Assembly (NCBI GenBank): GCA_963674735.2
Contig: CAXXQS010000002.1
Span: forward strand, 384,001 to 448,000
DNA from: Myxococcota bacterium
GTDB lineage: Bacteria; Myxococcota_A; SURF-8
Direction of reading: 5' to 3'
Length of the DNA: 64,000 bases
A program made the translations under genes and the position numbers. Shown in pieces: positions 1 to 64,000 of this stretch. The notes below the pieces were generated by a model. It saw only the letters and a program-made list of their open reading frames with translations, was not told the DNA's origin and did no database searches. The stretch's first letter is position 1. Every line of letters starts with the position of its first letter.

Positions 1-1446
1 CAATCCCTGGCCGCCCATGGGGATTTCGAGGTGCGCGAATGCCTGCCCTGGAAGGAACACGGCGTCACGCGCGGACCCGACGGAAAGAACTACTCCTTGT
101 ACGGACCGATGCATTCCCTGCTGTTCGTCCCCATGATCTTAGCGACGGAGGCTCTCGAACTCGATCAGGGCGATCCGAACGCGTTCGTTCCCCCCAGCCA
201 ATACGTAGATAACGGCGTGCTATATTTCATGCAGAAGACCGCCCCTCCCGATCCGACCCCGCATCGTCTGCGGTTTATCGCCTCGTTCCTCAATCCGCTT
301 TTGGCGGCCTTGACGGTGCTTTTGCTGTTTCTCTGCCTGCATGCCATGCGCCTGCCCAACAGCGTGGCCACGGCCGGAGCCCTGGCCTTCGGTCTCGGGA
401 CGCTCTGGTGGCCTTACGCCGGTACCGCTTTCAGCGAAGTCCCCGCCACGTTTTTCGCGCTGGCGTCCTTCACCTGCCTGGTGCGCCGCGACCGGACCTT
501 CACGCGCCGCATTCCGCGTAAGCTGTCCGGCTGCTTCGCCTTGTCGGGCTTACTGATCGGACTGGCCTTCGCCGTCCATATCACGGCGGCGTTTTTCGTT
601 CCCTTTATCGGGCTCTACGCCCTTTACATCGCCGTGACGGCAACACCGCGTCTGCTACGCGTGTTACGTCCCTGCCTGTTCTGGCTGAGCGGCTTCGCAG
701 TCGGATTCGGTTTATGGGGCATCACCAACGCCATGCGCTTCGGCAGCTTTTTCGAAACCGGTCGCACCGTTACCGCCGAGCAGGCCAAAGTGTATGCCCA
801 CGGCGGTCTGACGGCTCCCTGGCAAGGGATTTTCGGCTTGTTGTTCTCAAGCGGGCGCGGACTCGTGTGGTACGCGCCGCTGGCCCTGTTGGCGCTGGGC
901 GGCTTCCGCGTACTCCTGCGCCGCCACCCGGCCCTGTCGGTGATTCTGGCCGCCATGATGCTCACCCGCTTTTTCGTCTGCAGCTCCCTGGTTTTCTGGC
1001 ACGGCGGCTTTGCCCTCGGCCCCCGCTACCTGGTAATGCTGCTTCCGTTCGTTTTCATACCCGCCGCCGTCTGGCTAACCGAGCAACGCACCGCCGAACG
1101 GTCCTGGTCCTGGTATCTGGTCACGCTGGCGGTTGTGGCGGCCAGCGTTCAGCAATTGTATTTCGCGCTCGGCGAAATCTTCACCTTCTATCATACGCTC
1201 GTTTACAACGCCTCCCGGGTCGGCGTCAGCTTGCTGGCGCACAATCGTCTGTATCTCGACTGGGATTTCACGCCCCTGACCCAGCTGCACAACATTCCCC
1301 CGGCTCCGTTCTGGGCACAGCCGCTCGACCTCCCCATGCTCACCCTGTGGATCATCGCAGCGCCGCTGACCGGAGCGGCGGTCGCCACGATCTTTACCTG
1401 GTTGTGGCGTCGACGCCGTTCGCTGGACACACAGGAACCGCTGTAA
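1..1446 (+). CDS. GT-C fold integral membrane glycosyltransferase (ArnT/PMT-like), 5'-truncated by window edge
   Basis: Frame is open from base 1. Many TM helices, with motifs FSE, G..GLLFS.GRG...YAP and W.GG...GPRYL typical of polyprenol-phosphate-sugar dependent transferases. Confidence 0.7.
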   Translation, partial: QSLAAHGDFEVRECLPWKEHGVTRGPDGKNYSLYGPMHSLLFVPMILATEALELDQGDPNAFVPPSQYVDNGVLYFMQKTAPPDPTPHRLRFIASFLNPLLAALTVLLLFLCLHAMRLPNSVATAGALAFGLGTLWWPYAGTAFSEVPATFFALASFTCLVRRDRTFTRRIPRKLSGCFALSGLLIGLAFAVHITAAFFVPFIGLYALYIAVTATPRLLRVLRPCLFWLSGFAVGFGLWGITNAMRFGSFFETGRTVTAEQAKVYAHGGLTAPWQGIFGLLFSSGRGLVWYAPLALLALGGFRVLLRRHPALSVILAAMMLTRFFVCSSLVFWHGGFALGPRYLVMLLPFVFIPAAVWLTEQRTAERSWSWYLVTLAVVAASVQQLYFALGEIFTFYHTLVYNASRVGVSLLAHNRLYLDWDFTPLTQLHNIPPAPFWAQPLDLPMLTLWIIAAPLTGAAVATIFTWLWRRRRSLDTQEPL

Positions 1447-1600
1447 ATATTTCGCCGCGCCGCGGCCATTACGAGAATCCTCGCGCCTCTTATCGTCCAT
1501 CAAAGGCACGCTGTCGGCCTTCGAAAACAGATCGGCTCGCCCCTTTTCAATTTTCTTGAAAAGACTCATGGAATCCCCCCGGGGATGTATGGATTATTTG

Positions 1601-1825
1601 CTAGTAGTTTTCGTAGTGCTGGTTGTAAAGCTCAGGACTGAATGGCGAAAAAACATAATCACCATTCTGGCCATCCACTACCGTATCGTGCGGTGTGTCA
1701 TTGAAATAAAACGTTTCGGGTATCCCGCCAGGAAAAGCCAAGCATCTTCCTATCATTTTTTGCTTATTTTCATCGAAATACTGACGCTGCAGGTGCTCGC
1801 ATGCTGAGCACTGGTCACCGAGCAT
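1601..1825 (-). CDS. Small Cys/His protein (CxxCxH...CxAFPxGIP...H...G), 74 aa
   Basis: ATG preceded by GGAGGG Shine-Dalgarno, protein-like motif, visibly more AT-rich than neighbours. Confidence 0.75.
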   Translation of the reverse strand: MLGDQCSACEHLQRQYFDENKQKMIGRCLAFPGGIPETFYFNDTPHDTVVDGQNGDYVFSPFSPELYNQHYENY

Positions 1826-1938
1826 TTTTCAATCCCTCCATAGCTTTGCGCCATACAGGACAAAAGCAGCGGCATTGCGTTCCGCACACTTCTCGCAACG
1901 AACGGTGCTCGCCGCCACATCGGGCTCCGCGTGCCGTT

Positions 1939-4900
1939 TCAGTCGAAACGTCGCCGCCGCACAGCCGCAACCAGGAACAGCAGGATGCCCAGCAACCCGA
2001 ACGGACCCGCCGGGGCATGCGCACATCCGCCGCCGCCTTCATCTTCGTCCGGGCAAGCGCCGGTCACGTTGGGATCGTTGTCGTCGCAATCGGGGCCCAG
2101 ACAATCGGTGCCGACACCGTAGAAATCGTTGTCGTTGTCGATACAATCGATGGTGTCATCCCCATCGGTCGCGGGGGAATCACCATCCGTATCGCTGCAG
2201 GTGGTCACGATTATCGTCACCTCGCTCGGCTGGGAGGTGCCCCCCTCGAAGGTATCGCTTACCGTCAGTTTGAAGGTCACCTCGCCGGTATCGAAGGCCG
2301 TAAACGTGGGCTTGACGGCCTCGTTGCTGGGTTCGAGATCGCTGTCGGCCAACCCGATGGTATTGTTGTTCTCGTCCACCCGCCAAGTATAGAAAATCGG
2401 ATGCCCATCATCATCGAAGGAGGAGGATCCATCCAGTTGAACGCTGGTATTGACACACACTTCCTGATCTTGGCCCGCAATCGCTACCGGCGTCGTGTTG
2501 GCACCGGCCTTCAGCGTGACCTGATGGTAACAGCTCTCGAACCCATCGAAAGCACGGAAGCGGAACACATACTCCCCGGTTGTCAGCGGCTGCACCCAGG
2601 CGGCGATTTTATCGGCATCGTGAATGGCCACTTCGGCCACCGAATCATCCAGGATCTGGGTCCATTCGTACTCCAGTTCCTGCCCCTCGTCGGGATCGTA
2701 GGTGCCGTCCGCATCGAGATCGACCACGTCCCCCACAACCGCCGTCAGATCGTCATTTTCGACATCGCAGACAGGCGTCGAGTTGTCCTGCGCGAGCACT
2801 TCCACTTTCAGATCCAACGGCAAGCTGGGCGATCCGCTTTGCACGTCCCACACGACCAGCCGAAACACATATGTCTGCCCGAAAACATCGGGAGTGAAGC
2901 TGACCACCGAATCCGTCCAGGTCGACAACGCAACCGGAGGACCGCTCAACTGCGACCATTCAAAACTCAAGTCGCGGTCCGACGGCGTCGAGCCGCTGGC
3001 GTCCAAGGTGATGGTTTCGTAGGGATCGACCGTCAGTGAACCGGTAAAGGGATCCATGTCCGCCACCACGACACTGGGAGCGACACTTCCAACGGCCGCC
3101 ACGGCGACGACCACCTCGTCCGGCAGAGACGTCAACGCACCATCGTCGGCGGTGACTTCAAAGCGGTAGAGACCCGGTTTGAAAGCCACGAATGACGGGG
3201 CATTCGTCAAATTGCCCACCAACGCCACCGGTACGCCGCCGGTCTGCCGCCAAGCGTAACTCAAGGGCATCTGCTCGGGATCATCGCCGGTTGCGTGCAA
3301 ATAAATCTGCGTATAAACCGTCCGCGGGGCTTGCGACACCACCGCCAGGCTGGCCACATCGTCGAGTCCGGCATTGACCGTAGGGGGCTCGTTGGTGAGA
3401 TCGCCGACCAGAACAGAACGGACCGCCGACCGGCTTTCATAATCGCCGTTCGATACTTTCAGGGCGAAACGATAGAGACCGGGGGTGTCGGTGGTGGCGC
3501 GCAGCAGGTGTTCCTCGCCATCGTAGCTGCCCCAATCGAACTGGTTGCCGTCGAGTGGACCCTCGATGTAACTCCACACATATTCCAGGTCTTCGCGACT
3601 GAAGCGATTGACGCTGGCCGAGCCGTCGAGCACGAACTCGGTCCCCACCACTTGCGGGCTCAGCGGCAATATCGCCGCATAGGGAATGGCGGTTTCGTTC
3701 TCGGGATCGAGCACTTCGACGGCCATCGAGGTCAGCTCGCTGCTCATTTCACCATCATCGACCACCAGATCAAAGGTGTATATTCCGATGTTGAAGGGTA
3801 TGAACGACACCAGTGCCGCGGTCGTATCGTCGAGGACGTCCTTGTAATCCGTCCAGGAATAACTCAACTCGGTATCGTTGGCGTTGTAATCCCCCGAACC
3901 GGCGGCGGCGATTTCAACCACAGAACCGGGCAGGTAGTTACGGTCACCGGGTAGAATCGCCCCCGGCTGAACATTGGCGATTTCCACATCCACCAAACAA
4001 GCCGGTCCCTCGCCCCAATCGTTTTCCAACGTCAATTCGAAACGGTAGGTTCCGGAATCCGTCGTGGCGAAACAGGATTTCGGGAGTTCGGGATCCGTCG
4101 TTTTATCTCCCATAAAAACATCCACCGGGCCGGACGACTGTTGCCAGTGATAGGCCAGTTGCTGACTTCCGGGGTTTTGCGTGATATTGGCAACCAAACA
4201 GTTTTTACCCGGCAAAGCGCTGATAACGGGAACGCCACCATCGCCGCCGAAACTGCACTTGGCCACCACGTTGGGCGGAGCGACGTGAATGGTATGCTCG
4301 CAGCAGTCGGACAGTCCGGCGGCATCGCGCACACACAGCTTAACGGTATGGTCGCCGATGTCATTGGTGGTGGGTGTCCATTCGAAACGGCCACCGCTGA
4401 TCTGCATGCCGGATACGGCATCTTCCAGGTAGAAGGTCAGAAGCTCGAAAGCGCAGCGCCGGTCGGGATCGTATACATCGATTTCAGTGAAATAAAACTC
4501 CTCCGCATCCGTGGTCGCTTCCTGCGCACAACTCGTAATTTCGGGTGGATCGTTGATGTTTTTCACCAGAATGTGGTAGTCCAGAACACCGCTGATTCCT
4601 CCGTCGTCGTCCTGGACGGTCATCACGACCTGATGCTCGGCGGCAGGCGATCCGCCGCAATCCACATCCTGCTGTCCCGGATACCATTCGAGCAGACCGG
4701 AATTTTCATTGCAGGTCATTCCCGGCGGCGTTTTGACACAGTTGAAAAGCAGGTTTTCGGCATCCTGCTCCGACGGCTCGTTGACGATCTGTCGCGCGTT
4801 GAAAATATAATTGGCCCGCTCGAAAACTTCCGTGGGTCCGGCCGACGCGGTCCAGCTCGGCGCCACATTGTCGACCACCACTTCAACCACCGAAAATGCG

Positions 4901-6864
4901 GTGTCCCCCTCCACACATTGTGAAGCTCCGTCTTCATCCTCGACACACAGGGCCATGAAAATAGGATCGTCGTTCGGACCTTCATCGAAAATCGCGGGCA
5001 AAGCGCCAAGACCGCTGGGGCAGTCGTCGGCGATCCCGCACTCGGCAAAAGACACGAAGCTGCAGACACCGGCATCGCAGGTGGAAACATAATTCTCGTA
5101 ATCGGGAGCGAAAGTCGGCGACAGATAATTGTCGTCCCAGCTCACGCGGGTCAGTCGGCCGCCCGGCGCAATCTCCGAATTCTCGGCGCTGAAAATCACC
5201 TCTTCCCCTTCATCCACATGCACCACGCCTTCCAATCCGGCCGGCGTGATAATCGCGGTGGGGGGCTTATCGATGATCACGACTCCGATACTGGCGATGG
5301 AGGTCATCGTTTCCGCATCGGTAATACGCACAGCGACGTTGGCGGTGGTGATTTCGTCCCACTGATGCGTCACCAGCAGAAGATCGACATCCTGTTCATC
5401 CGCATCGAAAAACTCCGGTTCGCCGCCGTAGTCGAAATCCCATTCCACATAAACAATGTCGTCGGTATTGCCGCCCACATCTTCGACCCGGAAAACCCCC
5501 GTATCGCCTTCCTGCAATTCCGACGGGCCATCGATTTCGGCCAAAGGTGCAATATCCGTAACCGTAACCGACACTTCGGTGAAGTCGTCAGACGGCTCGC
5601 CGACGGTGGAATCGTCGTCCACCACGCGTACTCGCACAACAAATTCACCATCATCGGGCCAGGCGTGGTCGCGAATCGCATAGCCGCTATCGGAAGGCAA
5701 CGAATTGAAACTACCGTCGTAGGTCCAGTCCCATTCGTACCCGGCGATGCTGCCCGGTGTCGCCGACGACCCCGAAGCGTCGAAACGCAACGGTTTGCCC
5801 TCTTCGATCTCATAGGGCGCATCGAGAATCGAGTTGTCCCCGGCGGCGCGAACGATCAGAGCCGCCTCCGGTAAAACATTCAACGGCGTAACCGCCAACG
5901 TACCCAGACTCGTGCGATCCTGATCATCGGTCACCAACAACGCCACAATGTATTCCCGGGCGTCGTTGAACGCGTGGGATACGCTGGTTTGTCCGTCATA
6001 AGCCGGATCCGCCACAAATTCCTGGCCATCGTAGTCCATATCCCACTGACGATCGACGATCGGAGACGCGGAAGGGAGGGTGTTATCCAGGAACAGGGCC
6101 TGAGCGCCCTCGTTGAAATCTTCGCCGGGGCCGGTAATGCGCGCCCAAGGACCATTCGGAATCACATTGACGATCAGGCTGGTGTAGGTCACGCCACGCG
6201 GACTGTCGTCGTCTTTTACACGCAGACCGACGATTTTGGTTCCGTATTCGGTCCAACGATGATCCTGAAAGGGAGCCGCCTGTATCTGCACACCCGGACA
6301 GGCGTCGAAATTGGCTTCGATACCATCCCAATCCCAACACCAGTCATAATAATCGATGCCGCCGGATCGGTCGGAGGATTCCTCGGCGTTGAAAGTGTAA
6401 TACGTGTTGATAAAGACGGACATTTCGAAGTATTGCGGTTCATTGGCAATATCGAGTCCGTATACCACGGCCTCGGGTAGCTCGTTTTGGATTTCGACGT
6501 AGAGGGTGTCGGAGTCCGTTTCACTGTAGGCGTCACGAACCGTCAACGTCACCGGCCAGCCATCGGGATTGACCGTCGGATTGTGCGGATGAATGAAGAT
6601 ATGCTCGGGATTGGCTTGTGTGGTGGTACTCGTCCCATCCCCGAAATCCCAGGTATAGCCAAGAGGTTGATCTCCGGTGGAATCACTGCCCCGAAACAAG
6701 ATGCTATCCCCCTCCCAACCGAGACAGGGGCTGGTTATGCACTCCGCTACCGCTTGAGCCGGAATTTCGGCCTGAAGAGCGAGGGGAAAGAATGTAGCGA
6801 TCATGATCAGCAGGGTCGGGACCATACCGGACCGCAGCCGCGGGCTACCCATATTGAGACTCAT
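1939..6864 (-). CDS. Large surface protein with PKD/cadherin-like repeats and MYXO-CTERM sorting tail
   Basis: Signal peptide, repeated YTWDFGDG / Y.W.Q..GP PKD-like motifs, metal-binding motif DCDDNDP, C-terminus GGGGC + hydrophobic helix + RRRR. Start moved from 6945 to ATG 6864 (AAGGAG SD). Confidence 0.88.
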   Translation of the reverse strand: MSLNMGSPRLRSGMVPTLLIMIATFFPLALQAEIPAQAVAECITSPCLGWEGDSILFRGSDSTGDQPLGYTWDFGDGTSTTTQANPEHIFIHPHNPTVNPDGWPVTLTVRDAYSETDSDTLYVEIQNELPEAVVYGLDIANEPQYFEMSVFINTYYTFNAEESSDRSGGIDYYDWCWDWDGIEANFDACPGVQIQAAPFQDHRWTEYGTKIVGLRVKDDDSPRGVTYTSLIVNVIPNGPWARITGPGEDFNEGAQALFLDNTLPSASPIVDRQWDMDYDGQEFVADPAYDGQTSVSHAFNDAREYIVALLVTDDQDRTSLGTLAVTPLNVLPEAALIVRAAGDNSILDAPYEIEEGKPLRFDASGSSATPGSIAGYEWDWTYDGSFNSLPSDSGYAIRDHAWPDDGEFVVRVRVVDDDSTVGEPSDDFTEVSVTVTDIAPLAEIDGPSELQEGDTGVFRVEDVGGNTDDIVYVEWDFDYGGEPEFFDADEQDVDLLLVTHQWDEITTANVAVRITDAETMTSIASIGVVIIDKPPTAIITPAGLEGVVHVDEGEEVIFSAENSEIAPGGRLTRVSWDDNYLSPTFAPDYENYVSTCDAGVCSFVSFAECGIADDCPSGLGALPAIFDEGPNDDPIFMALCVEDEDGASQCVEGDTAFSVVEVVVDNVAPSWTASAGPTEVFERANYIFNARQIVNEPSEQDAENLLFNCVKTPPGMTCNENSGLLEWYPGQQDVDCGGSPAAEHQVVMTVQDDDGGISGVLDYHILVKNINDPPEITSCAQEATTDAEEFYFTEIDVYDPDRRCAFELLTFYLEDAVSGMQISGGRFEWTPTTNDIGDHTVKLCVRDAAGLSDCCEHTIHVAPPNVVAKCSFGGDGGVPVISALPGKNCLVANITQNPGSQQLAYHWQQSSGPVDVFMGDKTTDPELPKSCFATTDSGTYRFELTLENDWGEGPACLVDVEIANVQPGAILPGDRNYLPGSVVEIAAAGSGDYNANDTELSYSWTDYKDVLDDTTAALVSFIPFNIGIYTFDLVVDDGEMSSELTSMAVEVLDPENETAIPYAAILPLSPQVVGTEFVLDGSASVNRFSREDLEYVWSYIEGPLDGNQFDWGSYDGEEHLLRATTDTPGLYRFALKVSNGDYESRSAVRSVLVGDLTNEPPTVNAGLDDVASLAVVSQAPRTVYTQIYLHATGDDPEQMPLSYAWRQTGGVPVALVGNLTNAPSFVAFKPGLYRFEVTADDGALTSLPDEVVVAVAAVGSVAPSVVVADMDPFTGSLTVDPYETITLDASGSTPSDRDLSFEWSQLSGPPVALSTWTDSVVSFTPDVFGQTYVFRLVVWDVQSGSPSLPLDLKVEVLAQDNSTPVCDVENDDLTAVVGDVVDLDADGTYDPDEGQELEYEWTQILDDSVAEVAIHDADKIAAWVQPLTTGEYVFRFRAFDGFESCYHQVTLKAGANTTPVAIAGQDQEVCVNTSVQLDGSSSFDDDGHPIFYTWRVDENNNTIGLADSDLEPSNEAVKPTFTAFDTGEVTFKLTVSDTFEGGTSQPSEVTIIVTTCSDTDGDSPATDGDDTIDCIDNDNDFYGVGTDCLGPDCDDNDPNVTGACPDEDEGGGGCAHAPAGPFGLLGILLFLVAAVRRRRFD

Positions 6865-6954
6865 CGAATCTACTCCTTGTGCCGACTCAGCGAAGGATGA
6901 TGGATTTTTAGGCGGCGAGCCATACTTTGGCATCCTGTCTACCATAGACTGTTT

Positions 6955-6983
6955 ATGATAGTCAGGTATTCATGGAAAGTCAA
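6955..6983 (-). promoter_or_regulatory. Putative sigma-70 promoter of the MYXO-CTERM gene
   Basis: TTGACT-17 bp-TATCAT on minus strand. Confidence 0.55.
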
Positions 6984-7023
6984 AGGTTTCACGCTGTTAC
7001 CCTGGTTTCGAATAAGGGGCGGA

Positions 7024-7064
7024 AAACAGAAAAATCCTAGAAGAACCGGCCGTTCTTCTAGGAT
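7024..7064 (-). terminator. Intrinsic terminator
   Basis: Perfect 13-bp stem ATCCTAGAAGAAC/GTTCTTCTAGGAT followed by TTTTCTGTTTT on minus strand, just after the stop at 7092. Confidence 0.8.
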
Positions 7065-7091
7065 AATGATAGTGAATCTATTTGATATTAC

Positions 7092-9419
7092 TCAGTCTTC
7101 TTCCACCGTTAACGTGTAAGAGCCGGACGAACCCGAGCTGTAGCCATCCACCACGATGTAAACATAGCCGCTATTGCTGACGTCGAAATAGATGACCTCC
7201 GGGAACATGGTGATTTCATCATCGGCTCCCAAGCACACATCGACATCGTTGGCACAGGGAGAGCGCACCGACAAAACCGCGTCGAAATCGGTGTCGACAC
7301 GAACTTCGTAGCTGCCTCCGGCCGTCACTTCCAGCGCGTAGACATGCTCCGGACCCGAACCGCCGTAGATGTTACCGAATCCATTGACATCCTCGCAGCC
7401 ATCGGCATCCAGCGAACTGGCCGCCCCATTGGTGCTATCAGTGACGCTATATGGCAACGAACCGATCATGAACGGGCCGTCGCAGGTGCCGGGTGCGCCG
7501 GTGCAATAACAGATATCCATCCCCGACTCGGTGTTGGCATCGCAGGAATCGTAGCCTTCATACCCACCATCGGCGCAAACCTGCTGGCAGGGATGCAGCG
7601 CCAACTGGCCGTTATCACATACGCACAAGCTATCTCCATAGCAGGTAAACGGATAATCCTCCGTGCAGGAACCGGAACAGGACTCGCTATCACCATCGGT
7701 ATCATCGCCGTCGGTATCATCGCCGTCGGTGTCACCATCGACCGGATTGCAGGCATCCACTTCCCAGTCGCAGGCACCGCCGCAATCGCAAATCTGATCA
7801 TCGCCCCAACCACAGGGATCGCCTTCGGCACAACACGAATTACTGCCGGTATAGCCATCACAGAAAGGTAGACAATAACAGATATCCTCACCGGTATCGG
7901 GGTTGTCGCCGCAACGCGACGCATCGGCGTAGTCGGCCTCGCGGCAGATGGTTCCGCAGTTTTCCAGCATCAACTCGCCGCTGTCACAACTGCATAGATT
8001 GTCTTCGCCCACGCAGGTGAGCGGATAGGTATCGGTATCGCAGAAACCTTCGCATTCCGCACCGCTACCGCCACAGGTGCCGCTTACCGGCACGCAATAA
8101 GACGAAAGCACACCCGTTTCGATGCACTGGAAGCCGCTGGGGCAGCTCATGCCCGAGAACAAACCGCAATTGGTCGCGCAGCCGCCCTGCAAGCAGGTGG
8201 TGTCCAGTAGGCTTCCACAGTCGAAGGCGCTGGTGCAGGGCGAACAGAGCACATAGACGCACAGACCGGTGAACGTTTCGCAAATTTCGCCCGGCTGGCA
8301 ATCACTATGGGCCGAACATCTCACTGGAATATCGCCATCGGTGGGATCGTCGCCGTCAATCGGACCATCCTCGCAAGAATTGGTGGTGGGCCAACACTGG
8401 CTGACGGTATCGGAGATGTGTTTGCAATAGGTGTTGACAGCCGCACACGCCTGCCCATGCGCACAGTCGGTGCCGCAGAAGGTTCCCCCGCTTGCATCGG
8501 CAATACACATATCGAAAACACCCCCGCATTCGCCATCATAGCTACAGGATTCACACAAACCCAGCCCCGGTTCCACGACTTCATCGCTATCGCCATCCGA
8601 ATCATCGCCGTCCGTCTGTTCATCGCTGCAATAACCGCTCACCGGTTGACATTGCGAGCTGACGACATCGCCGGTTCCGCTGAAGATATCGGAGCAGCGA
8701 TAATTCTGCGGGCAATCCGGCTCCCCTTCTCCGCAAAAGCGCATACAGAATTTGCGGCCCGACAGATCTTCCATGCAGTAATCTTTGAGATTTTCGTTGC
8801 AATCGGGATCCGATTCACACTCGTTGCACAGGTTGCCGAGGGGAATATCGCCATCCGGGTCGTCGCCATCCGGATCGTCGCCATCGGAGTTGTCGCCATC
8901 CGGGTCGTCGCCATCGGGGTTGTCCCAGGCTTCGCAATATCCTTCCACGCAATGGTACCCGTTGGGACAATCGCGGCTATCTTCGCAACTTTGCTTTTCA
9001 TTGGAGGTATCGCCATCCCCGGAACCCGGGACATCGACGGTGACACAGATCCCGTTTTCAAGATCGCAGATCTGACCGGTGGGGCAATCGGCGTGGGACT
9101 GGCACGAAACCGAGGGCGTCCCGTCGATCTCGATGCATTGGCCGTTGAGGCAATCGTAACCGTCGGGGCACTCCTCCCAGGTCGTACAGCTCTGAGCCGG
9201 TTCGCAACGTTCCCCGATGCAAGAATAACCGACCGGACAATCCGTATCGTTACTGCAGAAAACGGATGTTTCGCACAACCCGGCATTGCAAAATTCTCCA
9301 ACGGAGCAATCCAGGTCCGTGGAGCAGCTCGTGCCGCCAATCTCGTCATCGGAGCAGGAACCGACGAACAATGCCATAAAAAGCAATCCCATCAACAGTG
9401 CAACCTGTCGATACATCAT
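7092..9419 (-). CDS. Cys-rich acidic lipoprotein (Dickkopf-like Cys modules, DGDxP linkers, C-terminal PPC-like domain)
   Basis: Lipoprotein signal (FVGSC), many C-x4-DC-x2-G-x2-C-x2-G-x-C units, C-terminal GYVYIVVDGY...YTLTV. Start could be 9422, 9419 or 9416. Confidence 0.85.
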   Translation of the reverse strand: MMYRQVALLMGLLFMALFVGSCSDDEIGGTSCSTDLDCSVGEFCNAGLCETSVFCSNDTDCPVGYSCIGERCEPAQSCTTWEECPDGYDCLNGQCIEIDGTPSVSCQSHADCPTGQICDLENGICVTVDVPGSGDGDTSNEKQSCEDSRDCPNGYHCVEGYCEAWDNPDGDDPDGDNSDGDDPDGDDPDGDIPLGNLCNECESDPDCNENLKDYCMEDLSGRKFCMRFCGEGEPDCPQNYRCSDIFSGTGDVVSSQCQPVSGYCSDEQTDGDDSDGDSDEVVEPGLGLCESCSYDGECGGVFDMCIADASGGTFCGTDCAHGQACAAVNTYCKHISDTVSQCWPTTNSCEDGPIDGDDPTDGDIPVRCSAHSDCQPGEICETFTGLCVYVLCSPCTSAFDCGSLLDTTCLQGGCATNCGLFSGMSCPSGFQCIETGVLSSYCVPVSGTCGGSGAECEGFCDTDTYPLTCVGEDNLCSCDSGELMLENCGTICREADYADASRCGDNPDTGEDICYCLPFCDGYTGSNSCCAEGDPCGWGDDQICDCGGACDWEVDACNPVDGDTDGDDTDGDDTDGDSESCSGSCTEDYPFTCYGDSLCVCDNGQLALHPCQQVCADGGYEGYDSCDANTESGMDICYCTGAPGTCDGPFMIGSLPYSVTDSTNGAASSLDADGCEDVNGFGNIYGGSGPEHVYALEVTAGGSYEVRVDTDFDAVLSVRSPCANDVDVCLGADDEITMFPEVIYFDVSNSGYVYIVVDGYSSGSSGSYTLTVEED
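8848..8922. repeat. 15-bp coding tandem repeat (DGDDP)x5
   Basis: Repeated (a/g)tcgccatcnggrt units encoding PDGDDPDGDNSDGDDPDGDDPDGD. Confidence 0.8.
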
Positions 9420-9498
9420 CACTCACCTCATCTCTGGTTAACCCTGGCACGTCCTGAAGAGACAGTATACCAAAATTTCGTTCGTTTGGCGTAATGAA

Positions 9499-9527
9499 AT
9501 CATAACCGAGATAATGCGGTGTGTCAA
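9499..9527 (-). promoter_or_regulatory. Putative sigma-70 promoter
   Basis: TTGACA-17 bp-TATGAT on minus strand, about 80 nt upstream of the lipoprotein start. Confidence 0.65.
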
Positions 9528-9579
9528 AGTCGTTTTGCGCTGAATGCGCCGTTTTCGTTTTTCCGATTTCGAACCGGCT

Positions 9580-10626
9580 TTAATTGTAGCTACGACTCAG
9601 CGTACAGGTCGCCCCGAAATAAACCTCGGAGTCACCCGCCGTTTTCCGTTCGGAGTGGGTGCGTGAAACAGTCAGGGTCAGGCTGTAAAAGCTATCGGGC
9701 AGGTACGACAAAGCGGCGGACGGAAACGTAATCGATCCATCATCGCTGTCCTCGGTGCACATGACGGTGGCCCCGGTCATGATAGATCCTTCAAGCAACT
9801 CGAAACCACTGATCGTGGCCGTTATGCGACCCTCGGCGGGTGTCCAGCTTAGGCTCGTCGGAATCGACGCATCCAGGTCGGGATCCCGCAGGTCGGGTGC
9901 AAGACCGGCGAACGGCGTACAAACGGGGATAATCCCGTTGAGTGACGAAATTTCATCGCCACCGGAAACAACCGCCTGCAGGGTATCATCGGTCGAAAAC
10001 AACTCGGTCACGCCATCGCCCATATCGTCACTGTACAGCCAGCCGTATCCGGCGCTTTGATAGGGAGTCAGGGTTATGGGGCTGATGGCAGCTCCGCTGA
10101 TCGATATCACGCCTGCATTCAAGCCGAGACTCGTCTCGACCGGTTCGTCCGAGGGATAGGGAAAGACCAGGCAATGGTCGACGACGATGCCGGCCCCACT
10201 CGTCGCCGCCGTCCGACTGAAGTAAGCCCCCGCCGAAGCGATACGGGTAACCGTCGGACCGGGAGAAATCATTTCCATTTCAGACAAGGTCACGGATCCG
10301 GTGTAACGAAAGGAGGTTTCGTCGCCATCGGGAGCATCGCCATCGGGAGCGTCGCCATCGGGAGCGTCGCCATCGGGAGCGTCGCCGTCGGGAGCGTCGC
10401 CATCGGGAGCGTCGCCGTCGGGAGCGTCGCCGTCGGGAGAATCGCCGTCGGGAGCATCGCCGTCGGGAAGCCACCAGTCAAAATCTTGATCGCCGTCCAC
10501 ATCGCCATCTTCATCTGTGTCGTCGTCGCGCTCTCGCTCCCCTCCGTCATCCGAAGCCCCGCAAGCCGCTAAACACAAAGCGACAACAAGCCCGAAAAGA
10601 ATCAAGCGTATCCGGCCACGAGTCAT
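9580..10626 (-). CDS. Lipoprotein with (PDGDA)n linker and beta-rich C-terminal domain, function unknown
   Basis: Lipobox LAAC, acidic repeat stalk, 348 aa. Confidence 0.85.
   Translation of the reverse strand: MTRGRIRLILFGLVVALCLAACGASDDGGERERDDDTDEDGDVDGDQDFDWWLPDGDAPDGDSPDGDAPDGDAPDGDAPDGDAPDGDAPDGDAPDGDAPDGDETSFRYTGSVTLSEMEMISPGPTVTRIASAGAYFSRTAATSGAGIVVDHCLVFPYPSDEPVETSLGLNAGVISISGAAISPITLTPYQSAGYGWLYSDDMGDGVTELFSTDDTLQAVVSGGDEISSLNGIIPVCTPFAGLAPDLRDPDLDASIPTSLSWTPAEGRITATISGFELLEGSIMTGATVMCTEDSDDGSITFPSAALSYLPDSFYSLTLTVSRTHSERKTAGDSEVYFGATCTLSRSYN
10321..10470. repeat. 15-bp tandem repeat x10 encoding (PDGDA)n
   Basis: Ten contiguous units of rtcgccrtcgggagc. Confidence 0.95.
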
Positions 10627-10671
10627 GACAGCCTTCTTTTAAAGGGAAAAAACCGCTCTGTTTCAGCAGGC

Positions 10672-11031
10672 CTATCGCTGAACGTAAAACACATAGGGAT
10701 AGGTCATCGGCGTGAAAGGAAGACCGAAATCGACCGACCATTCATAGTACAGGTTCACGTCGTTGTAACGACGCGTGATCTCAACCTCACCGGAGAGATG
10801 GTCGACGATCTTCAGGATTTTGTAGGAATCGCTGATCACCTCACGAATTTCGCCATCGGTCATACCCACATCCACTTGTTCCAACGTACGATCGAACGCC
10901 AAGCCCAGTTCGTAGCGCGCGTAATATTGCGGGATGGTTTCGAAAGCAGCCAAAATAAGGAGACCGAGAACCAGTATCCAAAAGATAATAGAAATCTTGC
11001 CCGCACCCTTGTCATGGCGATCAAACGACAT
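10672..11031 (-). CDS. DUF4845-like single-pass membrane protein (pilin-like N-terminus)
   Basis: Short basic leader, G, hydrophobic helix, then P.YY..Y motif. 119 aa, GGGGAG SD. Confidence 0.6.
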   Translation of the reverse strand: MSFDRHDKGAGKISIIFWILVLGLLILAAFETIPQYYARYELGLAFDRTLEQVDVGMTDGEIREVISDSYKILKIVDHLSGEVEITRRYNDVNLYYEWSVDFGLPFTPMTYPYVFYVQR

Positions 11032-11091
11032 GGCGAACTCCCCTGGGATAGTCTTTTTATGAATACTGCTCGTACGTTTTCCAGCAGTCCA

Positions 11092-11120
11092 ACATTAATG
11101 ATGGACGAGCCATTTGTCAA
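11092..11120 (-). promoter_or_regulatory. Putative sigma-70 promoter
   Basis: TTGACA-17 bp-TAATGT on minus strand. Confidence 0.5.
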
Positions 11121-11167
11121 CAGATATATTCAATCTTCACTACTAACAATAAAAAGATGACACAAAT

Positions 11168-11208
11168 ATTAAAACGCGGCGACCGGAGCCCGCGCAAGCT
11201 CCGATCGC
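11168..11208 (-). terminator. Intrinsic terminator after giant lipoprotein gene
   Basis: Stem GGCGATCGGAGC/GCTCCGGTCGCC followed by GCGTTTTAAT on minus strand. Confidence 0.6.
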
Positions 11209-11280
11209 CAGGGTGGGGATGGTCTCGCTCCACGCCCAACGGCGTGGAACTCAATCCGGCCATTCGGCCGAACGTTCCAG

Positions 11281-14200
11281 TTACTCAAGACCGTCGAACT
11301 CGCCTCCGGTTTCGATCACGCGGAGCATTTCCCGCGCGGCGATATCGAGTTCCACGACTTCGTCGGCGTCGGTATTGGCGATCACCAGTTGATGCTCGCT
11401 CTCGCCGAATTTGAATCCACGCGGACCCGCCAAGCGCTTGTTCTCGTAGAGAATTTCGCGTGAAGCCGGACCACCGTAGATCAGCTGCTGTTTGGTCTCG
11501 TCGCCGTGGGTGATGAGACGGGAAGGCGAAGCATGGTCCAGAACATCAGCGGAAAGGTACGTGATGTAACCGGATTCCGCCGGTACCACACGATCCTGAG
11601 CCGATCCGCGGAAGGGCCAGGTGTTGCTCTTGCCCTTGTAATGCAGCACCAGCAGGTTGCCATCGCTGTCGAACTGCATATCGGAGACATTGCGGAAGGC
11701 TTTATTGTCCGACAGACGTTCGGCGCTTTGGGGATGCCCGTTGCGCATGCGCACGCGGTAGAGGTAGTACTGGGCGATGAAGTAAAGGTCGCCCTCCGGA
11801 TCCAGCGCCGGGGTTAAAAGCTTGGTATTGCTGCTGACGATCTGCTCGCCCCATTTACCATCATCATCCGAGACACTACCGTCGTTTTCAATGGTGTAGC
11901 GGAAAATCTTCTTCGAGTTGCCGCGAGCGATGTACAGCCAGTTGTTGGCGCGGTCCAATACGGTACCGGTGGTTTTATCGATGCCGCGCGTCGAGCTGTC
12001 ACCCATCCAGAAACGCTCGGTACCACCGGCCTCACCATTGCGGCCTTCCGGGTTCTGCGCTCTGCCAAGTTGATTGTCCTGGTCATCGAGCACGATTTTC
12101 CAGATACCGTCGTCGTAGCCACTCGAATTATCGGTGGTGTACAGGTAACCCAACGATGAAAGATGCAAGCTGTTGGGACGGTAATCCTCACTCTGGGTGT
12201 TGGCGCTGGTATTGTCGGCCAACATCACTTGTCCGGTACGGTAACCCCGCTCCGCGACGGACATCACCGTACCCTTTGCGTTGTTGCTCTGGCTGGTGAT
12301 CGCCACACCATCGCGAGACCCGGCAATGTACAACGTACCATCGTTATCCAGCGCCACGTCCCAAGGACGTACGAGACCCGGGTAGGTAATCTCGAGTTGC
12401 TCACCGTCGGGATCGCAGACTTCGCCGAATCCGTCGCGGTCGAGGTCGATCTGATCGGTATTGGCCAGCAAGGGACAGTTATCCTCATCATCGAGCACGC
12501 CGTCGTCGTCGTCATCCTCGTCGATGCAATCGGCCTCACCGTCCTCGTCGGTATCGTCGAAATCTTCGTCGATCTCACCATCATCGTCGTTGTCTACGCC
12601 GTCGCAGACCTCCGGATCGATCACGGTTTCGTCCCAATCCATGGCGCAACGGAAGCCGATATGATCCGCCTTGAAAATGGGCAGGTAAGCCTTGCGGAAG
12701 AACACACGCGATTCGCGGGCGGTGGACATGAAGGAACCGCCACGGGCCACGCGGTTTTCGCAATTGGCCATGCAGGTCGGGTCCGCATTACAGGTGGACA
12801 GACATTCCGTCTCATCATCCACGTTGGGGAACTGAGTGGGATTTTCTTCGCTGGCGGCAGCCGGGTAGGTATGGTACCGGTCGTCCACCCACTCTTCGAC
12901 GTTGCCCGCCATATCATAGAGGCAACGGCCGTCGATACACACGGTGCCATCGCCCATGTCGTCGTTGGTTCCATCGAAACTACCCGCGGCCACTGCGGCG
13001 GCCAAGCCGAATTCAATCACGTTGGCCCGCAAACCTTCGAAGGTATCGCCCCAGGGGTAACGGTCGGAATCGGCGCCCTTGGCGGCAAATTCCCACTCGG
13101 CTTCGGTCGGCAGGCGCATCCCGTTTGAAACACAGTATTTTCGGGCATCGTTCCAGTCGACGAAGGTGACGGGATAATCGCCGCGCTTGTTGGACCAATA
13201 GGTGGCCTGGGCATTGGGTTGACGTTCGCAGCCGGTCGCGCATACGCCGTCGAGGTTGCAGAAGTGGTTGGCCGGACAAGCGGCATCGGACTCACAGGCA
13301 GTGTCGGTTTCGGTGTACGCCGCCACGCAAGCGCGATATTCGTTGTTGGTCACTTCCTTCTGCTGGAGCAGGTAGTTGTCCACTTCGACCCAGTGTTGAC
13401 GCTCATCCTCGTAGCGGTCGGACTGAGCGGTCGGACTGCCCATAAGGAAGATGGTGCGCGGGAAGGGCGCGAAGCCCAACGGCGGCGTGGGTTTGTCGGG
13501 CTGAGGAGCCATCACCGTGAATTTGAAGTGCGACGTATCGCCCCACAGACCCGCATGGTTCACACCTTTGACATGCAACCAGTAAGAGCCGGGTTCCAGA
13601 TCGTGCAGGCTGTACTCGCTGCTGGCCGTATCCACCTGCTCGTTGGGTTCCGATCCCGGTTCCTGGCTCACCATGTAACTGTAGCCTTCGATACCGGACG
13701 TATCGCTCAAGCTCCACTGGAATTCGGGGTTGGGATTGACATAACCCATTTCCTGGCTGATGTGGGTCGTCGAGCTGATGACCGGTGCGCCGGGAGCGCT
13801 GCTGTCGATTTTGACACGGTAGTGGGCCGTTTCGCCCCAGTTACCCGAATCATCCACCGCGTGCACGTGGAAATACCACACGCCATCGGCGACATCGTGG
13901 TAGGTGGCGGCGCCATCGAGGCTGGGCGTGTGCAGGCTGGGGTCGGCACAGGGGGGCAGATCGCCCGTATCCCCGTCGCCTGTGATGATATCTCGACCCG
14001 GCTGCATGGTGAAGCTGTAGGTGCCTTCCACCGTTTCACCGCGATCGAGCTTGTGCTTGATGGAAGGACCATGACTGTCGATCTGGAAGCTGACGTTGAG
14101 ACCGGCCGGTTCGTCCTGTGCGGCCAAAGCGGCCAAGAACGCCGAACCGATCGTATTGGTGACCGACATATTGGTCACCTTCATCCAGAAGGAACCGCTA

Positions 14201-16992
14201 TGACCGCTGGAGAAGATGTACTCGTTGTCCGGCAACAAATCGCCGGTGGCAACGGCCACGTACTGGCAGTTGGACTGAAGCAAACTAAGCGAGAAGCCAC
14301 CCGTCCGCAGTCCGTCGCGGAAGGGATAGCGGTTGGCGTGAGCAGCCGTCGGATCCAATTCCAAAGAGGTGATTTCAAGCTTGCTCTTGGGTTTGAAGCA
14401 GGTGAAGTCGACCCCGACATAGCCCGCCAACGGGTCGGTCGCCGGATCGGCAGCCATGATCATCTGGTCGCCGCTGAAGACCACTTTTTCCGAAAAACCA
14501 TCGCGATTGTCGTCACGAATCGTAACATTGCCCTGGATGGACGCGCTGGTATCGGTGACCACATCGAGGTCGCATAAACACGTCCCCTGCTCGGCTCCGT
14601 ATTCGAAATCGAGCCCTTCGATGTCGTTCCATTTGATCGAAGGATCGAAGGTTTCCACCACCACGCCATCGCTGGGGCGAATTTTGGCCACGGGCGGATA
14701 ACTGTTGTTGCTGTTGTCGATTCCGGCATAGAGGAAACCGTCCGGGTGCCAGCCAAGGGCCTCGACATCGGTGTTGTAGGGTAATTCGGCCACGGTTTCC
14801 TGCTGTCCACCCGCAATATCGATGGCCACCAGTTTCGCCGTCGAACCGGAATTGTCGATCCCGTAGAGAATCCCCGAAGGACTGAAAGCACAGCCTTCGA
14901 TTTCGCCCTCGACATCCATGACCTCGGTCAACGCGGCACTTTCGAGATCCACTGAATAAAGGGTGTCGGTGTGGGTGGAAATTCCATACATCTCACCGTC
15001 GGGCGACACCGCCAGACAATCCACATCACGTACGACCGATCCGTTGTGCTTGACCTGGCCGATTTCTTCAGTCGGCACCACGGCTCCGGAGGCCTCGTCT
15101 TTCAGAATACGGAAGAGTCGGTTTTTGATGCTGTTGTGGCCATCGTTGTTGATGCCGTACAACTGGTTACCGAGAATCGCCAGGGACTCGAAATCGCTCA
15201 GAGTGCGGTTGCCCGGGCTCTTCAGCACACCCAACTCTTCCGGCTGGGCCTCTTCGTCGTAAAGGTCCAGGGTGAACAGCTTGCCGTCACCGTCGTTGAT
15301 TGCATAGGCACGGTAATCATAGGCTCCCGCGCCATGGCCGGAACAGTAGCACAGGGGCTGAAATTCACTCTCGGAAGCCGTGTTGGAGGGCAGCAAGAAG
15401 ACGTTTTTCGGCATGATCTCGCGCGATTGGCCGGGCACCGTCCAGTAAAGCTGCAGGGCGATGTACCAACGCGGTCCCTGGAAGTATTCCAAGCGGAAAT
15501 CGTGATTGCCGGCATCCAGATAGATCCTGCCGGAACGGCTTTGAATCGCATGCACGCCATCGTTATTGACCACCAGTTGGTCGTCGATCCAGAGATTCGC
15601 GCCATCATCGGCCGCCACGCGGAATTCATAGGTACCGCTCACGGGCGCAATGAAGGTGGCACGCCAGCGAATCGCGAACCATTCCACCAAGGTGCCGTCC
15701 ACGCCGGGGAAACCCTCGGAGAAATAGGTATTGGGCACGTCCAACTTGCAGGCCACAACAGTGGAATGCGGCGTTTCATAAGCTTCGGCAGAAGGCAACA
15801 CACAGCTATTATTATGATTGCTATCGGGGATCTCGATGACTTCACCGAGCAACCCCTTACCCACTTCATAGGTGCCGTCGGGACAGAAAGACGTATCGCT
15901 GACCACCTGCAATTGGGTGGCGCAGGTGACCTGGCCCTTGGGCGTGCTGATGACCACATCTTTCGCACCCACGCCCATCGGAACTCGCGCCACCAAGTGG
16001 GTCGGCAGTACCTGCAAAACCTCGACGACATCGCCGCCGATGGTGACGGTGAGCGTGGAGGCCCAGCGGCCGAAATTGGCTCCATAGATATTCAGCAAAC
16101 CGCCCTGCAAGGCGTTGGTGGGTTCGATAACATTACAGACCGGTTCGGCCGGGTATTCGGAGGGGGCGCATTCCTGAGCCAGTTCTTCCCGCCGTTCAAT
16201 TACATTATCGGGGATCGTGGAGGGAATCTGATCGAATGTATAGGAAAAACCGGTCATGCCCACATTGTCTTCAGCCGTCCAGTTGAACGTGGCGGTATCG
16301 ACGGGAGACCAGACATTCTGATTGGGATGAGTGGAACTCGACACGTCCGGGGCAGGAGGAGCTACGTCGTCGATTTCCTCGGTACGGAAGGTGGCCACGT
16401 GAATGACCGGGCGCATGATGTAACCGGAACCGGGTGAATAATGGATCGAGGCCGACGCATCCAGGTCGATCAACATGGTGGCGATTTCATTGTCGGAGAC
16501 GGTAAACGGGAACTGAAGCTTGATACCGGAGGTGGAACCGGACGGCACGAACAGATCGTGGGTTTCCCCATCGACCACCACCGAGGCATCGGTGACCAAC
16601 ATGCGTAGTTCCGTATAGCTACCCGATGGAATGGAAGCAATGCCCAGAGTTTCCGCCAAGCCGAAACGCAGATCCAACAAATCGAAAGTGCTCGTTTCGT
16701 TGGAGATCGTCACGGCCGAGCCGCGCTCGGGGATCGCGGATATCTGACTAACGGTCATCCACACGTTGTCGATATCGTCCGCCGGGGCATCCACCAAAAG
16801 CAAGCGCAATTTCGCGCTGTTGGCTTCTTCATCCATCTCCTGGTCGAGTACATCATCCAGAGACAGAGGACCCTCGGACGATTGACCACCCTCTCCACAA
16901 CCAAGGAACAGCACGAGCGCGCCGATGGTTAGAAGAAACAGGGGTATCCAATGTCTGACGCCATGCTGCTTAGGTGAAGTTCGTTGTGTCAT
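11281..16992 (-). CDS. 1903-aa mosaic lipoprotein: DUF4382, split Ig/Fn3-like, IPT/TIG, PA14, beta-propeller, Fn3-like, FGE-sulfatase (SUMF1), TSP3 Ca-binding repeats, C-terminal propeller
   Basis: Lipobox FLGC. Motifs LLLVDAP...FDLLDL...PSG..SGIKL (DUF4382), YEFRVAADDGANLWID (PA14), RLPTEAEWEFAA / LYDMAGNVEEW / RGGS / GFRCA (FGE-sulfatase), DNCP...N.DQ.D.D.DG.G..CD (TSP3). Confidence 0.88.
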   Translation of the reverse strand: MTQRTSPKQHGVRHWIPLFLLTIGALVLFLGCGEGGQSSEGPLSLDDVLDQEMDEEANSAKLRLLLVDAPADDIDNVWMTVSQISAIPERGSAVTISNETSTFDLLDLRFGLAETLGIASIPSGSYTELRMLVTDASVVVDGETHDLFVPSGSTSGIKLQFPFTVSDNEIATMLIDLDASASIHYSPGSGYIMRPVIHVATFRTEEIDDVAPPAPDVSSSTHPNQNVWSPVDTATFNWTAEDNVGMTGFSYTFDQIPSTIPDNVIERREELAQECAPSEYPAEPVCNVIEPTNALQGGLLNIYGANFGRWASTLTVTIGGDVVEVLQVLPTHLVARVPMGVGAKDVVISTPKGQVTCATQLQVVSDTSFCPDGTYEVGKGLLGEVIEIPDSNHNNSCVLPSAEAYETPHSTVVACKLDVPNTYFSEGFPGVDGTLVEWFAIRWRATFIAPVSGTYEFRVAADDGANLWIDDQLVVNNDGVHAIQSRSGRIYLDAGNHDFRLEYFQGPRWYIALQLYWTVPGQSREIMPKNVFLLPSNTASESEFQPLCYCSGHGAGAYDYRAYAINDGDGKLFTLDLYDEEAQPEELGVLKSPGNRTLSDFESLAILGNQLYGINNDGHNSIKNRLFRILKDEASGAVVPTEEIGQVKHNGSVVRDVDCLAVSPDGEMYGISTHTDTLYSVDLESAALTEVMDVEGEIEGCAFSPSGILYGIDNSGSTAKLVAIDIAGGQQETVAELPYNTDVEALGWHPDGFLYAGIDNSNNSYPPVAKIRPSDGVVVETFDPSIKWNDIEGLDFEYGAEQGTCLCDLDVVTDTSASIQGNVTIRDDNRDGFSEKVVFSGDQMIMAADPATDPLAGYVGVDFTCFKPKSKLEITSLELDPTAAHANRYPFRDGLRTGGFSLSLLQSNCQYVAVATGDLLPDNEYIFSSGHSGSFWMKVTNMSVTNTIGSAFLAALAAQDEPAGLNVSFQIDSHGPSIKHKLDRGETVEGTYSFTMQPGRDIITGDGDTGDLPPCADPSLHTPSLDGAATYHDVADGVWYFHVHAVDDSGNWGETAHYRVKIDSSAPGAPVISSTTHISQEMGYVNPNPEFQWSLSDTSGIEGYSYMVSQEPGSEPNEQVDTASSEYSLHDLEPGSYWLHVKGVNHAGLWGDTSHFKFTVMAPQPDKPTPPLGFAPFPRTIFLMGSPTAQSDRYEDERQHWVEVDNYLLQQKEVTNNEYRACVAAYTETDTACESDAACPANHFCNLDGVCATGCERQPNAQATYWSNKRGDYPVTFVDWNDARKYCVSNGMRLPTEAEWEFAAKGADSDRYPWGDTFEGLRANVIEFGLAAAVAAGSFDGTNDDMGDGTVCIDGRCLYDMAGNVEEWVDDRYHTYPAAASEENPTQFPNVDDETECLSTCNADPTCMANCENRVARGGSFMSTARESRVFFRKAYLPIFKADHIGFRCAMDWDETVIDPEVCDGVDNDDDGEIDEDFDDTDEDGEADCIDEDDDDDGVLDDEDNCPLLANTDQIDLDRDGFGEVCDPDGEQLEITYPGLVRPWDVALDNDGTLYIAGSRDGVAITSQSNNAKGTVMSVAERGYRTGQVMLADNTSANTQSEDYRPNSLHLSSLGYLYTTDNSSGYDDGIWKIVLDDQDNQLGRAQNPEGRNGEAGGTERFWMGDSSTRGIDKTTGTVLDRANNWLYIARGNSKKIFRYTIENDGSVSDDDGKWGEQIVSSNTKLLTPALDPEGDLYFIAQYYLYRVRMRNGHPQSAERLSDNKAFRNVSDMQFDSDGNLLVLHYKGKSNTWPFRGSAQDRVVPAESGYITYLSADVLDHASPSRLITHGDETKQQLIYGGPASREILYENKRLAGPRGFKFGESEHQLVIANTDADEVVELDIAAREMLRVIETGGEFDGLE

Positions 16993-17055
16993 TGCCGTCT
17001 CCTTTTCATTCGCGTCCTGGATGGGGGACGCGATTCCTGCCTGCCCTGTAGATGT

Positions 17056-17072
17056 AGCAAAAGAGGTGCCAA
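17056..17072 (-). promoter_or_regulatory. Sigma-54 (-24/-12) promoter of the giant lipoprotein gene
   Basis: TTGGCACCTCTTTTGCT matches the TGGCAC-N5-TTGCW consensus with exact spacing, about 64 nt upstream of the ATG. Confidence 0.88.
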
Positions 17073-17082
17073 TTAATTTCCA

Positions 17083-17121
17083 AATCAGACAATTAATTTC
17101 TTATTTGATTACAATTACTTA
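17083..17121. promoter_or_regulatory. AT-rich IHF-like bending site(s)
   Basis: AATCAGACAATTA and TTACAATTACTTA resemble WATCARNNNNTTR and lie between the sigma-54 promoter and the putative enhancer. Confidence 0.45.
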
Positions 17122-17155
17122 GAAGAATACCGTCCGTCGGAGTGTCTTTTTTGCA

Positions 17156-17172
17156 TGTTTATAATATTTACA
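17156..17172. promoter_or_regulatory. Putative enhancer (UAS) for the adjacent bEBP
   Basis: TGTTTATAATATTTACA (TGT-N11-ACA dyad) about 85-100 bp upstream of the -24 box. Confidence 0.5.
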
Positions 17173-17230
17173 TGTTAATTATCGGTGTTTATTTTGTTTA
17201 TACACCCGGTGTGTTTCTGGCCTCTGCCCA

Positions 17231-18547
17231 CTATGTCCCCACCAACCCGGAATCGGGACGCACCAAATTGAAACTGCGGATTTTCTTGTAAAGTGTTACA
17301 CGCGAAATTCCTAGTAATTCCGAAGACTTCTTTATGTTCCATTCGGCAATCTGCAAGACTCGACGGATATGCTGACGCTCCATATCCTGGAGTTTGAGGC
17401 TTTGGCCCTCGACCAACGGGTTTTTCCCCACCGGCTTGACCAGTAGCGGCTCGACGTCCTGGCCCTCGATTTCTTCACCACGCGCCATAAAAGCGAGGCG
17501 CGTCACCACGTTTTCCAGTTCACGCACGTTTCCTGGCCAGGCATAGCACTGCAATTGCTCGAGGGCGGCTTCGGTAAAGCGTTTCGCCCAAGGATCGCCC
17601 AGATTTTCCTGACAATGGCGCTGGAGAAAGTCCGCCGCCAGAATGGGGATATCCCCTTTTCGTTCGCGCAAGCTGGGCAAGTGGATCGGGAAGACATTGA
17701 CTCGATAGAACAGATCCTCGCGAAATTCACCGGTGCGGATCATTTCATCGAGCGGACGATTGGTGGCGGCAATCAAGCGCACATCTACCTTGATGCTTTG
17801 CGATCCCCCCAGCCGCTCGAAATTTCTTTCCTGTAAAACACGCAGTAGCTTGACCTGGTTGACCAGGGTCAACTCCCCGATTTCATCCAGGAACAAGGTG
17901 CCCAGGTGGCTCAATTCAAAACGGCCCATTTTGCGTGCATGAGCACCGGTAAACGCGCCTTTCTCATGGCCGAACATCTCGGATTCGAACAGTGTTTCGG
18001 GAATAGTGGCGCAATTGAGAGCGTTGAACGGTTTTCCGGTGCGCGGCGACAGATCGTGGATGGCGGATGCCACCAACTCTTTCCCCGTCCCGGTCTCGCC
18101 GATGATCATGACTGTGGCGTCGGTGCGTGCGATGGTATGGATCATTTCGAAAATGATCTTCATCTTTTCGTCGAGTCCGATCATCCCGGAGAAATATTTA
18201 TCGCGCACGTTGGAGATGCGTTCAACGAATTGGCTGTTATCATTGAGGATTGCATTGACGGCATCCAGCAAACCATCGCTTCCGGCATTCATCAGGCGAT
18301 AACCACGACCACCGGGAATCGGCACTTCCTCCACCATTTCCTCGGCGACCATGGGTTCGAGGCAAGCCACGATATCGCGCACCAGAATCCCGGCACGCTT
18401 GGACAGATTCATGGCATCGTGTACCCGGCGCGGTTCCTTGCCGAATATCGATAAGAGATGAAGACGTAAAGGTGACCGCATCTGGTGGAAAAGAGGACTG
18501 TTGGGGCTGAGCTTCAACTCCCAATTGCGAGCGACTTCCATGACCAT
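17231..18547 (-). CDS. Sigma-54 dependent enhancer-binding protein (AAA+, Fis HTH) with atypical wHTH-like N-terminus
   Basis: Walker A GETGTGKE, GAFTGA loop, LFLDEIGE, WPGNVRELEN, C-terminal LLGISRVTLYKK. Confidence 0.95.
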   Translation of the reverse strand: MVMEVARNWELKLSPNSPLFHQMRSPLRLHLLSIFGKEPRRVHDAMNLSKRAGILVRDIVACLEPMVAEEMVEEVPIPGGRGYRLMNAGSDGLLDAVNAILNDNSQFVERISNVRDKYFSGMIGLDEKMKIIFEMIHTIARTDATVMIIGETGTGKELVASAIHDLSPRTGKPFNALNCATIPETLFESEMFGHEKGAFTGAHARKMGRFELSHLGTLFLDEIGELTLVNQVKLLRVLQERNFERLGGSQSIKVDVRLIAATNRPLDEMIRTGEFREDLFYRVNVFPIHLPSLRERKGDIPILAADFLQRHCQENLGDPWAKRFTEAALEQLQCYAWPGNVRELENVVTRLAFMARGEEIEGQDVEPLLVKPVGKNPLVEGQSLKLQDMERQHIRRVLQIAEWNIKKSSELLGISRVTLYKKIRSFNLVRPDSGLVGT

Positions 18548-18579
18548 CCTCCTGATTCATACAAACACACCACTCCCAA

Positions 18580-18596
18580 TGTTAACTTACTTAACA
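18580..18596. promoter_or_regulatory. Palindromic TGT-N11-ACA box upstream of the bEBP gene
   Basis: TGTTAA-CTTAC-TTAACA, perfect 6-bp arms, 33 nt upstream of the start. Confidence 0.55.
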
Positions 18597-18697
18597 CAGA
18601 TAAACGTGAGTGTCAAACTGCAAAGACAATGAATAGAAGGGGCCACGACGAACAAGGACCGGGAACCGACCGCAAAACCGTCGCGATGGCGTTTGTG

Positions 18698-19249
18698 TCA
18701 GCGATAAAAGAAGCGGCGACGCAGATGAATGAAACCGGCAAGCAATAAATAAAACAGGGTATAGCCACCCATGGAAATCAACACGGCATTTGACGTCACC
18801 ATGCTGTCCAGATGATCGAGGCTCATTCCCCGACTCTCCCGAGACTGACGCACCGCAGCGGCCAACAGGTCCAAATCCGTATACCCGATTAAAGAAACCC
18901 CGAGCGTAAACAGCAAATTAACGACGAAAAAGAGATACAGCAAGCGGACTCCCCACCGTCGATGCCGCAGGACGGCATACAGGCAGACGACGTTGAGCAT
19001 GAGCAGCAAAACCCCGGCGGCCTTACCCAGCCACGCCAAATCATACGCTTGCAAAAGAATCAAATCGACGGAATCGTGGCGAATCAATACCACCTGAAAG
19101 GTTTGGAACAATCCCCATACCAGAAAGAGGGTGAAGAAAATCATGCCAAAACCAAAACCCTCACCTGAGGCGGACGTCGGTGATGCGACAACATCGGAAG
19201 CCGCCGAGTCCGCCGCCGGGTCCGGTGTGGTCTGGTTGGGATCGCTCAC
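18698..19249 (-). CDS. Hypothetical 4-TM membrane protein
   Basis: Four hydrophobic segments. GTG 19249 has an AAGGAGG SD. Confidence 0.75.
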   Translation of the reverse strand: MSDPNQTTPDPAADSAASDVVASPTSASGEGFGFGMIFFTLFLVWGLFQTFQVVLIRHDSVDLILLQAYDLAWLGKAAGVLLLMLNVVCLYAVLRHRRWGVRLLYLFFVVNLLFTLGVSLIGYTDLDLLAAAVRQSRESRGMSLDHLDSMVTSNAVLISMGGYTLFYLLLAGFIHLRRRFFYR

Positions 19250-19366
19250 AATTCCTCCTTCATCCGGGCGCACAAATCCAAGGGCCGTCCGTCTTACCGC
19301 CGAGACCATCGCTCGGTATTTACATCCTCAATCTCAATCTTAATCGAAACGAATCTCGGCTAGCGC

Positions 19367-20782
19367 TCAAGCACCCGAATCGCTTGACAACAATTCCTCG
19401 CCCATGGCACGCCGTAACGCATAGGCCGCCTGCTTGACTTTCAGTTCCGCAACGATGGCGTCATTCTCGGCCTTGAGTTTCAGCGTCTGAGCCTGCAGCA
19501 GATCGGTGGTGGTGGTTTCCTGTACCTCGTAACGCAGTTGCTCCACGCGCAGGTTCTCTTCGGCTTGCGTCAGGGCCACTTCGGCCACCCGCTGCGACTG
19601 TAAAGCCTCCTCAAGTTCGAGGCGCTTGGACTCCACATCGAGACGAATCCCGTCCTCGGCGGCGTTGATCTTGGCTCCCGCCACATTCTGCTGGGCCTCG
19701 GCGGCACGCAGTTTGTACCAGGTCGCGCCCCATTCCCAGACATGCCAATTGAGCACCAGCCCGCCATAGAACATGTTCTCCGGCTGCACGCCGGGCAAAC
19801 CGTCGGCATACTCGTACATCCCCACCAAATTCAATTCCGGCAGCATGGCTCCGATGGCGGCATGCCTGGCCGCCCGAGCGGCCTGCTGCTGGTGCCGCGC
19901 CGCAACGATGGCCGGACGGTCTTCCACTGCGCGTTTCTGCTGCTCACCCAGACGATCCGCCAATAAGCGCTCCGGCGTTCCGTCGTCATCGTCCATCACT
20001 GGTTCAAGCGGCGCATCGAGGGGCCGCGCCATGTACATGTTGAGGGCCGCACGCGCCAGTTTCGATCCCTTTTCGGCCTGAAACAGCACTTTTTGGATCT
20101 CGGCCTTCTGCACCCGCACCTTCAATAGCGCATTGCGCTCGACAAGTTCGGCATCCAAGTAGGCTTGCACCTGCGTCTCATAAGCCTCGACCTGCTTGAG
20201 TCCGGCGCGGGCCGTCTCGGTGAGTTGCAAAGCTGTGGTCAGATTGTAGTACATCTTGGCCACGTCGAGTTCCAGATCGCGACGCACCTTGACCTGACTT
20301 TGTTTGGCGGCCTTCTCCAATTCGCCCGCCGCCCAGTGACCGGAATACACCTGATAGAGTTGCGTCAGCGGCTGAGCCACGGTCACTTTCGCCATCAGGG
20401 TGCGATCCTCACGTGCCACGATCTCCATCGGGTTGGCGGCCATTTCGGCCAATTGCGCCTTCGTTTCGGCGGGCAAAAGCGGCGCAAGGCCGTCAAAGGC
20501 ACTCAAAAGCGGCGCCAGATCGAATTCCATCGCGAACGGGTCGTCCCAGAACAGCAGGCTCGCATCCGCCATCACCACCGGTCCAAACCGACCCCGCACG
20601 CTCTTTCGCTCGGCCGCCTTCTGGTCCACTTCATACCCGGCAGCCTTCAAATTCTGATTATACTCGACCGCCCGTTGCATGCAGGCGTCGAGTGTTAACG
20701 TTTCCGCCGCTGCCGGGCTGGCCGAGCAGATGGCCAGCACAGCGACGAAAAACAGCGCGATTCCAATACGATACGTGGACAT
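19367..20782 (-). CDS. TolC family outer membrane efflux protein
   Basis: Signal peptide, LTL..C...AVE.N, two OEP repeats, A.ENL.....RY..Q.TT..DLL.AQ. Confidence 0.92.
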   Translation of the reverse strand: MSTYRIGIALFFVAVLAICSASPAAAETLTLDACMQRAVEYNQNLKAAGYEVDQKAAERKSVRGRFGPVVMADASLLFWDDPFAMEFDLAPLLSAFDGLAPLLPAETKAQLAEMAANPMEIVAREDRTLMAKVTVAQPLTQLYQVYSGHWAAGELEKAAKQSQVKVRRDLELDVAKMYYNLTTALQLTETARAGLKQVEAYETQVQAYLDAELVERNALLKVRVQKAEIQKVLFQAEKGSKLARAALNMYMARPLDAPLEPVMDDDDGTPERLLADRLGEQQKRAVEDRPAIVAARHQQQAARAARHAAIGAMLPELNLVGMYEYADGLPGVQPENMFYGGLVLNWHVWEWGATWYKLRAAEAQQNVAGAKINAAEDGIRLDVESKRLELEEALQSQRVAEVALTQAEENLRVEQLRYEVQETTTTDLLQAQTLKLKAENDAIVAELKVKQAAYALRRAMGEELLSSDSGA

Positions 20783-20785
20783 GAG

Positions 20786-21376
20786 TTATCCTTTCCGTCG
20801 AATTCCGTTCATGATGACATCAAACAGAAAATCGATGTGGCGGTGACCGTCGGCAACTGTCAACCGCCGCAACAGCAACTCTTCATGCAGGTTATCAAGC
20901 GCCAGGGTCAACACACGCGCCAGCTGAGACGCATCCCGGCAGGCGATCGCGCCTTCTCCGATACCTTTTTCAATCACGCTTTCGATCAGTTCCATGAAAC
21001 TGCGCTGGTGCTTGGCCGATTGACGCACGATATGCGGCCGCAGTTCGTGGTAAGCATCGAGCGTCATCAACAAATCTTGCATAATTCCAGCCATGAAATC
21101 GAAGTTGGTGCGCATCACCAGGTGGAGTTGCTCCTCAGCATCCCGGCCGCGGCGAAGCGCCATGGCGGATTTCTCCATCAATTGGTAGGCCAGCCGGTCG
21201 ATGGCCGCCTTGAAAAGGGCTTCTTTGTTGGGGAAATAGCGGTAAATCGCCGACTTGACCATCCCCAGTTCGGCGGCGACATCGTCGAGGGTCGTTTTCC
21301 TGTAGCCATGACAGGCAAAACGCCGCGCCGCCGCTTCGAGAATGGCATCGGATTTTTCGGGTTTCGAGTCGGACAC
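20786..21376 (-). CDS. TetR/AcrR family transcriptional regulator
   Basis: ILEAA...FA..GY..TTLDDVA..LGM.KSAIYRYFPNKEALF. GTG 21376 has a GGAGG SD. Confidence 0.93.
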   Translation of the reverse strand: MSDSKPEKSDAILEAAARRFACHGYRKTTLDDVAAELGMVKSAIYRYFPNKEALFKAAIDRLAYQLMEKSAMALRRGRDAEEQLHLVMRTNFDFMAGIMQDLLMTLDAYHELRPHIVRQSAKHQRSFMELIESVIEKGIGEGAIACRDASQLARVLTLALDNLHEELLLRRLTVADGHRHIDFLFDVIMNGIRRKG

Positions 21377-21681
21377 ATCCCCTCCAACAAAATTTTCAAG
21401 ACCCAAACGCACCATATCGTCACAGACATCGGACCACTTGTCAAGCCATTTAAACCGACATACCGACATATTTTCAAGTAATTGAAAGTGGACGACAATA
21501 AACAAGGTTTTCTTAAATGTCAAACTGGTGTGAATTTTCTGTTCTTTTGTTCACAGTCACTGTAGGTCATTTCACACCACACACAGCACCGTCCAAAATG
21601 CAGTACCGACTTAGGCTTGCACCCCTGTCGAAACCTGCTACCATAGCGGTATATGGAACCGGCAACCTGGAGACATCGCCC

Positions 21682-21972
21682 GTGAACCCCGACAACCCAA
21701 ACCCGACCCCCTCTAAAGCCACGCGCCCCGGCCCGTTGGCTCACGCACTCGCGAAAAACAAGCCGTCCTTCGGCTGGCGGCACTTGCTGCTGTATATCTT
21801 CGTTCTGGCTCTGGTGCTGATGTATCTGTACATGAACCGCGTCAGCGACCAGGACTGGAACGCCCCACCGCCCGCACAGGAAGCGGTCAAGCCCGTCACC
21901 ACCTTCCAACTCGAAGCACCGCCGACACCGCAACCATCAGAATCCATGCCCCAGAAAACAAGTACGCCGTAA
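21682..21972 (+). CDS. Small single-pass membrane protein, Pro-rich
   Basis: GTG with GGAG SD, one TM helix (LLLYIFVLALVLMYLY), Pro-rich tails. Confidence 0.6.
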   Translation: MNPDNPNPTPSKATRPGPLAHALAKNKPSFGWRHLLLYIFVLALVLMYLYMNRVSDQDWNAPPPAQEAVKPVTTFQLEAPPTPQPSESMPQKTSTP

Positions 21973-22024
21973 AACACCCATCACCCGTATACATGCTTTC
22001 CTATCTAAACACATGAGAAACTGT

Positions 22025-22053
22025 TTGACATTTCCATCCACGCACACCATGCT
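22025..22053 (+). promoter_or_regulatory. Putative sigma-70 promoter abutting the start codon
   Basis: TTGACA-17 bp-CATGCT, 6 nt before ATG 22060. Confidence 0.5.
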
Positions 22054-22059
22054 GATTTC

Positions 22060-22374
22060 ATGGAAACAGATAACTATCAGAATCAAGACTCTATGGCGGA
22101 TATCCTCTGTGATCTGCTGAAGATGTCCTGGATCTTCTGCTTCATCCTCGCCGCTATTTTCTATTTTCTCGCTCCGGAAAATTGGTGGCAGACCTGCGCG
22201 ACAATCGGGGTCGGCTGGTTTTGGCTATCCGACGATCCGAGTTGTAGCGGATTGGAAACCGCCGCTTGTATTCTTTTCTTCATCTGGTTTCCATGGGAAG
22301 TTGCTCTCATATTCAGCATCATCTGGCTCGTGCTTTGTGTTCCCATTCGAATTCTGAACAAAATCATCTACTAA
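22060..22374 (+). CDS. Small hydrophobic membrane protein (104 aa)
   Basis: Several Trp/Phe/Ile-rich hydrophobic segments, fills the intergenic gap. Confidence 0.6.
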   Translation: METDNYQNQDSMADILCDLLKMSWIFCFILAAIFYFLAPENWWQTCATIGVGWFWLSDDPSCSGLETAACILFFIWFPWEVALIFSIIWLVLCVPIRILNKIIY

Positions 22375-22480
22375 CCCCCTTGCAACCGCAACCCTCCAAT
22401 CCTTAAAGCAGGCTGGTATTTTTGCGCCGCCATGCTATACTTCTCCTCTCAAAACTCACGATCTAAACGGGGAGAAACCC

Positions 22481-24187
22481 ATGGGACGACTCACGCAACG
22501 CCTGATAACGACCCTGATTCTTTCGTTCGCCAGCGCCGTACTTTTCAGCGCCGCCTCAACCGCAGCCGAGACCCCGGCCGTCGAAGCCGCCCCGGACATT
22601 CGGGAAGTTACCGTGTATCCGTCCATGGCGCGCGTCACGCATCGCGGCCCGGTAAGCTTTGCCAAAGCAGGCCCGTTGCGACTCGATCTGCTGAACCTGT
22701 CCGACCGCCTGTTGGAGGAAAGCTTTCAGGTTGGCGGCAAGGGAAGCGCCAAGGTCCGTATTCTGGGAAGTTCGCTCGAACGCGTCTACTTCACACGCGA
22801 AGTGGACACGAAAATTGCCGAGTTGCAAGCCGAACACGATGCCCTGACCCTCGAACGCCGCGCTCTCAACGACCAGCGCGAGGCCGCCGACCAGGAACGC
22901 CAATTCATTTTGGCACTCAAGGCCGCCTATGCCGGAGAACAGTCCAACGCCATGGCGCGCGGCCGCCTCATGGTGGAAGACTGGCGCAAGGCCGGGAGTT
23001 TCGTGCACACCCGCCTGAATGCCTTGGCCGACGACACACGCCAGATCGACACGCAACGCAAAGCCCTCACCGAAAAAATCACCGCTATCCAAACCGAGTT
23101 GGACAAGCTGCGTTCCAAGCGCGGCCGCTGGACCACCACGGCTCACCTCGATCTGGAAGTGGTCAAAGCGGGGGCTTGGAAAGTGGAAGCCGCCTACCTG
23201 ATCGGCGGGGCTCAGTGGGGCATGGTCTACGACGCCCGCCTGTCGAAAAACGCCAAGAAGGTGGAGTTGCAGTGCTTCGCCCAAGTGCGCCAGCACACCG
23301 GCCAGGACTGGAACAACATCGCCCTCACCTTGTCCACCGCACGCCCGTCCATCGGCGGCTCCATTCCCGAGCTCGATTCCCGATACCTCGATTTCTACCA
23401 ACCGCGCCCGCCCATGCCCGTTTCACGTTCCAGCAAACGCATGAACATGGAACAGAGCGTAGGAGCCGCCTACGACGCCGCCCCCGAGGAAAAAATGCGG
23501 GCCACGGCCGAGGCTGACGAAGAGTACGAAGTCGAACTCGTGGCGGCCGATGTCGAAACGGTGGGATTGGCCGTCTTCAGCGCTCCGGGCAAACCGTCGG
23601 TCGCCAGCGACAACCAGCCGCGGCGGGTTTTTCTGCTGTCGAAAAGCTGGGACGCCGCCATCCATTACGAAGCCGTCCCCGAGTTGTCCCCCCACGCCTA
23701 TCTGGCCGTTAAAACGAAAAACCCCTTCGCCTTCCCGATCCTGGCGGGCCGCATGAATCTTTACATGGAAAATAATTTCGTGGGTCGCGCCTGGCTCAAG
23801 GCGGCCCAACCCGAAGAGGAGATGACCCTTCCCTTCGGAACGGATGAACGCATGAAGGTGACGCGCACGCTTCTCAATCGCAAGACCCACGAAGAAGGCG
23901 TTATCAGCAAAACCACACGCATCGAATACCGCTACCGCATCACGGCCACCAACCAGAGCCGCAACGCAGCGGCCACGCTGGAATTGGTCGAACGCCTGCC
24001 GGTGAGCAGCCAGGAAAAAATAACGGTTAAGCCGGATGACGCAACGAAAAAGGCGTGGACGGCCGACAAGGAAAAGCCGGGCATCCTGCGCGCCGATCTA
24101 ACCCTGAAACCGGGTGCAACCATCGAGTTGCCGCTCGTCTTCAATGTGGAATTCCCGCGCGGGAAAAAACTGGTGGGATTGCCGTAA
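22481..24187 (+). CDS. DUF4140/DUF4139 (MuiA-like) secreted protein
   Basis: Signal peptide, I.EVTVYP..A.V, coiled coil, A.W...YDAR, V.Q.TG.DW....LTLST..P. Confidence 0.9.
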   Translation: MGRLTQRLITTLILSFASAVLFSAASTAAETPAVEAAPDIREVTVYPSMARVTHRGPVSFAKAGPLRLDLLNLSDRLLEESFQVGGKGSAKVRILGSSLERVYFTREVDTKIAELQAEHDALTLERRALNDQREAADQERQFILALKAAYAGEQSNAMARGRLMVEDWRKAGSFVHTRLNALADDTRQIDTQRKALTEKITAIQTELDKLRSKRGRWTTTAHLDLEVVKAGAWKVEAAYLIGGAQWGMVYDARLSKNAKKVELQCFAQVRQHTGQDWNNIALTLSTARPSIGGSIPELDSRYLDFYQPRPPMPVSRSSKRMNMEQSVGAAYDAAPEEKMRATAEADEEYEVELVAADVETVGLAVFSAPGKPSVASDNQPRRVFLLSKSWDAAIHYEAVPELSPHAYLAVKTKNPFAFPILAGRMNLYMENNFVGRAWLKAAQPEEEMTLPFGTDERMKVTRTLLNRKTHEEGVISKTTRIEYRYRITATNQSRNAAATLELVERLPVSSQEKITVKPDDATKKAWTADKEKPGILRADLTLKPGATIELPLVFNVEFPRGKKLVGLP

Positions 24188-24201
24188 GCCCGCGAGGCGA
24201 G

Positions 24202-24699
24202 TCAGCCCAAGCGCCGGATCAAGTCCGCCGCAGCAGGATAGGCAGCGGCCAGTGCCACCGGATCGCCGGGTTCGAAATCATCGAAATCGAAACCGGGAGC
24301 AACGGTCGTGCCCAAAAGCGCCCAGCGGCCTCCCTCGATCAGCCGTGTCCCCTGCCAACAGCCCGCCGGGGCTAGCTGTTGCACCCGCTGACCGGCCAGG
24401 ATGTCTCCCCCGACAACCACCCGTTCATGCAGCCCATCCGGATGGAGCAGCAGCATCTCGACCGGGTCACCGAGATAAAAATGGAACAACTCGTCGCTGG
24501 GCAAACGGTGAAGTTTGGAATGATTTCCTGGTGTTACGAGATAGTAAATCGCGGTTGAAAACGTCTTTTCACACGCGTAGCGGGTCGGTAAGGCCGAAGC
24601 GGGGATTGTCTCGCGGCTGCGGTAGCTTTCACGGTAATAGCCGCCCTCGCCGGGCAAGGGAACAAGCCCCAAACGCTCGATCAACTCGCGTGCTTCCAT
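24202..24699 (-). CDS. Cupin_5 (DUF985) family protein
   Basis: LGL.P.P.EGGYYRE.YRS, STAIYYL, S.LHRL.SDE.FHFY.GDP, VAPGFDF.DFE. Confidence 0.92.
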   Translation of the reverse strand: MEARELIERLGLVPLPGEGGYYRESYRSRETIPASALPTRYACEKTFSTAIYYLVTPGNHSKLHRLPSDELFHFYLGDPVEMLLLHPDGLHERVVVGGDILAGQRVQQLAPAGCWQGTRLIEGGRWALLGTTVAPGFDFDDFEPGDPVALAAAYPAAADLIRRLG

Positions 24700-24737
24700 C
24701 AACTATCACCTGTGAACCGGCTTTCCGGCATCATTAG

Positions 24738-26045
24738 CTAGCTTAAGCCCTTGCCCGCCTTGCCGGTGATCCCCTTCGCACCCTTGACCATCGTGTTCAA
24801 GAACATCGACTTCAAAGGCTCGATGGCCAGCGCGGCTTTTAGGGGTGGAGTCTTTTCAAGCATACCGACCATACGTCCCAAGGCACGATGGCTGACTTTG
24901 GTGGGGTCGTCGAACAACAAGGTATGCAGTTTGCCGCGTTCGATGGCCATGGCCACGGTTTTGTCGAACACGCTCTCGGGGGTATACACGCGTTTTTCGC
25001 GCGGCTTCAACGAAATCCCGCCGAATTTGCAGCTCTGGTAACACACCCCGCAGCCCAGACACAAGTCTTCGTCGAGCACGGCCCATTTACGTTTCTGCTT
25101 GCCCTCGCCTTCCTGCTTGATCTCGATGGCATTGACCGGGCAGGCCTTGGCGCACATTCCGCAACCCTTGCACTGTTCGAGGTCGACGCTCATGATCCAG
25201 TTGGACGATACGATGGCGTTTTTGATGTCGTAACGTTTGATGGCGTTCATCATGCCGCAACAGCAACCGCAGCAGTTGCACATATAGGTCAAGCCGCGTT
25301 GGACGTTATCGCCGGTCTGCGCCAGTCCCGCTTCCTTGCATTGCTGCAGAATGTCCATCGCTTCGGAAATGCTGATCTCTTCCGCAATCCCCGCCTTGAT
25401 CATGGGATCCGCCCCGTAGTTGAGCGTCAGGCAGGTGCGCTGCGGACGATCGCAGGCATTGTCCAGATGGCTGTGATGGTGGCGACAGGCGCACAGCGAG
25501 ACGGCCACGCGTTTGGCGGTTTCGATGACTCGGCTGGCGCGCTCCCAGTCCATAATCTCGGTGAAATCGCCCTCAGGTAGAGCTTCTTCACGCGCCAGGG
25601 AACGACCGATCTGGGTTTGTCCCTGAAACACCGCATGGGCCAGCTTGTCTTCCTGGAACATGTACAGTTCGAACAGATGGGCCAGTTCCTTCATGTCGAT
25701 TTCATCGCGAGTGCGCATGAAGGTATATTCGAAAAAGCCGATCACGACCGGCGCAAGAATCGCATAACGGCGGCCCGACAATTCGAGGTCGATCACCAGT
25801 CCACGCACGGCCATTTCGGAGATACGGTCGCCCAGCTCCTGCTCGTTCATACCGATCCGCGCCGCCAACGATTTCACCGATTTCAACCCCAAAGGCAGCT
25901 TGAGCGCCAGCTCGGCATCCTCGGGACTAAACAGCATTTTGAGGATTTTCATGAAGGTCGGCGAATTGGGCGCACCCGTAACCGATTGGTCGAGGTGGCC
26001 TTGCAAACGGTTGTAAAGACGATCGGAGTTGACGATATGACCCAT
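24738..26045 (-). CDS. 4Fe-4S dicluster domain protein
   Basis: CACR, CNCCGCCC, CKGCGMCAKACP and CLGCGVCYQSC motifs, with an N-terminal HTH-like region. Confidence 0.88.
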   Translation of the reverse strand: MGHIVNSDRLYNRLQGHLDQSVTGAPNSPTFMKILKMLFSPEDAELALKLPLGLKSVKSLAARIGMNEQELGDRISEMAVRGLVIDLELSGRRYAILAPVVIGFFEYTFMRTRDEIDMKELAHLFELYMFQEDKLAHAVFQGQTQIGRSLAREEALPEGDFTEIMDWERASRVIETAKRVAVSLCACRHHHSHLDNACDRPQRTCLTLNYGADPMIKAGIAEEISISEAMDILQQCKEAGLAQTGDNVQRGLTYMCNCCGCCCGMMNAIKRYDIKNAIVSSNWIMSVDLEQCKGCGMCAKACPVNAIEIKQEGEGKQKRKWAVLDEDLCLGCGVCYQSCKFGGISLKPREKRVYTPESVFDKTVAMAIERGKLHTLLFDDPTKVSHRALGRMVGMLEKTPPLKAALAIEPLKSMFLNTMVKGAKGITGKAGKGLS

Positions 26046-26116
26046 GATGTCTCCCGAAGTTATTGGGGATTCGTTGGCAAAATCGAATCACCCATTCGAT
26101 AGGTGAAGGGTGTAAT

Positions 26117-27400
26117 TTACTCTATTTTCCCGTATTTGGCCAGTCGCTTCTCGGCGGCTCGTGCATGACCCTCTAATCCCTCGATACGCGCCAAGGCAAC
26201 GGCATCATGCAGCAACGGCGACGCAGAGACATCGTCCTCCATCATCAGCCAGGTATGCACGCGCAGGAAGGTCAACACCGACAAGCCTCCGGTAAAACGC
26301 GCCGTGCTTCCGGTAGGCAGGACGTGGTTGGGACCGGCCCCGTAGTCGCCCATCACTTCGGCGCTGGCCGAGCCGATGAACAAGCCACCGAAGTTGGTCA
26401 AGCGCTTCGACACCGTCTCGGCGTTCTCGGTCATCACTTCCAGATGCTCGGGAGCGAGCCGCTCGCAAACGGCGAGAGCCGCATCCAGGTCCGGCGCAAA
26501 AACCGCAAAACCGTTGTTTAGCGCCGGTTCGGCCGTCGGCCGCGTGGGCAGATCGGCCAGTTGGCGCTCCAGTTCCACATTCACGGCATCGATCAGGTCG
26601 CGGTCAAGCGACACCAACATCGGCAAGGCGTCGGGATCATGTTCGGCCTGGGCCAGCAAATCGGCGGCGATCCAGACCGGATCGGCGCTTTTATCCGCCA
26701 GCACCAGCAGTTCCGACGGTCCGGCCAGCATGTCAATCGCCACCCGACCGGCCACCAGTTGCTTCGCGGCCGTCACAAAACGATTGCCCGGACCCACCAC
26801 TGCGTCACAGGCGGGCACCGGTCCGGCGCCATAAGCCAAAGCCGCCACGGCTTGCGCGCCACCCACGGCCAGAAGCCCGTCGACCCCGGCCACGGCGCAA
26901 GCAGCCAAAGTCTCAACGGTGGGTCGCGGCGACGCAGCCCAGACAGTTTTCACGCCCGCCGCGCGAGCGGTAACGGCCGTCATCAACACGGACGACGGCA
27001 AGGGAAAGCGTCCCCCCGGAGCATAGCAGCCCGCACGCGCCAAGGGCGCGATGCGGTGTCCGGCGCGTCCGTCCGGCATAATCGAATCGACTTCACCCAA
27101 ACACCCCAGCTGAGCCTCGGCAAATTGGCGGATGCGCCGGGCCGTGCGCTCCAGGAGCGCATGCTGCTCGTCGGGTAGGGACGCCAACGCGGCATGCAGG
27201 GCTTCCGGCCCGATCACGAGCGGAGCGTCAGGCGCGATGTCGCCCAAACGCTCGGCATGTTCGCGCAATGCCGTTTCACCGCGCAGCTTGACATCTTCCA
27301 CGATGGCGGCCGCAGCGCTGAGCGTGGCGGCATCCACCGGATCGTGCCGACGACGATCGAGGGCATCGGGCGTGAGAAGTCGCAGGCGCGCTTCGGACAT
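26117..27400 (-). CDS. hisD: Histidinol dehydrogenase
   Basis: [66 protein letters not shown]. Confidence 0.97.
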
Positions 27401-27421
27401 GGTCCTTCCTCCAACTAATGA

Positions 27422-28678
27422 TTATTCTTTGGCATTGCCGGGTCGACGTGTCACATGCAAGGCACGTCGGTCGAGCTCGCGCTCCACATCGATCAGACTC
27501 GCACCACCGCGCAACATCGCCACCAGGGCGAAATACAGCACGTCGGCCGTTTCCCAAGCCACTTCATCCCGCGTTTCGGCGGCCGCCAGTTCACCCGCTT
27601 CTTCGATCAACTTGGCTTTCAACAAGCGCGGATCGTCCAGCAGACGGCGTGTGTAGGATCCCGGCGGAGCGGCATCGAGACGCGCCTGCAATGTACGTTC
27701 AAGCTGCGCCAACCCACGATCTTCGCCCCAGCAACTACGTGTTTTCAGATGACAAAAGCCGTCACCCGCTTGACGCACGGTAAAGCGCAAAGCATCGCGG
27801 TCGCAATCGAGATCGATACGCAGCAGGGCTTGTGTATCGCCGGAGCTCTCGCCCTTGATCCACAACCCCCGCGAGCGAGAATGATAGACGCCGCGTTTCA
27901 GTTCCACCGCTTTGGTCAAACTTTCGCGATTCGAGTAGACCAGTCCCAGCGCACAGCCGCGCTCGTCAACCACCACGGTGGGCCACAAGCCATCGGGACG
28001 ATCGGAAACCAGCGGTGCCGCGATGGCATCGGCCAGGCTCATACGCCCGCTGTATAGCGCCATACCCACCTGGGCGTCCGCACCCAAGTGATCGATTTTA
28101 GCCAACTCTTCGGGGGTGGTCACGCCACCGGCAACGGTCAGTCGGGCATCTCCGGCCGCTTCGACCAGCTCTTTCACCTGGTCCAGGTTGCTGCCGCCCA
28201 TGCGGCCCTCGCGCTCGACGAAGGTGACCAAAAAGCTTCCCGCCACCTCGCGCAGCTCGCGCATACGGTCGGTAATACGCGCCCCGGTCTTGGTGCGCCA
28301 ACCCTCCACCACCACGTCGCCATGCTCGGCATCCAATGCCGCCATAACGCGTTCTTTCGGCAGTTGCGATAACAGCTCGGGAGTGGCGGCCGTCCCCATA
28401 ATGATTCTCTCGGCTCCGGCATCCAGCCACTCGATGGCGCGTTCGACGCTGCGAATACCCCCACCGACCCGGCAGGGCGCCAAGCGAATGAGGTCTTTGA
28501 TCAGCGCTTCATTCGACCCTTGCGACAGCGCCGCGTCCAGGTCGATCACCGCCACATCCCCGGCCAGCCGGAACGACTCGGCAATGGGACGCGGATCACC
28601 CGCTTCGATAGCTTTTTCGCGTCCACCCACAAGCTGCACGGCCTGACCGTCCATCAAATCGATCGAGGGAATGATCAT
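27422..28678 (-). CDS. hisA/hisI/hisE: Trifunctional fusion: HisA-like isomerase + PR-AMP cyclohydrolase (HisI) + PR-ATP pyrophosphatase (HisE)
   Basis: IIPSIDL..G.AVQL, VGGGIRS, AGGV (HisA); SRSR.LW.KGESSG, DCDRD, FCH....SCW (HisI); SYT..L, K..EEA.E, E.AD.LY (HisE). True start is ATG 28678, overlapping the hisF stop (ATGA). Confidence 0.93.
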
Positions 28679-29430
28679 GGCCGTACCTCCGCACCTAAAG
28701 CCATCAACTGGCGCTTGATTTCCTTCACTGTCGTATCGCCATCGTGGAAGATCGAAGCCGCCAAAACGGCGTCCGCTCCGGCCTCGATGGCCTCCATAAG
28801 TTGCTCGGCATTGTCCGCGCCACCGGAGGCGATCACCGGCACATTGACCGCCGACGACACGGCCCGCATCAGATCCAGATCGTAACCCGAACGCGTTCCG
28901 TCGCGGTCCCAACTCGTAAGCAGAATCTCCCCCGCACCACGCGCCACACCGTCGCGCACCCATTGCAGCACGTCGAGGCCGGTATCGTGTTTGCCGGAAC
29001 GCACCACCACCTGCCAGCGGCCCGGGGCGCTTTGCTTGGCGTCCACGGCGAGCACCGTGCACTGGCGGCCGAAACGTTCGGCAACCTCTCGTAATAAATC
29101 GGGATGATCCACCGCCGCCGTATTGATACCGACCTTGTCGGCCCCGGCGTCCAGCAGCGCTCGCGCATCCGCAACACCCTTGACACCGCCCCCCACCGTC
29201 AACGGAATCGCGATCCGTTCGCGCACCTTGCGCACGGTTTCGACCGCCGTCTTGCGCCCCTCGGGAGTCGCCGAGACATCCAGCAGAACCAGTTCATCCG
29301 CCCCCTGGGCTTCATACAGCGCCGCCCGTTCCTCGGGGGAACCCGCATCGCGCAAACCTTGGAATTTAATACCTTTTACGACGCGCCCGCCGCGCACATC
29401 GAGACACGGAATAATGCGTCGGGTCAACAT
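28675..29430 (-). CDS. hisF: Imidazole glycerol phosphate synthase cyclase subunit
   Basis: [51 protein letters not shown]. Start ATG 29430. Confidence 0.97.
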
Positions 29431-30044
29431 GCGCCGCCCCCTTTCTGCGAGTCGGCCAACCAGCGTTTCAACAACTCCAGCCCCCACGGACCCGACAATT
29501 CGGGGTGGAACTGACAGGCCAGAACCGGTCCGCGTTCCAGCGCCGCCACGAAAGGCCCGGCATGGTCGGTGAACGCGACGTTCCAACCCTGCGGTTTGTC
29601 GGCCAAACGAAAGGAATTGGCGAAATAGGCATAACCCGATTTCAACAACCGGCAGCCTTCTTCCGGCTCCACCTGGTTCCAACCCAGTTGCGGCACCCGC
29701 ACGGTCTCGGGAAAGCGCGTAATATCCCCTTCGATCAGACCCAAACCCGCCACACCGGGGTTTTCTTCACTGGCCCGGCACAAAACCTGCAAGCCCAAAC
29801 ACACCGCCAAGGTCGGACGGCCCGCCTCGATTCGGCGGCGAAGCACTTCCGAAAAACCACGCTCGGAAAGCTGGCTCATGGCGGGAGCGAAGGCCCCCAC
29901 ACCCGGCAAAACCAGGCGATCGGCCCGCTCGGCAACGTCGGGATCGCGGCAGATGCGCGGTTCGGCATCGGCGCGCCTGAGTCCGGCCATAACCGAAGCC
30001 AAATTGGCCGTGCCGGTGGAAACAATTTCAACAATCAACGACAT
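29424..30044 (-). CDS. hisH: Imidazole glycerol phosphate synthase glutaminase subunit
   Basis: [34 protein letters not shown]. Confidence 0.96.
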
Positions 30045-30046
30045 TT

Positions 30047-30634
30047 TTAGAGCACCCCTTTCGTACTGGGGATATCGGACGAACCATCGCAGGCCACCGC
30101 CTCGCGTAACGCCAACGCCACGGCCTTGAAAGCCGCCTCGGCACGGTGATGGTCATTGAAACCGCGCAGAACATCCACGTGAAGAGTCAACCCGGCCGTC
30201 ATGGCCAGGGAATGCAGAACGTGACCAATATTTTCGGTAGCCAGGTCGCCCAGTTTCTCGCGTTTGAGATCCAGGTTGATCACGGCATAGGGCCGCCCAG
30301 AGCAATCCACCACGGCACGCGCCAATGCTTCGTCCAACGGTGCATAGGCCGAACCGAAACGACGAATCCCGGCCTTGTCGCCCAGCGCTTCTTTCAAAAC
30401 CTCGCCGAACACGAGCGCACAATCCTCGGCGCTGTGGTGGTCATCCACGTGGCGATCGCCCTCACAAGTCAAGCTCAGATCGAAGCGGGCATGACGCGCC
30501 AGGCCGTCAAACAAATGATCGAGAAAGCCGATGCCGGTGCGAATCTCGGTCTTTCCCCGGCCGTCCAGGGCGAGGGTGCATTGCACCTCGGTTTCACGCG
30601 TTGTCCGCGTGAGCGTTGCGCGGCGTTCGGTCAT
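30047..30634 (-). CDS. hisB: Imidazoleglycerol-phosphate dehydratase (monofunctional)
   Basis: R.T.ET, TGIGFLDH, DDHHSAED, PLDEAL, NDHHRAEAAFKA, PSTKG.L. ATG 30634 overlaps the upstream stop. Confidence 0.97.
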   Translation of the reverse strand: MTERRATLTRTTRETEVQCTLALDGRGKTEIRTGIGFLDHLFDGLARHARFDLSLTCEGDRHVDDHHSAEDCALVFGEVLKEALGDKAGIRRFGSAYAPLDEALARAVVDCSGRPYAVINLDLKREKLGDLATENIGHVLHSLAMTAGLTLHVDVLRGFNDHHRAEAAFKAVALALREAVACDGSSDIPSTKGVL

Positions 30635-32361
30635 GGCCACATCCTTTCCAGTTCGTCGAAATCATGGATCACTCGCCCGGCTCCGGCTGCATGCAGCGCC
30701 CGAACGAGGGTATCGGAATCATCGCCGGGAGCGACCTTGCCGAGGGGCAAAACCCCGGCCGCACGCGCGGCGCGAACATCGTCGGGAGCATCGCCCAGCA
30801 TCCAGGCCCGTTCAACCCCCAGCCGTTCAAGCGCCAGCTTCACCGGGGCGGGATCGGGTTTGGCCGGGGCGTCTTCCATACAAACAACGGTTTTGAACAG
30901 CTTACTCAGATCGTGGGCTTCCAAAAAACGTAAGGCATCGGCGCGTGGACGACCGGTAACGATCCCCAGCGGGCAGTCCACCGAGAGTCGTTCGAGCATC
31001 CCGCGCGACGGAATCAAAGTTTCACGCTGCCACAAACCCGGATCGTCGTCCGTTCCCTGGTAAGCCGCCTCGAAAGCCGCTTTCACGTCCTCGAAAGCTG
31101 CGTCGACTCCTCGCCGTTCAAGCAACCGCCGACTCACCACCCAATCGTTGTTGGCACCCGCTTCCGCCTTGGCCGCCGCGACCTCTTCGGCTGAAACATC
31201 AATACCGAAATGGCGACAGGCAGCCTGAACGGCCACCCGATAGGAGCCGGACACATCGACCAGGACGCCGTCCATATCGAACAGCAAAGCCTCGGGTTTG
31301 CACACCGTTTCGAGAACTTTGCATAAACGCTCGAAATCACGTTCATTCACCGGGCATGAGATACGCAATCCACCCCGGAAGCTGTTGTCGTCGGGGACCA
31401 CCCGCACCGAGATACCCAGACCCGAAAGCAGATCGCGGGTCAGCTCCGGATCGGGCAGGCGGACGAAAACGAAGTTGGCCTGTGATGGCAAGGCTTCAAT
31501 TCCAATCCTTTCGCACAAGCGAATCAGTTCGGCGCGCTCTTCCCGCACGCGTCGAACCACAGCCTCCATGTGTGGACGCCCCGCCGGGATCCATTTCTCC
31601 GCCAACGCCAAAGACAAACCTGATACCGGATAAGGTCCGCCCGCCCCCCGTAACACATCGATCAACTCCAGCGGCCCCACCACGTAACCCAAACGCGCCC
31701 CCGCCAGTCCCCAGGCTTTGGAAAACGTGTGGGCGGCCAACACGTTGGGCAATTCGAGAGCGGCCGGAGTGAGATCGACATCGGCGAACTCGCTGTAGGC
31801 CAGATCCAGCAAAATCAGCGCATGGGGAGCGGCAGCCGAAATACGGCGCAAATCATCTTCGGTCGCCGTCAGGCCCGTTGGATTGTTGGGACTGATCATA
31901 ACGATCACCCCGGTTTTATCATCCACCTTGTCAATCAGCGCTTCGGTAGGAAACGGTCCCTCATCCCACGCCACCCGCCGGATCGGAGCATTGGATAAAC
32001 CGGCGAATACCGTAAACATTTCGAAAGTCGGGGTCGCAATCAGCATCTCCCGGTCGGGGGGCAGAAAGCTACGGCAGACACGATCTATGCTTTCATCGGC
32101 CCCGGCGCCGACCAACACATGAGCCGGGGCGATCCCCCACATTTCGGCGATGCGGTGTTCGAGCGCAGTAGGTTTGACATAGCGACAGACAAGTTGCGGG
32201 TCGATACTCCCCAAAGTCCGCAGCACCTCGGGCGGAGGCGGCAGACTCTCGTTGCTGTCGAGCTTCAAGTCCGTGGGCGCAGGCGCTTTGGGAGCTTTAT
32301 AAGTTTTCAGCCGTGCCACATTGGGAGCGGGCAACGGCCGGGTCGGTCGGGAAACGGACAT
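30631..32361 (-). CDS. hisC: Histidinol-phosphate aminotransferase fused to a C-terminal HAD phosphatase
   Basis: KLDSNE, SPNNPTG, D.AY.EF, TFSKAWGLAG.RLGY (PLP Lys); then LLFDMDGVLVDVS.SY, IVTGRP, KPDP, MLGD.PDD (HAD motifs I-IV). Confidence 0.93.
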   Translation of the reverse strand: MSVSRPTRPLPAPNVARLKTYKAPKAPAPTDLKLDSNESLPPPPEVLRTLGSIDPQLVCRYVKPTALEHRIAEMWGIAPAHVLVGAGADESIDRVCRSFLPPDREMLIATPTFEMFTVFAGLSNAPIRRVAWDEGPFPTEALIDKVDDKTGVIVMISPNNPTGLTATEDDLRRISAAAPHALILLDLAYSEFADVDLTPAALELPNVLAAHTFSKAWGLAGARLGYVVGPLELIDVLRGAGGPYPVSGLSLALAEKWIPAGRPHMEAVVRRVREERAELIRLCERIGIEALPSQANFVFVRLPDPELTRDLLSGLGISVRVVPDDNSFRGGLRISCPVNERDFERLCKVLETVCKPEALLFDMDGVLVDVSGSYRVAVQAACRHFGIDVSAEEVAAAKAEAGANNDWVVSRRLLERRGVDAAFEDVKAAFEAAYQGTDDDPGLWQRETLIPSRGMLERLSVDCPLGIVTGRPRADALRFLEAHDLSKLFKTVVCMEDAPAKPDPAPVKLALERLGVERAWMLGDAPDDVRAARAAGVLPLGKVAPGDDSDTLVRALHAAGAGRVIHDFDELERMWP

Positions 32362-32374
32362 GAGCGTCCTCCGT

Positions 32375-33247
32375 TCAGGGTATCAACTGGTCGGGTGCGG
32401 TAACGACGATATCCGTGCCGCCGTGGGCCTTTATTTCGGGTATCAGGCTCGGAAGAATCTCACGTGGTATCGCCGCCTTGACCGCATAACCATCCTCTCC
32501 GTAAAGCGTTGAGATGGTGGGACGCCGCATGCAAGGCAGCAGCTTGACCACCCCCTCCAATTTATCGACCGGGACATTCACTTCCAACATCACCCTCCGT
32601 CGGGCATCGAGCACCGAACGTAGCAACAACACAAGGTCTTCCACCCGACGGCGCTTGTCAGGGTCATCCAAGGCACGCGGATGAGCGTAGAGGCGGGTGG
32701 TGGAGCGCAGCAGTTCATCGACAATCATCAGCTGGTTGGCCTTGAGGGTCGAACCGGTCGCGCTGTTATCCACAATACAATCGGCATCTTCCGGCGGAAA
32801 CACTTCGGTGGCTCCATACGAGCGAACGAAAGCGGCATCGAGTCCGCGGTCGGCGATCCATTTACGCGCCAGACGTTCATACTCGGAGGCAACCACCAAA
32901 CGCCGGGCGGGCAGCTGTCCGTCTTCGAGAATCGCGGCCGGAGCCGCCGCCACCAAACGCACCGGATCGAGCCGTGTATCGATCAGTTCCACAAGGTCGG
33001 CATCGAGTTCCGCCACCCAATCGGCACCGGTAATGCCGATATCGCGCGACCCAACATGCAACATTTCCACAATGTTTTGCGGTTTGAGGATTTTCACCTC
33101 GAAGCCGTCCACCGACAAACTGGGTCGATAGTTGCGGCTGCCGAGTTCAACCGACAAACCGGCCTCGGCCATCAGCGCGAAAACCGCTTTCTGCATGTGT
33201 CCTTTGGGCAGGGCCAGTTTGAGAATTCCCTGGGTCGTGGGCGACAT
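32375..33247 (-). CDS. hisG: ATP phosphoribosyltransferase, long form
   Basis: LKLALPKG, DIGITG.DW, YGATE..P...AD.IVD...TG.TL.AN.L, C-terminal regulatory domain (PTIS.L). Confidence 0.96.
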   Translation of the reverse strand: MSPTTQGILKLALPKGHMQKAVFALMAEAGLSVELGSRNYRPSLSVDGFEVKILKPQNIVEMLHVGSRDIGITGADWVAELDADLVELIDTRLDPVRLVAAAPAAILEDGQLPARRLVVASEYERLARKWIADRGLDAAFVRSYGATEVFPPEDADCIVDNSATGSTLKANQLMIVDELLRSTTRLYAHPRALDDPDKRRRVEDLVLLLRSVLDARRRVMLEVNVPVDKLEGVVKLLPCMRRPTISTLYGEDGYAVKAAIPREILPSLIPEIKAHGGTDIVVTAPDQLIP

Positions 33248-33277
33248 GAGCGTTCCTTCCCTCGCAAAAATACCCAT

Positions 33278-33307
33278 AAAAAACAAGCGCCGGCTAGGGC
33301 CGGCGCT
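33278..33307 (-). terminator. Attenuator terminator of his operon
   Basis: 9-bp stem AGCGCCGGC/GCCGGCGCT, 4-nt loop, then TGTTTTTT, 30 nt upstream of hisG. Confidence 0.88.
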
Positions 33308-33334
33308 GAACGGTTCACAGAATAGGGTTCACCG

Positions 33335-33403
33335 TCATCCGGCCCTTTGGGCGGCATCGGAATGGCGATGATGATGTTGTGTGTTTTTATTCGCTACCAT
33401 CAT
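33335..33403 (-). CDS. hisL: His operon leader peptide MMVANKNTQHHHRHSDAAQRAG
   Basis: Four CAT His codons within five positions, directly upstream of the antiterminator/terminator. Confidence 0.82.
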   Translation of the reverse strand: MMVANKNTQHHHRHSDAAQRAG

Positions 33404-33410
33404 GGTGGAT

Positions 33411-33439
33411 AAGGTAGCCCATTCGCCATGGGTTGTCAA
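33411..33439 (-). promoter_or_regulatory. Sigma-70 promoter of his operon
   Basis: TTGACA-17 bp-TACCTT, 7 nt before the leader ATG. Confidence 0.65.
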
Positions 33440-33531
33440 ATCATCCGACCAAAAACGCTCGTACATCCCGAGACACGAAGACTCCGAAATCCCACAGAAA
33501 CCGAGGTGGGAAGCTAGCCCCCCGACCTCCA

Positions 33532-33678
33532 TCAGCCATGACTATCTTCGTTATCGACCGTATGGGCACCGGCAGTTGCCGGTTCAGCCGAGGCGAGTGG
33601 GTCATGGGTGGCAATGCTCACCCCCACATAAACAGCAAACAGGATGATTGTGCTTACTATGAAAGTCCAATGATTCAT
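33532..33678 (-). CDS. Unannotated 48-aa single-TM peptide (below ORF-track cutoff)
   Basis: GAGGAG SD 6 nt before ATG. Reads MNHWTFIVSTIILFAVYVGVSIATHDPLASAEPATAGAHTVDNEDSHG*. Confidence 0.65.
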   Translation of the reverse strand: MNHWTFIVSTIILFAVYVGVSIATHDPLASAEPATAGAHTVDNEDSHG

Positions 33679-33978
33679 GGATCGCTCCTCAGGTGATTTG
33701 TTGTACATCGCTTGCAGGCTCGGTATTTGAGACTATTGTTAGTTGACACTTATTTCATTTGTTTCGACAAACTTTAAATCCATGGCCTTAACCCAACATT
33801 TTTACCAGTCACAGACCGACCTTTGACTAACAAATGGAATCAATATATTCCTATATTTTCAACAATTTACAGCTTTCTAAGTCGTTTTTTCGGTTTTTGC
33901 GCTTGCTCTCTCAATCCAAGTTCGTTATCCTTACACTCGAATTTTGGGCAACTAGAAACAAACAGAACGGGGGTCCCC

Positions 33979-36900
33979 ATGCAACGAAACAAATGGATAT
34001 TATCCTGGTCTCTGCTACTCCTTTTAGTCATCGGTCTTGCGGCCTGTGGCGATAGCGGCTCAGATGCCGATGTCGACGGCGATGCAGCCGATGGCGATGG
34101 TACCGACGGCGACGAGCCTGACGGCGACGAGCCGGATGGTGATGACGCCTGTCCTGAATGCGACTTCCTGACGGGTAGCTGGTGCATGGCCGATCCCGAA
34201 GGCGCGGCTTGCGACCAAATCCCCCTCGATGGCGTACAGATCATCCAGGCCGATGAGTCGAGTTGCGCCTTTACGGCGGTAATCAGTTTCACCAACGGCG
34301 TGACGCCGGCCGTCTTCACCTTCGACGGCTGCGACATCGAAGAGTTGTCGTTGTTCAACGATACCTGCGAGTTGAGCATCGACTCCACCGATTCCAAGGT
34401 GACGGTGGATTGCCCCAACCTGTGCTCCTTCACTCTTAGTCAAGACGATTGCGAGCTCGGTTGTCTGTGCGACACGGAAGACGCCTGCTGCGACGGTTGC
34501 CAGCCGATCAACCAGGGCGGTGCCTGCAACGATAACGATTCTTGCACGCAAACCGACACCTGCAACGCAGGTTTCTGCATCGGTGCCGATCCGGTCGTGT
34601 GCGTTGCCCAAGATCAATGCCACGTAGCCGGACAATGCGATTCGGCCACGGGCGAATGCACCAACCCCTTTGCGGCCGATGATACCGCCTGCGACGACAA
34701 CGAAAAATGCACGACCAACGACGTCTGCACATCCGGTGTCTGCGGCGGTGAGGCCGTGGTCTGCATCGCTCAGGACGACTGCCACGTAGCGGGACTGTGC
34801 AATTCCGACACCGGTCTCTGCGAGAATCCGCCCAAAGCCAACGGCAGCACCTGTGACGGTTTGGGGACCGGGATTATGGAAAGCGGAGTCTGCCGCAATG
34901 GCGAATGCAAAGCTCTCGACGCGTGCATGCTGCGTGATTACGGCCAGCCGCTCGGATACTCTTGCAACTTCGATGAAGACTGTGCGAGCGGCATCTGCAC
35001 GGCCGACACTTTGTTTTTCAAGGGATCATCGTCGGCATATGTCTGTACACAAGCCTGCAACCCGGACAGCAATCCCTGCCCCAACGGGTTTTTCTGCACG
35101 GAAAACTACGACAAAAGCAAAGCTCCCCTCTTCCTTGAATTCGTTTGCCTTCCCGAAACCGGCCCCTTGCCCCTCGATGGCAGCCAAGACCTGCTCGAAC
35201 CTTGTAACATCGATGCGAACTGCGAGAGCGGCGTTTGCGCCTTCGACGGCTGGTTGAGCTACTGCAGCCTCGATTGCTACGTTGAGGACTCCACTAAAGA
35301 AGGACCTAACGACAATCTGTGCGGGCCCTGCGGCACCTGCGAAGAAAACCCCTTCCCCATCAAAGACGACAAACGGCCCAGCTATTATTGCGTGGCTCGT
35401 GATCGCGCTTACCCGGGCGGCCTGTGCACCAGCAACCTCGACTGCATCACCGGCATCTGCTATGACAACCATTGCTCCACGTGGTGCGGCGATTACGATA
35501 AAGGCCAGGACGACTGCATGGTCGGCTTCACCTGCACCGATGTCGGCTTTCCCCTCGGCGAGATCTGCATTCCCAACGACGAAATCGGGACCAACGAAGA
35601 AAACGAACCCTGCACCGAGAGTTTCAGTTGTGCAGACGGTTATTACTGCGACTTGCCGCCCTCCAACGGCATGATGGGCATTCTCGTCGACCCGGATCTA
35701 AATGAAGCCGTCGCCGGCGACTTCTACTCCCGTTCGAACGAATACGCCTACTTCACGGACTTCAGCTACACAGCCGAAGTCAGCGGCACCTATTACTTGA
35801 TCATTCAGCCGATGTACTTCAAAGACTACTTCCCCCCCCAGAGCGCTTACAGGTTGAACGTCACGACCGGCGCGGACCCGACGACGAGTATCGACGAGAT
35901 CGAACCCAACGATTACTATACGACGGCCCAGGCTCTAACTCTGCCGATCAGCGTAATCGGCATGTTGGAACTATTCGATGTCGACTGGTACACCATCGAT
36001 CTCCAGGCGGGCGAGACGGTTACGGTTCAAGGCCTCCCGGTCGCCGATTCGGGAACTTGTCTGGCCAAAAAAGCTTTCGGCGAAGCTTGCAGCTTCGATG
36101 CCGAGTGCGAAACGGGTGTCTGCTACTCGGGCAAGTGCAGCGAAGAATGCACCATGGTCCTCACTCGCGGCGAGAACGACAGCTGCCCCACCGACTACAC
36201 CTGCGTTTTCGGTGTTGCGATGGGCAAAAACGACTCCAAGCTCGACTCTCCTCTGGTATGCGTTCCCGATGCTGAATACGGGGACAAAGACTTCGGAGAA
36301 CCTTGCCGATTTGATTGGGAGTGTGCGGATGAGCTTTGTTACTACGGAGAGTGCAATCAGTTCTGCGAGTTTACCCCGGTAAAAGGAGCGGGTGACACCT
36401 GCCCCGACAACTTCGATTGTGTCGATACTGATGGCACACCCACCAAAGCCGGCCTGACCGTCTGCATTCCGAGCGCAGATCTCGACCTGGCCTTTGGCGA
36501 AGCTTGCACTAATGATTACCAGTGCGAATCCGGCCGTTGTTTGAATGATGAGTGCAACCTGTATTGCGATCAGGCATCCACCAAGGCCGACCCCGTTCTC
36601 TGCCCCAGCGGTTACGAATGCATCATTGAAGTCGACGGACTCAACAGCTACAACCGCGGCTGTTGGGCCGAAAGCGAATTGGACCTTGAATTCGGCGCGG
36701 CCTGTGAGGAAGACTATCAGTGCCAGTCGGATTTCTGTTACGACGATGCCTGCAACGTGCTTTGCTCGGTTCTCGTCAAAGGTCCGATTCTGTGTCCGGA
36801 CGACTACACCTGTCATTACGTCAGTAATAGCTCGGGTAAAGCAGATCCTCTCACCGCTTGCCTAGCCGATGACACTCTTAACCGAGATTTCGGCGAAGCC

Positions 36901-37053
36901 TGCGAAAATGATTATGAATGCACATCGAATTTCTGTTACTTCGGCAAGTGCAACGTCATGTGCGATATGAGCAAGGCGGATTGTCCCACGGGGTATGAGT
37001 GCCTGGTCTCCTACTACGAGCCCAGCACATTCTGTGCGGCATCCAGCGACTAA
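33979..37053 (+). CDS. Cys-rich repeat lipoprotein with embedded permuted PPC-like domain
   Basis: Lipobox LAAC after ATG 33979, DGDEP linker, C.D.N.CT..D.C..G.C.G repeats, five C-terminal FGE.C repeats. Confidence 0.87.
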   Translation: MQRNKWILSWSLLLLLVIGLAACGDSGSDADVDGDAADGDGTDGDEPDGDEPDGDDACPECDFLTGSWCMADPEGAACDQIPLDGVQIIQADESSCAFTAVISFTNGVTPAVFTFDGCDIEELSLFNDTCELSIDSTDSKVTVDCPNLCSFTLSQDDCELGCLCDTEDACCDGCQPINQGGACNDNDSCTQTDTCNAGFCIGADPVVCVAQDQCHVAGQCDSATGECTNPFAADDTACDDNEKCTTNDVCTSGVCGGEAVVCIAQDDCHVAGLCNSDTGLCENPPKANGSTCDGLGTGIMESGVCRNGECKALDACMLRDYGQPLGYSCNFDEDCASGICTADTLFFKGSSSAYVCTQACNPDSNPCPNGFFCTENYDKSKAPLFLEFVCLPETGPLPLDGSQDLLEPCNIDANCESGVCAFDGWLSYCSLDCYVEDSTKEGPNDNLCGPCGTCEENPFPIKDDKRPSYYCVARDRAYPGGLCTSNLDCITGICYDNHCSTWCGDYDKGQDDCMVGFTCTDVGFPLGEICIPNDEIGTNEENEPCTESFSCADGYYCDLPPSNGMMGILVDPDLNEAVAGDFYSRSNEYAYFTDFSYTAEVSGTYYLIIQPMYFKDYFPPQSAYRLNVTTGADPTTSIDEIEPNDYYTTAQALTLPISVIGMLELFDVDWYTIDLQAGETVTVQGLPVADSGTCLAKKAFGEACSFDAECETGVCYSGKCSEECTMVLTRGENDSCPTDYTCVFGVAMGKNDSKLDSPLVCVPDAEYGDKDFGEPCRFDWECADELCYYGECNQFCEFTPVKGAGDTCPDNFDCVDTDGTPTKAGLTVCIPSADLDLAFGEACTNDYQCESGRCLNDECNLYCDQASTKADPVLCPSGYECIIEVDGLNSYNRGCWAESELDLEFGAACEEDYQCQSDFCYDDACNVLCSVLVKGPILCPDDYTCHYVSNSSGKADPLTACLADDTLNRDFGEACENDYECTSNFCYFGKCNVMCDMSKADCPTGYECLVSYYEPSTFCAASSD

Positions 37054-37078
37054 AGACCGCCGGATCCCCTGAAATAGG

Positions 37079-37125
37079 GCGGCTCAGTCTGTTGCGAAAG
37101 CAACGGGCTGGGCCGCTTTCATTTT
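37079..37125 (+). terminator. Intrinsic terminator
   Basis: 17-bp stem (3 G-U pairs) with GAAA tetraloop followed by TTTCATTTT. Confidence 0.8.
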
Positions 37126-37659
37126 CAGGAAGTGTTCGACACGTTCGAAAGGAATGTGATCGCCGATATCCCTCCCGTAAAAGATATCAACCAACGTTCC
37201 GGATTCATCGATCAGAAAATCGGCAGGAACCCGCGCCAGGGTGCCATCGACGGAACCGGGCAGAAATCCCAGAGCCGTGGCTTTGGCAATCTTGACCGCA
37301 ATCGAAGGAGAAAGCATGGCCTGCCAGCGCGCATCCACACTGAAACGACGATATAATTCTTCATCGGGATCGCTGATGACCGGGAATTGGGGAGTTTGAC
37401 GACCCACGTAGCGTTTCAGACGCACGGGCGGACTTTGGAAAACCGTGACGATTTCCAACCCGGCCTCTTTGAAAGCCTCGTAATGCTGAATCATATCGTA
37501 AATACGCAGATTGCAAAGCGGACAACTGGCATAGCGGAAAAACGCCAGCCACAGCTTGCGTCCTCGGTAAACATCGCTTTCAACCCATTCGCCATCCATG
37601 GTCTTTCCGCTGAAATCCGGAGCTACATCGCCAATTTTTAGCCGTTCAAGCTTTTGCAT
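37084..37659 (-). CDS. AhpC/TSA peroxiredoxin-like (redoxin) protein
   Basis: L.IGD.APDF, FFRYASCPLC, FPVISDP...LY, PADFLIDE.G. ATG 37659 has an AGGAG SD. Confidence 0.88.
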   Translation of the reverse strand: MQKLERLKIGDVAPDFSGKTMDGEWVESDVYRGRKLWLAFFRYASCPLCNLRIYDMIQHYEAFKEAGLEIVTVFQSPPVRLKRYVGRQTPQFPVISDPDEELYRRFSVDARWQAMLSPSIAVKIAKATALGFLPGSVDGTLARVPADFLIDESGTLVDIFYGRDIGDHIPFERVEHFLKMKAAQPVAFATD

Positions 37660-37855
37660 AACCGCTCCTTGACCCGAGTATCCCCTTCTTATCGACGACA
37701 TCTTCAATTGACTTCTCTTCAATCGGGATACCTGGACGCATCACATTATTCCCTATCCATCCAAGACCATCCAGCTTGACAAACCGCCCTCAGACAGCCT
37801 ATAAAATACATATGCGATTTCTCACCTTTCACCGGTGCACGCCAGGATACGATTC

Positions 37856-38629
37856 ATGAACGACACACCCGACAAACAGGCCAAGCTTTCACCTGCACTG
37901 GAAGACTACCTGGAAACACTATGGAATATCCTACAAGATCACAAAGTGGCGCGCGTCAAGGAAATCGCGATTCAACAGGGCGTCAACATGGCATCGGTCA
38001 CTCCCGCTCTTAAACGTCTTCATAAAATGGGGCTGGTGGAATACGCCGCACGCGAGTATGTCGACCTCACGCCGGAAGGGGAACGATTGGCTCGCCGCAT
38101 CCGTAGTCGACACGACCTGATCACACGTTTTTTACATGAAGTCCTGGGTGTTTCGATGGAAAACGCCCGCAAAGACGCATGTTCCGCCGAACATGTTTTC
38201 TCGGATGAAACCATCGATCGTCTGGTACGGCTTTTCGAATATCTGCAACGCTGCGGGAACGGACATGGAAATTTCGTGAACGATTTCCTAAGTTGTTCGG
38301 TCGTTCATCCGGAAAATGTCGCCGAAGGCTGCCACTGCAACCACACCCGGCAGGTGGAAGTGAAAAAACGTTTCCAACGCACTCGTTACCTCTCCAACCT
38401 GGAACCGGGCGTAGAGGCCCACTTGGTGCAGGTCAACGCCGAACCCGATATGCGCCAACAACTCATCGATGCCGGTCTTCTGCCGGGCTGCACGGTTCGT
38501 TTTCTGCATATGGATCCCGACGGAGAGTCGGTGTGGATCAGCCTCGATGGCAACGACATTCCCCTCAGCATCGACGCCGCATCAAGCGTCATCGTTTCGA
38601 TGATCGAAACCGCTGCGGAACCTCAGTAA
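37856..38629 (+). CDS. DtxR/MntR family metal-dependent repressor with C-terminal FeoA domain
   Basis: LEDYLE, V..ASVT.ALKRL...GLV.Y, LT.EG, RH.LI.RFL..VLGV....A..DAC..EH, L.DAGLLPG. Confidence 0.93.
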   Translation: MNDTPDKQAKLSPALEDYLETLWNILQDHKVARVKEIAIQQGVNMASVTPALKRLHKMGLVEYAAREYVDLTPEGERLARRIRSRHDLITRFLHEVLGVSMENARKDACSAEHVFSDETIDRLVRLFEYLQRCGNGHGNFVNDFLSCSVVHPENVAEGCHCNHTRQVEVKKRFQRTRYLSNLEPGVEAHLVQVNAEPDMRQQLIDAGLLPGCTVRFLHMDPDGESVWISLDGNDIPLSIDAASSVIVSMIETAAEPQ

Positions 38630-41600
38630 CTCCAGCTCACACCCAGACTAAACACTCGGCCCCGGTGATAGGTTTCCGTAAGTTTGCCGCCCTGCTCGAA
38701 GCGAACCGGCTTGTCGATCAGATTTTTGGCCTTGAACGACAGCTTGAATCCGGCTGGTAACTTCTGCGACGCCACAAAATCAAGTTGGTGAAAGGGCTTT
38801 TCAACGACATCCGGCGCGCCCTGCGCGCCCACCTCCACAATGCGATCCCCGAAAACGTTGTAGCTTATCGTCAGCGATGTTCCCCAGTCGGCGTTATCGT
38901 AGCCGAGTTGAGTATTGACGACAAAAGGCGATTGTCCCTGCAAAGGACGGTCGGCATTGGTTTGGATACCCGAGTCTTCCGCCAGCGAAACTTGAGAATG
39001 GATATAGGTCACGTTGCCCGATAACACCAGATCTTCCAATACTTTGTGCGCGAAATCGAAAGATTTGCGGAACTCGAACTCCACCCCCAGGTTGTCGGCT
39101 GCCTTGGCATTGGAGTAGGTGATGGACTGCTGCGCCGAGGGAACGATGACCACCTCGATGGGGTCGCCGAAACGTTTATAGAAGAAAGCCAGCGATACGT
39201 TTTCGTCGTTCTTGAAGTACCACTCATAGCGTGCGTCCACGTTATGGATGGTCGCGCGCTTGAGATCGGCATTGCCGAAGATTTGACGACCACCGGTGAC
39301 ATCGTTGAAGGTGGCCGGTGACAACTCGCGAAAGTCGGGACGTGAGAGGGTCAGGCTGTAGCCCAGACGAAGCTGCATGTCGGCATAGAACGCCCAGGTG
39401 AGCGTCGTCGCGGGCAACACGTCGGTTTTTTCAAGCGTCGCTTCGACGGCTTCGGCATCTGGATTGAAAAGCTCGAAAGTTCGCACGGTTTGAGACGAAT
39501 GTTCCACCCTCAATCCAGCCGAAAGACGCAGCGATTCAAGCACTTGCAGGTCCGCCATGGCATATCCGGCATAAAGGTATTGGTCGGCGGCGTAATTGTC
39601 GGTTTGACGAGTGATTTCTTCGAACTGAAAGCCATCGGAGCCGATATTGGCGGGAACGAAAATATCTTCGGCAGGTTGGGAAATGACGGCAGGATCGGAA
39701 CTCAGTAGACCGCGGTTGCGATACTTGTAGCGTCGCGTGTCCACCTCGCGTTCGCGCAGCACCACATTCGTCCCGATCTTGGCCGACGATTCCAGCTCGC
39801 GCCAGATAGAGAAAGGCAAGGTCAGATCCAGCCCCACGTCGTGATTGTAATCGGTCAACTCCGAAAACAGAAGCTGGTTGCCCTCCGGTCGATCGGACAG
39901 AATCCAGTTACCCGTACCTTCTTCATAATCGTAGCGGGTTTCACGTCGATCCGGTTCATCACGCGTCGCCATGGAAAAGGAATAACGCCAGTCCAACACC
40001 AGATCCAGCGCACCGGGGAACACATGATGCCCGTTTACCTGCTGAGTCACCAGCATACGCTCGACCCAGCGCTGACGACTCACCCGGATGTCCGTTCCCA
40101 CATCGCGATTGCGGCCTTGATAGATACGTGTTTCATTGTCGGTAACGCGTAAAACTAGGGTCGTCAGTTTCAGCGAATGGTCGTCACTGATTTCGGCACT
40201 CATATCGAAGATACCACCCAGGTTAACGGTGTTGGTCGTCGTATCGAAATCGTAGGTGTGCTGCAGTTCCAGGCCGCCACCCTCGCCGATCAGGTAGATG
40301 TTGCTGGTCTTGTCGTTACGATCCCATTCATTGGCGTAACCGATGGAAAGGAAAAAACCCACCGGCCGACCGAGAACGGAGAAGCTATCGCCGACGGTGG
40401 CGTTGAAACCCGCGTCCATGGGAAGAAATTTTTCACCGATATCCCAGTGGTTAGGCATGCTTTCACCGAAGTTTTCGAGTTCATCGGCGCTGTAGCCACG
40501 ATCCGAAAACATGTCACTTTCAAGTAACGCCTGGTCGGATGAAGCCGCAGCGATCGTTCCCGGCAAAGACCGACTGCCGTCGTCGATACCTAGCCAATCG
40601 ACTGCACCGCGCTCGCTGTGGATGGCATGGGTGAAACTCGTCCCCGGCTTGAAACCAAAGGAAAGCCCCAGGTTGGCCACCAGTTTCTCGGGACGTCCCT
40701 TGGTGCGCAACACGATGGTTCCACCGCCGAACTCGCCGGGCAGATCCGGTGAATAGGTTTTCTGAATCATCAGGCTTTCGAGAACCCCGACCGGAAACAT
40801 GTCGAGGGGTACCACACGCCGCTCCGGCTCGGGACTGGGCAACGATGAGCCGTTTAAAAGCGTACTGGAATAACGCTCGCCCATGCCACGCACATACACA
40901 TACTTACCGCCCATGACGGTCAGGCCGGTAACGCGCTTCAACGCCCCGGCGGCATCGGAATCGCCGGTTTTGGCGATCTGCTCGGCTCCGATGATATCGC
41001 TTACGGCGTTCGAGCTTCGCCGTTCCTCTAAAAGCGAAGCCACCCCGCCTTCGATATGCGGAGCCACCACGGTAAACTCTTCCAACTCGAAAGAACTGGG
41101 CGTCAACTGAACGGCTAGCACATCCTGAGGCGGATCGGAAAGTTTCACGTCTTGCACGGATTGAGTGGCATAGTCGGGATGAATGACCGACAGCACGTAA
41201 ACCCCCGGAGGCAACTCCAGGCGGAATTGGCCGTCTGAATCGGTCGTGGCTCCACGCGTCATGCCACGCACGAACACCCGCGCACTTGCAATGGGGCGTC
41301 CATCTTCCACCGATGTCACCCGTCCTTCCAACAACACCGGCGGACTCTGAATCGAGGTATCGTTGGTTGCTATGCCCTGAACGGTTTCAGGTATTTCCTG
41401 CTCGATCTGCGCCTCCGCATCGGGAAACAGAGTCAGGATCACCTCCGTGACTTCACCGGATACGATCTCGGTCGTCAAATAGGCCTCACGCAAACCCGCC
41501 CGCTTAGCCGTTACGGCATGCGAACCCGGCGACAGGCTGAAACGAACAAGGCCATAAACGTTACTCGTGGCCTGCGGTCCTCCTGCAATTTCCATAGACA

Positions 41601-41766
41601 CGCCATCGAGCGGAACTCCTTCCCCGCCGGCAAACACGAAAATCTGCACCACACCTTCATCGGCGGCAGCCCATGCAAAGGTGGCTTGACCCAGCCCTAA
41701 ACACACCAGAATCACGCTAACGACCATCCAGCCGACCCGCCGTGTCATTCCAAGCCTTACCGACAT
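38623..41766 (-). CDS. TonB-dependent receptor with N-terminal carboxypeptidase-regulatory-like domains
   Basis: Plug DSDAA.ALKRVTG...YVYVRGMGERY, PLDMFP, PGEFGGG, RPLQGQSP, C-terminal FSLGVSWSY. Confidence 0.93.
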   Translation of the reverse strand: MSVRLGMTRRVGWMVVSVILVCLGLGQATFAWAAADEGVVQIFVFAGGEGVPLDGVSMEIAGGPQATSNVYGLVRFSLSPGSHAVTAKRAGLREAYLTTEIVSGEVTEVILTLFPDAEAQIEQEIPETVQGIATNDTSIQSPPVLLEGRVTSVEDGRPIASARVFVRGMTRGATTDSDGQFRLELPPGVYVLSVIHPDYATQSVQDVKLSDPPQDVLAVQLTPSSFELEEFTVVAPHIEGGVASLLEERRSSNAVSDIIGAEQIAKTGDSDAAGALKRVTGLTVMGGKYVYVRGMGERYSSTLLNGSSLPSPEPERRVVPLDMFPVGVLESLMIQKTYSPDLPGEFGGGTIVLRTKGRPEKLVANLGLSFGFKPGTSFTHAIHSERGAVDWLGIDDGSRSLPGTIAAASSDQALLESDMFSDRGYSADELENFGESMPNHWDIGEKFLPMDAGFNATVGDSFSVLGRPVGFFLSIGYANEWDRNDKTSNIYLIGEGGGLELQHTYDFDTTTNTVNLGGIFDMSAEISDDHSLKLTTLVLRVTDNETRIYQGRNRDVGTDIRVSRQRWVERMLVTQQVNGHHVFPGALDLVLDWRYSFSMATRDEPDRRETRYDYEEGTGNWILSDRPEGNQLLFSELTDYNHDVGLDLTLPFSIWRELESSAKIGTNVVLREREVDTRRYKYRNRGLLSSDPAVISQPAEDIFVPANIGSDGFQFEEITRQTDNYAADQYLYAGYAMADLQVLESLRLSAGLRVEHSSQTVRTFELFNPDAEAVEATLEKTDVLPATTLTWAFYADMQLRLGYSLTLSRPDFRELSPATFNDVTGGRQIFGNADLKRATIHNVDARYEWYFKNDENVSLAFFYKRFGDPIEVVIVPSAQQSITYSNAKAADNLGVEFEFRKSFDFAHKVLEDLVLSGNVTYIHSQVSLAEDSGIQTNADRPLQGQSPFVVNTQLGYDNADWGTSLTISYNVFGDRIVEVGAQGAPDVVEKPFHQLDFVASQKLPAGFKLSFKAKNLIDKPVRFEQGGKLTETYHRGRVFSLGVSWSY

Positions 41767-42992
41767 TGCCAACCATCCTCGCCACACTCGGCCATGGCTT
41801 TACGCAATTGGTTGGCGTTTTGAAATAAATCCGCGCGCGTCAGCCCGGCCAAATAGTTTTCCGCTTCGGAAAAGTCGCCGATTTTGAAATGGGCGTAGGC
41901 CATGGCGTAGCGCAGATCTTCATCCTGCAATAAATTCAAGCGAGAGAGACGCGCCGCCATGCCTGCGGCGGTCTCGTAGTGTTCCGCCTGCAATAAAAGT
42001 CCCACTCGCTGGCGGACTTTCGCCTTCTGATCCATCATCTGGGCATTGAGATACAGGGCTCGCTGGAGCTTTCCGGCACGCCGGTACAACTCCGCCGCTT
42101 CGACTACGTAACGAGGCTCCCGGATGGCGGCCCGTTCCATCAAGCGCGCGGCAATAAGTGGAAAGTCATCATCTAGATAGACCCGCGCCAAAGCCAGCAA
42201 CACCCGTCGATCGCCAGGATCGATTAACTGAGCGATTTCCAGGATTTCTTTGGCTTTACCAAGTTGCCCGCTTCGCCGCAAGGCTTCACCCAGAGCCACA
42301 TAATCCTCCACCCCGGCCTCGCTACGTTCCAAATACGCCAACCCTTGCTCTACCGCCTCCCGGTAAAGTTGCAGATCAATCAGGTAGTACACTCGCTGCC
42401 GAGCGAATTCAAACATCTGTGGATACGCCGCTTCACCGTCTGCCAGGGCTTTCCAGGCCTCGGCTCGCCGCTCTAGCCGCCAATTGGCCCGCGCGCGCAG
42501 CATGAAAGAACCGGAGATGGTCGCCGCGACTTCCCCGGCCCGATCGAGGGCATCCAACGCAGCCTGGTCGTTTTTCAACGCCATTTCCGCCTGGGCCAGA
42601 TAGACATACACGAGTTTCCGGCCACCATCGGTCGCGAGAGCTTTGTTAAAAGAGGTTCGCGCTTCCTGCGGCCGTTCGAAGTGCAGATGCAAGATCCCCA
42701 TCAAGCTATGATAGCGGTTTTTATCTGTTTTCTCAGCATCGGGGTCCACGTCGCGCAGCACCGCCTCGGCACGATCGAGGTGGCCGTCCTTGATCAGCAA
42801 CGCCGCCAAGGCAACTAGGTCTACTTCGTCATTCGCCGTTTCTTCCGACCACACAGCGGACGGTAAAAGCAACGCCATCGCGCACCAAAGAAACAGCAAA
42901 AACGTGACTGCAAGAAGCAAACGCCGGATCAACGAACCGAATAGCGGCTCACTTTTCCCCGGTTGTGCGATTTGCGAATTCTGCTCGATCAT
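41757..42992 (-). CDS. Exported TPR repeat protein
   Basis: Hydrophobic N-terminal segment, all-helical TPR-like repeats, located within the TonB operon. Confidence 0.85.
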   Translation of the reverse strand: MIEQNSQIAQPGKSEPLFGSLIRRLLLAVTFLLFLWCAMALLLPSAVWSEETANDEVDLVALAALLIKDGHLDRAEAVLRDVDPDAEKTDKNRYHSLMGILHLHFERPQEARTSFNKALATDGGRKLVYVYLAQAEMALKNDQAALDALDRAGEVAATISGSFMLRARANWRLERRAEAWKALADGEAAYPQMFEFARQRVYYLIDLQLYREAVEQGLAYLERSEAGVEDYVALGEALRRSGQLGKAKEILEIAQLIDPGDRRVLLALARVYLDDDFPLIAARLMERAAIREPRYVVEAAELYRRAGKLQRALYLNAQMMDQKAKVRQRVGLLLQAEHYETAAGMAARLSRLNLLQDEDLRYAMAYAHFKIGDFSEAENYLAGLTRADLFQNANQLRKAMAECGEDGWQCR

Positions 42993-43010
42993 GGTCGGTT
43001 TACACCTGTA

Positions 43011-43667
43011 TTACTTAAGCTGAAAGCGGATGGTTTGCCGCGCCCAGACTTTGACATTCTGTTCTTTATAACGAGCCGGTTCGAACTCCCACTGTCGCAG
43101 AGCTTCGGTGGCCGCCTGTTCGAACACGCCCGGCGGCTCACTCTCCAATACACGCAACCGCTCAACCCGCCCATCCCTGCCGATCAGCAAGTTAACGGTC
43201 ACATATCCTTCCACGCCTTTGGACCGCGCCCGGGGTGGATACGTCAGTGTCGCCCGGCTACGCGCCTTCGGACGCTCATCCACCGCATCCTCGGTCATCA
43301 CCATGTCGCTCGCATCGCCCAGCAGCGTATCGGCCACCCCGCCAAGCTTGAAGCTATCCACATCCGGCAACCCGACGTCCAGCCCCGACAAACCAGCCGC
43401 CAGATTCGGCGCAGCCAATCGCGGTGCATGTTTCGGTTTGGCGGGACGTTTGCGCCGCAGAGGTCGCGCACGCGGTTTGGGTTTGGGAGGTGGGGGTCGC
43501 CGCACCACCAGGGAAGTGGACGACGGGCCGTCGGTCTCGCCCGGCTTATCGAGATACTGGTTCATGATGATCACCAGCGCGAACACGGCCCACGCCCCCA
43601 GCAACATAACCAGCAAGGCGAAAAGGCGCGGTCGCCAACGGCGCGGCGGCGGAATGCGAACAGCCAT
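43011..43667 (-). CDS. tonB: Energy transducer TonB
   Basis: TM anchor, PPPKPKP linker, YPPRA...GVEGYV...F..AA..A..QW.F.PA. Confidence 0.93.
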   Translation of the reverse strand: MAVRIPPPRRWRPRLFALLVMLLGAWAVFALVIIMNQYLDKPGETDGPSSTSLVVRRPPPPKPKPRARPLRRKRPAKPKHAPRLAAPNLAAGLSGLDVGLPDVDSFKLGGVADTLLGDASDMVMTEDAVDERPKARSRATLTYPPRARSKGVEGYVTVNLLIGRDGRVERLRVLESEPPGVFEQAATEALRQWEFEPARYKEQNVKVWARQTIRFQLK

Positions 43668-43669
43668 AC

Positions 43670-44074
43670 CTACCCTGCCTCGCGTTCCGTGGCCACTCCG
43701 ACATCGGCCGCTCCGGCCAGTCGGCATTGGTCCACCACTTCGATCAACTTTTCGGCCAGTATACGCCGGTCGGTTACCACTAGAATGGTTTTGGACGTGG
43801 ACGCTTTCAGCAAGTCGCGCACGCGGCTTTGCAGCATCCAGGGCCGCACCGGCTGACCGTCCACGAAAATATCGCCGTCCTGCTCGACATAGACGCGTAA
43901 GGCCTTGCTTGAAGCGCGGCTGGCGCTGGCAGCCCCCGGACGCTCCAGATCGAGCTTCATGTCTTTGACGAAGGTCGTCGAAACCATGAAGAAAATCAGC
44001 AAGATGAATACCATATCGATCAGAGGCGAGATGTCGATGCCCTTGAAGCTGTCAGTTTTTTCTCTAAAGCGCAT
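43670..44074 (-). CDS. exbD: Biopolymer transport protein ExbD
   Basis: IDISPLIDMVFILLIFFMVSTTF. Confidence 0.95.
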   Translation of the reverse strand: MRFREKTDSFKGIDISPLIDMVFILLIFFMVSTTFVKDMKLDLERPGAASASRASSKALRVYVEQDGDIFVDGQPVRPWMLQSRVRDLLKASTSKTILVVTDRRILAEKLIEVVDQCRLAGAADVGVATEREAG

Positions 44075-44678
44075 GCTGCGGCTCCGTCAAGTCGGTACAG
44101 AGAATATCTTTGATTTGCGCGAGCTCGCGTTCGAGGCTCCGTTGGCGGCGGTCGAGAATACGGCCCACGACCATGCCCGGCACCGCGACAGCCAAGCCCA
44201 GTTGTGTAGAGAACAGGGCCTGGGAGATACCTCCGGCGATCCCGCCCGACTGGGAAAACAACGACATATCGCCAAGAGAATCGAAGGTTTCGATCATACC
44301 GCTGACCGTCCCCAACAATCCAAGAAGCGGCGCAATCATCACGATGCCGCCCACCACGTTTTCGTAGGCCGATAACCGACCATCAAAAGCGGCGAAGGCT
44401 TCGTCGAGAAAACGCCGGGCATGTTCGGGTTGTTCGCGCACCGCCGCGAGGCCCGTCACCACCGCCTGATCGATAATCCCGCGCGGTTCACGCGTATAGC
44501 CCTGACGGTAGCGTTCCACCAGCACGCGCACACTACGCCGGTTGCCGCGCACCAGCACCGACATGCGATAACCCAGCGCGTACCATAGAAGCAGTGTGGC
44601 GGCCACCAACGGCGGCATCACGTACCCTCCCTGGGCGTAATAAGCCTGCAGATCTCGGATAAACTGCATCAGCATCAC
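44064..44678 (-). CDS. exbB: MotA/TolQ/ExbB proton channel protein (short)
   Basis: APLLGLLGTVSGMI.TF, GGISQAL.STQLGL.VA.P. Confidence 0.92.
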   Translation of the reverse strand: MMLMQFIRDLQAYYAQGGYVMPPLVAATLLLWYALGYRMSVLVRGNRRSVRVLVERYRQGYTREPRGIIDQAVVTGLAAVREQPEHARRFLDEAFAAFDGRLSAYENVVGGIVMIAPLLGLLGTVSGMIETFDSLGDMSLFSQSGGIAGGISQALFSTQLGLAVAVPGMVVGRILDRRQRSLERELAQIKDILCTDLTEPQHAL

Positions 44679-46090
44679 ATGGGCTCCGCCAGCGCCGGAC
44701 GTTTGTTGCCCGACTTCCGTCCCGACCGCCCGAACCGACGCGACGCATTGATCACCTGCAAGGCCGCCTGTTCCATACCCGACTTGATGTTCTCGGCCCA
44801 GCCGGAAAGCAGCGTTCCCAGAAGCAACGTCGGAATCGCCACAATCAACCCGAGTTCGGTGGTCACCAGCGCCTCGGATATACCGCCGGATAAAAGCTTG
44901 GGGTCGCCGGTGCCGTATTCGGTAATGATGTCGAAAGTGGAAATCATCCCCGTCACCGTTCCGAGCAAGCCCAACAGCGGAGCCACGGCGGCAAACACCA
45001 GGATGGCCGAGCTGAAACGATCAAGATAGGGGGTTTCGTGCAGAATACTCTCCGACACGATATCCTCCAGGCTTTGGCCATCGCGGTGAAGATTACGAAC
45101 GGTGGCCGCCAGAACGCGTGAAGCGGCACCCGGACGTTCTTTACACAATGCTTCGGCCTCTTCAAGCAACTGCTGTTCGACCAGGACGGCCACACGGCCG
45201 GTAACGTTTTCGGTTTTGGAGCCCGATTTATAGAGAAACAAGGTTCTGCCCACGATCATCAACAGGGCTAGCATCCCCAACCCCACAATCACCCAGGCGA
45301 TCACGCCACCGCTTTGAATCACGGCGATCACCGTGCGACCGGCTTCTTTTTCAACCGATTTATCGAGACTTTCGAATAAGAATATTTTCAATGTGTCGAG
45401 CGGTGTTTTAGCCGCGAATGACTGGGCGATCGGGTAACTGTAAGCATCCCACAGTTTCAGACGCCCTTCACCGGCCGGAGCCAACGCGCCTCCCCCGGCT
45501 TCACTGATTCCGTAAGCCGCAATATTTCCCAGCCGAAAAATCGTTCCCCGGGTCTTGCTGCCATCCTCCAAAAAGAAATCACCCTGTGCACGACGAATAC
45601 TTCCGGACTCGCCGAGCCGCTGCAAGGCCTGATCGTAAATCCACTCATGCGGCAAAGCGTCGCTTCCCTCTTCCGGCGGCTGAATGCGCGATTCGGGAAC
45701 CTCGATTCCATTATTGCGCAAAGTGGTGACCGCCTGCAGCAAAGTGGCCTGCAGCAGATCGCGATTTTCCTGAACGCTACCGGCGCTGAACTCGGTTTCA
45801 CCCAGCGTTTCCGACAAGCGGTCGCCTTCGGCGATCAAGCGCAACAAGCGTCCTTGCAGGCTATCCAATTCATTTTGGGCTTGCTCGCGTTTACGCGCTT
45901 TTTCGACTTGAAGCGTCTGCAAACGCGATTCGAGCGCCTTCTTTTCATTCTGCAAATAGCTAAACTCTTTTTTGTAGGCTCGCACCAATTCCGGATCGGT
46001 CGAAGCGGCGGCTTGCAGCCCCGTTACTCCCGGAATCAACCAGACAAGAACACCCGCCAGATACAAAACAAGGAAATTCACGCGTTTCAT
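44675..46090 (-). CDS. MotA/TolQ/ExbB protein with long periplasmic coiled-coil (TtpC-like)
   Basis: Signal peptide, coiled coil, APLLGLLGTVTGMI.TF..IT.YGTGDPKLLSGGISEALVTT.LGL. Confidence 0.9.
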   Translation of the reverse strand: MKRVNFLVLYLAGVLVWLIPGVTGLQAAASTDPELVRAYKKEFSYLQNEKKALESRLQTLQVEKARKREQAQNELDSLQGRLLRLIAEGDRLSETLGETEFSAGSVQENRDLLQATLLQAVTTLRNNGIEVPESRIQPPEEGSDALPHEWIYDQALQRLGESGSIRRAQGDFFLEDGSKTRGTIFRLGNIAAYGISEAGGGALAPAGEGRLKLWDAYSYPIAQSFAAKTPLDTLKIFLFESLDKSVEKEAGRTVIAVIQSGGVIAWVIVGLGMLALLMIVGRTLFLYKSGSKTENVTGRVAVLVEQQLLEEAEALCKERPGAASRVLAATVRNLHRDGQSLEDIVSESILHETPYLDRFSSAILVFAAVAPLLGLLGTVTGMISTFDIITEYGTGDPKLLSGGISEALVTTELGLIVAIPTLLLGTLLSGWAENIKSGMEQAALQVINASRRFGRSGRKSGNKRPALAEPM

Positions 46091-46875
46091 GGGGCCACCT
46101 CCTCACGCGGCAAGGCGTTAGGCAGAGTGAAATAGCCCACGCGAATCTGTTTCTTGAACGCATCGAACAAGAGACCGATCTGCTCGCGCGCCTCCGGATC
46201 CTCGATAGCTTGATACACCCAACCCTCCGACGTCCGGCCGACATGGCCGACTCGGCCCTCCTCGGTGCGGAAAAACATCATGACCATGCCGATACGGGCC
46301 ACATCCGCCAGGATTTCCTCACCCTCCAAAACAATCACCTGTCGATACAACCCATTCTCACGCGTCAAGCGGAATTCGTCTTCGATAAAGGTCCACAACC
46401 GCGCCAACACTTTTTGTGGAACGGAAACACCGGCGGAAAGCGAGTCGGACAGACCCTGCAATTCCTTTAAACGTTCATGCTTGCGAAACGGCAGCGCCTG
46501 CCCGATGTAGCGCTCCAACGACCCGATCAAGCGTTTCACCACCGGCACGATGACCTGACCTCGCTCCTGCGCCTCCTCGATGATTTTTTTCTGGCGGGTC
46601 ATGGACTGACGCAGCTGTTCGAGGCGCAGACTTTCTTTCTGGATCTGCACATCGAGATCGGTTTTTTGCACGGCCATGGCTCGCAACCGATCCCGGAGTT
46701 CAGCCTTTTCCATTTCCACGTCCGCCGATAACGTCTCAACCTCAGAGCGCAGCTTCACCAGTTCGGCGGCCAGGTTCGCCAGTTCATCCGCCCATAACGG
46801 CCGACCAACCGACATAAACACCAACACCACGAACGCAAGAGTTGGAAGCTGACACGCAACTCGCATAATTCGCAC
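46087..46875 (-). CDS. DUF3450 family protein
   Basis: Signal peptide, coiled coil, LPF...ER...L, RIG...M.F.T, in TonB2-type operon context. Confidence 0.85.
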   Translation of the reverse strand: MRIMRVACQLPTLAFVVLVFMSVGRPLWADELANLAAELVKLRSEVETLSADVEMEKAELRDRLRAMAVQKTDLDVQIQKESLRLEQLRQSMTRQKKIIEEAQERGQVIVPVVKRLIGSLERYIGQALPFRKHERLKELQGLSDSLSAGVSVPQKVLARLWTFIEDEFRLTRENGLYRQVIVLEGEEILADVARIGMVMMFFRTEEGRVGHVGRTSEGWVYQAIEDPEAREQIGLLFDAFKKQIRVGYFTLPNALPREEVAP

Positions 46876-46954
46876 GAGTATCTCTCCTTAACTACGCATT
46901 CCGACGACATGAAACAAGCCGTGTTATCGGATTGAAATAGGGACGATGACACGA

Positions 46955-48355
46955 TCAGTTGGCAACGTGGGTGGTCCAGCCGGTCGTCCAGTCGCTATCG
47001 CCGATGGCGCCGATAAAATCCACCGAATCAAAGAAGCCATTGCTCGGAGCGGAACCCGCACCCAACGCTGGGGAACCGGAGGCCGGAGCAAAATCGGGGG
47101 AACTCTGGTTGGCCGGATCGTTCAGCATGGGGTCGACTTCCTGATTGCCGTCCTGATCGGAAAACCAATCTTCCACACTCCATAGGTCCGTAATCGCCTG
47201 TTCGTCTTCGTCTTCTTCGTCATCCATTTTGAAATTAGTGGCACAGCTCACGATACTGTTGACGAGGGTCAACTCACCGCTCCAGGAATCACCGTCTCCG
47301 GCATTGCTGAAAGTCTCTTCGTTGTCCACGTCCAAACACGCTTCGTTGAAACCCATCACGATGGTGTTGGCAATGTTGGCGCCGGTGCCTTCACGCAACA
47401 AGATGCCGATATCGGACTTTTCGGAATCTTTCGCGCCGACAATGGTGAAGTTGGACAGCATCGGTTTGGAACGCGGCAATGCGCCGTTTTGCTCGCCATT
47501 GTTATCGGCTTCGATACCCTGATCGCCTTCATCTTCGGCTTGCTGCAACACCACGAACTGGGCTTTACCTACCCAGCCATCGGTCCAGTCGAAACAATCA
47601 TCAGCCACGCCGGTCACCACGATGTGCTTGGCCTGAGCCGTGCCGCCGAAAAATTCAACACCGTCGTCTTTGTTCATATGCACCTGGACATAATCAATGC
47701 TGGTGCCCGAACCCACGCCTTGGAAGGCAATACCGTTGAGTTCGTTATCGGGGCTGACGATGCGACCCGCGAATTCGACGCGCACATACTTCAGCGTGCC
47801 GCTGTTGTCGCCGGCATCGTCGCCGCCGTACCAACCCGTGCCACCCTCTCCGAAAGATTCGCAGGGTCCGGCCGCGTCAGCCTCTTCGTCGCCGTAACAC
47901 ACATTGACCGGCGCTTTACCGTTGATAATCAACCCACCCCAGTCACCGCGAGCACGGTCGCCAGCGGCCTTGGAAGAGGTGAACACGATCGGAGCCTCCG
48001 CCGTGCCTTCGGCCATGATTTTGGAGTTGCGTCGAACCACCAACATACCCGCGGTAGAAGTTTCGCCGTAAACAGTGGTTCCCGGCTCGATGGTCAAGAT
48101 CGTTTCGTTCTCGTCGTCGCCGATGAAAACACCGCCACGCAGCAACCAGGTTTTATCGGCGGTTAGGGTGAGGCTTTCGGTCAGGGTGCCGGTAAGAATG
48201 CACAGACCTTCGTCGTTGCAATCGGCATTCGCAGGGGTGTCGCCATCGTCGGTTTCATCATCGCCGCCGCAGGCCACCAGGCCCACACCGAGTATGGCAA
48301 CCAGAACCATAAGCAAAAGTAACTGCTTCAAATCTCCGATTGTTTGCGTCATCAT
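46955..48355 (-). CDS. Acidic surface lipoprotein (beta-helix-like) of the TonB operon
   Basis: Lipobox LVAC, LTIEPGT, AEGT..APIVFTS, GDWGGL, DNSG.LKYVR.E.AG, NELNG, DDG.EFFGG, W..GWT terminus. Confidence 0.85.
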
Positions 48356-48708
48356 GAATTTTCTCTCCTTTGTTTATTTCAATTCGTCAATTTCATCAAT
48401 CATCGGGAATCCCATCCTTCGATATTGCGTATATGACGATACGATTGTTTGGATTCTGCTAGAGACACTTTAGAAAAGCATGAAGGCGGCGGGGAGACAG
48501 GCCATCCCCAGGTGGAAATTGCAGAAATCCACAAATAACACAATAATTACAGTAACTTAAATACATACAGGGAGAGTGTTAGAATTAGATGAGGCATGAG
48601 AGGAAGGACGTCAGGAACGCCTGTAGATTGCCGTCTTGCCTAAGATAGATGTTTTTGAGGGATAATATCAACCGCCCGAAACGGTGGAAACCCGGTTGCT
48701 TGTTGCGG

Positions 48709-49494
48709 TCAGATCAAACGTTCGAGATCGAAACTGCGTAACGCGTTTTCCCCAGTGGCAAGTAAAACCTCTTTCACTGGTATCTCCCGTAAAGAGGCGA
48801 TACGCTCGGCCACAAACCGGGTCATCCACGGTTCGTTGCGTTTGCCGCGATGGGGAACGGGGGTGAGATAGGGGCAATCGGTCTCCAGAAGCAGGTGGCG
48901 CAGGGGCGCTTTGCGTGCGACTTCATGGGTCTCCAGCGCCTTCGGGAAGGTGACCACGCCCCCCAATGCCAGCATCCAGCCCCGGTCGAGCACACGTTTT
49001 GCAAAAGCCCAGTCACCGGAAAAACAATGGAAGACTCCCGGTCCATCAAAGGCATTCTCGGCTTCGAGGACATCGAAAACCTGCTCGTGAGCATCGCGAT
49101 CATGGATAATCAACGGCAACCCGTTTTTGCGAGCCAGTTCAACGTGGCGCGCCAAGGCGGCTTTTTGCTCTTCGGGGGTGGAGTGGTTGTAGTAGAAATC
49201 CAGGCCGGTTTCGCCAACACCCACAACCTTGGGATGCGTTGCGGCGAGATGCTCCAACCGCGCCCACTGATCGTCGTTCATGCGAGAGGCATCGTGGGGA
49301 TGCAAACCAACGGTGAACGCCACGGCTTCGTTGTTTTCGGCAATGCCGCGCGCCGTCTCGTTGCCTTCGAAACCGAAGGCCGCACCGATCTCGATGATGA
49401 AGGCGACCCCTTCCGCCCGACAACGCGCCAACACTTCGCTGCGGTCGTTGTCGAAACGGCGGTCGGACAGATGACTATGGGTGTCGATTAACAT
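48709..49494 (-). CDS. tatD: TatD family nuclease
   Basis: IDTHSHL, GLHPH, VGETGLD, IIH.RDA, GVFHCFSG, LLETDCPYL.P.P.RGKRNEP. Confidence 0.96.
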   Translation of the reverse strand: MLIDTHSHLSDRRFDNDRSEVLARCRAEGVAFIIEIGAAFGFEGNETARGIAENNEAVAFTVGLHPHDASRMNDDQWARLEHLAATHPKVVGVGETGLDFYYNHSTPEEQKAALARHVELARKNGLPLIIHDRDAHEQVFDVLEAENAFDGPGVFHCFSGDWAFAKRVLDRGWMLALGGVVTFPKALETHEVARKAPLRHLLLETDCPYLTPVPHRGKRNEPWMTRFVAERIASLREIPVKEVLLATGENALRSFDLERLI

Positions 49495-49502
49495 GGAACG
49501 AC

Positions 49503-51461
49503 CTAACTGACACCCGCACCGGCGGGCAGTTCTCCGTCGATGGTCAGCACCTTCAACACACCGTCGGCCTTGGCCGCCAGCACCATGCCTTCGGATAAGA
49601 TGCCACGTAGTTTGCGAGGTTTGAGATTGACCAATACCACGACCCGTTTTCCGATCAAATCGTCCGGCGTGTAATGTTCGGCTATCCCCGCCACGATGGT
49701 GCGCGGTTCGCCCGTATCAACGACCAGTTTCAGCAGTTTGTCCGTATCGGGCACGCGCTCGGCGCTTTTCACCACACCAACCTTGAAGCTCAGCTTGGTG
49801 AAGTCGGTGAAATCGGCATAAACCACACCATCCGGCGCATGATCGGCCGGTTTCTCTTTCTTGGCAGCTTTTTCCTGCTTTTGGCTTTTCGCCTTTTTAG
49901 CCGGTTTTTCCTTTTGATCCGTAGCCGTCGTCGCCAGTTCGACGCGCGGGAAAAGAGAAGCACCACGCTTGATCGCCGTTCCCGCAGGCAAACGGCCCCA
50001 GTCGCCCAGGCCATCGGCTTTAACGGTTTCCCAGTCGAGACCGAGTTGCGCAATCATCTCTTCGGAACGACCCGGCATCACCGGCCACAGCATCAGTGCA
50101 ATATATCGCAAGGATTCCAGCAGGTTGTACATCACGCCCGCCAGTTCGTCCCGACGCGCCTCATCCTTAGCCATCACCCAGGGTGCCTGTTCATCGATGT
50201 ATTTATTGGCCCGTGTCACGATTTCCCACACCGCCGCCAAGGCGAAGTTGGGTTGAAACTGCTTGAAAGCGTCGTGGTAGTGTGCCTCTGCCTGCCGGAC
50301 CGTCTCGGCCATGGGGTTTTTGTCGTCGGTGGGCTGTGGCACAATCCCGTCCACGTACTTGGCCGTCATCGCCAGGCTGCGAGACAGTAAGTTACCAAGA
50401 TCGTTGGCTAATTCGGCGTTTATCCGTCCCACCATGGCCTGTTCCGAAAAATCGCCGTCGGGACCGAGAGAGATTTCGCGCATCAGATAAAAGCGGAAGG
50501 GGTCGAGTCCGAATTGTTCCATGGTTTTGTTGGGATCGATCCAGTTGCCCAGACTCTTGCTCATTTTCTGACCTTCTATAGTCCAGAAACCGTGAGCGAG
50601 CACATGCTCCGGCATGGGCAATCCGGCCGACATCAAAAACGCAGGCCAGAATATCGCGTGGAAACGCAGAATGTCTTTTCCGATCAGGTGCACGGTAGCC
50701 GGCCAGAATTGTTCGTATTTGGCTGCGTCGCGTCCGAATCCCGCACCGGTTAGATAGTTGGTCAGAGCGTCCACCCAGACATAAATCACATGTTTGGGGT
50801 CGTCCGGAACGGGGAGACCCCAACTAAAGGACGTACGACTGATGGATAGATCCGTCAGACCTTGGGAGACGAAGCTCTTGACTTCGTTCATACGTGTTTT
50901 GGGCAACACAAAATCGGGATGTTGCTCGTAATACTCAAGCAGCGGCTCGGTAAAGCGCGACAAGCGGAAGAAGTAGCTCTGTTCACGGCGTTTTTCAACC
51001 GGACGCTTGCACCAGGGGTTGGGGCAGAGATGGCCATCGAGCAACTGGTTTTCGGTCCAGAAAGTTTCGTCGTGAACGCAGTACCAGTCTTCGTAGTCGC
51101 CCAGGTAGATATCGCCCGCATCCGTCATCCGCTTCCACAGATCCGCCACCACTTCCGCGTGGTCGTCATCGGTGGTGCGAATCATGCGGTCGTTGCTGAT
51201 ATTAAGCTTCTGCCACAAAGTCCGGAAATGCTCGACGACGCCATCGGCGAAGGCCTTCGGCGCTTTGTTGGCTTTTTCGGCCGCGATTTCCACCTTTTGC
51301 CCGTGCTCGTCGGTGCCGGTAAGAAAATAAGTGGGGACGCCGATCAAACGGTGATAGCGCGCCAGCACATCGGCTGCGATCGTGGTATAGGCATGCCCGA
51401 TGTGGGGCACATCGTTGACATAATAGATCGGTGTAGAGACGTAGAACGAATCGCGTTTCAT
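49503..51461 (-). CDS. metG: Methionine--tRNA ligase with C-terminal tRNA-binding domain
   Basis: PIYYVN..PHIGH, GTDEHGQK, YVW.DAL.NY, GKDILRFH, KMSKS, NLKPRKLRG..SEGM. Confidence 0.98.
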   Translation of the reverse strand: MKRDSFYVSTPIYYVNDVPHIGHAYTTIAADVLARYHRLIGVPTYFLTGTDEHGQKVEIAAEKANKAPKAFADGVVEHFRTLWQKLNISNDRMIRTTDDDHAEVVADLWKRMTDAGDIYLGDYEDWYCVHDETFWTENQLLDGHLCPNPWCKRPVEKRREQSYFFRLSRFTEPLLEYYEQHPDFVLPKTRMNEVKSFVSQGLTDLSISRTSFSWGLPVPDDPKHVIYVWVDALTNYLTGAGFGRDAAKYEQFWPATVHLIGKDILRFHAIFWPAFLMSAGLPMPEHVLAHGFWTIEGQKMSKSLGNWIDPNKTMEQFGLDPFRFYLMREISLGPDGDFSEQAMVGRINAELANDLGNLLSRSLAMTAKYVDGIVPQPTDDKNPMAETVRQAEAHYHDAFKQFQPNFALAAVWEIVTRANKYIDEQAPWVMAKDEARRDELAGVMYNLLESLRYIALMLWPVMPGRSEEMIAQLGLDWETVKADGLGDWGRLPAGTAIKRGASLFPRVELATTATDQKEKPAKKAKSQKQEKAAKKEKPADHAPDGVVYADFTDFTKLSFKVGVVKSAERVPDTDKLLKLVVDTGEPRTIVAGIAEHYTPDDLIGKRVVVLVNLKPRKLRGILSEGMVLAAKADGVLKVLTIDGELPAGAGVS

Positions 51462-51489
51462 GGGGTTTTCCTTCAATCAATAGGCCGGA

Positions 51490-53265
51490 TCAGGCTGCAC
51501 CACCCGAGGACGTTCCGCCGCCGCCGCCGCTTTGGCCACCGCCACCGCTTTGGCCACCGCCACCGCTTTGATTACCGCCTGTACTCGGATTCGATCCACC
51601 GCTACCGGACCGCCGTCGGCCAGAACGACGGCGACCTCGTCGGCGGCTGCTGGAGCGAGAGCCTTCCGGCTTTTTATCACCGGTTTCACTCTTACGAGAA
51701 TTCGCATCGGAAGAGGAGGCTGGCGCGCCGCCGGAGGGCGGGTTGCCCGATTTGTTGGGTGTATTAGGTGTATTAGGTGTATTGGGATCTTTAGGTTTGC
51801 GTCGTCCACGACGGCGAGGCCGTCGACGGCTCGAACTTGAGGGTGTCCCATCATCTTTGACTTTCGCGTCCTTGGGTCGTCCGTCACCACCCGGCGCCTG
51901 AGCTTTGGGCTCTTGAGCCTTGGCCGGTTTGTTTGGAGGACGTCCCCCGCGAGGAGGACGACGGGAAGACCGGTCGCCGTCTTTTTCGTCTTTTCCCGAT
52001 CCGCCACGCGGCTCCGGACGACGACTGCTTTTCCGTGGACCGCTGTCGCTGTTACTCATGGTCTTTTTGACGTAGCGGTTCAGGGATTCCTGTTTCTGCT
52101 GCTCTTCGCGCTTCGCTAAAACGAGGGCAAACGCTTCGGGATCATCGTGGAAAGCCTGGAAGTCGTCCAGGGCGATCGAAACATATTCGCGACCCTCCAA
52201 TTCCAGACGCATCTGGCGATTGAAAATATTGATCTCCAACACCCGCCCCCGGCCCATCCAGGTATCGGTTTTTTTACCGATCTTGGGAAGCCCTTTCTGC
52301 ATCTCCTTATACGTGCTGCTCTCATATCCCAAGCAACACATCAAACGGCCGCACAACCCCGACACTTTCTCGGGATTGAGCGTCAGGTTCTGTTCTTTGG
52401 CCATGCGAATGGAAACAGGGTTGAATTTATCGAAGAAGGTGTTGCAACAAGTGCTCAACCCGCAAGGTCCGAGACCTCCGATCAGCTTGGCCTCATCGCG
52501 AATACCGATTTGCCGCATCTCAACCCGGATATGAAGTTCCTGGGCCAGATGGCGCACCAGTTCACGGAAGTCGATGCGCCCGTCAGCCGAGAAATAGAAA
52601 ACGGCTTTGTTGGCCGAGTGCTGATACTCAACCTCGATCAGCTTCATGGGCAGATTGAGAACGGCGATACGGTCGCGGCAGATTTCGTAGGCCTTGCGGT
52701 TGCGGTCGCGGTTTTCGGTTTTAATCAGTTCATCGCGTTCATCGGCCAAACGCACCAGACGCGGCAGATTTTCGTTCGTCATCATTTCAACTTGATGGCG
52801 AGCCCTCACCACACGACCCAGCGCCAAGCCTCGTTCGGCCTGAACCACCACTTCCGTTCCCACGGCGGGATCGAAGGAGCCCACCAGGTAAAGTTGCATC
52901 GGCGACGCCGAGCGAAAGCGTACCGCCACGACATCGCGCATCCCGTCGTTCGTTTTCGCGGCTTGCGGATCGTCCTCCGACTCGGCAGGTTCTTCGGCGT
53001 CTACCACCGGAGTTTCACCCACGATCACGGCTCCCTCCGTTGGGGGATCCGTATCGTTAGCGCCTGTTTGTTCTTCGGCAGAAACAGAATCGTCGATAAC
53101 GACGGATGCTTCGTTTGCCACAGATTTTTCGATGTCATCGGATGGCTCTTGCGCCACCGGTTTATCGTCCGCAGCGGGCGAAACCGCCACGGCATCGGAC
53201 GGAACGGTTTCGTCGGCTTGTGCGGCCTCCGGCCGGGTCTCGTCGTCTTGGTTATTGCGATTCAC
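51490..53265 (-). CDS. ricT: PSP1 domain protein (RicT/YaaT family) with long disordered termini
   Basis: FYFSADGRIDFRELV..LA.....R.EMRQIG.RDEAK..GG.GPCG...CC, MAKEQ.L.LNP.K.SG.CGRLMCCL.YE. Confidence 0.9.
   Translation of the reverse strand: MNRNNQDDETRPEAAQADETVPSDAVAVSPAADDKPVAQEPSDDIEKSVANEASVVIDDSVSAEEQTGANDTDPPTEGAVIVGETPVVDAEEPAESEDDPQAAKTNDGMRDVVAVRFRSASPMQLYLVGSFDPAVGTEVVVQAERGLALGRVVRARHQVEMMTNENLPRLVRLADERDELIKTENRDRNRKAYEICRDRIAVLNLPMKLIEVEYQHSANKAVFYFSADGRIDFRELVRHLAQELHIRVEMRQIGIRDEAKLIGGLGPCGLSTCCNTFFDKFNPVSIRMAKEQNLTLNPEKVSGLCGRLMCCLGYESSTYKEMQKGLPKIGKKTDTWMGRGRVLEINIFNRQMRLELEGREYVSIALDDFQAFHDDPEAFALVLAKREEQQKQESLNRYVKKTMSNSDSGPRKSSRRPEPRGGSGKDEKDGDRSSRRPPRGGRPPNKPAKAQEPKAQAPGGDGRPKDAKVKDDGTPSSSSRRRPRRRGRRKPKDPNTPNTPNTPNKSGNPPSGGAPASSSDANSRKSETGDKKPEGSRSSSRRRGRRRSGRRRSGSGGSNPSTGGNQSGGGGQSGGGGQSGGGGGTSSGGAA
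51515..51577. repeat. 18-bp coding repeat (QSGGGG)x3
   Basis: gccaccgccaccgctttg units. Confidence 0.75.
51757..51786. repeat. 9-bp coding repeat (PNT)x3
   Basis: ggtgtatta units. Confidence 0.7.
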
Positions 53266-53369
53266 AGTATTTATGCTCCTGGCGACTTTGGGTCGCTCGT
53301 CGAATTGAATTGGCTATTGTAGACAATCTCCGCCGAAAATGAAATGCTTTTCCCCGAAAACACCCTTCC

Positions 53370-54416
53370 TCAACGTCGAACCGATGGCTGAGGAACCGAC
53401 TCCAGCAGCAAACGCTGTAACGCCAGATCACCTCGCACAAACACATCCAGCTCATCGATGATGGTCCGCACACGCTCCAGACGTCGGATCAGCTTCGCAA
53501 CCGAGCTTAGATCCGCTTCCTGCTCCAGGGCATACAAATGGTCCTGGTTGATCAAGAGCGACGGATCCACACCGGTTTTGACGCCGATCAGATCGCGGTG
53601 CCAACCAAGCAGAAAATCGAGGAAAGCGCGGCACTCCTCACGGGAGCGACCCAGATCCACCACGGACCGAACATCCGTACCCTCTACGGCTCCCCGCCAT
53701 AATTCGATCCAAACCCGGCGTCGTTCCAGCGCATCCCGACCGTCGGCGGCCAGCTCTTCGGCCACTCCCAAACTGCCATCCGCCAGAATCGCCAGACTGC
53801 GGGCAGTGGATTCGTCCAAATCATATTCGCTGGTCAGGCGCTCCATAATATGCGCCGCCGCTACGGACCCGAAGCGGACCTCCTGGCAGCGCGAACGAAT
53901 CGTGGGCAGAAGATGCTGCGGACGGGCGCTTAGCAGGATGAATATCGTGCGCAGTTTCTGGCGCGGCTCTTCGAGGGTTTTCAAAAAGGCGTTCTGGGCA
54001 GATTCCTGCATCCTGTCGGCCCGATGCACCACCACCACCCGCTGGCGCGCCTCCAAAGGGGCATTGTAGAGTCGGGACTGCAATTCGCGCACGGCATCGA
54101 TCACGATGGCATCGCTACGCTGACGACGGCCGCCCGGATACACCCACATCCCCGGAGCCAGATGCATTAAATCGGCGTAAAGCGGTTTTTCGGGATCCAT
54201 GCTGCGGGCAATCAGATTGCAGGTGCGACACCGGCCGCAGGGGTCTTCCGTCGACGTTTCACAGTTTTGCGCCTGCGCGAACAAACGCGCCGCCAGCTGC
54301 TTACCCGATCCGGCCACCCCGGAAAACAGGTAGGCATGGGCCACCCGACCATTGGCGATAACCCGGCGCAGCACCTGCACGGCACGCGCTTGCATATGGC
54401 ATTCGGACCAGGGCAT
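53370..54416 (-). CDS. holB: DNA polymerase III subunit delta'
   Basis: HAYLF.G..G.GK, C......PCG.C..C, NAFLKTLEEP, LLPTIRSRCQ. Confidence 0.95.
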   Translation of the reverse strand: MPWSECHMQARAVQVLRRVIANGRVAHAYLFSGVAGSGKQLAARLFAQAQNCETSTEDPCGRCRTCNLIARSMDPEKPLYADLMHLAPGMWVYPGGRRQRSDAIVIDAVRELQSRLYNAPLEARQRVVVVHRADRMQESAQNAFLKTLEEPRQKLRTIFILLSARPQHLLPTIRSRCQEVRFGSVAAAHIMERLTSEYDLDESTARSLAILADGSLGVAEELAADGRDALERRRVWIELWRGAVEGTDVRSVVDLGRSREECRAFLDFLLGWHRDLIGVKTGVDPSLLINQDHLYALEQEADLSSVAKLIRRLERVRTIIDELDVFVRGDLALQRLLLESVPQPSVRR

Positions 54417-55753
54417 CAGCTATCCACATCTTCCTCCACCGGCGCCAGATGCGGGAAGGCCAGCACGGCATCGAGGGCGTTTTCGTTGGCGGCCAACATC
54501 ACCAGCCGATCGAAGCCCAAGGCGATTCCCGCCGATGGCGGCATCCCGAAGCGTAGTGCCTGCATGAACTCGCGGTCCTGCTCATAATGAAAGCCACGCT
54601 GGGCTTGCGACTCGTCGGAAAAGGCTTTGAAGCGTTTGGCCTGCTCGGCCGCCTGATTCAGTTCGCCGAAGGCATTGGCCAGCTCCACTCCGGCCATATA
54701 AACCTCGAAACGTTCGCAATAACGTGGATTGCTGTCCTTGCGACGCGACAGAGCCGCCATTTCAATCGGGTAATCGTAAAGAATTACCGGCTTTTCCCAG
54801 CCTAATTTCAACTCGATTTCGGTGAGGAACAGTCGGAAAAAGACATCATCGAGCGACTCGTCGGGGCGAACGTAGGTAAAGCCGTTGGCGATGGCCGCCG
54901 TGGCTAGATCGGCTCCACTGTGAATCGTATTCAGATCGATTCGGAAACGGCTGAGGAATAACTCGCGCACCGAAACACGTTCCCAGGGAGGCTTGAGATC
55001 AATCGGATGTCCGCGATATTCCAGGTGGTTTTTTCCGGTCGCTTCACGAACGGCGTAAAACACCAGCGCTTCGATGTCTTCCATAATCTGCTCGTAGCCC
55101 GCATAGGCGCGGTACCATTCAAGCATGGTGAATTCAGGTTGGTGGTGACCGGAGTATTCCCCGTTGCGAAAGGATCGGCTGAATTCGTAGATGCGCTCGT
55201 AGCCCATCGTCAACAGCTTTTTCATGTGAAATTCTGGGGATGTGGGCATGTAATAACGCTTGCACCAATCCCGATCGGGGCCCACCCATTCGGTGCTGAA
55301 ACCGACCAGATTCGGCTCCATCCCCGGACAAGCCACCAGAAGCGGTGTATCCATTTCCAGGAAATCTTCGTGCGCGAAAAAATCGTGCATGGCGCGTTTG
55401 AGACGGCTGCGCAACGTCAGATTGCGGCGTTTCTGGTCGCCCTGATTGAAGAAACGGCGCATCCAGCGCTGCTGGGCGGCACCTTCCAACAGACAAGGCA
55501 CCAAAACCTTGGGAGCTTCGCCCACACGCCAGGCCTTGTTCTCGTAGCGCATGAAAAGCTCGACGATATCGCCCACGCGCACCCGTGCCAAGTCGGGGTT
55601 TTGATTGGGGAATCCGAAGGTGCGCCGGTCGCTCTGATCTTCGATGGTCAGAGTGGCCGGACTCACCTGCACGAGGCGTCCGGCGATGACGCAGACCGCA
55701 CCTTCATCCACGTCCTCATTCAACCCCGCAATGGCGATTCGTTCCGGTTTCAC
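54416..55753 (-). CDS. epmA: EF-P lysine aminoacylase (EpmA/GenX) with extra N-terminal domain
   Basis: TSPEFHMKKLL, FRNGE....H.PEFTMLEWY, ERFE.Y..GVELANAF.EL, GMPP.AG.ALG.DRL.ML. Confidence 0.9.
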   Translation of the reverse strand: MKPERIAIAGLNEDVDEGAVCVIAGRLVQVSPATLTIEDQSDRRTFGFPNQNPDLARVRVGDIVELFMRYENKAWRVGEAPKVLVPCLLEGAAQQRWMRRFFNQGDQKRRNLTLRSRLKRAMHDFFAHEDFLEMDTPLLVACPGMEPNLVGFSTEWVGPDRDWCKRYYMPTSPEFHMKKLLTMGYERIYEFSRSFRNGEYSGHHQPEFTMLEWYRAYAGYEQIMEDIEALVFYAVREATGKNHLEYRGHPIDLKPPWERVSVRELFLSRFRIDLNTIHSGADLATAAIANGFTYVRPDESLDDVFFRLFLTEIELKLGWEKPVILYDYPIEMAALSRRKDSNPRYCERFEVYMAGVELANAFGELNQAAEQAKRFKAFSDESQAQRGFHYEQDREFMQALRFGMPPSAGIALGFDRLVMLAANENALDAVLAFPHLAPVEEDVDS

Positions 55754-55762
55754 AAATGGACT

Positions 55763-57574
55763 CTACTTTTTCAATTCCTCGGTCATCGCGGCAAACGTCG
55801 CATCCAGCCGCGGGCCCACACGCTTGTGGATCTCCGTCAAAGCCAACAAAGCGGCCGCCGTGTCGTCGAGGCGAGTGGTATTGACCAGAATATCGCGTTT
55901 GAACGCACCGACGGCGTCCTTGTAGCTATGGAAATAGAAGGCACTTATCTCGGTAAACTGCTGTTCGAGCAGCCAGCGCGTCGCCAAAGCCATGGATTTC
56001 AACAGTGCCGGTTGCCGGGCGGCATCGAGCACGAACAACGCCAGCGCCATGCCACGCAGACGCAACGCCACCTCCACCGTCACCGGCGGATGGGGACTTT
56101 TAAAAGCACCGATGTAGTCGCGGTACGGGGCAGTCGCCGTCGTATATTGCGTCGCCATCAAAGCTTCGGCCTCCTTGCGCACGGCTTCGATATGCGGTCG
56201 TTGCTCGCTCAACAGCGCGATGGCGGACGCCGCCGCCAAAGACCAGGCCCGGCCGGGCTTCCAGTTTTTGCTATAGAAGCGAAGAGCAAAGGCCTTATCG
56301 TCGTCATCCTTGGTGAAAGCGGCCAGGTTGGCGAGCGTAAACACGGCATAGTTGGGCAGATCACGCAGCAACTCGCCGTTCTCGGGCAGGGATTTCACCT
56401 CTTTCAACATATCGCGCAAGGCCTCACCCAGCGCCTTGACGCGCGGCTGGCGGTCCTTGGGTGCGCCGCTTAATGTGAACAATTCCGCCGCAATCAAGGT
56501 TCCTTCCAAGTCTTCCCCGTCGTTGTCGGCCCATACCGGCGCGACGTTTTCTCCCGGCACCACGTACTCTTTCAGAGCGTCCAGAAGATGGCGCACATCA
56601 TTTCCCAAAGCCGGATTCTTCGCGCTTTCGGCCTGATAGCCCAAGGCCATCGCAGCCATCAACTGCAAACGCGGGTCACCAGTACGCATGGGCTTGTGAT
56701 CGGTCGTATAACCGCTCAACAAAAGTCCGTTTTCCTGTTTGCGCGCCGCGAACCACGCCACGGAACGCTCAATGGCGGCTTCGACGGATCCCGCTTCAAC
56801 CTGGTCCAACTCGACCTTGTAGCGATACAGATCCACCGCCCGACCGTTTGGAACATCTTCGATGAAATTGATGGTGTTGTACCGATAGAGGCTGGCCTCC
56901 GGACTCAACCAGGCGTTTTTCGGGAGACCGGCTTTTTTGGCGATACGTTCCAGCCAAGTGACCGTCGTACGCTGCTTCTTGACAAAGACATAAGGAAGGA
57001 AAAACGCACGCTTACCGCTTTTATGATCGAGAATGATCCCATGCACGCCCGGCTCCAATTCCGTCCCGATGGTGGCCGGATCTTTGGACTCGATCAGTTC
57101 CTTCGGCTGCAGATAACTCAACTCCACCCGGAAGCGGTCGAGTTCGTCGGGCTGCGGATCTTTGAAGCGGCGGTCGCGGCAGGTATTGATCACCGATTGA
57201 ACCGTGGCCGGAACAATACTTTTTCCCTTCGCCGAGACGCAACCCCGCCATTCGCCCTCTTTGTATAAGGTGGCAAATACCCGGTTGACCCGCATGGCTT
57301 GCAGATGCGCGGGGACGTCCTTCGGTTGATACGATTTCTGCTCGCGCGTCCAGGTTTCCAGCGCTTTGCGGGCCACGCCGATCAGATATTGGCGATCCGT
57401 CTCCGAAAGCACCAGCGTCACTTCTCCGGCCGAGGCCGATTTTTTGACTTTGGCGGTGGGATCGGCCGGTTGTTTTTGCGTCGTTGCTTCTTTATCGCAG
57501 CCGAAAGCTCCGAAAATCAGTGCCACCAGCAACAAACAAGAAGCGAAAATACCCAACGGTTTTACGTTAACCAT
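55763..57574 (-). CDS. Lipoprotein: AMMECR1 (AmmeMemoRadiSam A-like) domain + degenerate alpha/alpha toroid
   Basis: Lipobox AFGC, VFATL...GEWRGC, D.RF, EL....VELS.L, PG.HG..L, RA.FLP.V, KAGLP..AW. Confidence 0.82.
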   Translation of the reverse strand: MVNVKPLGIFASCLLLVALIFGAFGCDKEATTQKQPADPTAKVKKSASAGEVTLVLSETDRQYLIGVARKALETWTREQKSYQPKDVPAHLQAMRVNRVFATLYKEGEWRGCVSAKGKSIVPATVQSVINTCRDRRFKDPQPDELDRFRVELSYLQPKELIESKDPATIGTELEPGVHGIILDHKSGKRAFFLPYVFVKKQRTTVTWLERIAKKAGLPKNAWLSPEASLYRYNTINFIEDVPNGRAVDLYRYKVELDQVEAGSVEAAIERSVAWFAARKQENGLLLSGYTTDHKPMRTGDPRLQLMAAMALGYQAESAKNPALGNDVRHLLDALKEYVVPGENVAPVWADNDGEDLEGTLIAAELFTLSGAPKDRQPRVKALGEALRDMLKEVKSLPENGELLRDLPNYAVFTLANLAAFTKDDDDKAFALRFYSKNWKPGRAWSLAAASAIALLSEQRPHIEAVRKEAEALMATQYTTATAPYRDYIGAFKSPHPPVTVEVALRLRGMALALFVLDAARQPALLKSMALATRWLLEQQFTEISAFYFHSYKDAVGAFKRDILVNTTRLDDTAAALLALTEIHKRVGPRLDATFAAMTEELKK

Positions 57575-57600
57575 ACTCGTCTCCTTCACCTCGCCGCCGT

Positions 57601-59811
57601 TTAGCGGATAGCCCGAATCGCCTTCCAATCGGCTTCGTCGAAGAACCGCAGCACACGGTAGTTGACCGTGAGACAGTGATAAGCGAAGTCGAGGCGGCAA
57701 TCATCGGTGTGGAAGTTGGACGGAATACAGCCGATAGCTTTGGACGGCTGCGGCAGATAGTACGTCGAACCCTGGCGATACTGGCTCTGACGCACGAAAC
57801 GCACCGTCAGGAAGGTGGCCTTGCGGTATTTCTCGATCTTGTCTTTATCGCCGCGCAACTTGGCCAACCGGAAAATCGAGGCTACACCTTCGCCATAGAC
57901 CCCGCTGTTCCAGATCGGCGTATTCGAGCGCGACTTGGCGCCGCGATAGCCACCCTGATAGTCCATCCAGTAGGTGTCGGCGAGCCCATACACAAACCAG
58001 TTATCCAGAATCCAGTCGGCCATATCGTAGGCATACTGGGCCACTTCGTCTTTCTTCACGATCTCGTAATATTCCATCATGGCCGACATGTCCCAGGGCA
58101 CAAACGCGCCCAGGTTGCCCTTGCGGCGGTCGGATTTATTGTCGCGGAACCACTTCGAATAATATTCGAAAGCTTTGCGCAACGTATCGAGGTAACGTTG
58201 ATCTTTGAAAATGTGATACATGCGCACCAAGGCCAGATTGGCTTCGCCGGGGTAGATGGTCACTTCGCGATCGTTCTTTTTCTGGCCGGGCTTGGTGTAA
58301 TAGCTGATGTAGTGGCCGTTTTCCTCCTGCAGGTGCATGATCAGTTCAGCCAAACCCTTCATGGGCTTTTCCCACTCGGGCACCTTCTTGAAACGAAAAT
58401 ATTCGGTCATGCATTGCAGCATGACTCCCGCCCCACCCAGTTTAAACTGGCGATCGAAGCGCGGATGATTGAAGTAGGCCAGCTTGCCGTCGTACTGGGT
58501 CAGGTCCAGCACCCATTCAATGGCCAACTTAGCGCCGTCGAGATAGCGTTCCTCGCCAAACAGCTCGTAAGCCTGAATCAGCGTAAGGGTGGCCAAACCA
58601 TGGCGAATTATGTTGTATTGGTTGGTTTTGTAGGAATCACGGGCGGCATAATAGACGTATTTGAACATCTTGCTCTGCGGGTCCAGAATGGACAGCAGCC
58701 AGTCGGCACCCTCACGAAAGCCTTTTTCCGTCTCGGCGCGATCCAGTTTGGCCGGATCGACGTATTCCACGCCACGCCGCAAACGAATCACGTCGCCACC
58801 CGGATTGCGCTCGGTGATATCCAGCGTACGAAACACCGAAATTTTCACGTCTTTTTTCTTCCAGGCATCTTTATCGAGGCGTTTGGCTTTGCAACCCGCT
58901 TCAAGCAGTTTTTTGAGGTTATCCATCCGATAGATCTTGCTCTTATCGGGAGTCAACATAACCGCTTTATCACTGATTTCCTTTGGGAAATCGAGCTGGA
59001 AACCATCGAGTCCCAAACTCGTGACCGCCGACAGTTTGTTCGGATCCACCAGCAGCGCACCCCCTTCCCGATGGAAATTGAGGGTAATAGTTGCATTCTG
59101 CAAAAAGACATCGAAAGGTTCGGCGGTCAGTCCCCCGCCCCCTCTTTTGGCATAACGCGTTTTCGCTTCGCCGATGGCGACATCCAACGCTTTTTTGGGA
59201 CTATTTCCACGGGCGCGCACCAGTCCAATGGTCTTATTGTAACCGTTTTTGTCGGTGAAACGCAGATCCAACAGCCCCGGAGCCGGGAAAGGTTGATTGA
59301 AGGCGGCAGGTAAAGTCGCCCCGGTTTGTCCGGCCAAGGTCTGACGCACGTAAGCCACCACCTGCTTGAGTCCCGCATCGTCCACTTGATAGGCAGGGTG
59401 CACGGCCGTCGCCAAAAGCATCGCCGGATCGCGGTAGATAACCGATAATTTCTCGTAAAATCCAGCCTTTACCAGATTCTCGAAAACACTTCCACGTGTC
59501 ATTTTAGCATCGACCGGCAACGCCAAAACGGCTACCTTACGCGCCGCCATGGCCGTCAATACCGCCGTTTCATCCTTTTTCATTAACGCCGACCATAGAT
59601 CGCTCGCGTCTTTTTCCGTTTTGACCGAGTCTTTCAAACTCGTCAGCAGGGACGCCTTGTCCAGCGGCGTGAATACCTTTCCACCATCCGCTTGATCCAA
59701 ACGGTTTTTGACGGTCAACTCGAAATCGGATTTCGGGGTCGGCGAACAGCCGAGCATGAGCAGAAGAATAAGAACGGCGATGCCGGTATGCGTCGCGGCG
59801 GGTCGTCCCAT
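57601..59811 (-). CDS. Lipoprotein: degenerate AMMECR1-like domain + alpha/alpha toroid enzyme domain
   Basis: Lipobox MLGC, F.Y.Y, YNIIRH, KLGG.G, YPGEA.LAL, W, Y.EG, RLD...H. Confidence 0.78.
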   Translation of the reverse strand: MGRPAATHTGIAVLILLLMLGCSPTPKSDFELTVKNRLDQADGGKVFTPLDKASLLTSLKDSVKTEKDASDLWSALMKKDETAVLTAMAARKVAVLALPVDAKMTRGSVFENLVKAGFYEKLSVIYRDPAMLLATAVHPAYQVDDAGLKQVVAYVRQTLAGQTGATLPAAFNQPFPAPGLLDLRFTDKNGYNKTIGLVRARGNSPKKALDVAIGEAKTRYAKRGGGGLTAEPFDVFLQNATITLNFHREGGALLVDPNKLSAVTSLGLDGFQLDFPKEISDKAVMLTPDKSKIYRMDNLKKLLEAGCKAKRLDKDAWKKKDVKISVFRTLDITERNPGGDVIRLRRGVEYVDPAKLDRAETEKGFREGADWLLSILDPQSKMFKYVYYAARDSYKTNQYNIIRHGLATLTLIQAYELFGEERYLDGAKLAIEWVLDLTQYDGKLAYFNHPRFDRQFKLGGAGVMLQCMTEYFRFKKVPEWEKPMKGLAELIMHLQEENGHYISYYTKPGQKKNDREVTIYPGEANLALVRMYHIFKDQRYLDTLRKAFEYYSKWFRDNKSDRRKGNLGAFVPWDMSAMMEYYEIVKKDEVAQYAYDMADWILDNWFVYGLADTYWMDYQGGYRGAKSRSNTPIWNSGVYGEGVASIFRLAKLRGDKDKIEKYRKATFLTVRFVRQSQYRQGSTYYLPQPSKAIGCIPSNFHTDDCRLDFAYHCLTVNYRVLRFFDEADWKAIRAIR

Positions 59812-59999
59812 AACCACTCCTTTTTTCAAATGGTTCAACGGTCTTCGGCGGTATTGCCGGAAGTGGTATGTATAACAATGGGTAAGGAGCGTTGTCAAAT
59901 GCTTTCGGGAAATGGACCGCAACCAAACGATCAGACCCATCCATCGGTCCGGCAATTGGCGCAAGTCAAATCAGAAAAGTCGATTAGAGCGGGGAGAAA

Positions 60000-60488
60000 T
60001 TAATCGAGGATCAGTCGTGAAAAAGAGATCAAGGCATACACGCCACCCAATAAAACAGCCGTCAAGACGCTATAGACAACCAGTTTCCGAAATGTGCGGC
60101 GTTGTTGGTTAAGGCGTTCTTTCCGCGCCAGTTGCATGGCGACCTCTTCCGCTTCCCTGTCATCCGGTAACGGATAGCTTGTTTCGGCCAGAGCACGCGC
60201 CGCACGATCGCGAAATTCAAGAGGAAAAGCAATAAAATAGAAGGGTTTGGAATCGCGGAAGCTTTCGCGAAGCTGGGCGGCTTGATCACTGCCGCCCTGA
60301 GCCAGATCGTTATCGTAGCCCACCTCGCAGGGAACCTGAGCATCGCGCAGACGCATAACCAGATAGCGGACGATATCCTTCGGAAAATATCCATGGTTGG
60401 TTACACGGGCCGTTTGATACGCCTTGCCTTCCAACAGCATCGAAGTACTGCTGTCAATCTTCGTTTCTTTCTCTGCTTGGGCTTGCAT
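60000..60488 (-). CDS. Hypothetical protein with C-terminal TM anchor
   Basis: 162-aa ORF, soluble domain followed by a basic stretch and a hydrophobic helix. Confidence 0.65.
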   Translation of the reverse strand: MQAQAEKETKIDSSTSMLLEGKAYQTARVTNHGYFPKDIVRYLVMRLRDAQVPCEVGYDNDLAQGGSDQAAQLRESFRDSKPFYFIAFPLEFRDRAARALAETSYPLPDDREAEEVAMQLARKERLNQQRRTFRKLVVYSVLTAVLLGGVYALISFSRLILD

Positions 60489-60745
60489 TTACTCGATTAC
60501 CTTCTCGGATCTTTACCGATCGTGTTCTTTCCACGATTCAACCCTGAACCTATCTTTTATAATCGGATATCCTTCGCCGGAGTTTAGCGACAACCGACAG
60601 AAAATGCAACCATCAACCACAAACAGACCCGAGATGGAGTCGACTTGGAAGCGGATTAAAAACCTTTACAACGCCGGGGAGGGTGAATTATGATACCGGC
60701 GGCTTGCCCGGGGATGGATAGCCGAAAAACCATCAGGAGAATTCG

Positions 60746-61090
60746 GTGAGTAAAGATCCGTTAACAAACATGTACCGGGACGTATTCAATGCCTCCGAGA
60801 CGGTATGGCGGGATATCGAAATGACCGCCCGGCGCATCACCGAATGGTTGGTGTTGCGCGGCAAGATGTCGGCGGATGAGGCTCGCAGCATACTGGACGA
60901 TTTCGGCCGGAGCGGCCGTCAGATTCGCCAGGACTGGGAAACTCATATCGACGAAAATATCCGTCAGCGAATACGCAAACACCTCTTTCCTCACCGTGAG
61001 GAAATGACGGATTTGCGCCGACGCGTCACCCGCCTGATCGAGCGAGCCGACCGGCTCGAAGCGCTTTGGCGAGAGCGGAAAGGGCTATAG
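60746..61090 (+). CDS. Phasin-like (PhaF/PhaI-type) protein
   Basis: LV.RGKMS..EA...L, P.REE...L..RV..L..R, with AGGAG SD. Confidence 0.7.
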   Translation: MSKDPLTNMYRDVFNASETVWRDIEMTARRITEWLVLRGKMSADEARSILDDFGRSGRQIRQDWETHIDENIRQRIRKHLFPHREEMTDLRRRVTRLIERADRLEALWRERKGL

Positions 61091-61099
61091 GCAACACCG

Positions 61100-61900
61100 A
61101 TGATCGACGTTCAACGCCTACCGGACAACCGTGAAATGCCCATCGACAAAGTCGGAGTCAAGGGCGTACGCTATCCCATCACCGTGCGTGACCGCAAACG
61201 TGGCAGCCAGAACACGGTGGCCACCATTAATATGTATGTCAACTTGCCCCACCATTTCAAGGGCACCCATATGAGCCGCTTCATCGAAATCCTGAATGCG
61301 CATCGCGGGGCGATCGATATTCGGGAATTCGACGGGCTGCTAACCGAGATCAAATCGCGGCTCGAAGCCCAAAGCGTCCACGTGGAGCTTTCCTTTACCT
61401 ATTTCGTCACTAAAAAGGCGCCGGTTTCGGGGGCGGAATCGCTGGTGGATTACGATATCACCTACATCGCCTCGCTGGACGAGCACAATCAGCCGAGCAT
61501 GACCCTATCGATGCAGGTTCCCATCACCACCGTTTGTCCCTGTTCCAAAGAAATCTCCGAACGCGGCGCTCACAATCAACGCGGCACGGTCACCTTGTCG
61601 CTGCGCATGACACGCTTCGTCTGGCTGGAGGAGTTCATTAATCGCGTGGAGGCTGCCGGATCGGGTCAGCTCTATGCGCTTTTAAAACGCGAAGATGAAA
61701 AGTTCTGCACCGAAACCGCCTACGACAACCCGCGCTTCGTAGAAGACGTGGTACGCGAAGTCGGTCAGGTGATGCGCGACGATCCCAATATTCTGTGGTT
61801 CAAAGTCGAAAGCGAAACCCTGGAATCGATCCACAACCACAATGCCTATGCCTGTATTGAAATCGACAAGACGGCCCAAACGTCCGTTGCCAATGATTGA
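61100..61900 (+). CDS. folE2: GTP cyclohydrolase IB
   Basis: DVQ, IDKVGVK, KGTHMSRF, TTVCPCSKEIS..GAHNQR, LLKREDEK, NPRFVED, ESIHNH.AYA. Confidence 0.97.
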   Translation: MIDVQRLPDNREMPIDKVGVKGVRYPITVRDRKRGSQNTVATINMYVNLPHHFKGTHMSRFIEILNAHRGAIDIREFDGLLTEIKSRLEAQSVHVELSFTYFVTKKAPVSGAESLVDYDITYIASLDEHNQPSMTLSMQVPITTVCPCSKEISERGAHNQRGTVTLSLRMTRFVWLEEFINRVEAAGSGQLYALLKREDEKFCTETAYDNPRFVEDVVREVGQVMRDDPNILWFKVESETLESIHNHNAYACIEIDKTAQTSVAND

Positions 61901-61912
61901 CGGAAATCCGAT

Positions 61913-62728
61913 ATGAATGCGAGGAAACAAATGCTTAGAGGGGGCTGCAAAGGAGTTTGGATCGGGATCGCGCTGCTCTTGGTCTTGCTGTTGGCGGTGG
62001 CCTGCACCGGGCGCAATCAGATTACGCCTAAAGATCGGACGGCCGCACAAAACTACTTCCGGCTGGCCATCAGCAATTACGAAGCGGGACAAGTGATCGA
62101 AGCACTGCGCAATCTGCAGGAAGCCGAGAAATTCAATCCGGAAGACAAACACGTCAAACACCTGTTCGGCATCATCTATCTTGGAAAAAATAAGTTCCCC
62201 GAAGCCGAAGCCAACCTGAAAGAGGCCGTACGTCTCGACCCTGAATTTTCCGATGCCTACAACACTCTGGCGGCCGTTTACATGGCACAAGAAAAATGGC
62301 CCCAGGCCGTGGAAGCGTTGGATTTTCCCGCTAACGATCTGATGTATCCGCAAAAGGCAGCGGCTTTCAACAACCTGGGTTGGTGCCACTACAAATTGGG
62401 AAATCCGCAAAAAGCGCTCGAGTACTTCCGCTCGGCCACCGTCGAAAACCCGAAATTTTGCCTGGCCTTCTACAACACCGGTATTATTTACAAATCTCTG
62501 GCAAAATACACGGAAGCCATTCGTTTTTTCGATCAGGCAATCAACGCCACCGAAGAGTGCAACAACTACTTTCAGGCCATTTTCGAGCTGGCTCAAGTGG
62601 CCATCAAAGCGCGCGATTTCGAAAAAGCCCGCCCGGCATTGGAAAAATGTGTTAGGTTAGGGGGATCGAGCAACGAAGCCCGTATTTGTCGGGACAACTT
62701 GCGCATGATCGTGAAACCGGCGAACTGA
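61913..62728 (+). CDS. tgl: TPR lipoprotein, type IV pilus pilotin (Tgl/PilF-like)
   Basis: Lipobox LAVAC, TPRs with DL.Y......A.NNLGW, NP.FC.A.YN, paired C-terminal cysteines. Confidence 0.75.
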   Translation: MNARKQMLRGGCKGVWIGIALLLVLLLAVACTGRNQITPKDRTAAQNYFRLAISNYEAGQVIEALRNLQEAEKFNPEDKHVKHLFGIIYLGKNKFPEAEANLKEAVRLDPEFSDAYNTLAAVYMAQEKWPQAVEALDFPANDLMYPQKAAAFNNLGWCHYKLGNPQKALEYFRSATVENPKFCLAFYNTGIIYKSLAKYTEAIRFFDQAINATEECNNYFQAIFELAQVAIKARDFEKARPALEKCVRLGGSSNEARICRDNLRMIVKPAN

Positions 62729-62833
62729 CACCGCTTGGATGAAACACGGAATGATGGACAGGAACGACAACATGGCGGATGATCCGTACCCATCGTGTTG
62801 CTTAAACGCCCAACGGGAGTGGCAAGGTGAGCT

Positions 62834-64000
62834 GTGCTCAGCCGTAAGCTACAAGTCCTACTCAACACCCTCCAGAAACTGTTGCGCAAAAACGCGCATC
62901 AGCGGGTGCGCTATATCATCCACAAGGTGCACGAAGAAGATCTAGCCGTTGTCTACCATTTTCTGAACGAATATCAACAAGATACCATATTCAGCCTGAT
63001 CGACGACCCCGAGCGCAAGGCCGAACTGCTGCAAAAGCTCGACCCGCCGGTGTCCCAACGCCTGATCGAAGATCTTTCGGTGCCCACCATCGTGGACATC
63101 ATCGATCAGATGTACGACGATGACGCTGCCGACCTTATCCAGGATCTGCCGGAAGAAAAGAAACAAGCCATCCTGGGTCGTTTGAAAAAGGACGATCGCG
63201 AGGATATCCGCGACCTGATGCAGTATGACGACGACACCGCCGGTGGTCTGATGACCACCGATTTCGTGGCGGTCCCGTCCAGCTACACCGCCCACCAGGT
63301 GATGGGGGTCGTACAAGACGCCGGTGAAGAGGCGGAGATGGTGTTTTACATCTACGCCTACGATGAAAACGAGCGCCTGGAAGGCGTCGTCTCACTGCGT
63401 GAAGTCGTGCAGGCCGATGAAAACGCCGTCCTCGCCGATTTCATGGAAACCGACATTCACAAAGTGCGCGCCAACATCGATCAGGAGGACGTGGCCAAGG
63501 TCATTTCCCGTTACGATATTCTGGCCGTGCCGGTGGTGGATGAAGAAAATCGCATGCTCGGCATCGTCACCGTGGATGATATCATCGACGTCATCCGCGA
63601 AGAGGCCACCGAGGATATCCTGAAACTGGTGGGTACCGGCGAAGAACTGCTCGAAGATTACTCGGTCAAAAAGAGTATCGTCAGTCGCCTGCCCTGGCTT
63701 TTAGCCACCTGGATGGGCGGCATCCTGGTGATGCAACTGGTGAATCATTACGAGAGCCAGCTTTCGCAAGTGGTGGCGCTGACCGCCTTTTTCCCAATCA
63801 TTCTGGGAATGTCGGGTAATCTGGGACAGCAGTCCGCCACCATCATCGTGCGTGGTCTGGCCATCGGACGCGTGGATATTTCCCAGTTGGCCAGCACCAT
63901 CGGCAAAGAAGCCATGACCGGGCTGATCATCGGGTTGGTTTACGGCTCGGCGCTGGCCATGCTGGCCTGGGTGCAATACGGGGCCGAGGTGGCCATGATC
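62834..64000 (+). CDS. mgtE: Magnesium transporter MgtE, 3'-truncated by window edge
   Basis: Manual translation from GTG 62834: DDAADLI..L, Y.DDTAGGLMT, CBS pair, DQE.VA....RYD.LAVPVVD, GIVTVDDI.DVI.EEATEDI, RLPWL, GN.G.QS.TI.VR. Confidence 0.95.
   Translation, partial: MLSRKLQVLLNTLQKLLRKNAHQRVRYIIHKVHEEDLAVVYHFLNEYQQDTIFSLIDDPERKAELLQKLDPPVSQRLIEDLSVPTIVDIIDQMYDDDAADLIQDLPEEKKQAILGRLKKDDREDIRDLMQYDDDTAGGLMTTDFVAVPSSYTAHQVMGVVQDAGEEAEMVFYIYAYDENERLEGVVSLREVVQADENAVLADFMETDIHKVRANIDQEDVAKVISRYDILAVPVVDEENRMLGIVTVDDIIDVIREEATEDILKLVGTGEELLEDYSVKKSIVSRLPWLLATWMGGILVMQLVNHYESQLSQVVALTAFFPIILGMSGNLGQQSATIIVRGLAIGRVDISQLASTIGKEAMTGLIIGLVYGSALAMLAWVQYGAEVAMI

Follow-up and report, generated by a model that had tools for sequence, protein, structure and literature searches.

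We found that a gene in the window, a 64,000-nucleotide stretch of a Myxococcota genome, encodes a predicted trifunctional enzyme that joins HisA, HisI and HisE (A-I-E) in one polypeptide. We put a probability of about 0.8 on the following reading: the protein belongs to a widespread bacterial fusion family, the N-terminal (N) domain and the I-E part of fungal His4 descend from this A-I-E module, and the D domain of His4 comes from a different HisD subfamily. Thus, His4 would be a mosaic rather than a descendant of a bacterial A-I-E-D gene.

A hisA-hisI-hisE fusion in a compact histidine operon

The operon is compact and has the order hisG / hisC-HAD / hisB / hisH / hisF / hisAIE / hisD. Its features are listed below.

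32375..33286, minus strand: hisG, long-form ATP phosphoribosyltransferase (Pfam HisG 113 bits, HisG_C 69 bits)
30631..32361, minus strand: hisC fused to a HAD-type hydrolase, 576 aa (Aminotran_1_2 at residues 43-350, HAD_2 at 359-537)
30047..30640, minus strand: hisB, imidazoleglycerol-phosphate dehydratase alone (Pfam IGPD 199 bits)
29424..30044, minus strand: hisH, glutamine amidotransferase subunit (Pfam GATase 46 bits)
28675..29430, minus strand: hisF, cyclase subunit (TIGR00735 315 bits, cut-off 294.55)
27422-28678, minus strand: hisAIE fusion, 418 aa, ATG at 28678 (Pfam His_biosynth, PRA-CH and PRA-PH)
28013..28678, minus strand: HisA (ProFAR isomerase) domain, residues 1-222 (Pfam His_biosynth)
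27719..28012, minus strand: HisI (PR-AMP cyclohydrolase) domain, about residues 223-320 (Pfam PRA-CH)
27425..27718, minus strand: HisE (PR-ATP pyrophosphohydrolase) domain, about residues 321-418 (Pfam PRA-PH; TIGR03188 65.3 bits, cut-off 42.7)
27401..27424, minus strand: TAA of hisAIE (27422-27424) and 21-nt in-frame spacer before the hisD ATG
26117..27400, minus strand: hisD, histidinol dehydrogenase, 427 aa (Histidinol_dh 422 bits; TIGR00069 409 bits)

The coordinates of hisG are those of the ORF as listed, and its start is probably the Met at ~33247. The hisC-HAD protein scored 206 bits against the hisC model TIGR01141 and 133.9 bits against the HAD model TIGR01548 (below the cut-off of 140.2); its HAD part is likely a histidinol-phosphate phosphatase.

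An initial annotation of this DNA had described a single ORF joining HisA, HisI and HisE. Three Pfam domains, each above its cut-off, confirmed this in the 418 aa: His_biosynth at residues 1-213 (143 bits, cut-off 23.6), PRA-CH at 246-317 (85.9 bits, cut-off 27) and PRA-PH at 324-405 (62.1 bits, cut-off 21.3). The GTG-started ORF that was listed is an upstream extension of hisAIE, around which the open frame runs to 623 aa. Read from the sequence, the TGA of hisF overlaps the ATG of hisAIE (ATGA at 28675-28678), and hisAIE is probably translationally coupled to hisF through this overlap. At the other end, minus-strand translation of 27386-27436 verified that TAA and seven sense codons separate hisAIE from an in-frame hisD; we agree with the initial annotation that the shared frame by itself has a 1-in-3 chance. 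The spacer holds GGAGGAAGG (27404-27412), a Shine-Dalgarno-like run upstream of the hisD ATG, and hisD would be translated from its own ribosome-binding site there.

The HisI domain carries D291-C292-D293, C309-H310 and C316, and the HisE domain carries E359-E360-x-x-E363, E376 and D379. The columns of all these named residues are invariant in 63 His4-type proteins, and we take the Cys/His/Asp and Glu/Asp clusters to be metal-binding. The single polypeptide is predicted to perform steps 2, 3 and 4 of histidine biosynthesis (HisE, HisI and HisA, respectively).

The fusion is ordinary for its clade: its architecture occurs in thousands of database proteins from at least six bacterial phyla. Because the architecture is so common, we rejected an assembly or frameshift artefact as its origin. 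A chance ORF was rejected as well, as the best 120 near-length database relatives all have the three Pfam domains, at 66-74% identity. Each of the 80 GTDB loci listed matched at least 394 of the 418 residues with 61-71% identity, and these loci came from Planctomycetota, Myxococcota, Gemmatimonadota, Alphaproteobacteria, Acidobacteriota and Actinomycetota. A survey for a full A-I-E-D fusion, suggested with the initial annotation, found such fusions in bacteria; they and the eukaryotic fusions are 54-71% identical to the hisAIE protein, and the variable linker of the A-I-E-D relatives begins where hisAIE ends. The bacterial A-I-E and A-I-E-D fusions share with our gene the domain order, 61-74% identity, the HisA motif TFVEREG, the operon neighbourhood and hisD as the next function. 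However, hisD is a separate gene here and is fused through a short linker in some relatives (e.g. P0122, 71% identity). A-I-E and A-I-E-D fusions would thus form one large bacterial family spread across phyla. Open-frame lengths were rejected as a basis for counting A-I-E-D fusions in the phylum, since open frames extend upstream too. NCBI names for these fusions are mostly "phosphoribosyl-ATP diphosphatase" or "histidinol dehydrogenase".

Phylogeny of the I/E and D domains

The I/E part had been said to look much closer to His4 than to ordinary HisIE, and identities, bit scores and the I/E tree all bore this out. The I/E domains of fungal His4 were 53-62% identical to this protein. With a 199-aa query, named fungal His4 reached 55-62% identity (230-235 bits), versus 38-48% (~70-97 bits) for standalone HisIE of the same phylum and 69 bits for the Shigella-type HisIE in the PDB (6j22). 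At E<=1e-3 the query matched 4740 representatives, and named fungal His4 are among the best 150 of them (190-268 bits).

A phylogeny of HisI and HisE with fungal His4 had also been proposed. In our I/E tree, a crown clade of 47 rows (99/92*) united the bacterial A-I-E fusions, hisAIE included, with the A-I-E-D fusions, all eukaryotes and the fungi, while the 10 standalone HisIE fell apart from it. The fungi (99/92*) were nested among eukaryotes with intact HisA domains (99/91*). When the tree was rooted on standalone HisIE, two all-bacterial groups, A-I-E2 and A-I-E3, branched outside the crown, the 53-row A-I-E clade as a whole having support of 100/98*. Inside the crown, relations between bacteria and eukaryotes are mixed and 22 of 60 branches are open. 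The outgroups of this tree and of the D tree below came from one phylum; L006, L011 and L019 (standalone or A-I-E2 loci with no I/E match) and the partial L016 were left out of the I/E tree. A link between the His4 I/E domains and Myxococcales is already in print: the network analysis of Witek et al. 2021 placed His4 I/E near Myxococcales.

We infer the donor and the direction of transfer solely from the position of A-I-E2 and A-I-E3. The reverse course, a module born in eukaryotes and passed to bacteria, would make the bacterial gene a descendant of the His4 lineage. It would suit the intermixing of bacteria and eukaryotes inside the crown and the mere 29-39% divergence of bacterial copies from at least six phyla, which points to recent spread between phyla. 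We nevertheless consider it unlikely: the branching of A-I-E2 and A-I-E3 outside the crown argues that bacteria had the architecture earlier, their genes lie in tight overlapping operons, and in the D tree seven of the eight eukaryotic rows grouped together within the bacterial ones (SH-aLRT 94, 85).

The HisD domain gave a different answer. The hisD of the window fell in a clade of 27 rows (SH-aLRT 99) that also includes HisD encoded next to A-I-E genes, A-I-E-D fusions and the D domains of eukaryotic fusions, and so belongs to a subfamily that travels with A-I-E fusions. The fungal D domain lay outside this clade, with the HisD of the window across a 98* split. It scored 502 bits against Medicago HisD and 393 bits against E. 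coli HisD, versus 191-238 bits against the A-I-E-type HisD of bacteria and 156-246 bits against the fused D domains of eukaryotes. The D tree was of the "quick" kind and left out L069 (155 bits, a probable paralogue) as well as L079 and L085 (no HisD ORF in the flank).

Could His4 nonetheless descend as a whole from an A-I-E-D fusion, its D domain being a fast-evolved member of the lineage of the window's hisD? A-I-E-D fusions are known in bacteria and protists, and a protein of the choanoflagellate Hartaetosiga (868 aa) combines I-E and an A-I-E-type D domain with a degenerate N-domain. The D branch of the fungi is also long (1.47), and a clade of fungi and all A-I-E-type D domains, set against 10 ordinary HisD, was not rejected by the AU test (p-AU 0.37). 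We regard whole descent as quite unlikely all the same. Besides the preference of the fungal D domain for Medicago and E. coli HisD, the HisD of the window itself reached only 213 bits against Medicago HisD. The fungal D domains scored 517-540 bits against the Pfam HisD model and the A-I-E-type ones 405-435 bits, the opposite of what simple fast divergence would give. Finally, forcing fungi and the seven eukaryotic fused D domains into a clade cost 45 lnL units (p-AU 0.032), a marginal rejection of a group that was named after the tree had been seen.

We thus assign the D domain of fungi to the plant/E. coli-type HisD subfamily, and the bacterial A-I-E-D fusions are not the source of the D domain of His4. 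The initial annotation had proposed that the operon is the sister or precursor of His4. That proposal is supported for N-I-E, on the I/E clade and the profile comparisons given below, but not for HisD: neither the HisD phylogeny that had been suggested nor the bit scores make hisD, or an A-I-E-D fusion, the precursor of the D domain.

The HisA domain and the N-domain of fungal His4

The HisA domain has D7, G72-G73-G74-I75-R76, T152-F-V-E-R-E-G158 and A183-G-G185. D7 is presumably the N-terminal catalytic Asp at the end of beta-1, and GGG and AGG presumably the phosphate-binding glycine motifs. D7, GGG with R76, and AGG align with the equivalent motifs in solved HisA/PriA chains. The acid motif had been reported to read TFVEREG in place of TDI.RDG, and the alignment agrees: residues 152-158 pair with T-D-V-x-K-D-G of the solved PriA/HisA chains, so that Phe153 occupies the position of the beta-5 Asp, with a Glu two residues on. 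The canonical HisA and bifunctional HisIE of E. coli and Salmonella have the same folds and perform the same three reactions, but they are encoded by separate genes and their HisA has Asp at the position of Phe153. Among the 120 best relatives of our protein, D7, GGG, F153, E157, G158 and AGG are each found in 120 and E155 in 118. This invariance indicates strong selection on the HisA domain, whose beta-5 motif would be the clade-specific T-F-V-E-R-E-G instead of T-D-I/V-x-R/K-D-G.

For this domain the AF2 model (pLDDT 90.3) shows a HisA/HisF/PriA-type (beta-alpha)8 barrel. Structurally the model lies closest to the PRFAR-bound PriA of M. tuberculosis (Z 29.3, 221 residues at rmsd 1.7 A), and it matched Salmonella HisA at Z 29.0. 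The domain missed the NCBIfam HisA equivalog cut-offs (TIGR00007, 152.7 versus 228.95; NF010112, 165.6 versus 243); these scores mark a divergent HisA subfamily whose homology is intact. A HisA of the His6/HISN3 type was rejected, as the eukaryotic-type model TIGR02129 gave 36.6 bits against a cut-off of 229.

The fusion had been called the only HisA candidate in the operon, and a PF00977 search extended this to the whole 5.26-Mb assembly: the strong matches were HisF and the HisA domain of the fusion only, and two further matches both reached only ~20 bits. PF01502 gave a single match in the assembly, hisAIE. We infer that the HisA barrel acts as the cell's only ProFAR isomerase. An inactive or otherwise employed HisA domain, with another enzyme performing ProFAR isomerisation, would accommodate Phe153 in place of the Asp of T-D-V and the scores under the equivalog cut-offs. 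It is very improbable, given that the genome is 94% complete and has no other strong His_biosynth match besides HisF, that GGGIR and the other motifs are invariant or nearly so, and that the model superposes closely on substrate-bound PriA. Moreover, the same TFVEREG is found in Acanthamoeba, a histidine autotroph according to Rice et al. 2018 (PMC6029752), and all these motifs are gone from the truly decayed fungal copies.

Those fungal copies are the N-domains of His4, for which Fani et al. 2007 (PMC1963479) reported no detectable homologue. The initial annotation had guessed that the fungal N-domain is a decayed HisA. We compared profiles with hhalign. The 104 named fungal His4 N-domains matched A-I-E HisA (hhalign 98.1%, E 6.8e-14), and smaller sets of 79 representatives and 63 strict ones gave E 1.5e-18 and 4.1e-16, respectively. 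The matches were collinear over 177-188 columns with 19-21% identity. All 14 control runs gave P >=0.24, and the seven for the 104-fungi profile, including reversed, shuffled and I/E profiles, gave P >=0.25. Against standalone HisA or HisF profiles the fungal N-domain reached E of only ~2-4e-5, showing that it specifically matches HisA of the A-I-E type. A direct HMM search with A-I-E HisA matched the 104 named fungal N-domains weakly (38 of 104 with domain E <0.01, maximum 25.3 bits), so that among the sequence searches the convincing one is the profile-profile comparison. Pfam does not identify the fungal N-domain as HisA: in precomputed annotation, PF00977 is found in 0 of the 119 relatives listed.

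The loss of the HisA signal is graded in eukaryotes, from >300 bits down to none, with protist intermediates from 170 to 20 bits. TFVEREG is missing from the five partly decayed copies checked in eukaryotes (Rigifila, Salpingoeca, Sulcionema and two more). The fungal N-domains lack GGGIR, TFVEREG and AGG and retain motifs such as M-I-I-P-S-I, L-D-A-G-A and P-x-E-R.

A structural comparison of the N-domain with HisA had been suggested too. For a fungal N+IE protein, AF2 predicted eight beta-alpha units (pLDDT 93.6), a fold that may partly be recall of HisA-like barrels. This predicted (beta-alpha)8 barrel was closest to HisA/HisF, at Z about 16; for Salmonella HisA, Z was 15.5-15.9 with rmsd 2.6-2.8 A over 179-184 residues. 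In a second look with VIA, the top 50 entries were all HisIE/HisI or HisA/HisF. Plain Foldseek with the two-domain model put HisIE first and the first barrel, HisF, at rank 15, and its E-values for HisA/HisF (1e-5 to 3e-4) overlapped those of unrelated TIM barrels. In the protein atlas the fungal N-domain had one match, at 0.76, probably its own cluster.

These alignments and models support the guess, identifying the N-domain of fungal His4 as a HisA barrel without the catalytic and phosphate-binding motifs. Generic TIM-barrel resemblance without descent, as the low profile identity and the overlapping Foldseek E-values might suggest, is most improbable in view of the specificity for A-I-E HisA (E 6.8e-14 versus 2.3-2.6e-5 for standalone HisA and HisF), the failure of all control profiles, the collinear match in the same place directly before I-E, the retained motifs, the protist intermediates and the VIA result. 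None of the literature that we searched describes the His4 N-domain as HisA-like or as a HisA remnant (subscription journals, domain databases and supplements lay outside the search).

Fungal His4 (S. cerevisiae HIS4, "histidine biosynthesis trifunctional protein") thus shares with our protein an I-E part in the same starred clade and a homologous N-terminal domain in the same position, and the split N+IE "His7" form is nearly equal in length (414 versus 418 aa). The two differ in that the N-domain is degenerate in fungal His4, whereas the HisA domain here is intact with the motifs of its own family conserved, and in that His4 has a fused HisD of the other subfamily where our gene ends in TAA and hisD has a separate start.

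Eukaryotic histidine proteins and the meaning of the fusion

The operon also resembles the multi-domain His proteins of protists. Rice et al. 2018 (PMC6029752) describe a heptafunctional His protein of 1682 aa with the order H-F-A-I-E-D-G in Acanthamoeba castellanii, which grows without histidine. In this protein and a similar one of Thecamonas, the A-I-E core is 55-59% identical to ours and keeps TFVEREG, and identity to the operon genes is 44-64% for their H, F, D and G domains. The Acanthamoeba order H-F-A-I-E-D is collinear with the operon, but it is a single polypeptide with G moved to the end, whereas the bacterium has separate overlapping genes. Each operon gene matched a eukaryotic fusion domain, with identities of 33-64%: hisG and the G domains that end the Acanthamoeba and Thecamonas proteins share 47-50% identity, hisH is 42-51% identical to the H domains of eukaryotic fusions, and hisC-HAD shows 33-35% identity to the C-HAD end of eukaryotic A-I-E-D-C-HAD proteins across ~567 aa. 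Of the 10 eukaryotic full-A fusions examined, 9 retain TFVEREG, that of Acanthamoeba among them. The Acanthamoeba, Thecamonas and other protist proteins would be built from the same A-I-E module and from H, F, D, G, B and C-HAD domains resembling the operon's.

Taken together, we lean towards a scenario in which an early eukaryote took up a whole his operon (H, F, A-I-E, D, G, B and C-HAD) and welded it into giant proteins. The fungi would have kept only A-I-E, its HisA would have decayed to a dead structural domain, and the remnant would have been joined to a HisD of the plant/E. coli type. The decay may have followed once a separate HisA, His6, had taken over, since fungi use that enzyme.

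The gene hisAIE provides an intact counterpart by which the N-terminal domain of fungal His4 can be recognised. If our reading is true, the 160-220-residue N-terminal region of His4, "of unknown function" since at least 2007, is a pseudo-HisA, and its role becomes testable as that of a pseudoenzyme or scaffold. The textbook "hisIED fusion" would be better described as pseudo-A, I and E with a foreign D. One bacterial-type A-I-E module would tie together His4, the split His7 of the Schizosaccharomyces type and the giant His proteins of amoebae, apusomonads and choanoflagellates. The annotation of the family can be corrected, as pipelines name the fusion after one of its three activities, and the T-F-V-E-R-E-G active-site variant offers a natural experiment on HisA catalysis.

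A HisA-HisI-HisE fusion in a histidine operon

As the initial annotation had claimed, a single open reading frame joins HisA, HisI and HisE (A-I-E): its 418-aa product carries three Pfam domains, every one past its cut-off.

27422–28678, minus strand: hisAIE fusion, 418-aa protein
Residues 1–213 of the fusion: His_biosynth
Residues 246–317 of the fusion: PRA-CH
Residues 324–405 of the fusion: PRA-PH
26117–27400, minus strand: hisD, from Pfam/NCBIfam domain searches
30631–32361, minus strand: hisC-HAD fusion, 576 aa; TIGR01548 133.9 bits, slightly below the cut-off of 140.2

Translated on the minus strand, 27386–27436 keeps a single frame from the hisAIE TAA through seven codons to the hisD ATG, so hisD does follow in frame. 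The spacer holds GGAGGAAGG, which resembles a ribosome-binding site. On the 5' side lie hisF, hisH, hisB, the hisC-HAD fusion and hisG, and the hisF TGA stop shares bases with the hisAIE start codon (ATGA overlap). Because the window's his operon contains no second histidinol-phosphate phosphatase, the HAD part of hisC-HAD is likely a HisN-type enzyme. The C-HAD pair is also C-terminal in eukaryotic A-I-E-D-C-HAD proteins (P0148, P0192, P0333), two of which, P0148 and P0192, are 33–35% identical to the window's protein over ~567 aa. Directly 3' of hisD, 24202–26045 (minus strand) encodes two proteins with no evident tie to histidine synthesis: one of 435 aa bearing a pair of 4Fe-4S ferredoxin motifs, the other a 166-aa DUF985 cupin. 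The product of a 1076-aa ORF at 33823–37053 (plus strand) begins like a signal peptide, contains an acidic stretch rich in D and G, and repeats cysteine-rich modules many times (patterns C-x-x-C and "CxxxxC").

The HisA domain had been singled out for an unusual acid motif. Alignment with solved PriA/HisA chains confirmed this: T-F-V-E-R-E-G pairs with T-D-V-x-K-D-G, so that Phe153 replaces Asp. The domain falls short of the NCBIfam HisA equivalog cut-offs, yet it is indeed the sole HisA candidate: across the 5.26-Mb assembly as a whole (94% complete), strong PF00977 matches were limited to HisF and this domain, and PF01502 matched hisAIE only. The predicted structure of the fusion (pLDDT 90.3) superposed through residues 1–224 on PRFAR-bound M. 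tuberculosis PriA (Z 29.3, rmsd 1.7 Å) and on Salmonella HisA (Z 29.0). Among the best 120 near-length relatives, D7, G72–74, T152, F153, E157, G158 and A183–G185 were invariant and E155 was kept in 118. Columns that hold the Cys/His/Asp cluster of HisI and the Glu/Asp cluster of HisE are invariant among His4-type proteins. TFVEREG was identical in nine of ten eukaryotic fusions whose A domain is intact, including that of Acanthamoeba, which can grow without histidine according to the text of Rice et al. (2018, PMC6029752). Since the motif residues are invariant or nearly so in the 120 relatives, the variant beta-5 motif is a fixed clade character, not decay. We infer that the fusion is an active enzyme.

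The hisAIE gene is genuine, and an ordinary representative of an extensive fusion family. All of the best 120 of 7825 scored near-length matches had the three domains (66–74% identity), and 80 of 80 loci listed from species-representative genomes aligned at least 394 of 418 residues (61–71% identity). By their titles, these 80 loci belong to Planctomycetota (Phycisphaerae and Pirellulaceae among them), Myxococcota/Bradymonadales, Gemmatimonadota/Longimicrobiales, Alphaproteobacteria, Acidobacteriota and Acidimicrobiaceae. Across the window's own phylum (201 genomes) we found 47 rows of full-length main-type fusions, 17 of a second type, A-I-E2 (43–51% identity), and ~10 of a third, A-I-E3 (29–41% identity); other genomes had separate HisA (32–41%) and HisIE (38–48%, ~70–97 bits). 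Six genomes of this phylum (G123, G063, G078, G083, G133, G022) have, beside the main fusion, another A-I-E-like gene that is very divergent (29–41% identity over ~400 residues; branch length 1.62 in the I/E tree; for example G123:C82:29801-31015; loci L021–L024). A-I-E2 fusions occur in family f12 of this phylum (for example L018, L020 and G188:C230:6015-7244), and the neighbouring hisD (L111) forms the sister lineage of the A-I-E-associated HisD clade. Among longer proteins, bacterial A-I-E-D fusions did turn up (823–950 aa, identity up to 71%), and in alignment the window's hisAIE stop codon marks the exact start of their variable linker. Because the 7 A-I-E-D rows are dispersed over the I/E tree, with 5 changes, fusion and fission with hisD seem frequent.

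The I/E domains and N-domain of fungal His4

Fungal His4 consists of an N-domain followed by I, E and D. Residues 220–418 of the fusion, searched against 1.84 billion representatives, gave 4740 protein matches at E ≤ 1e-3, of which 317 reached E ≤ 1e-30; the top 150 scored 190–268 bits (49–66% identity). From these 150, 24 were scanned with Pfam: 21 had ~100–300 or more residues ahead of PRA-CH without a His_biosynth match, and 14 of the 24 ran on into Histidinol_dh. This arrangement is the His4 layout. Matches named His4 came from Actinomortierella, Mycena, Blastocladiella, Cladochytrium, Ascosphaera and Ascoidea; others came from the choanoflagellates Hartaetosiga and Salpingoeca urceolata, from Rigifila and from the diplonemid Sulcionema. 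A 414-aa "His7" N+IE protein (EEB07313.1 / B6K2D2) is presumably from Schizosaccharomyces. Two records (P0313 and P0336) are the 1414-aa Ascoidea rubescens "His4", which opens with a nucleoside-transporter domain set and is probably a merged gene model, and a His4-like N+IE protein filed under the amphipod Hirondellea gigas, probably a fungal or protist contaminant transcript.

The A-I-E I/E profile scored named fungi at 271–311 bits versus 97–135 bits for nine standalone HisIE from the same phylum, all full-length. A careful I/E tree (63 rows, four rows dropped; rooted on standalone HisIE) placed all main-type bacterial A-I-E and A-I-E-D proteins, all eukaryotic forms and the fungi in a 47-row crown clade (99/92), with ten standalone HisIE on the opposite side (100/98). 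The proposed closeness of this I/E part to His4 rather than to ordinary HisIE therefore holds. Fungi form a single clade (99/92) inside a 13-row eukaryotic clade (99/91), other members of which include proteins with intact HisA domains. Branching order between bacteria and eukaryotes within the crown lacks resolution. The bacterial A-I-E2 and A-I-E3 types branch off outside it, which favours a bacterial origin of the architecture.

The region ahead of I-E gave graded scores with the A-I-E HisA model: 318–351 bits for intact domains, 170, 164, 102, 100 (Sulcionema), 44 (Rigifila) and 42 (Salpingoeca urceolata) for intermediates, and collinear weak matches or none for fungi. Profile comparison gave the following.

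hhalign matches of N-domain sets (probability; E; columns)
79 His4-type N-domains: 99.1%; 1.5e-18; 184
63 N-domains with <10 bits direct signal: 98.7%; 4.1e-16; 188
104 named fungal N-domains (from 110 named proteins among 120 relatives listed): 98.1%; 6.8e-14; 177

For the 63- and 104-sequence sets, seven controls each (the profile reversed, five versions with shuffled columns, and the I/E profile) stayed at P 0.24–0.86 and probability ≤0.2%. The fungal profile reached only E 2.6e-5 with 16 standalone HisA and 2.3e-5 with 21 HisF; its match is specific for A-I-E type HisA. Features that N-domains keep include L-D-A-G-A, P-x-E-R, the helix that directly precedes S-D-R-P-D-G-L and, in some fungi, an N-terminal M-I-I-P-S-I; GGGIR, TFVEREG and AGG are lost from the fungal ones.

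The 414-aa fungal N+IE protein, predicted from a 63-sequence alignment without detectable HisA signal, gave a model (pLDDT 93.6) whose residues 1–200 form eight strand-helix units. Foldseek placed HisIE on top; the first barrel was HisF (E 1.3e-5), with unrelated TIM barrels close after. In a second look by VIA (999 chains), the top 50 were all HisIE/HisI or HisA/HisF, including designs on a HisF scaffold. Model residues 2–202 superposed on Salmonella HisA (Z 15.5–15.9, rmsd 2.6–2.8 Å, 179–184 residues). Profiles and predicted barrel thus uphold the idea that the N-domain is a decayed HisA. HisA decay also happened outside fungi, with the original D domain kept, as two choanoflagellate proteins (P0334 and P0281) show: that of Hartaetosiga (868 aa) has a degenerate N-domain, I-E and an A-I-E-type D domain, and that of S. 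urceolata a partly decayed A domain at residues 455–654.

In the text of Fani et al. (2007, PMC1963479), the 160–220-residue N-region has unknown function and no significant match, and S. pombe retains it on its split hisIE product. A 2021 network analysis (Witek et al.) had already put the His4 I/E domains close to Myxococcales. In a review from 2023, the his genes that take part in fusions number seven, hisA not among them (PMC10138114). Our full-text literature search, whose scope excluded subscription journals, domain databases and supplements, found no statement of a HisA-derived His4 N-domain.

The D domain and eukaryotic multi-domain His proteins

All genes of the window's operon have a counterpart domain in eukaryotic multi-domain His proteins (HisG 47–50%, HisB 48%, HisH 42–51%, HisF 60–64% and HisD 53–57% identity). 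Eukaryotic matches in the longer-protein search were 54–62% identical across the whole query, among them proteins from Acanthamoeba castellanii (1682 aa) and from Thecamonas trahens (1720 aa). Their Pfam architectures were H-F-A-I-E-D-G, H-F-A-I-E-D, A-I-E-G, A-I-E-D-C-HAD and H-F-A-I-E-B; the operon and the H-F-A-I-E-D part of the Acanthamoeba protein share a collinear order. The passages on this fusion in Rice (2018, PMC6029752) already describe it and leave its origin open.

phmmer scores of the window's HisD
A-I-E neighbours, A-I-E-D fusions and eukaryotic fused D domains: 323–554 bits
HisD of ten same-phylum genomes picked for standalone HisIE or A-I-E2: 232–292 bits
Five fungal-type D rows (four named His4 and the database protein P0298): 175–225 bits

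In a quick 42-row HisD tree, 27 A-I-E-associated rows, including the Hartaetosiga D domain, formed a clade (SH-aLRT 99), and the five fungal rows (support 100; branch length 1.47) lay across a 98 split, on the ordinary HisD side. Against reference HisD proteins, one fungal D domain scored 502 bits (Medicago), 421 (a Bacteroidota sequence) and 393 (E. coli), versus 191–238 to bacterial A-I-E-type D rows and 156–246 to eukaryotic fused ones; the window's HisD scored 213 bits to Medicago HisD. An AU test did not reject a clade of fungi with all A-I-E-type D domains (p 0.37). Uniting fungi with the seven eukaryotic fused D domains cost 45 lnL units (p 0.032), which counts as weak support because that group was defined only after tree inspection. 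All these comparisons considered, the His4 D domain belongs to another HisD subfamily than the A-I-E type, in agreement with the trees in Fani 2007 (PMC1963479), where fungal and plant HisD group together and their HisIE apart. An A-I-E-D origin of this domain is thus disfavoured.

The operon had been proposed as a prokaryotic sister or precursor of His4. That evolutionary proposal is right for the N-I-E half, as the I/E tree, the hhalign matches and the predicted barrel indicate, and wrong for the D half, as the HisD scores and tree indicate.
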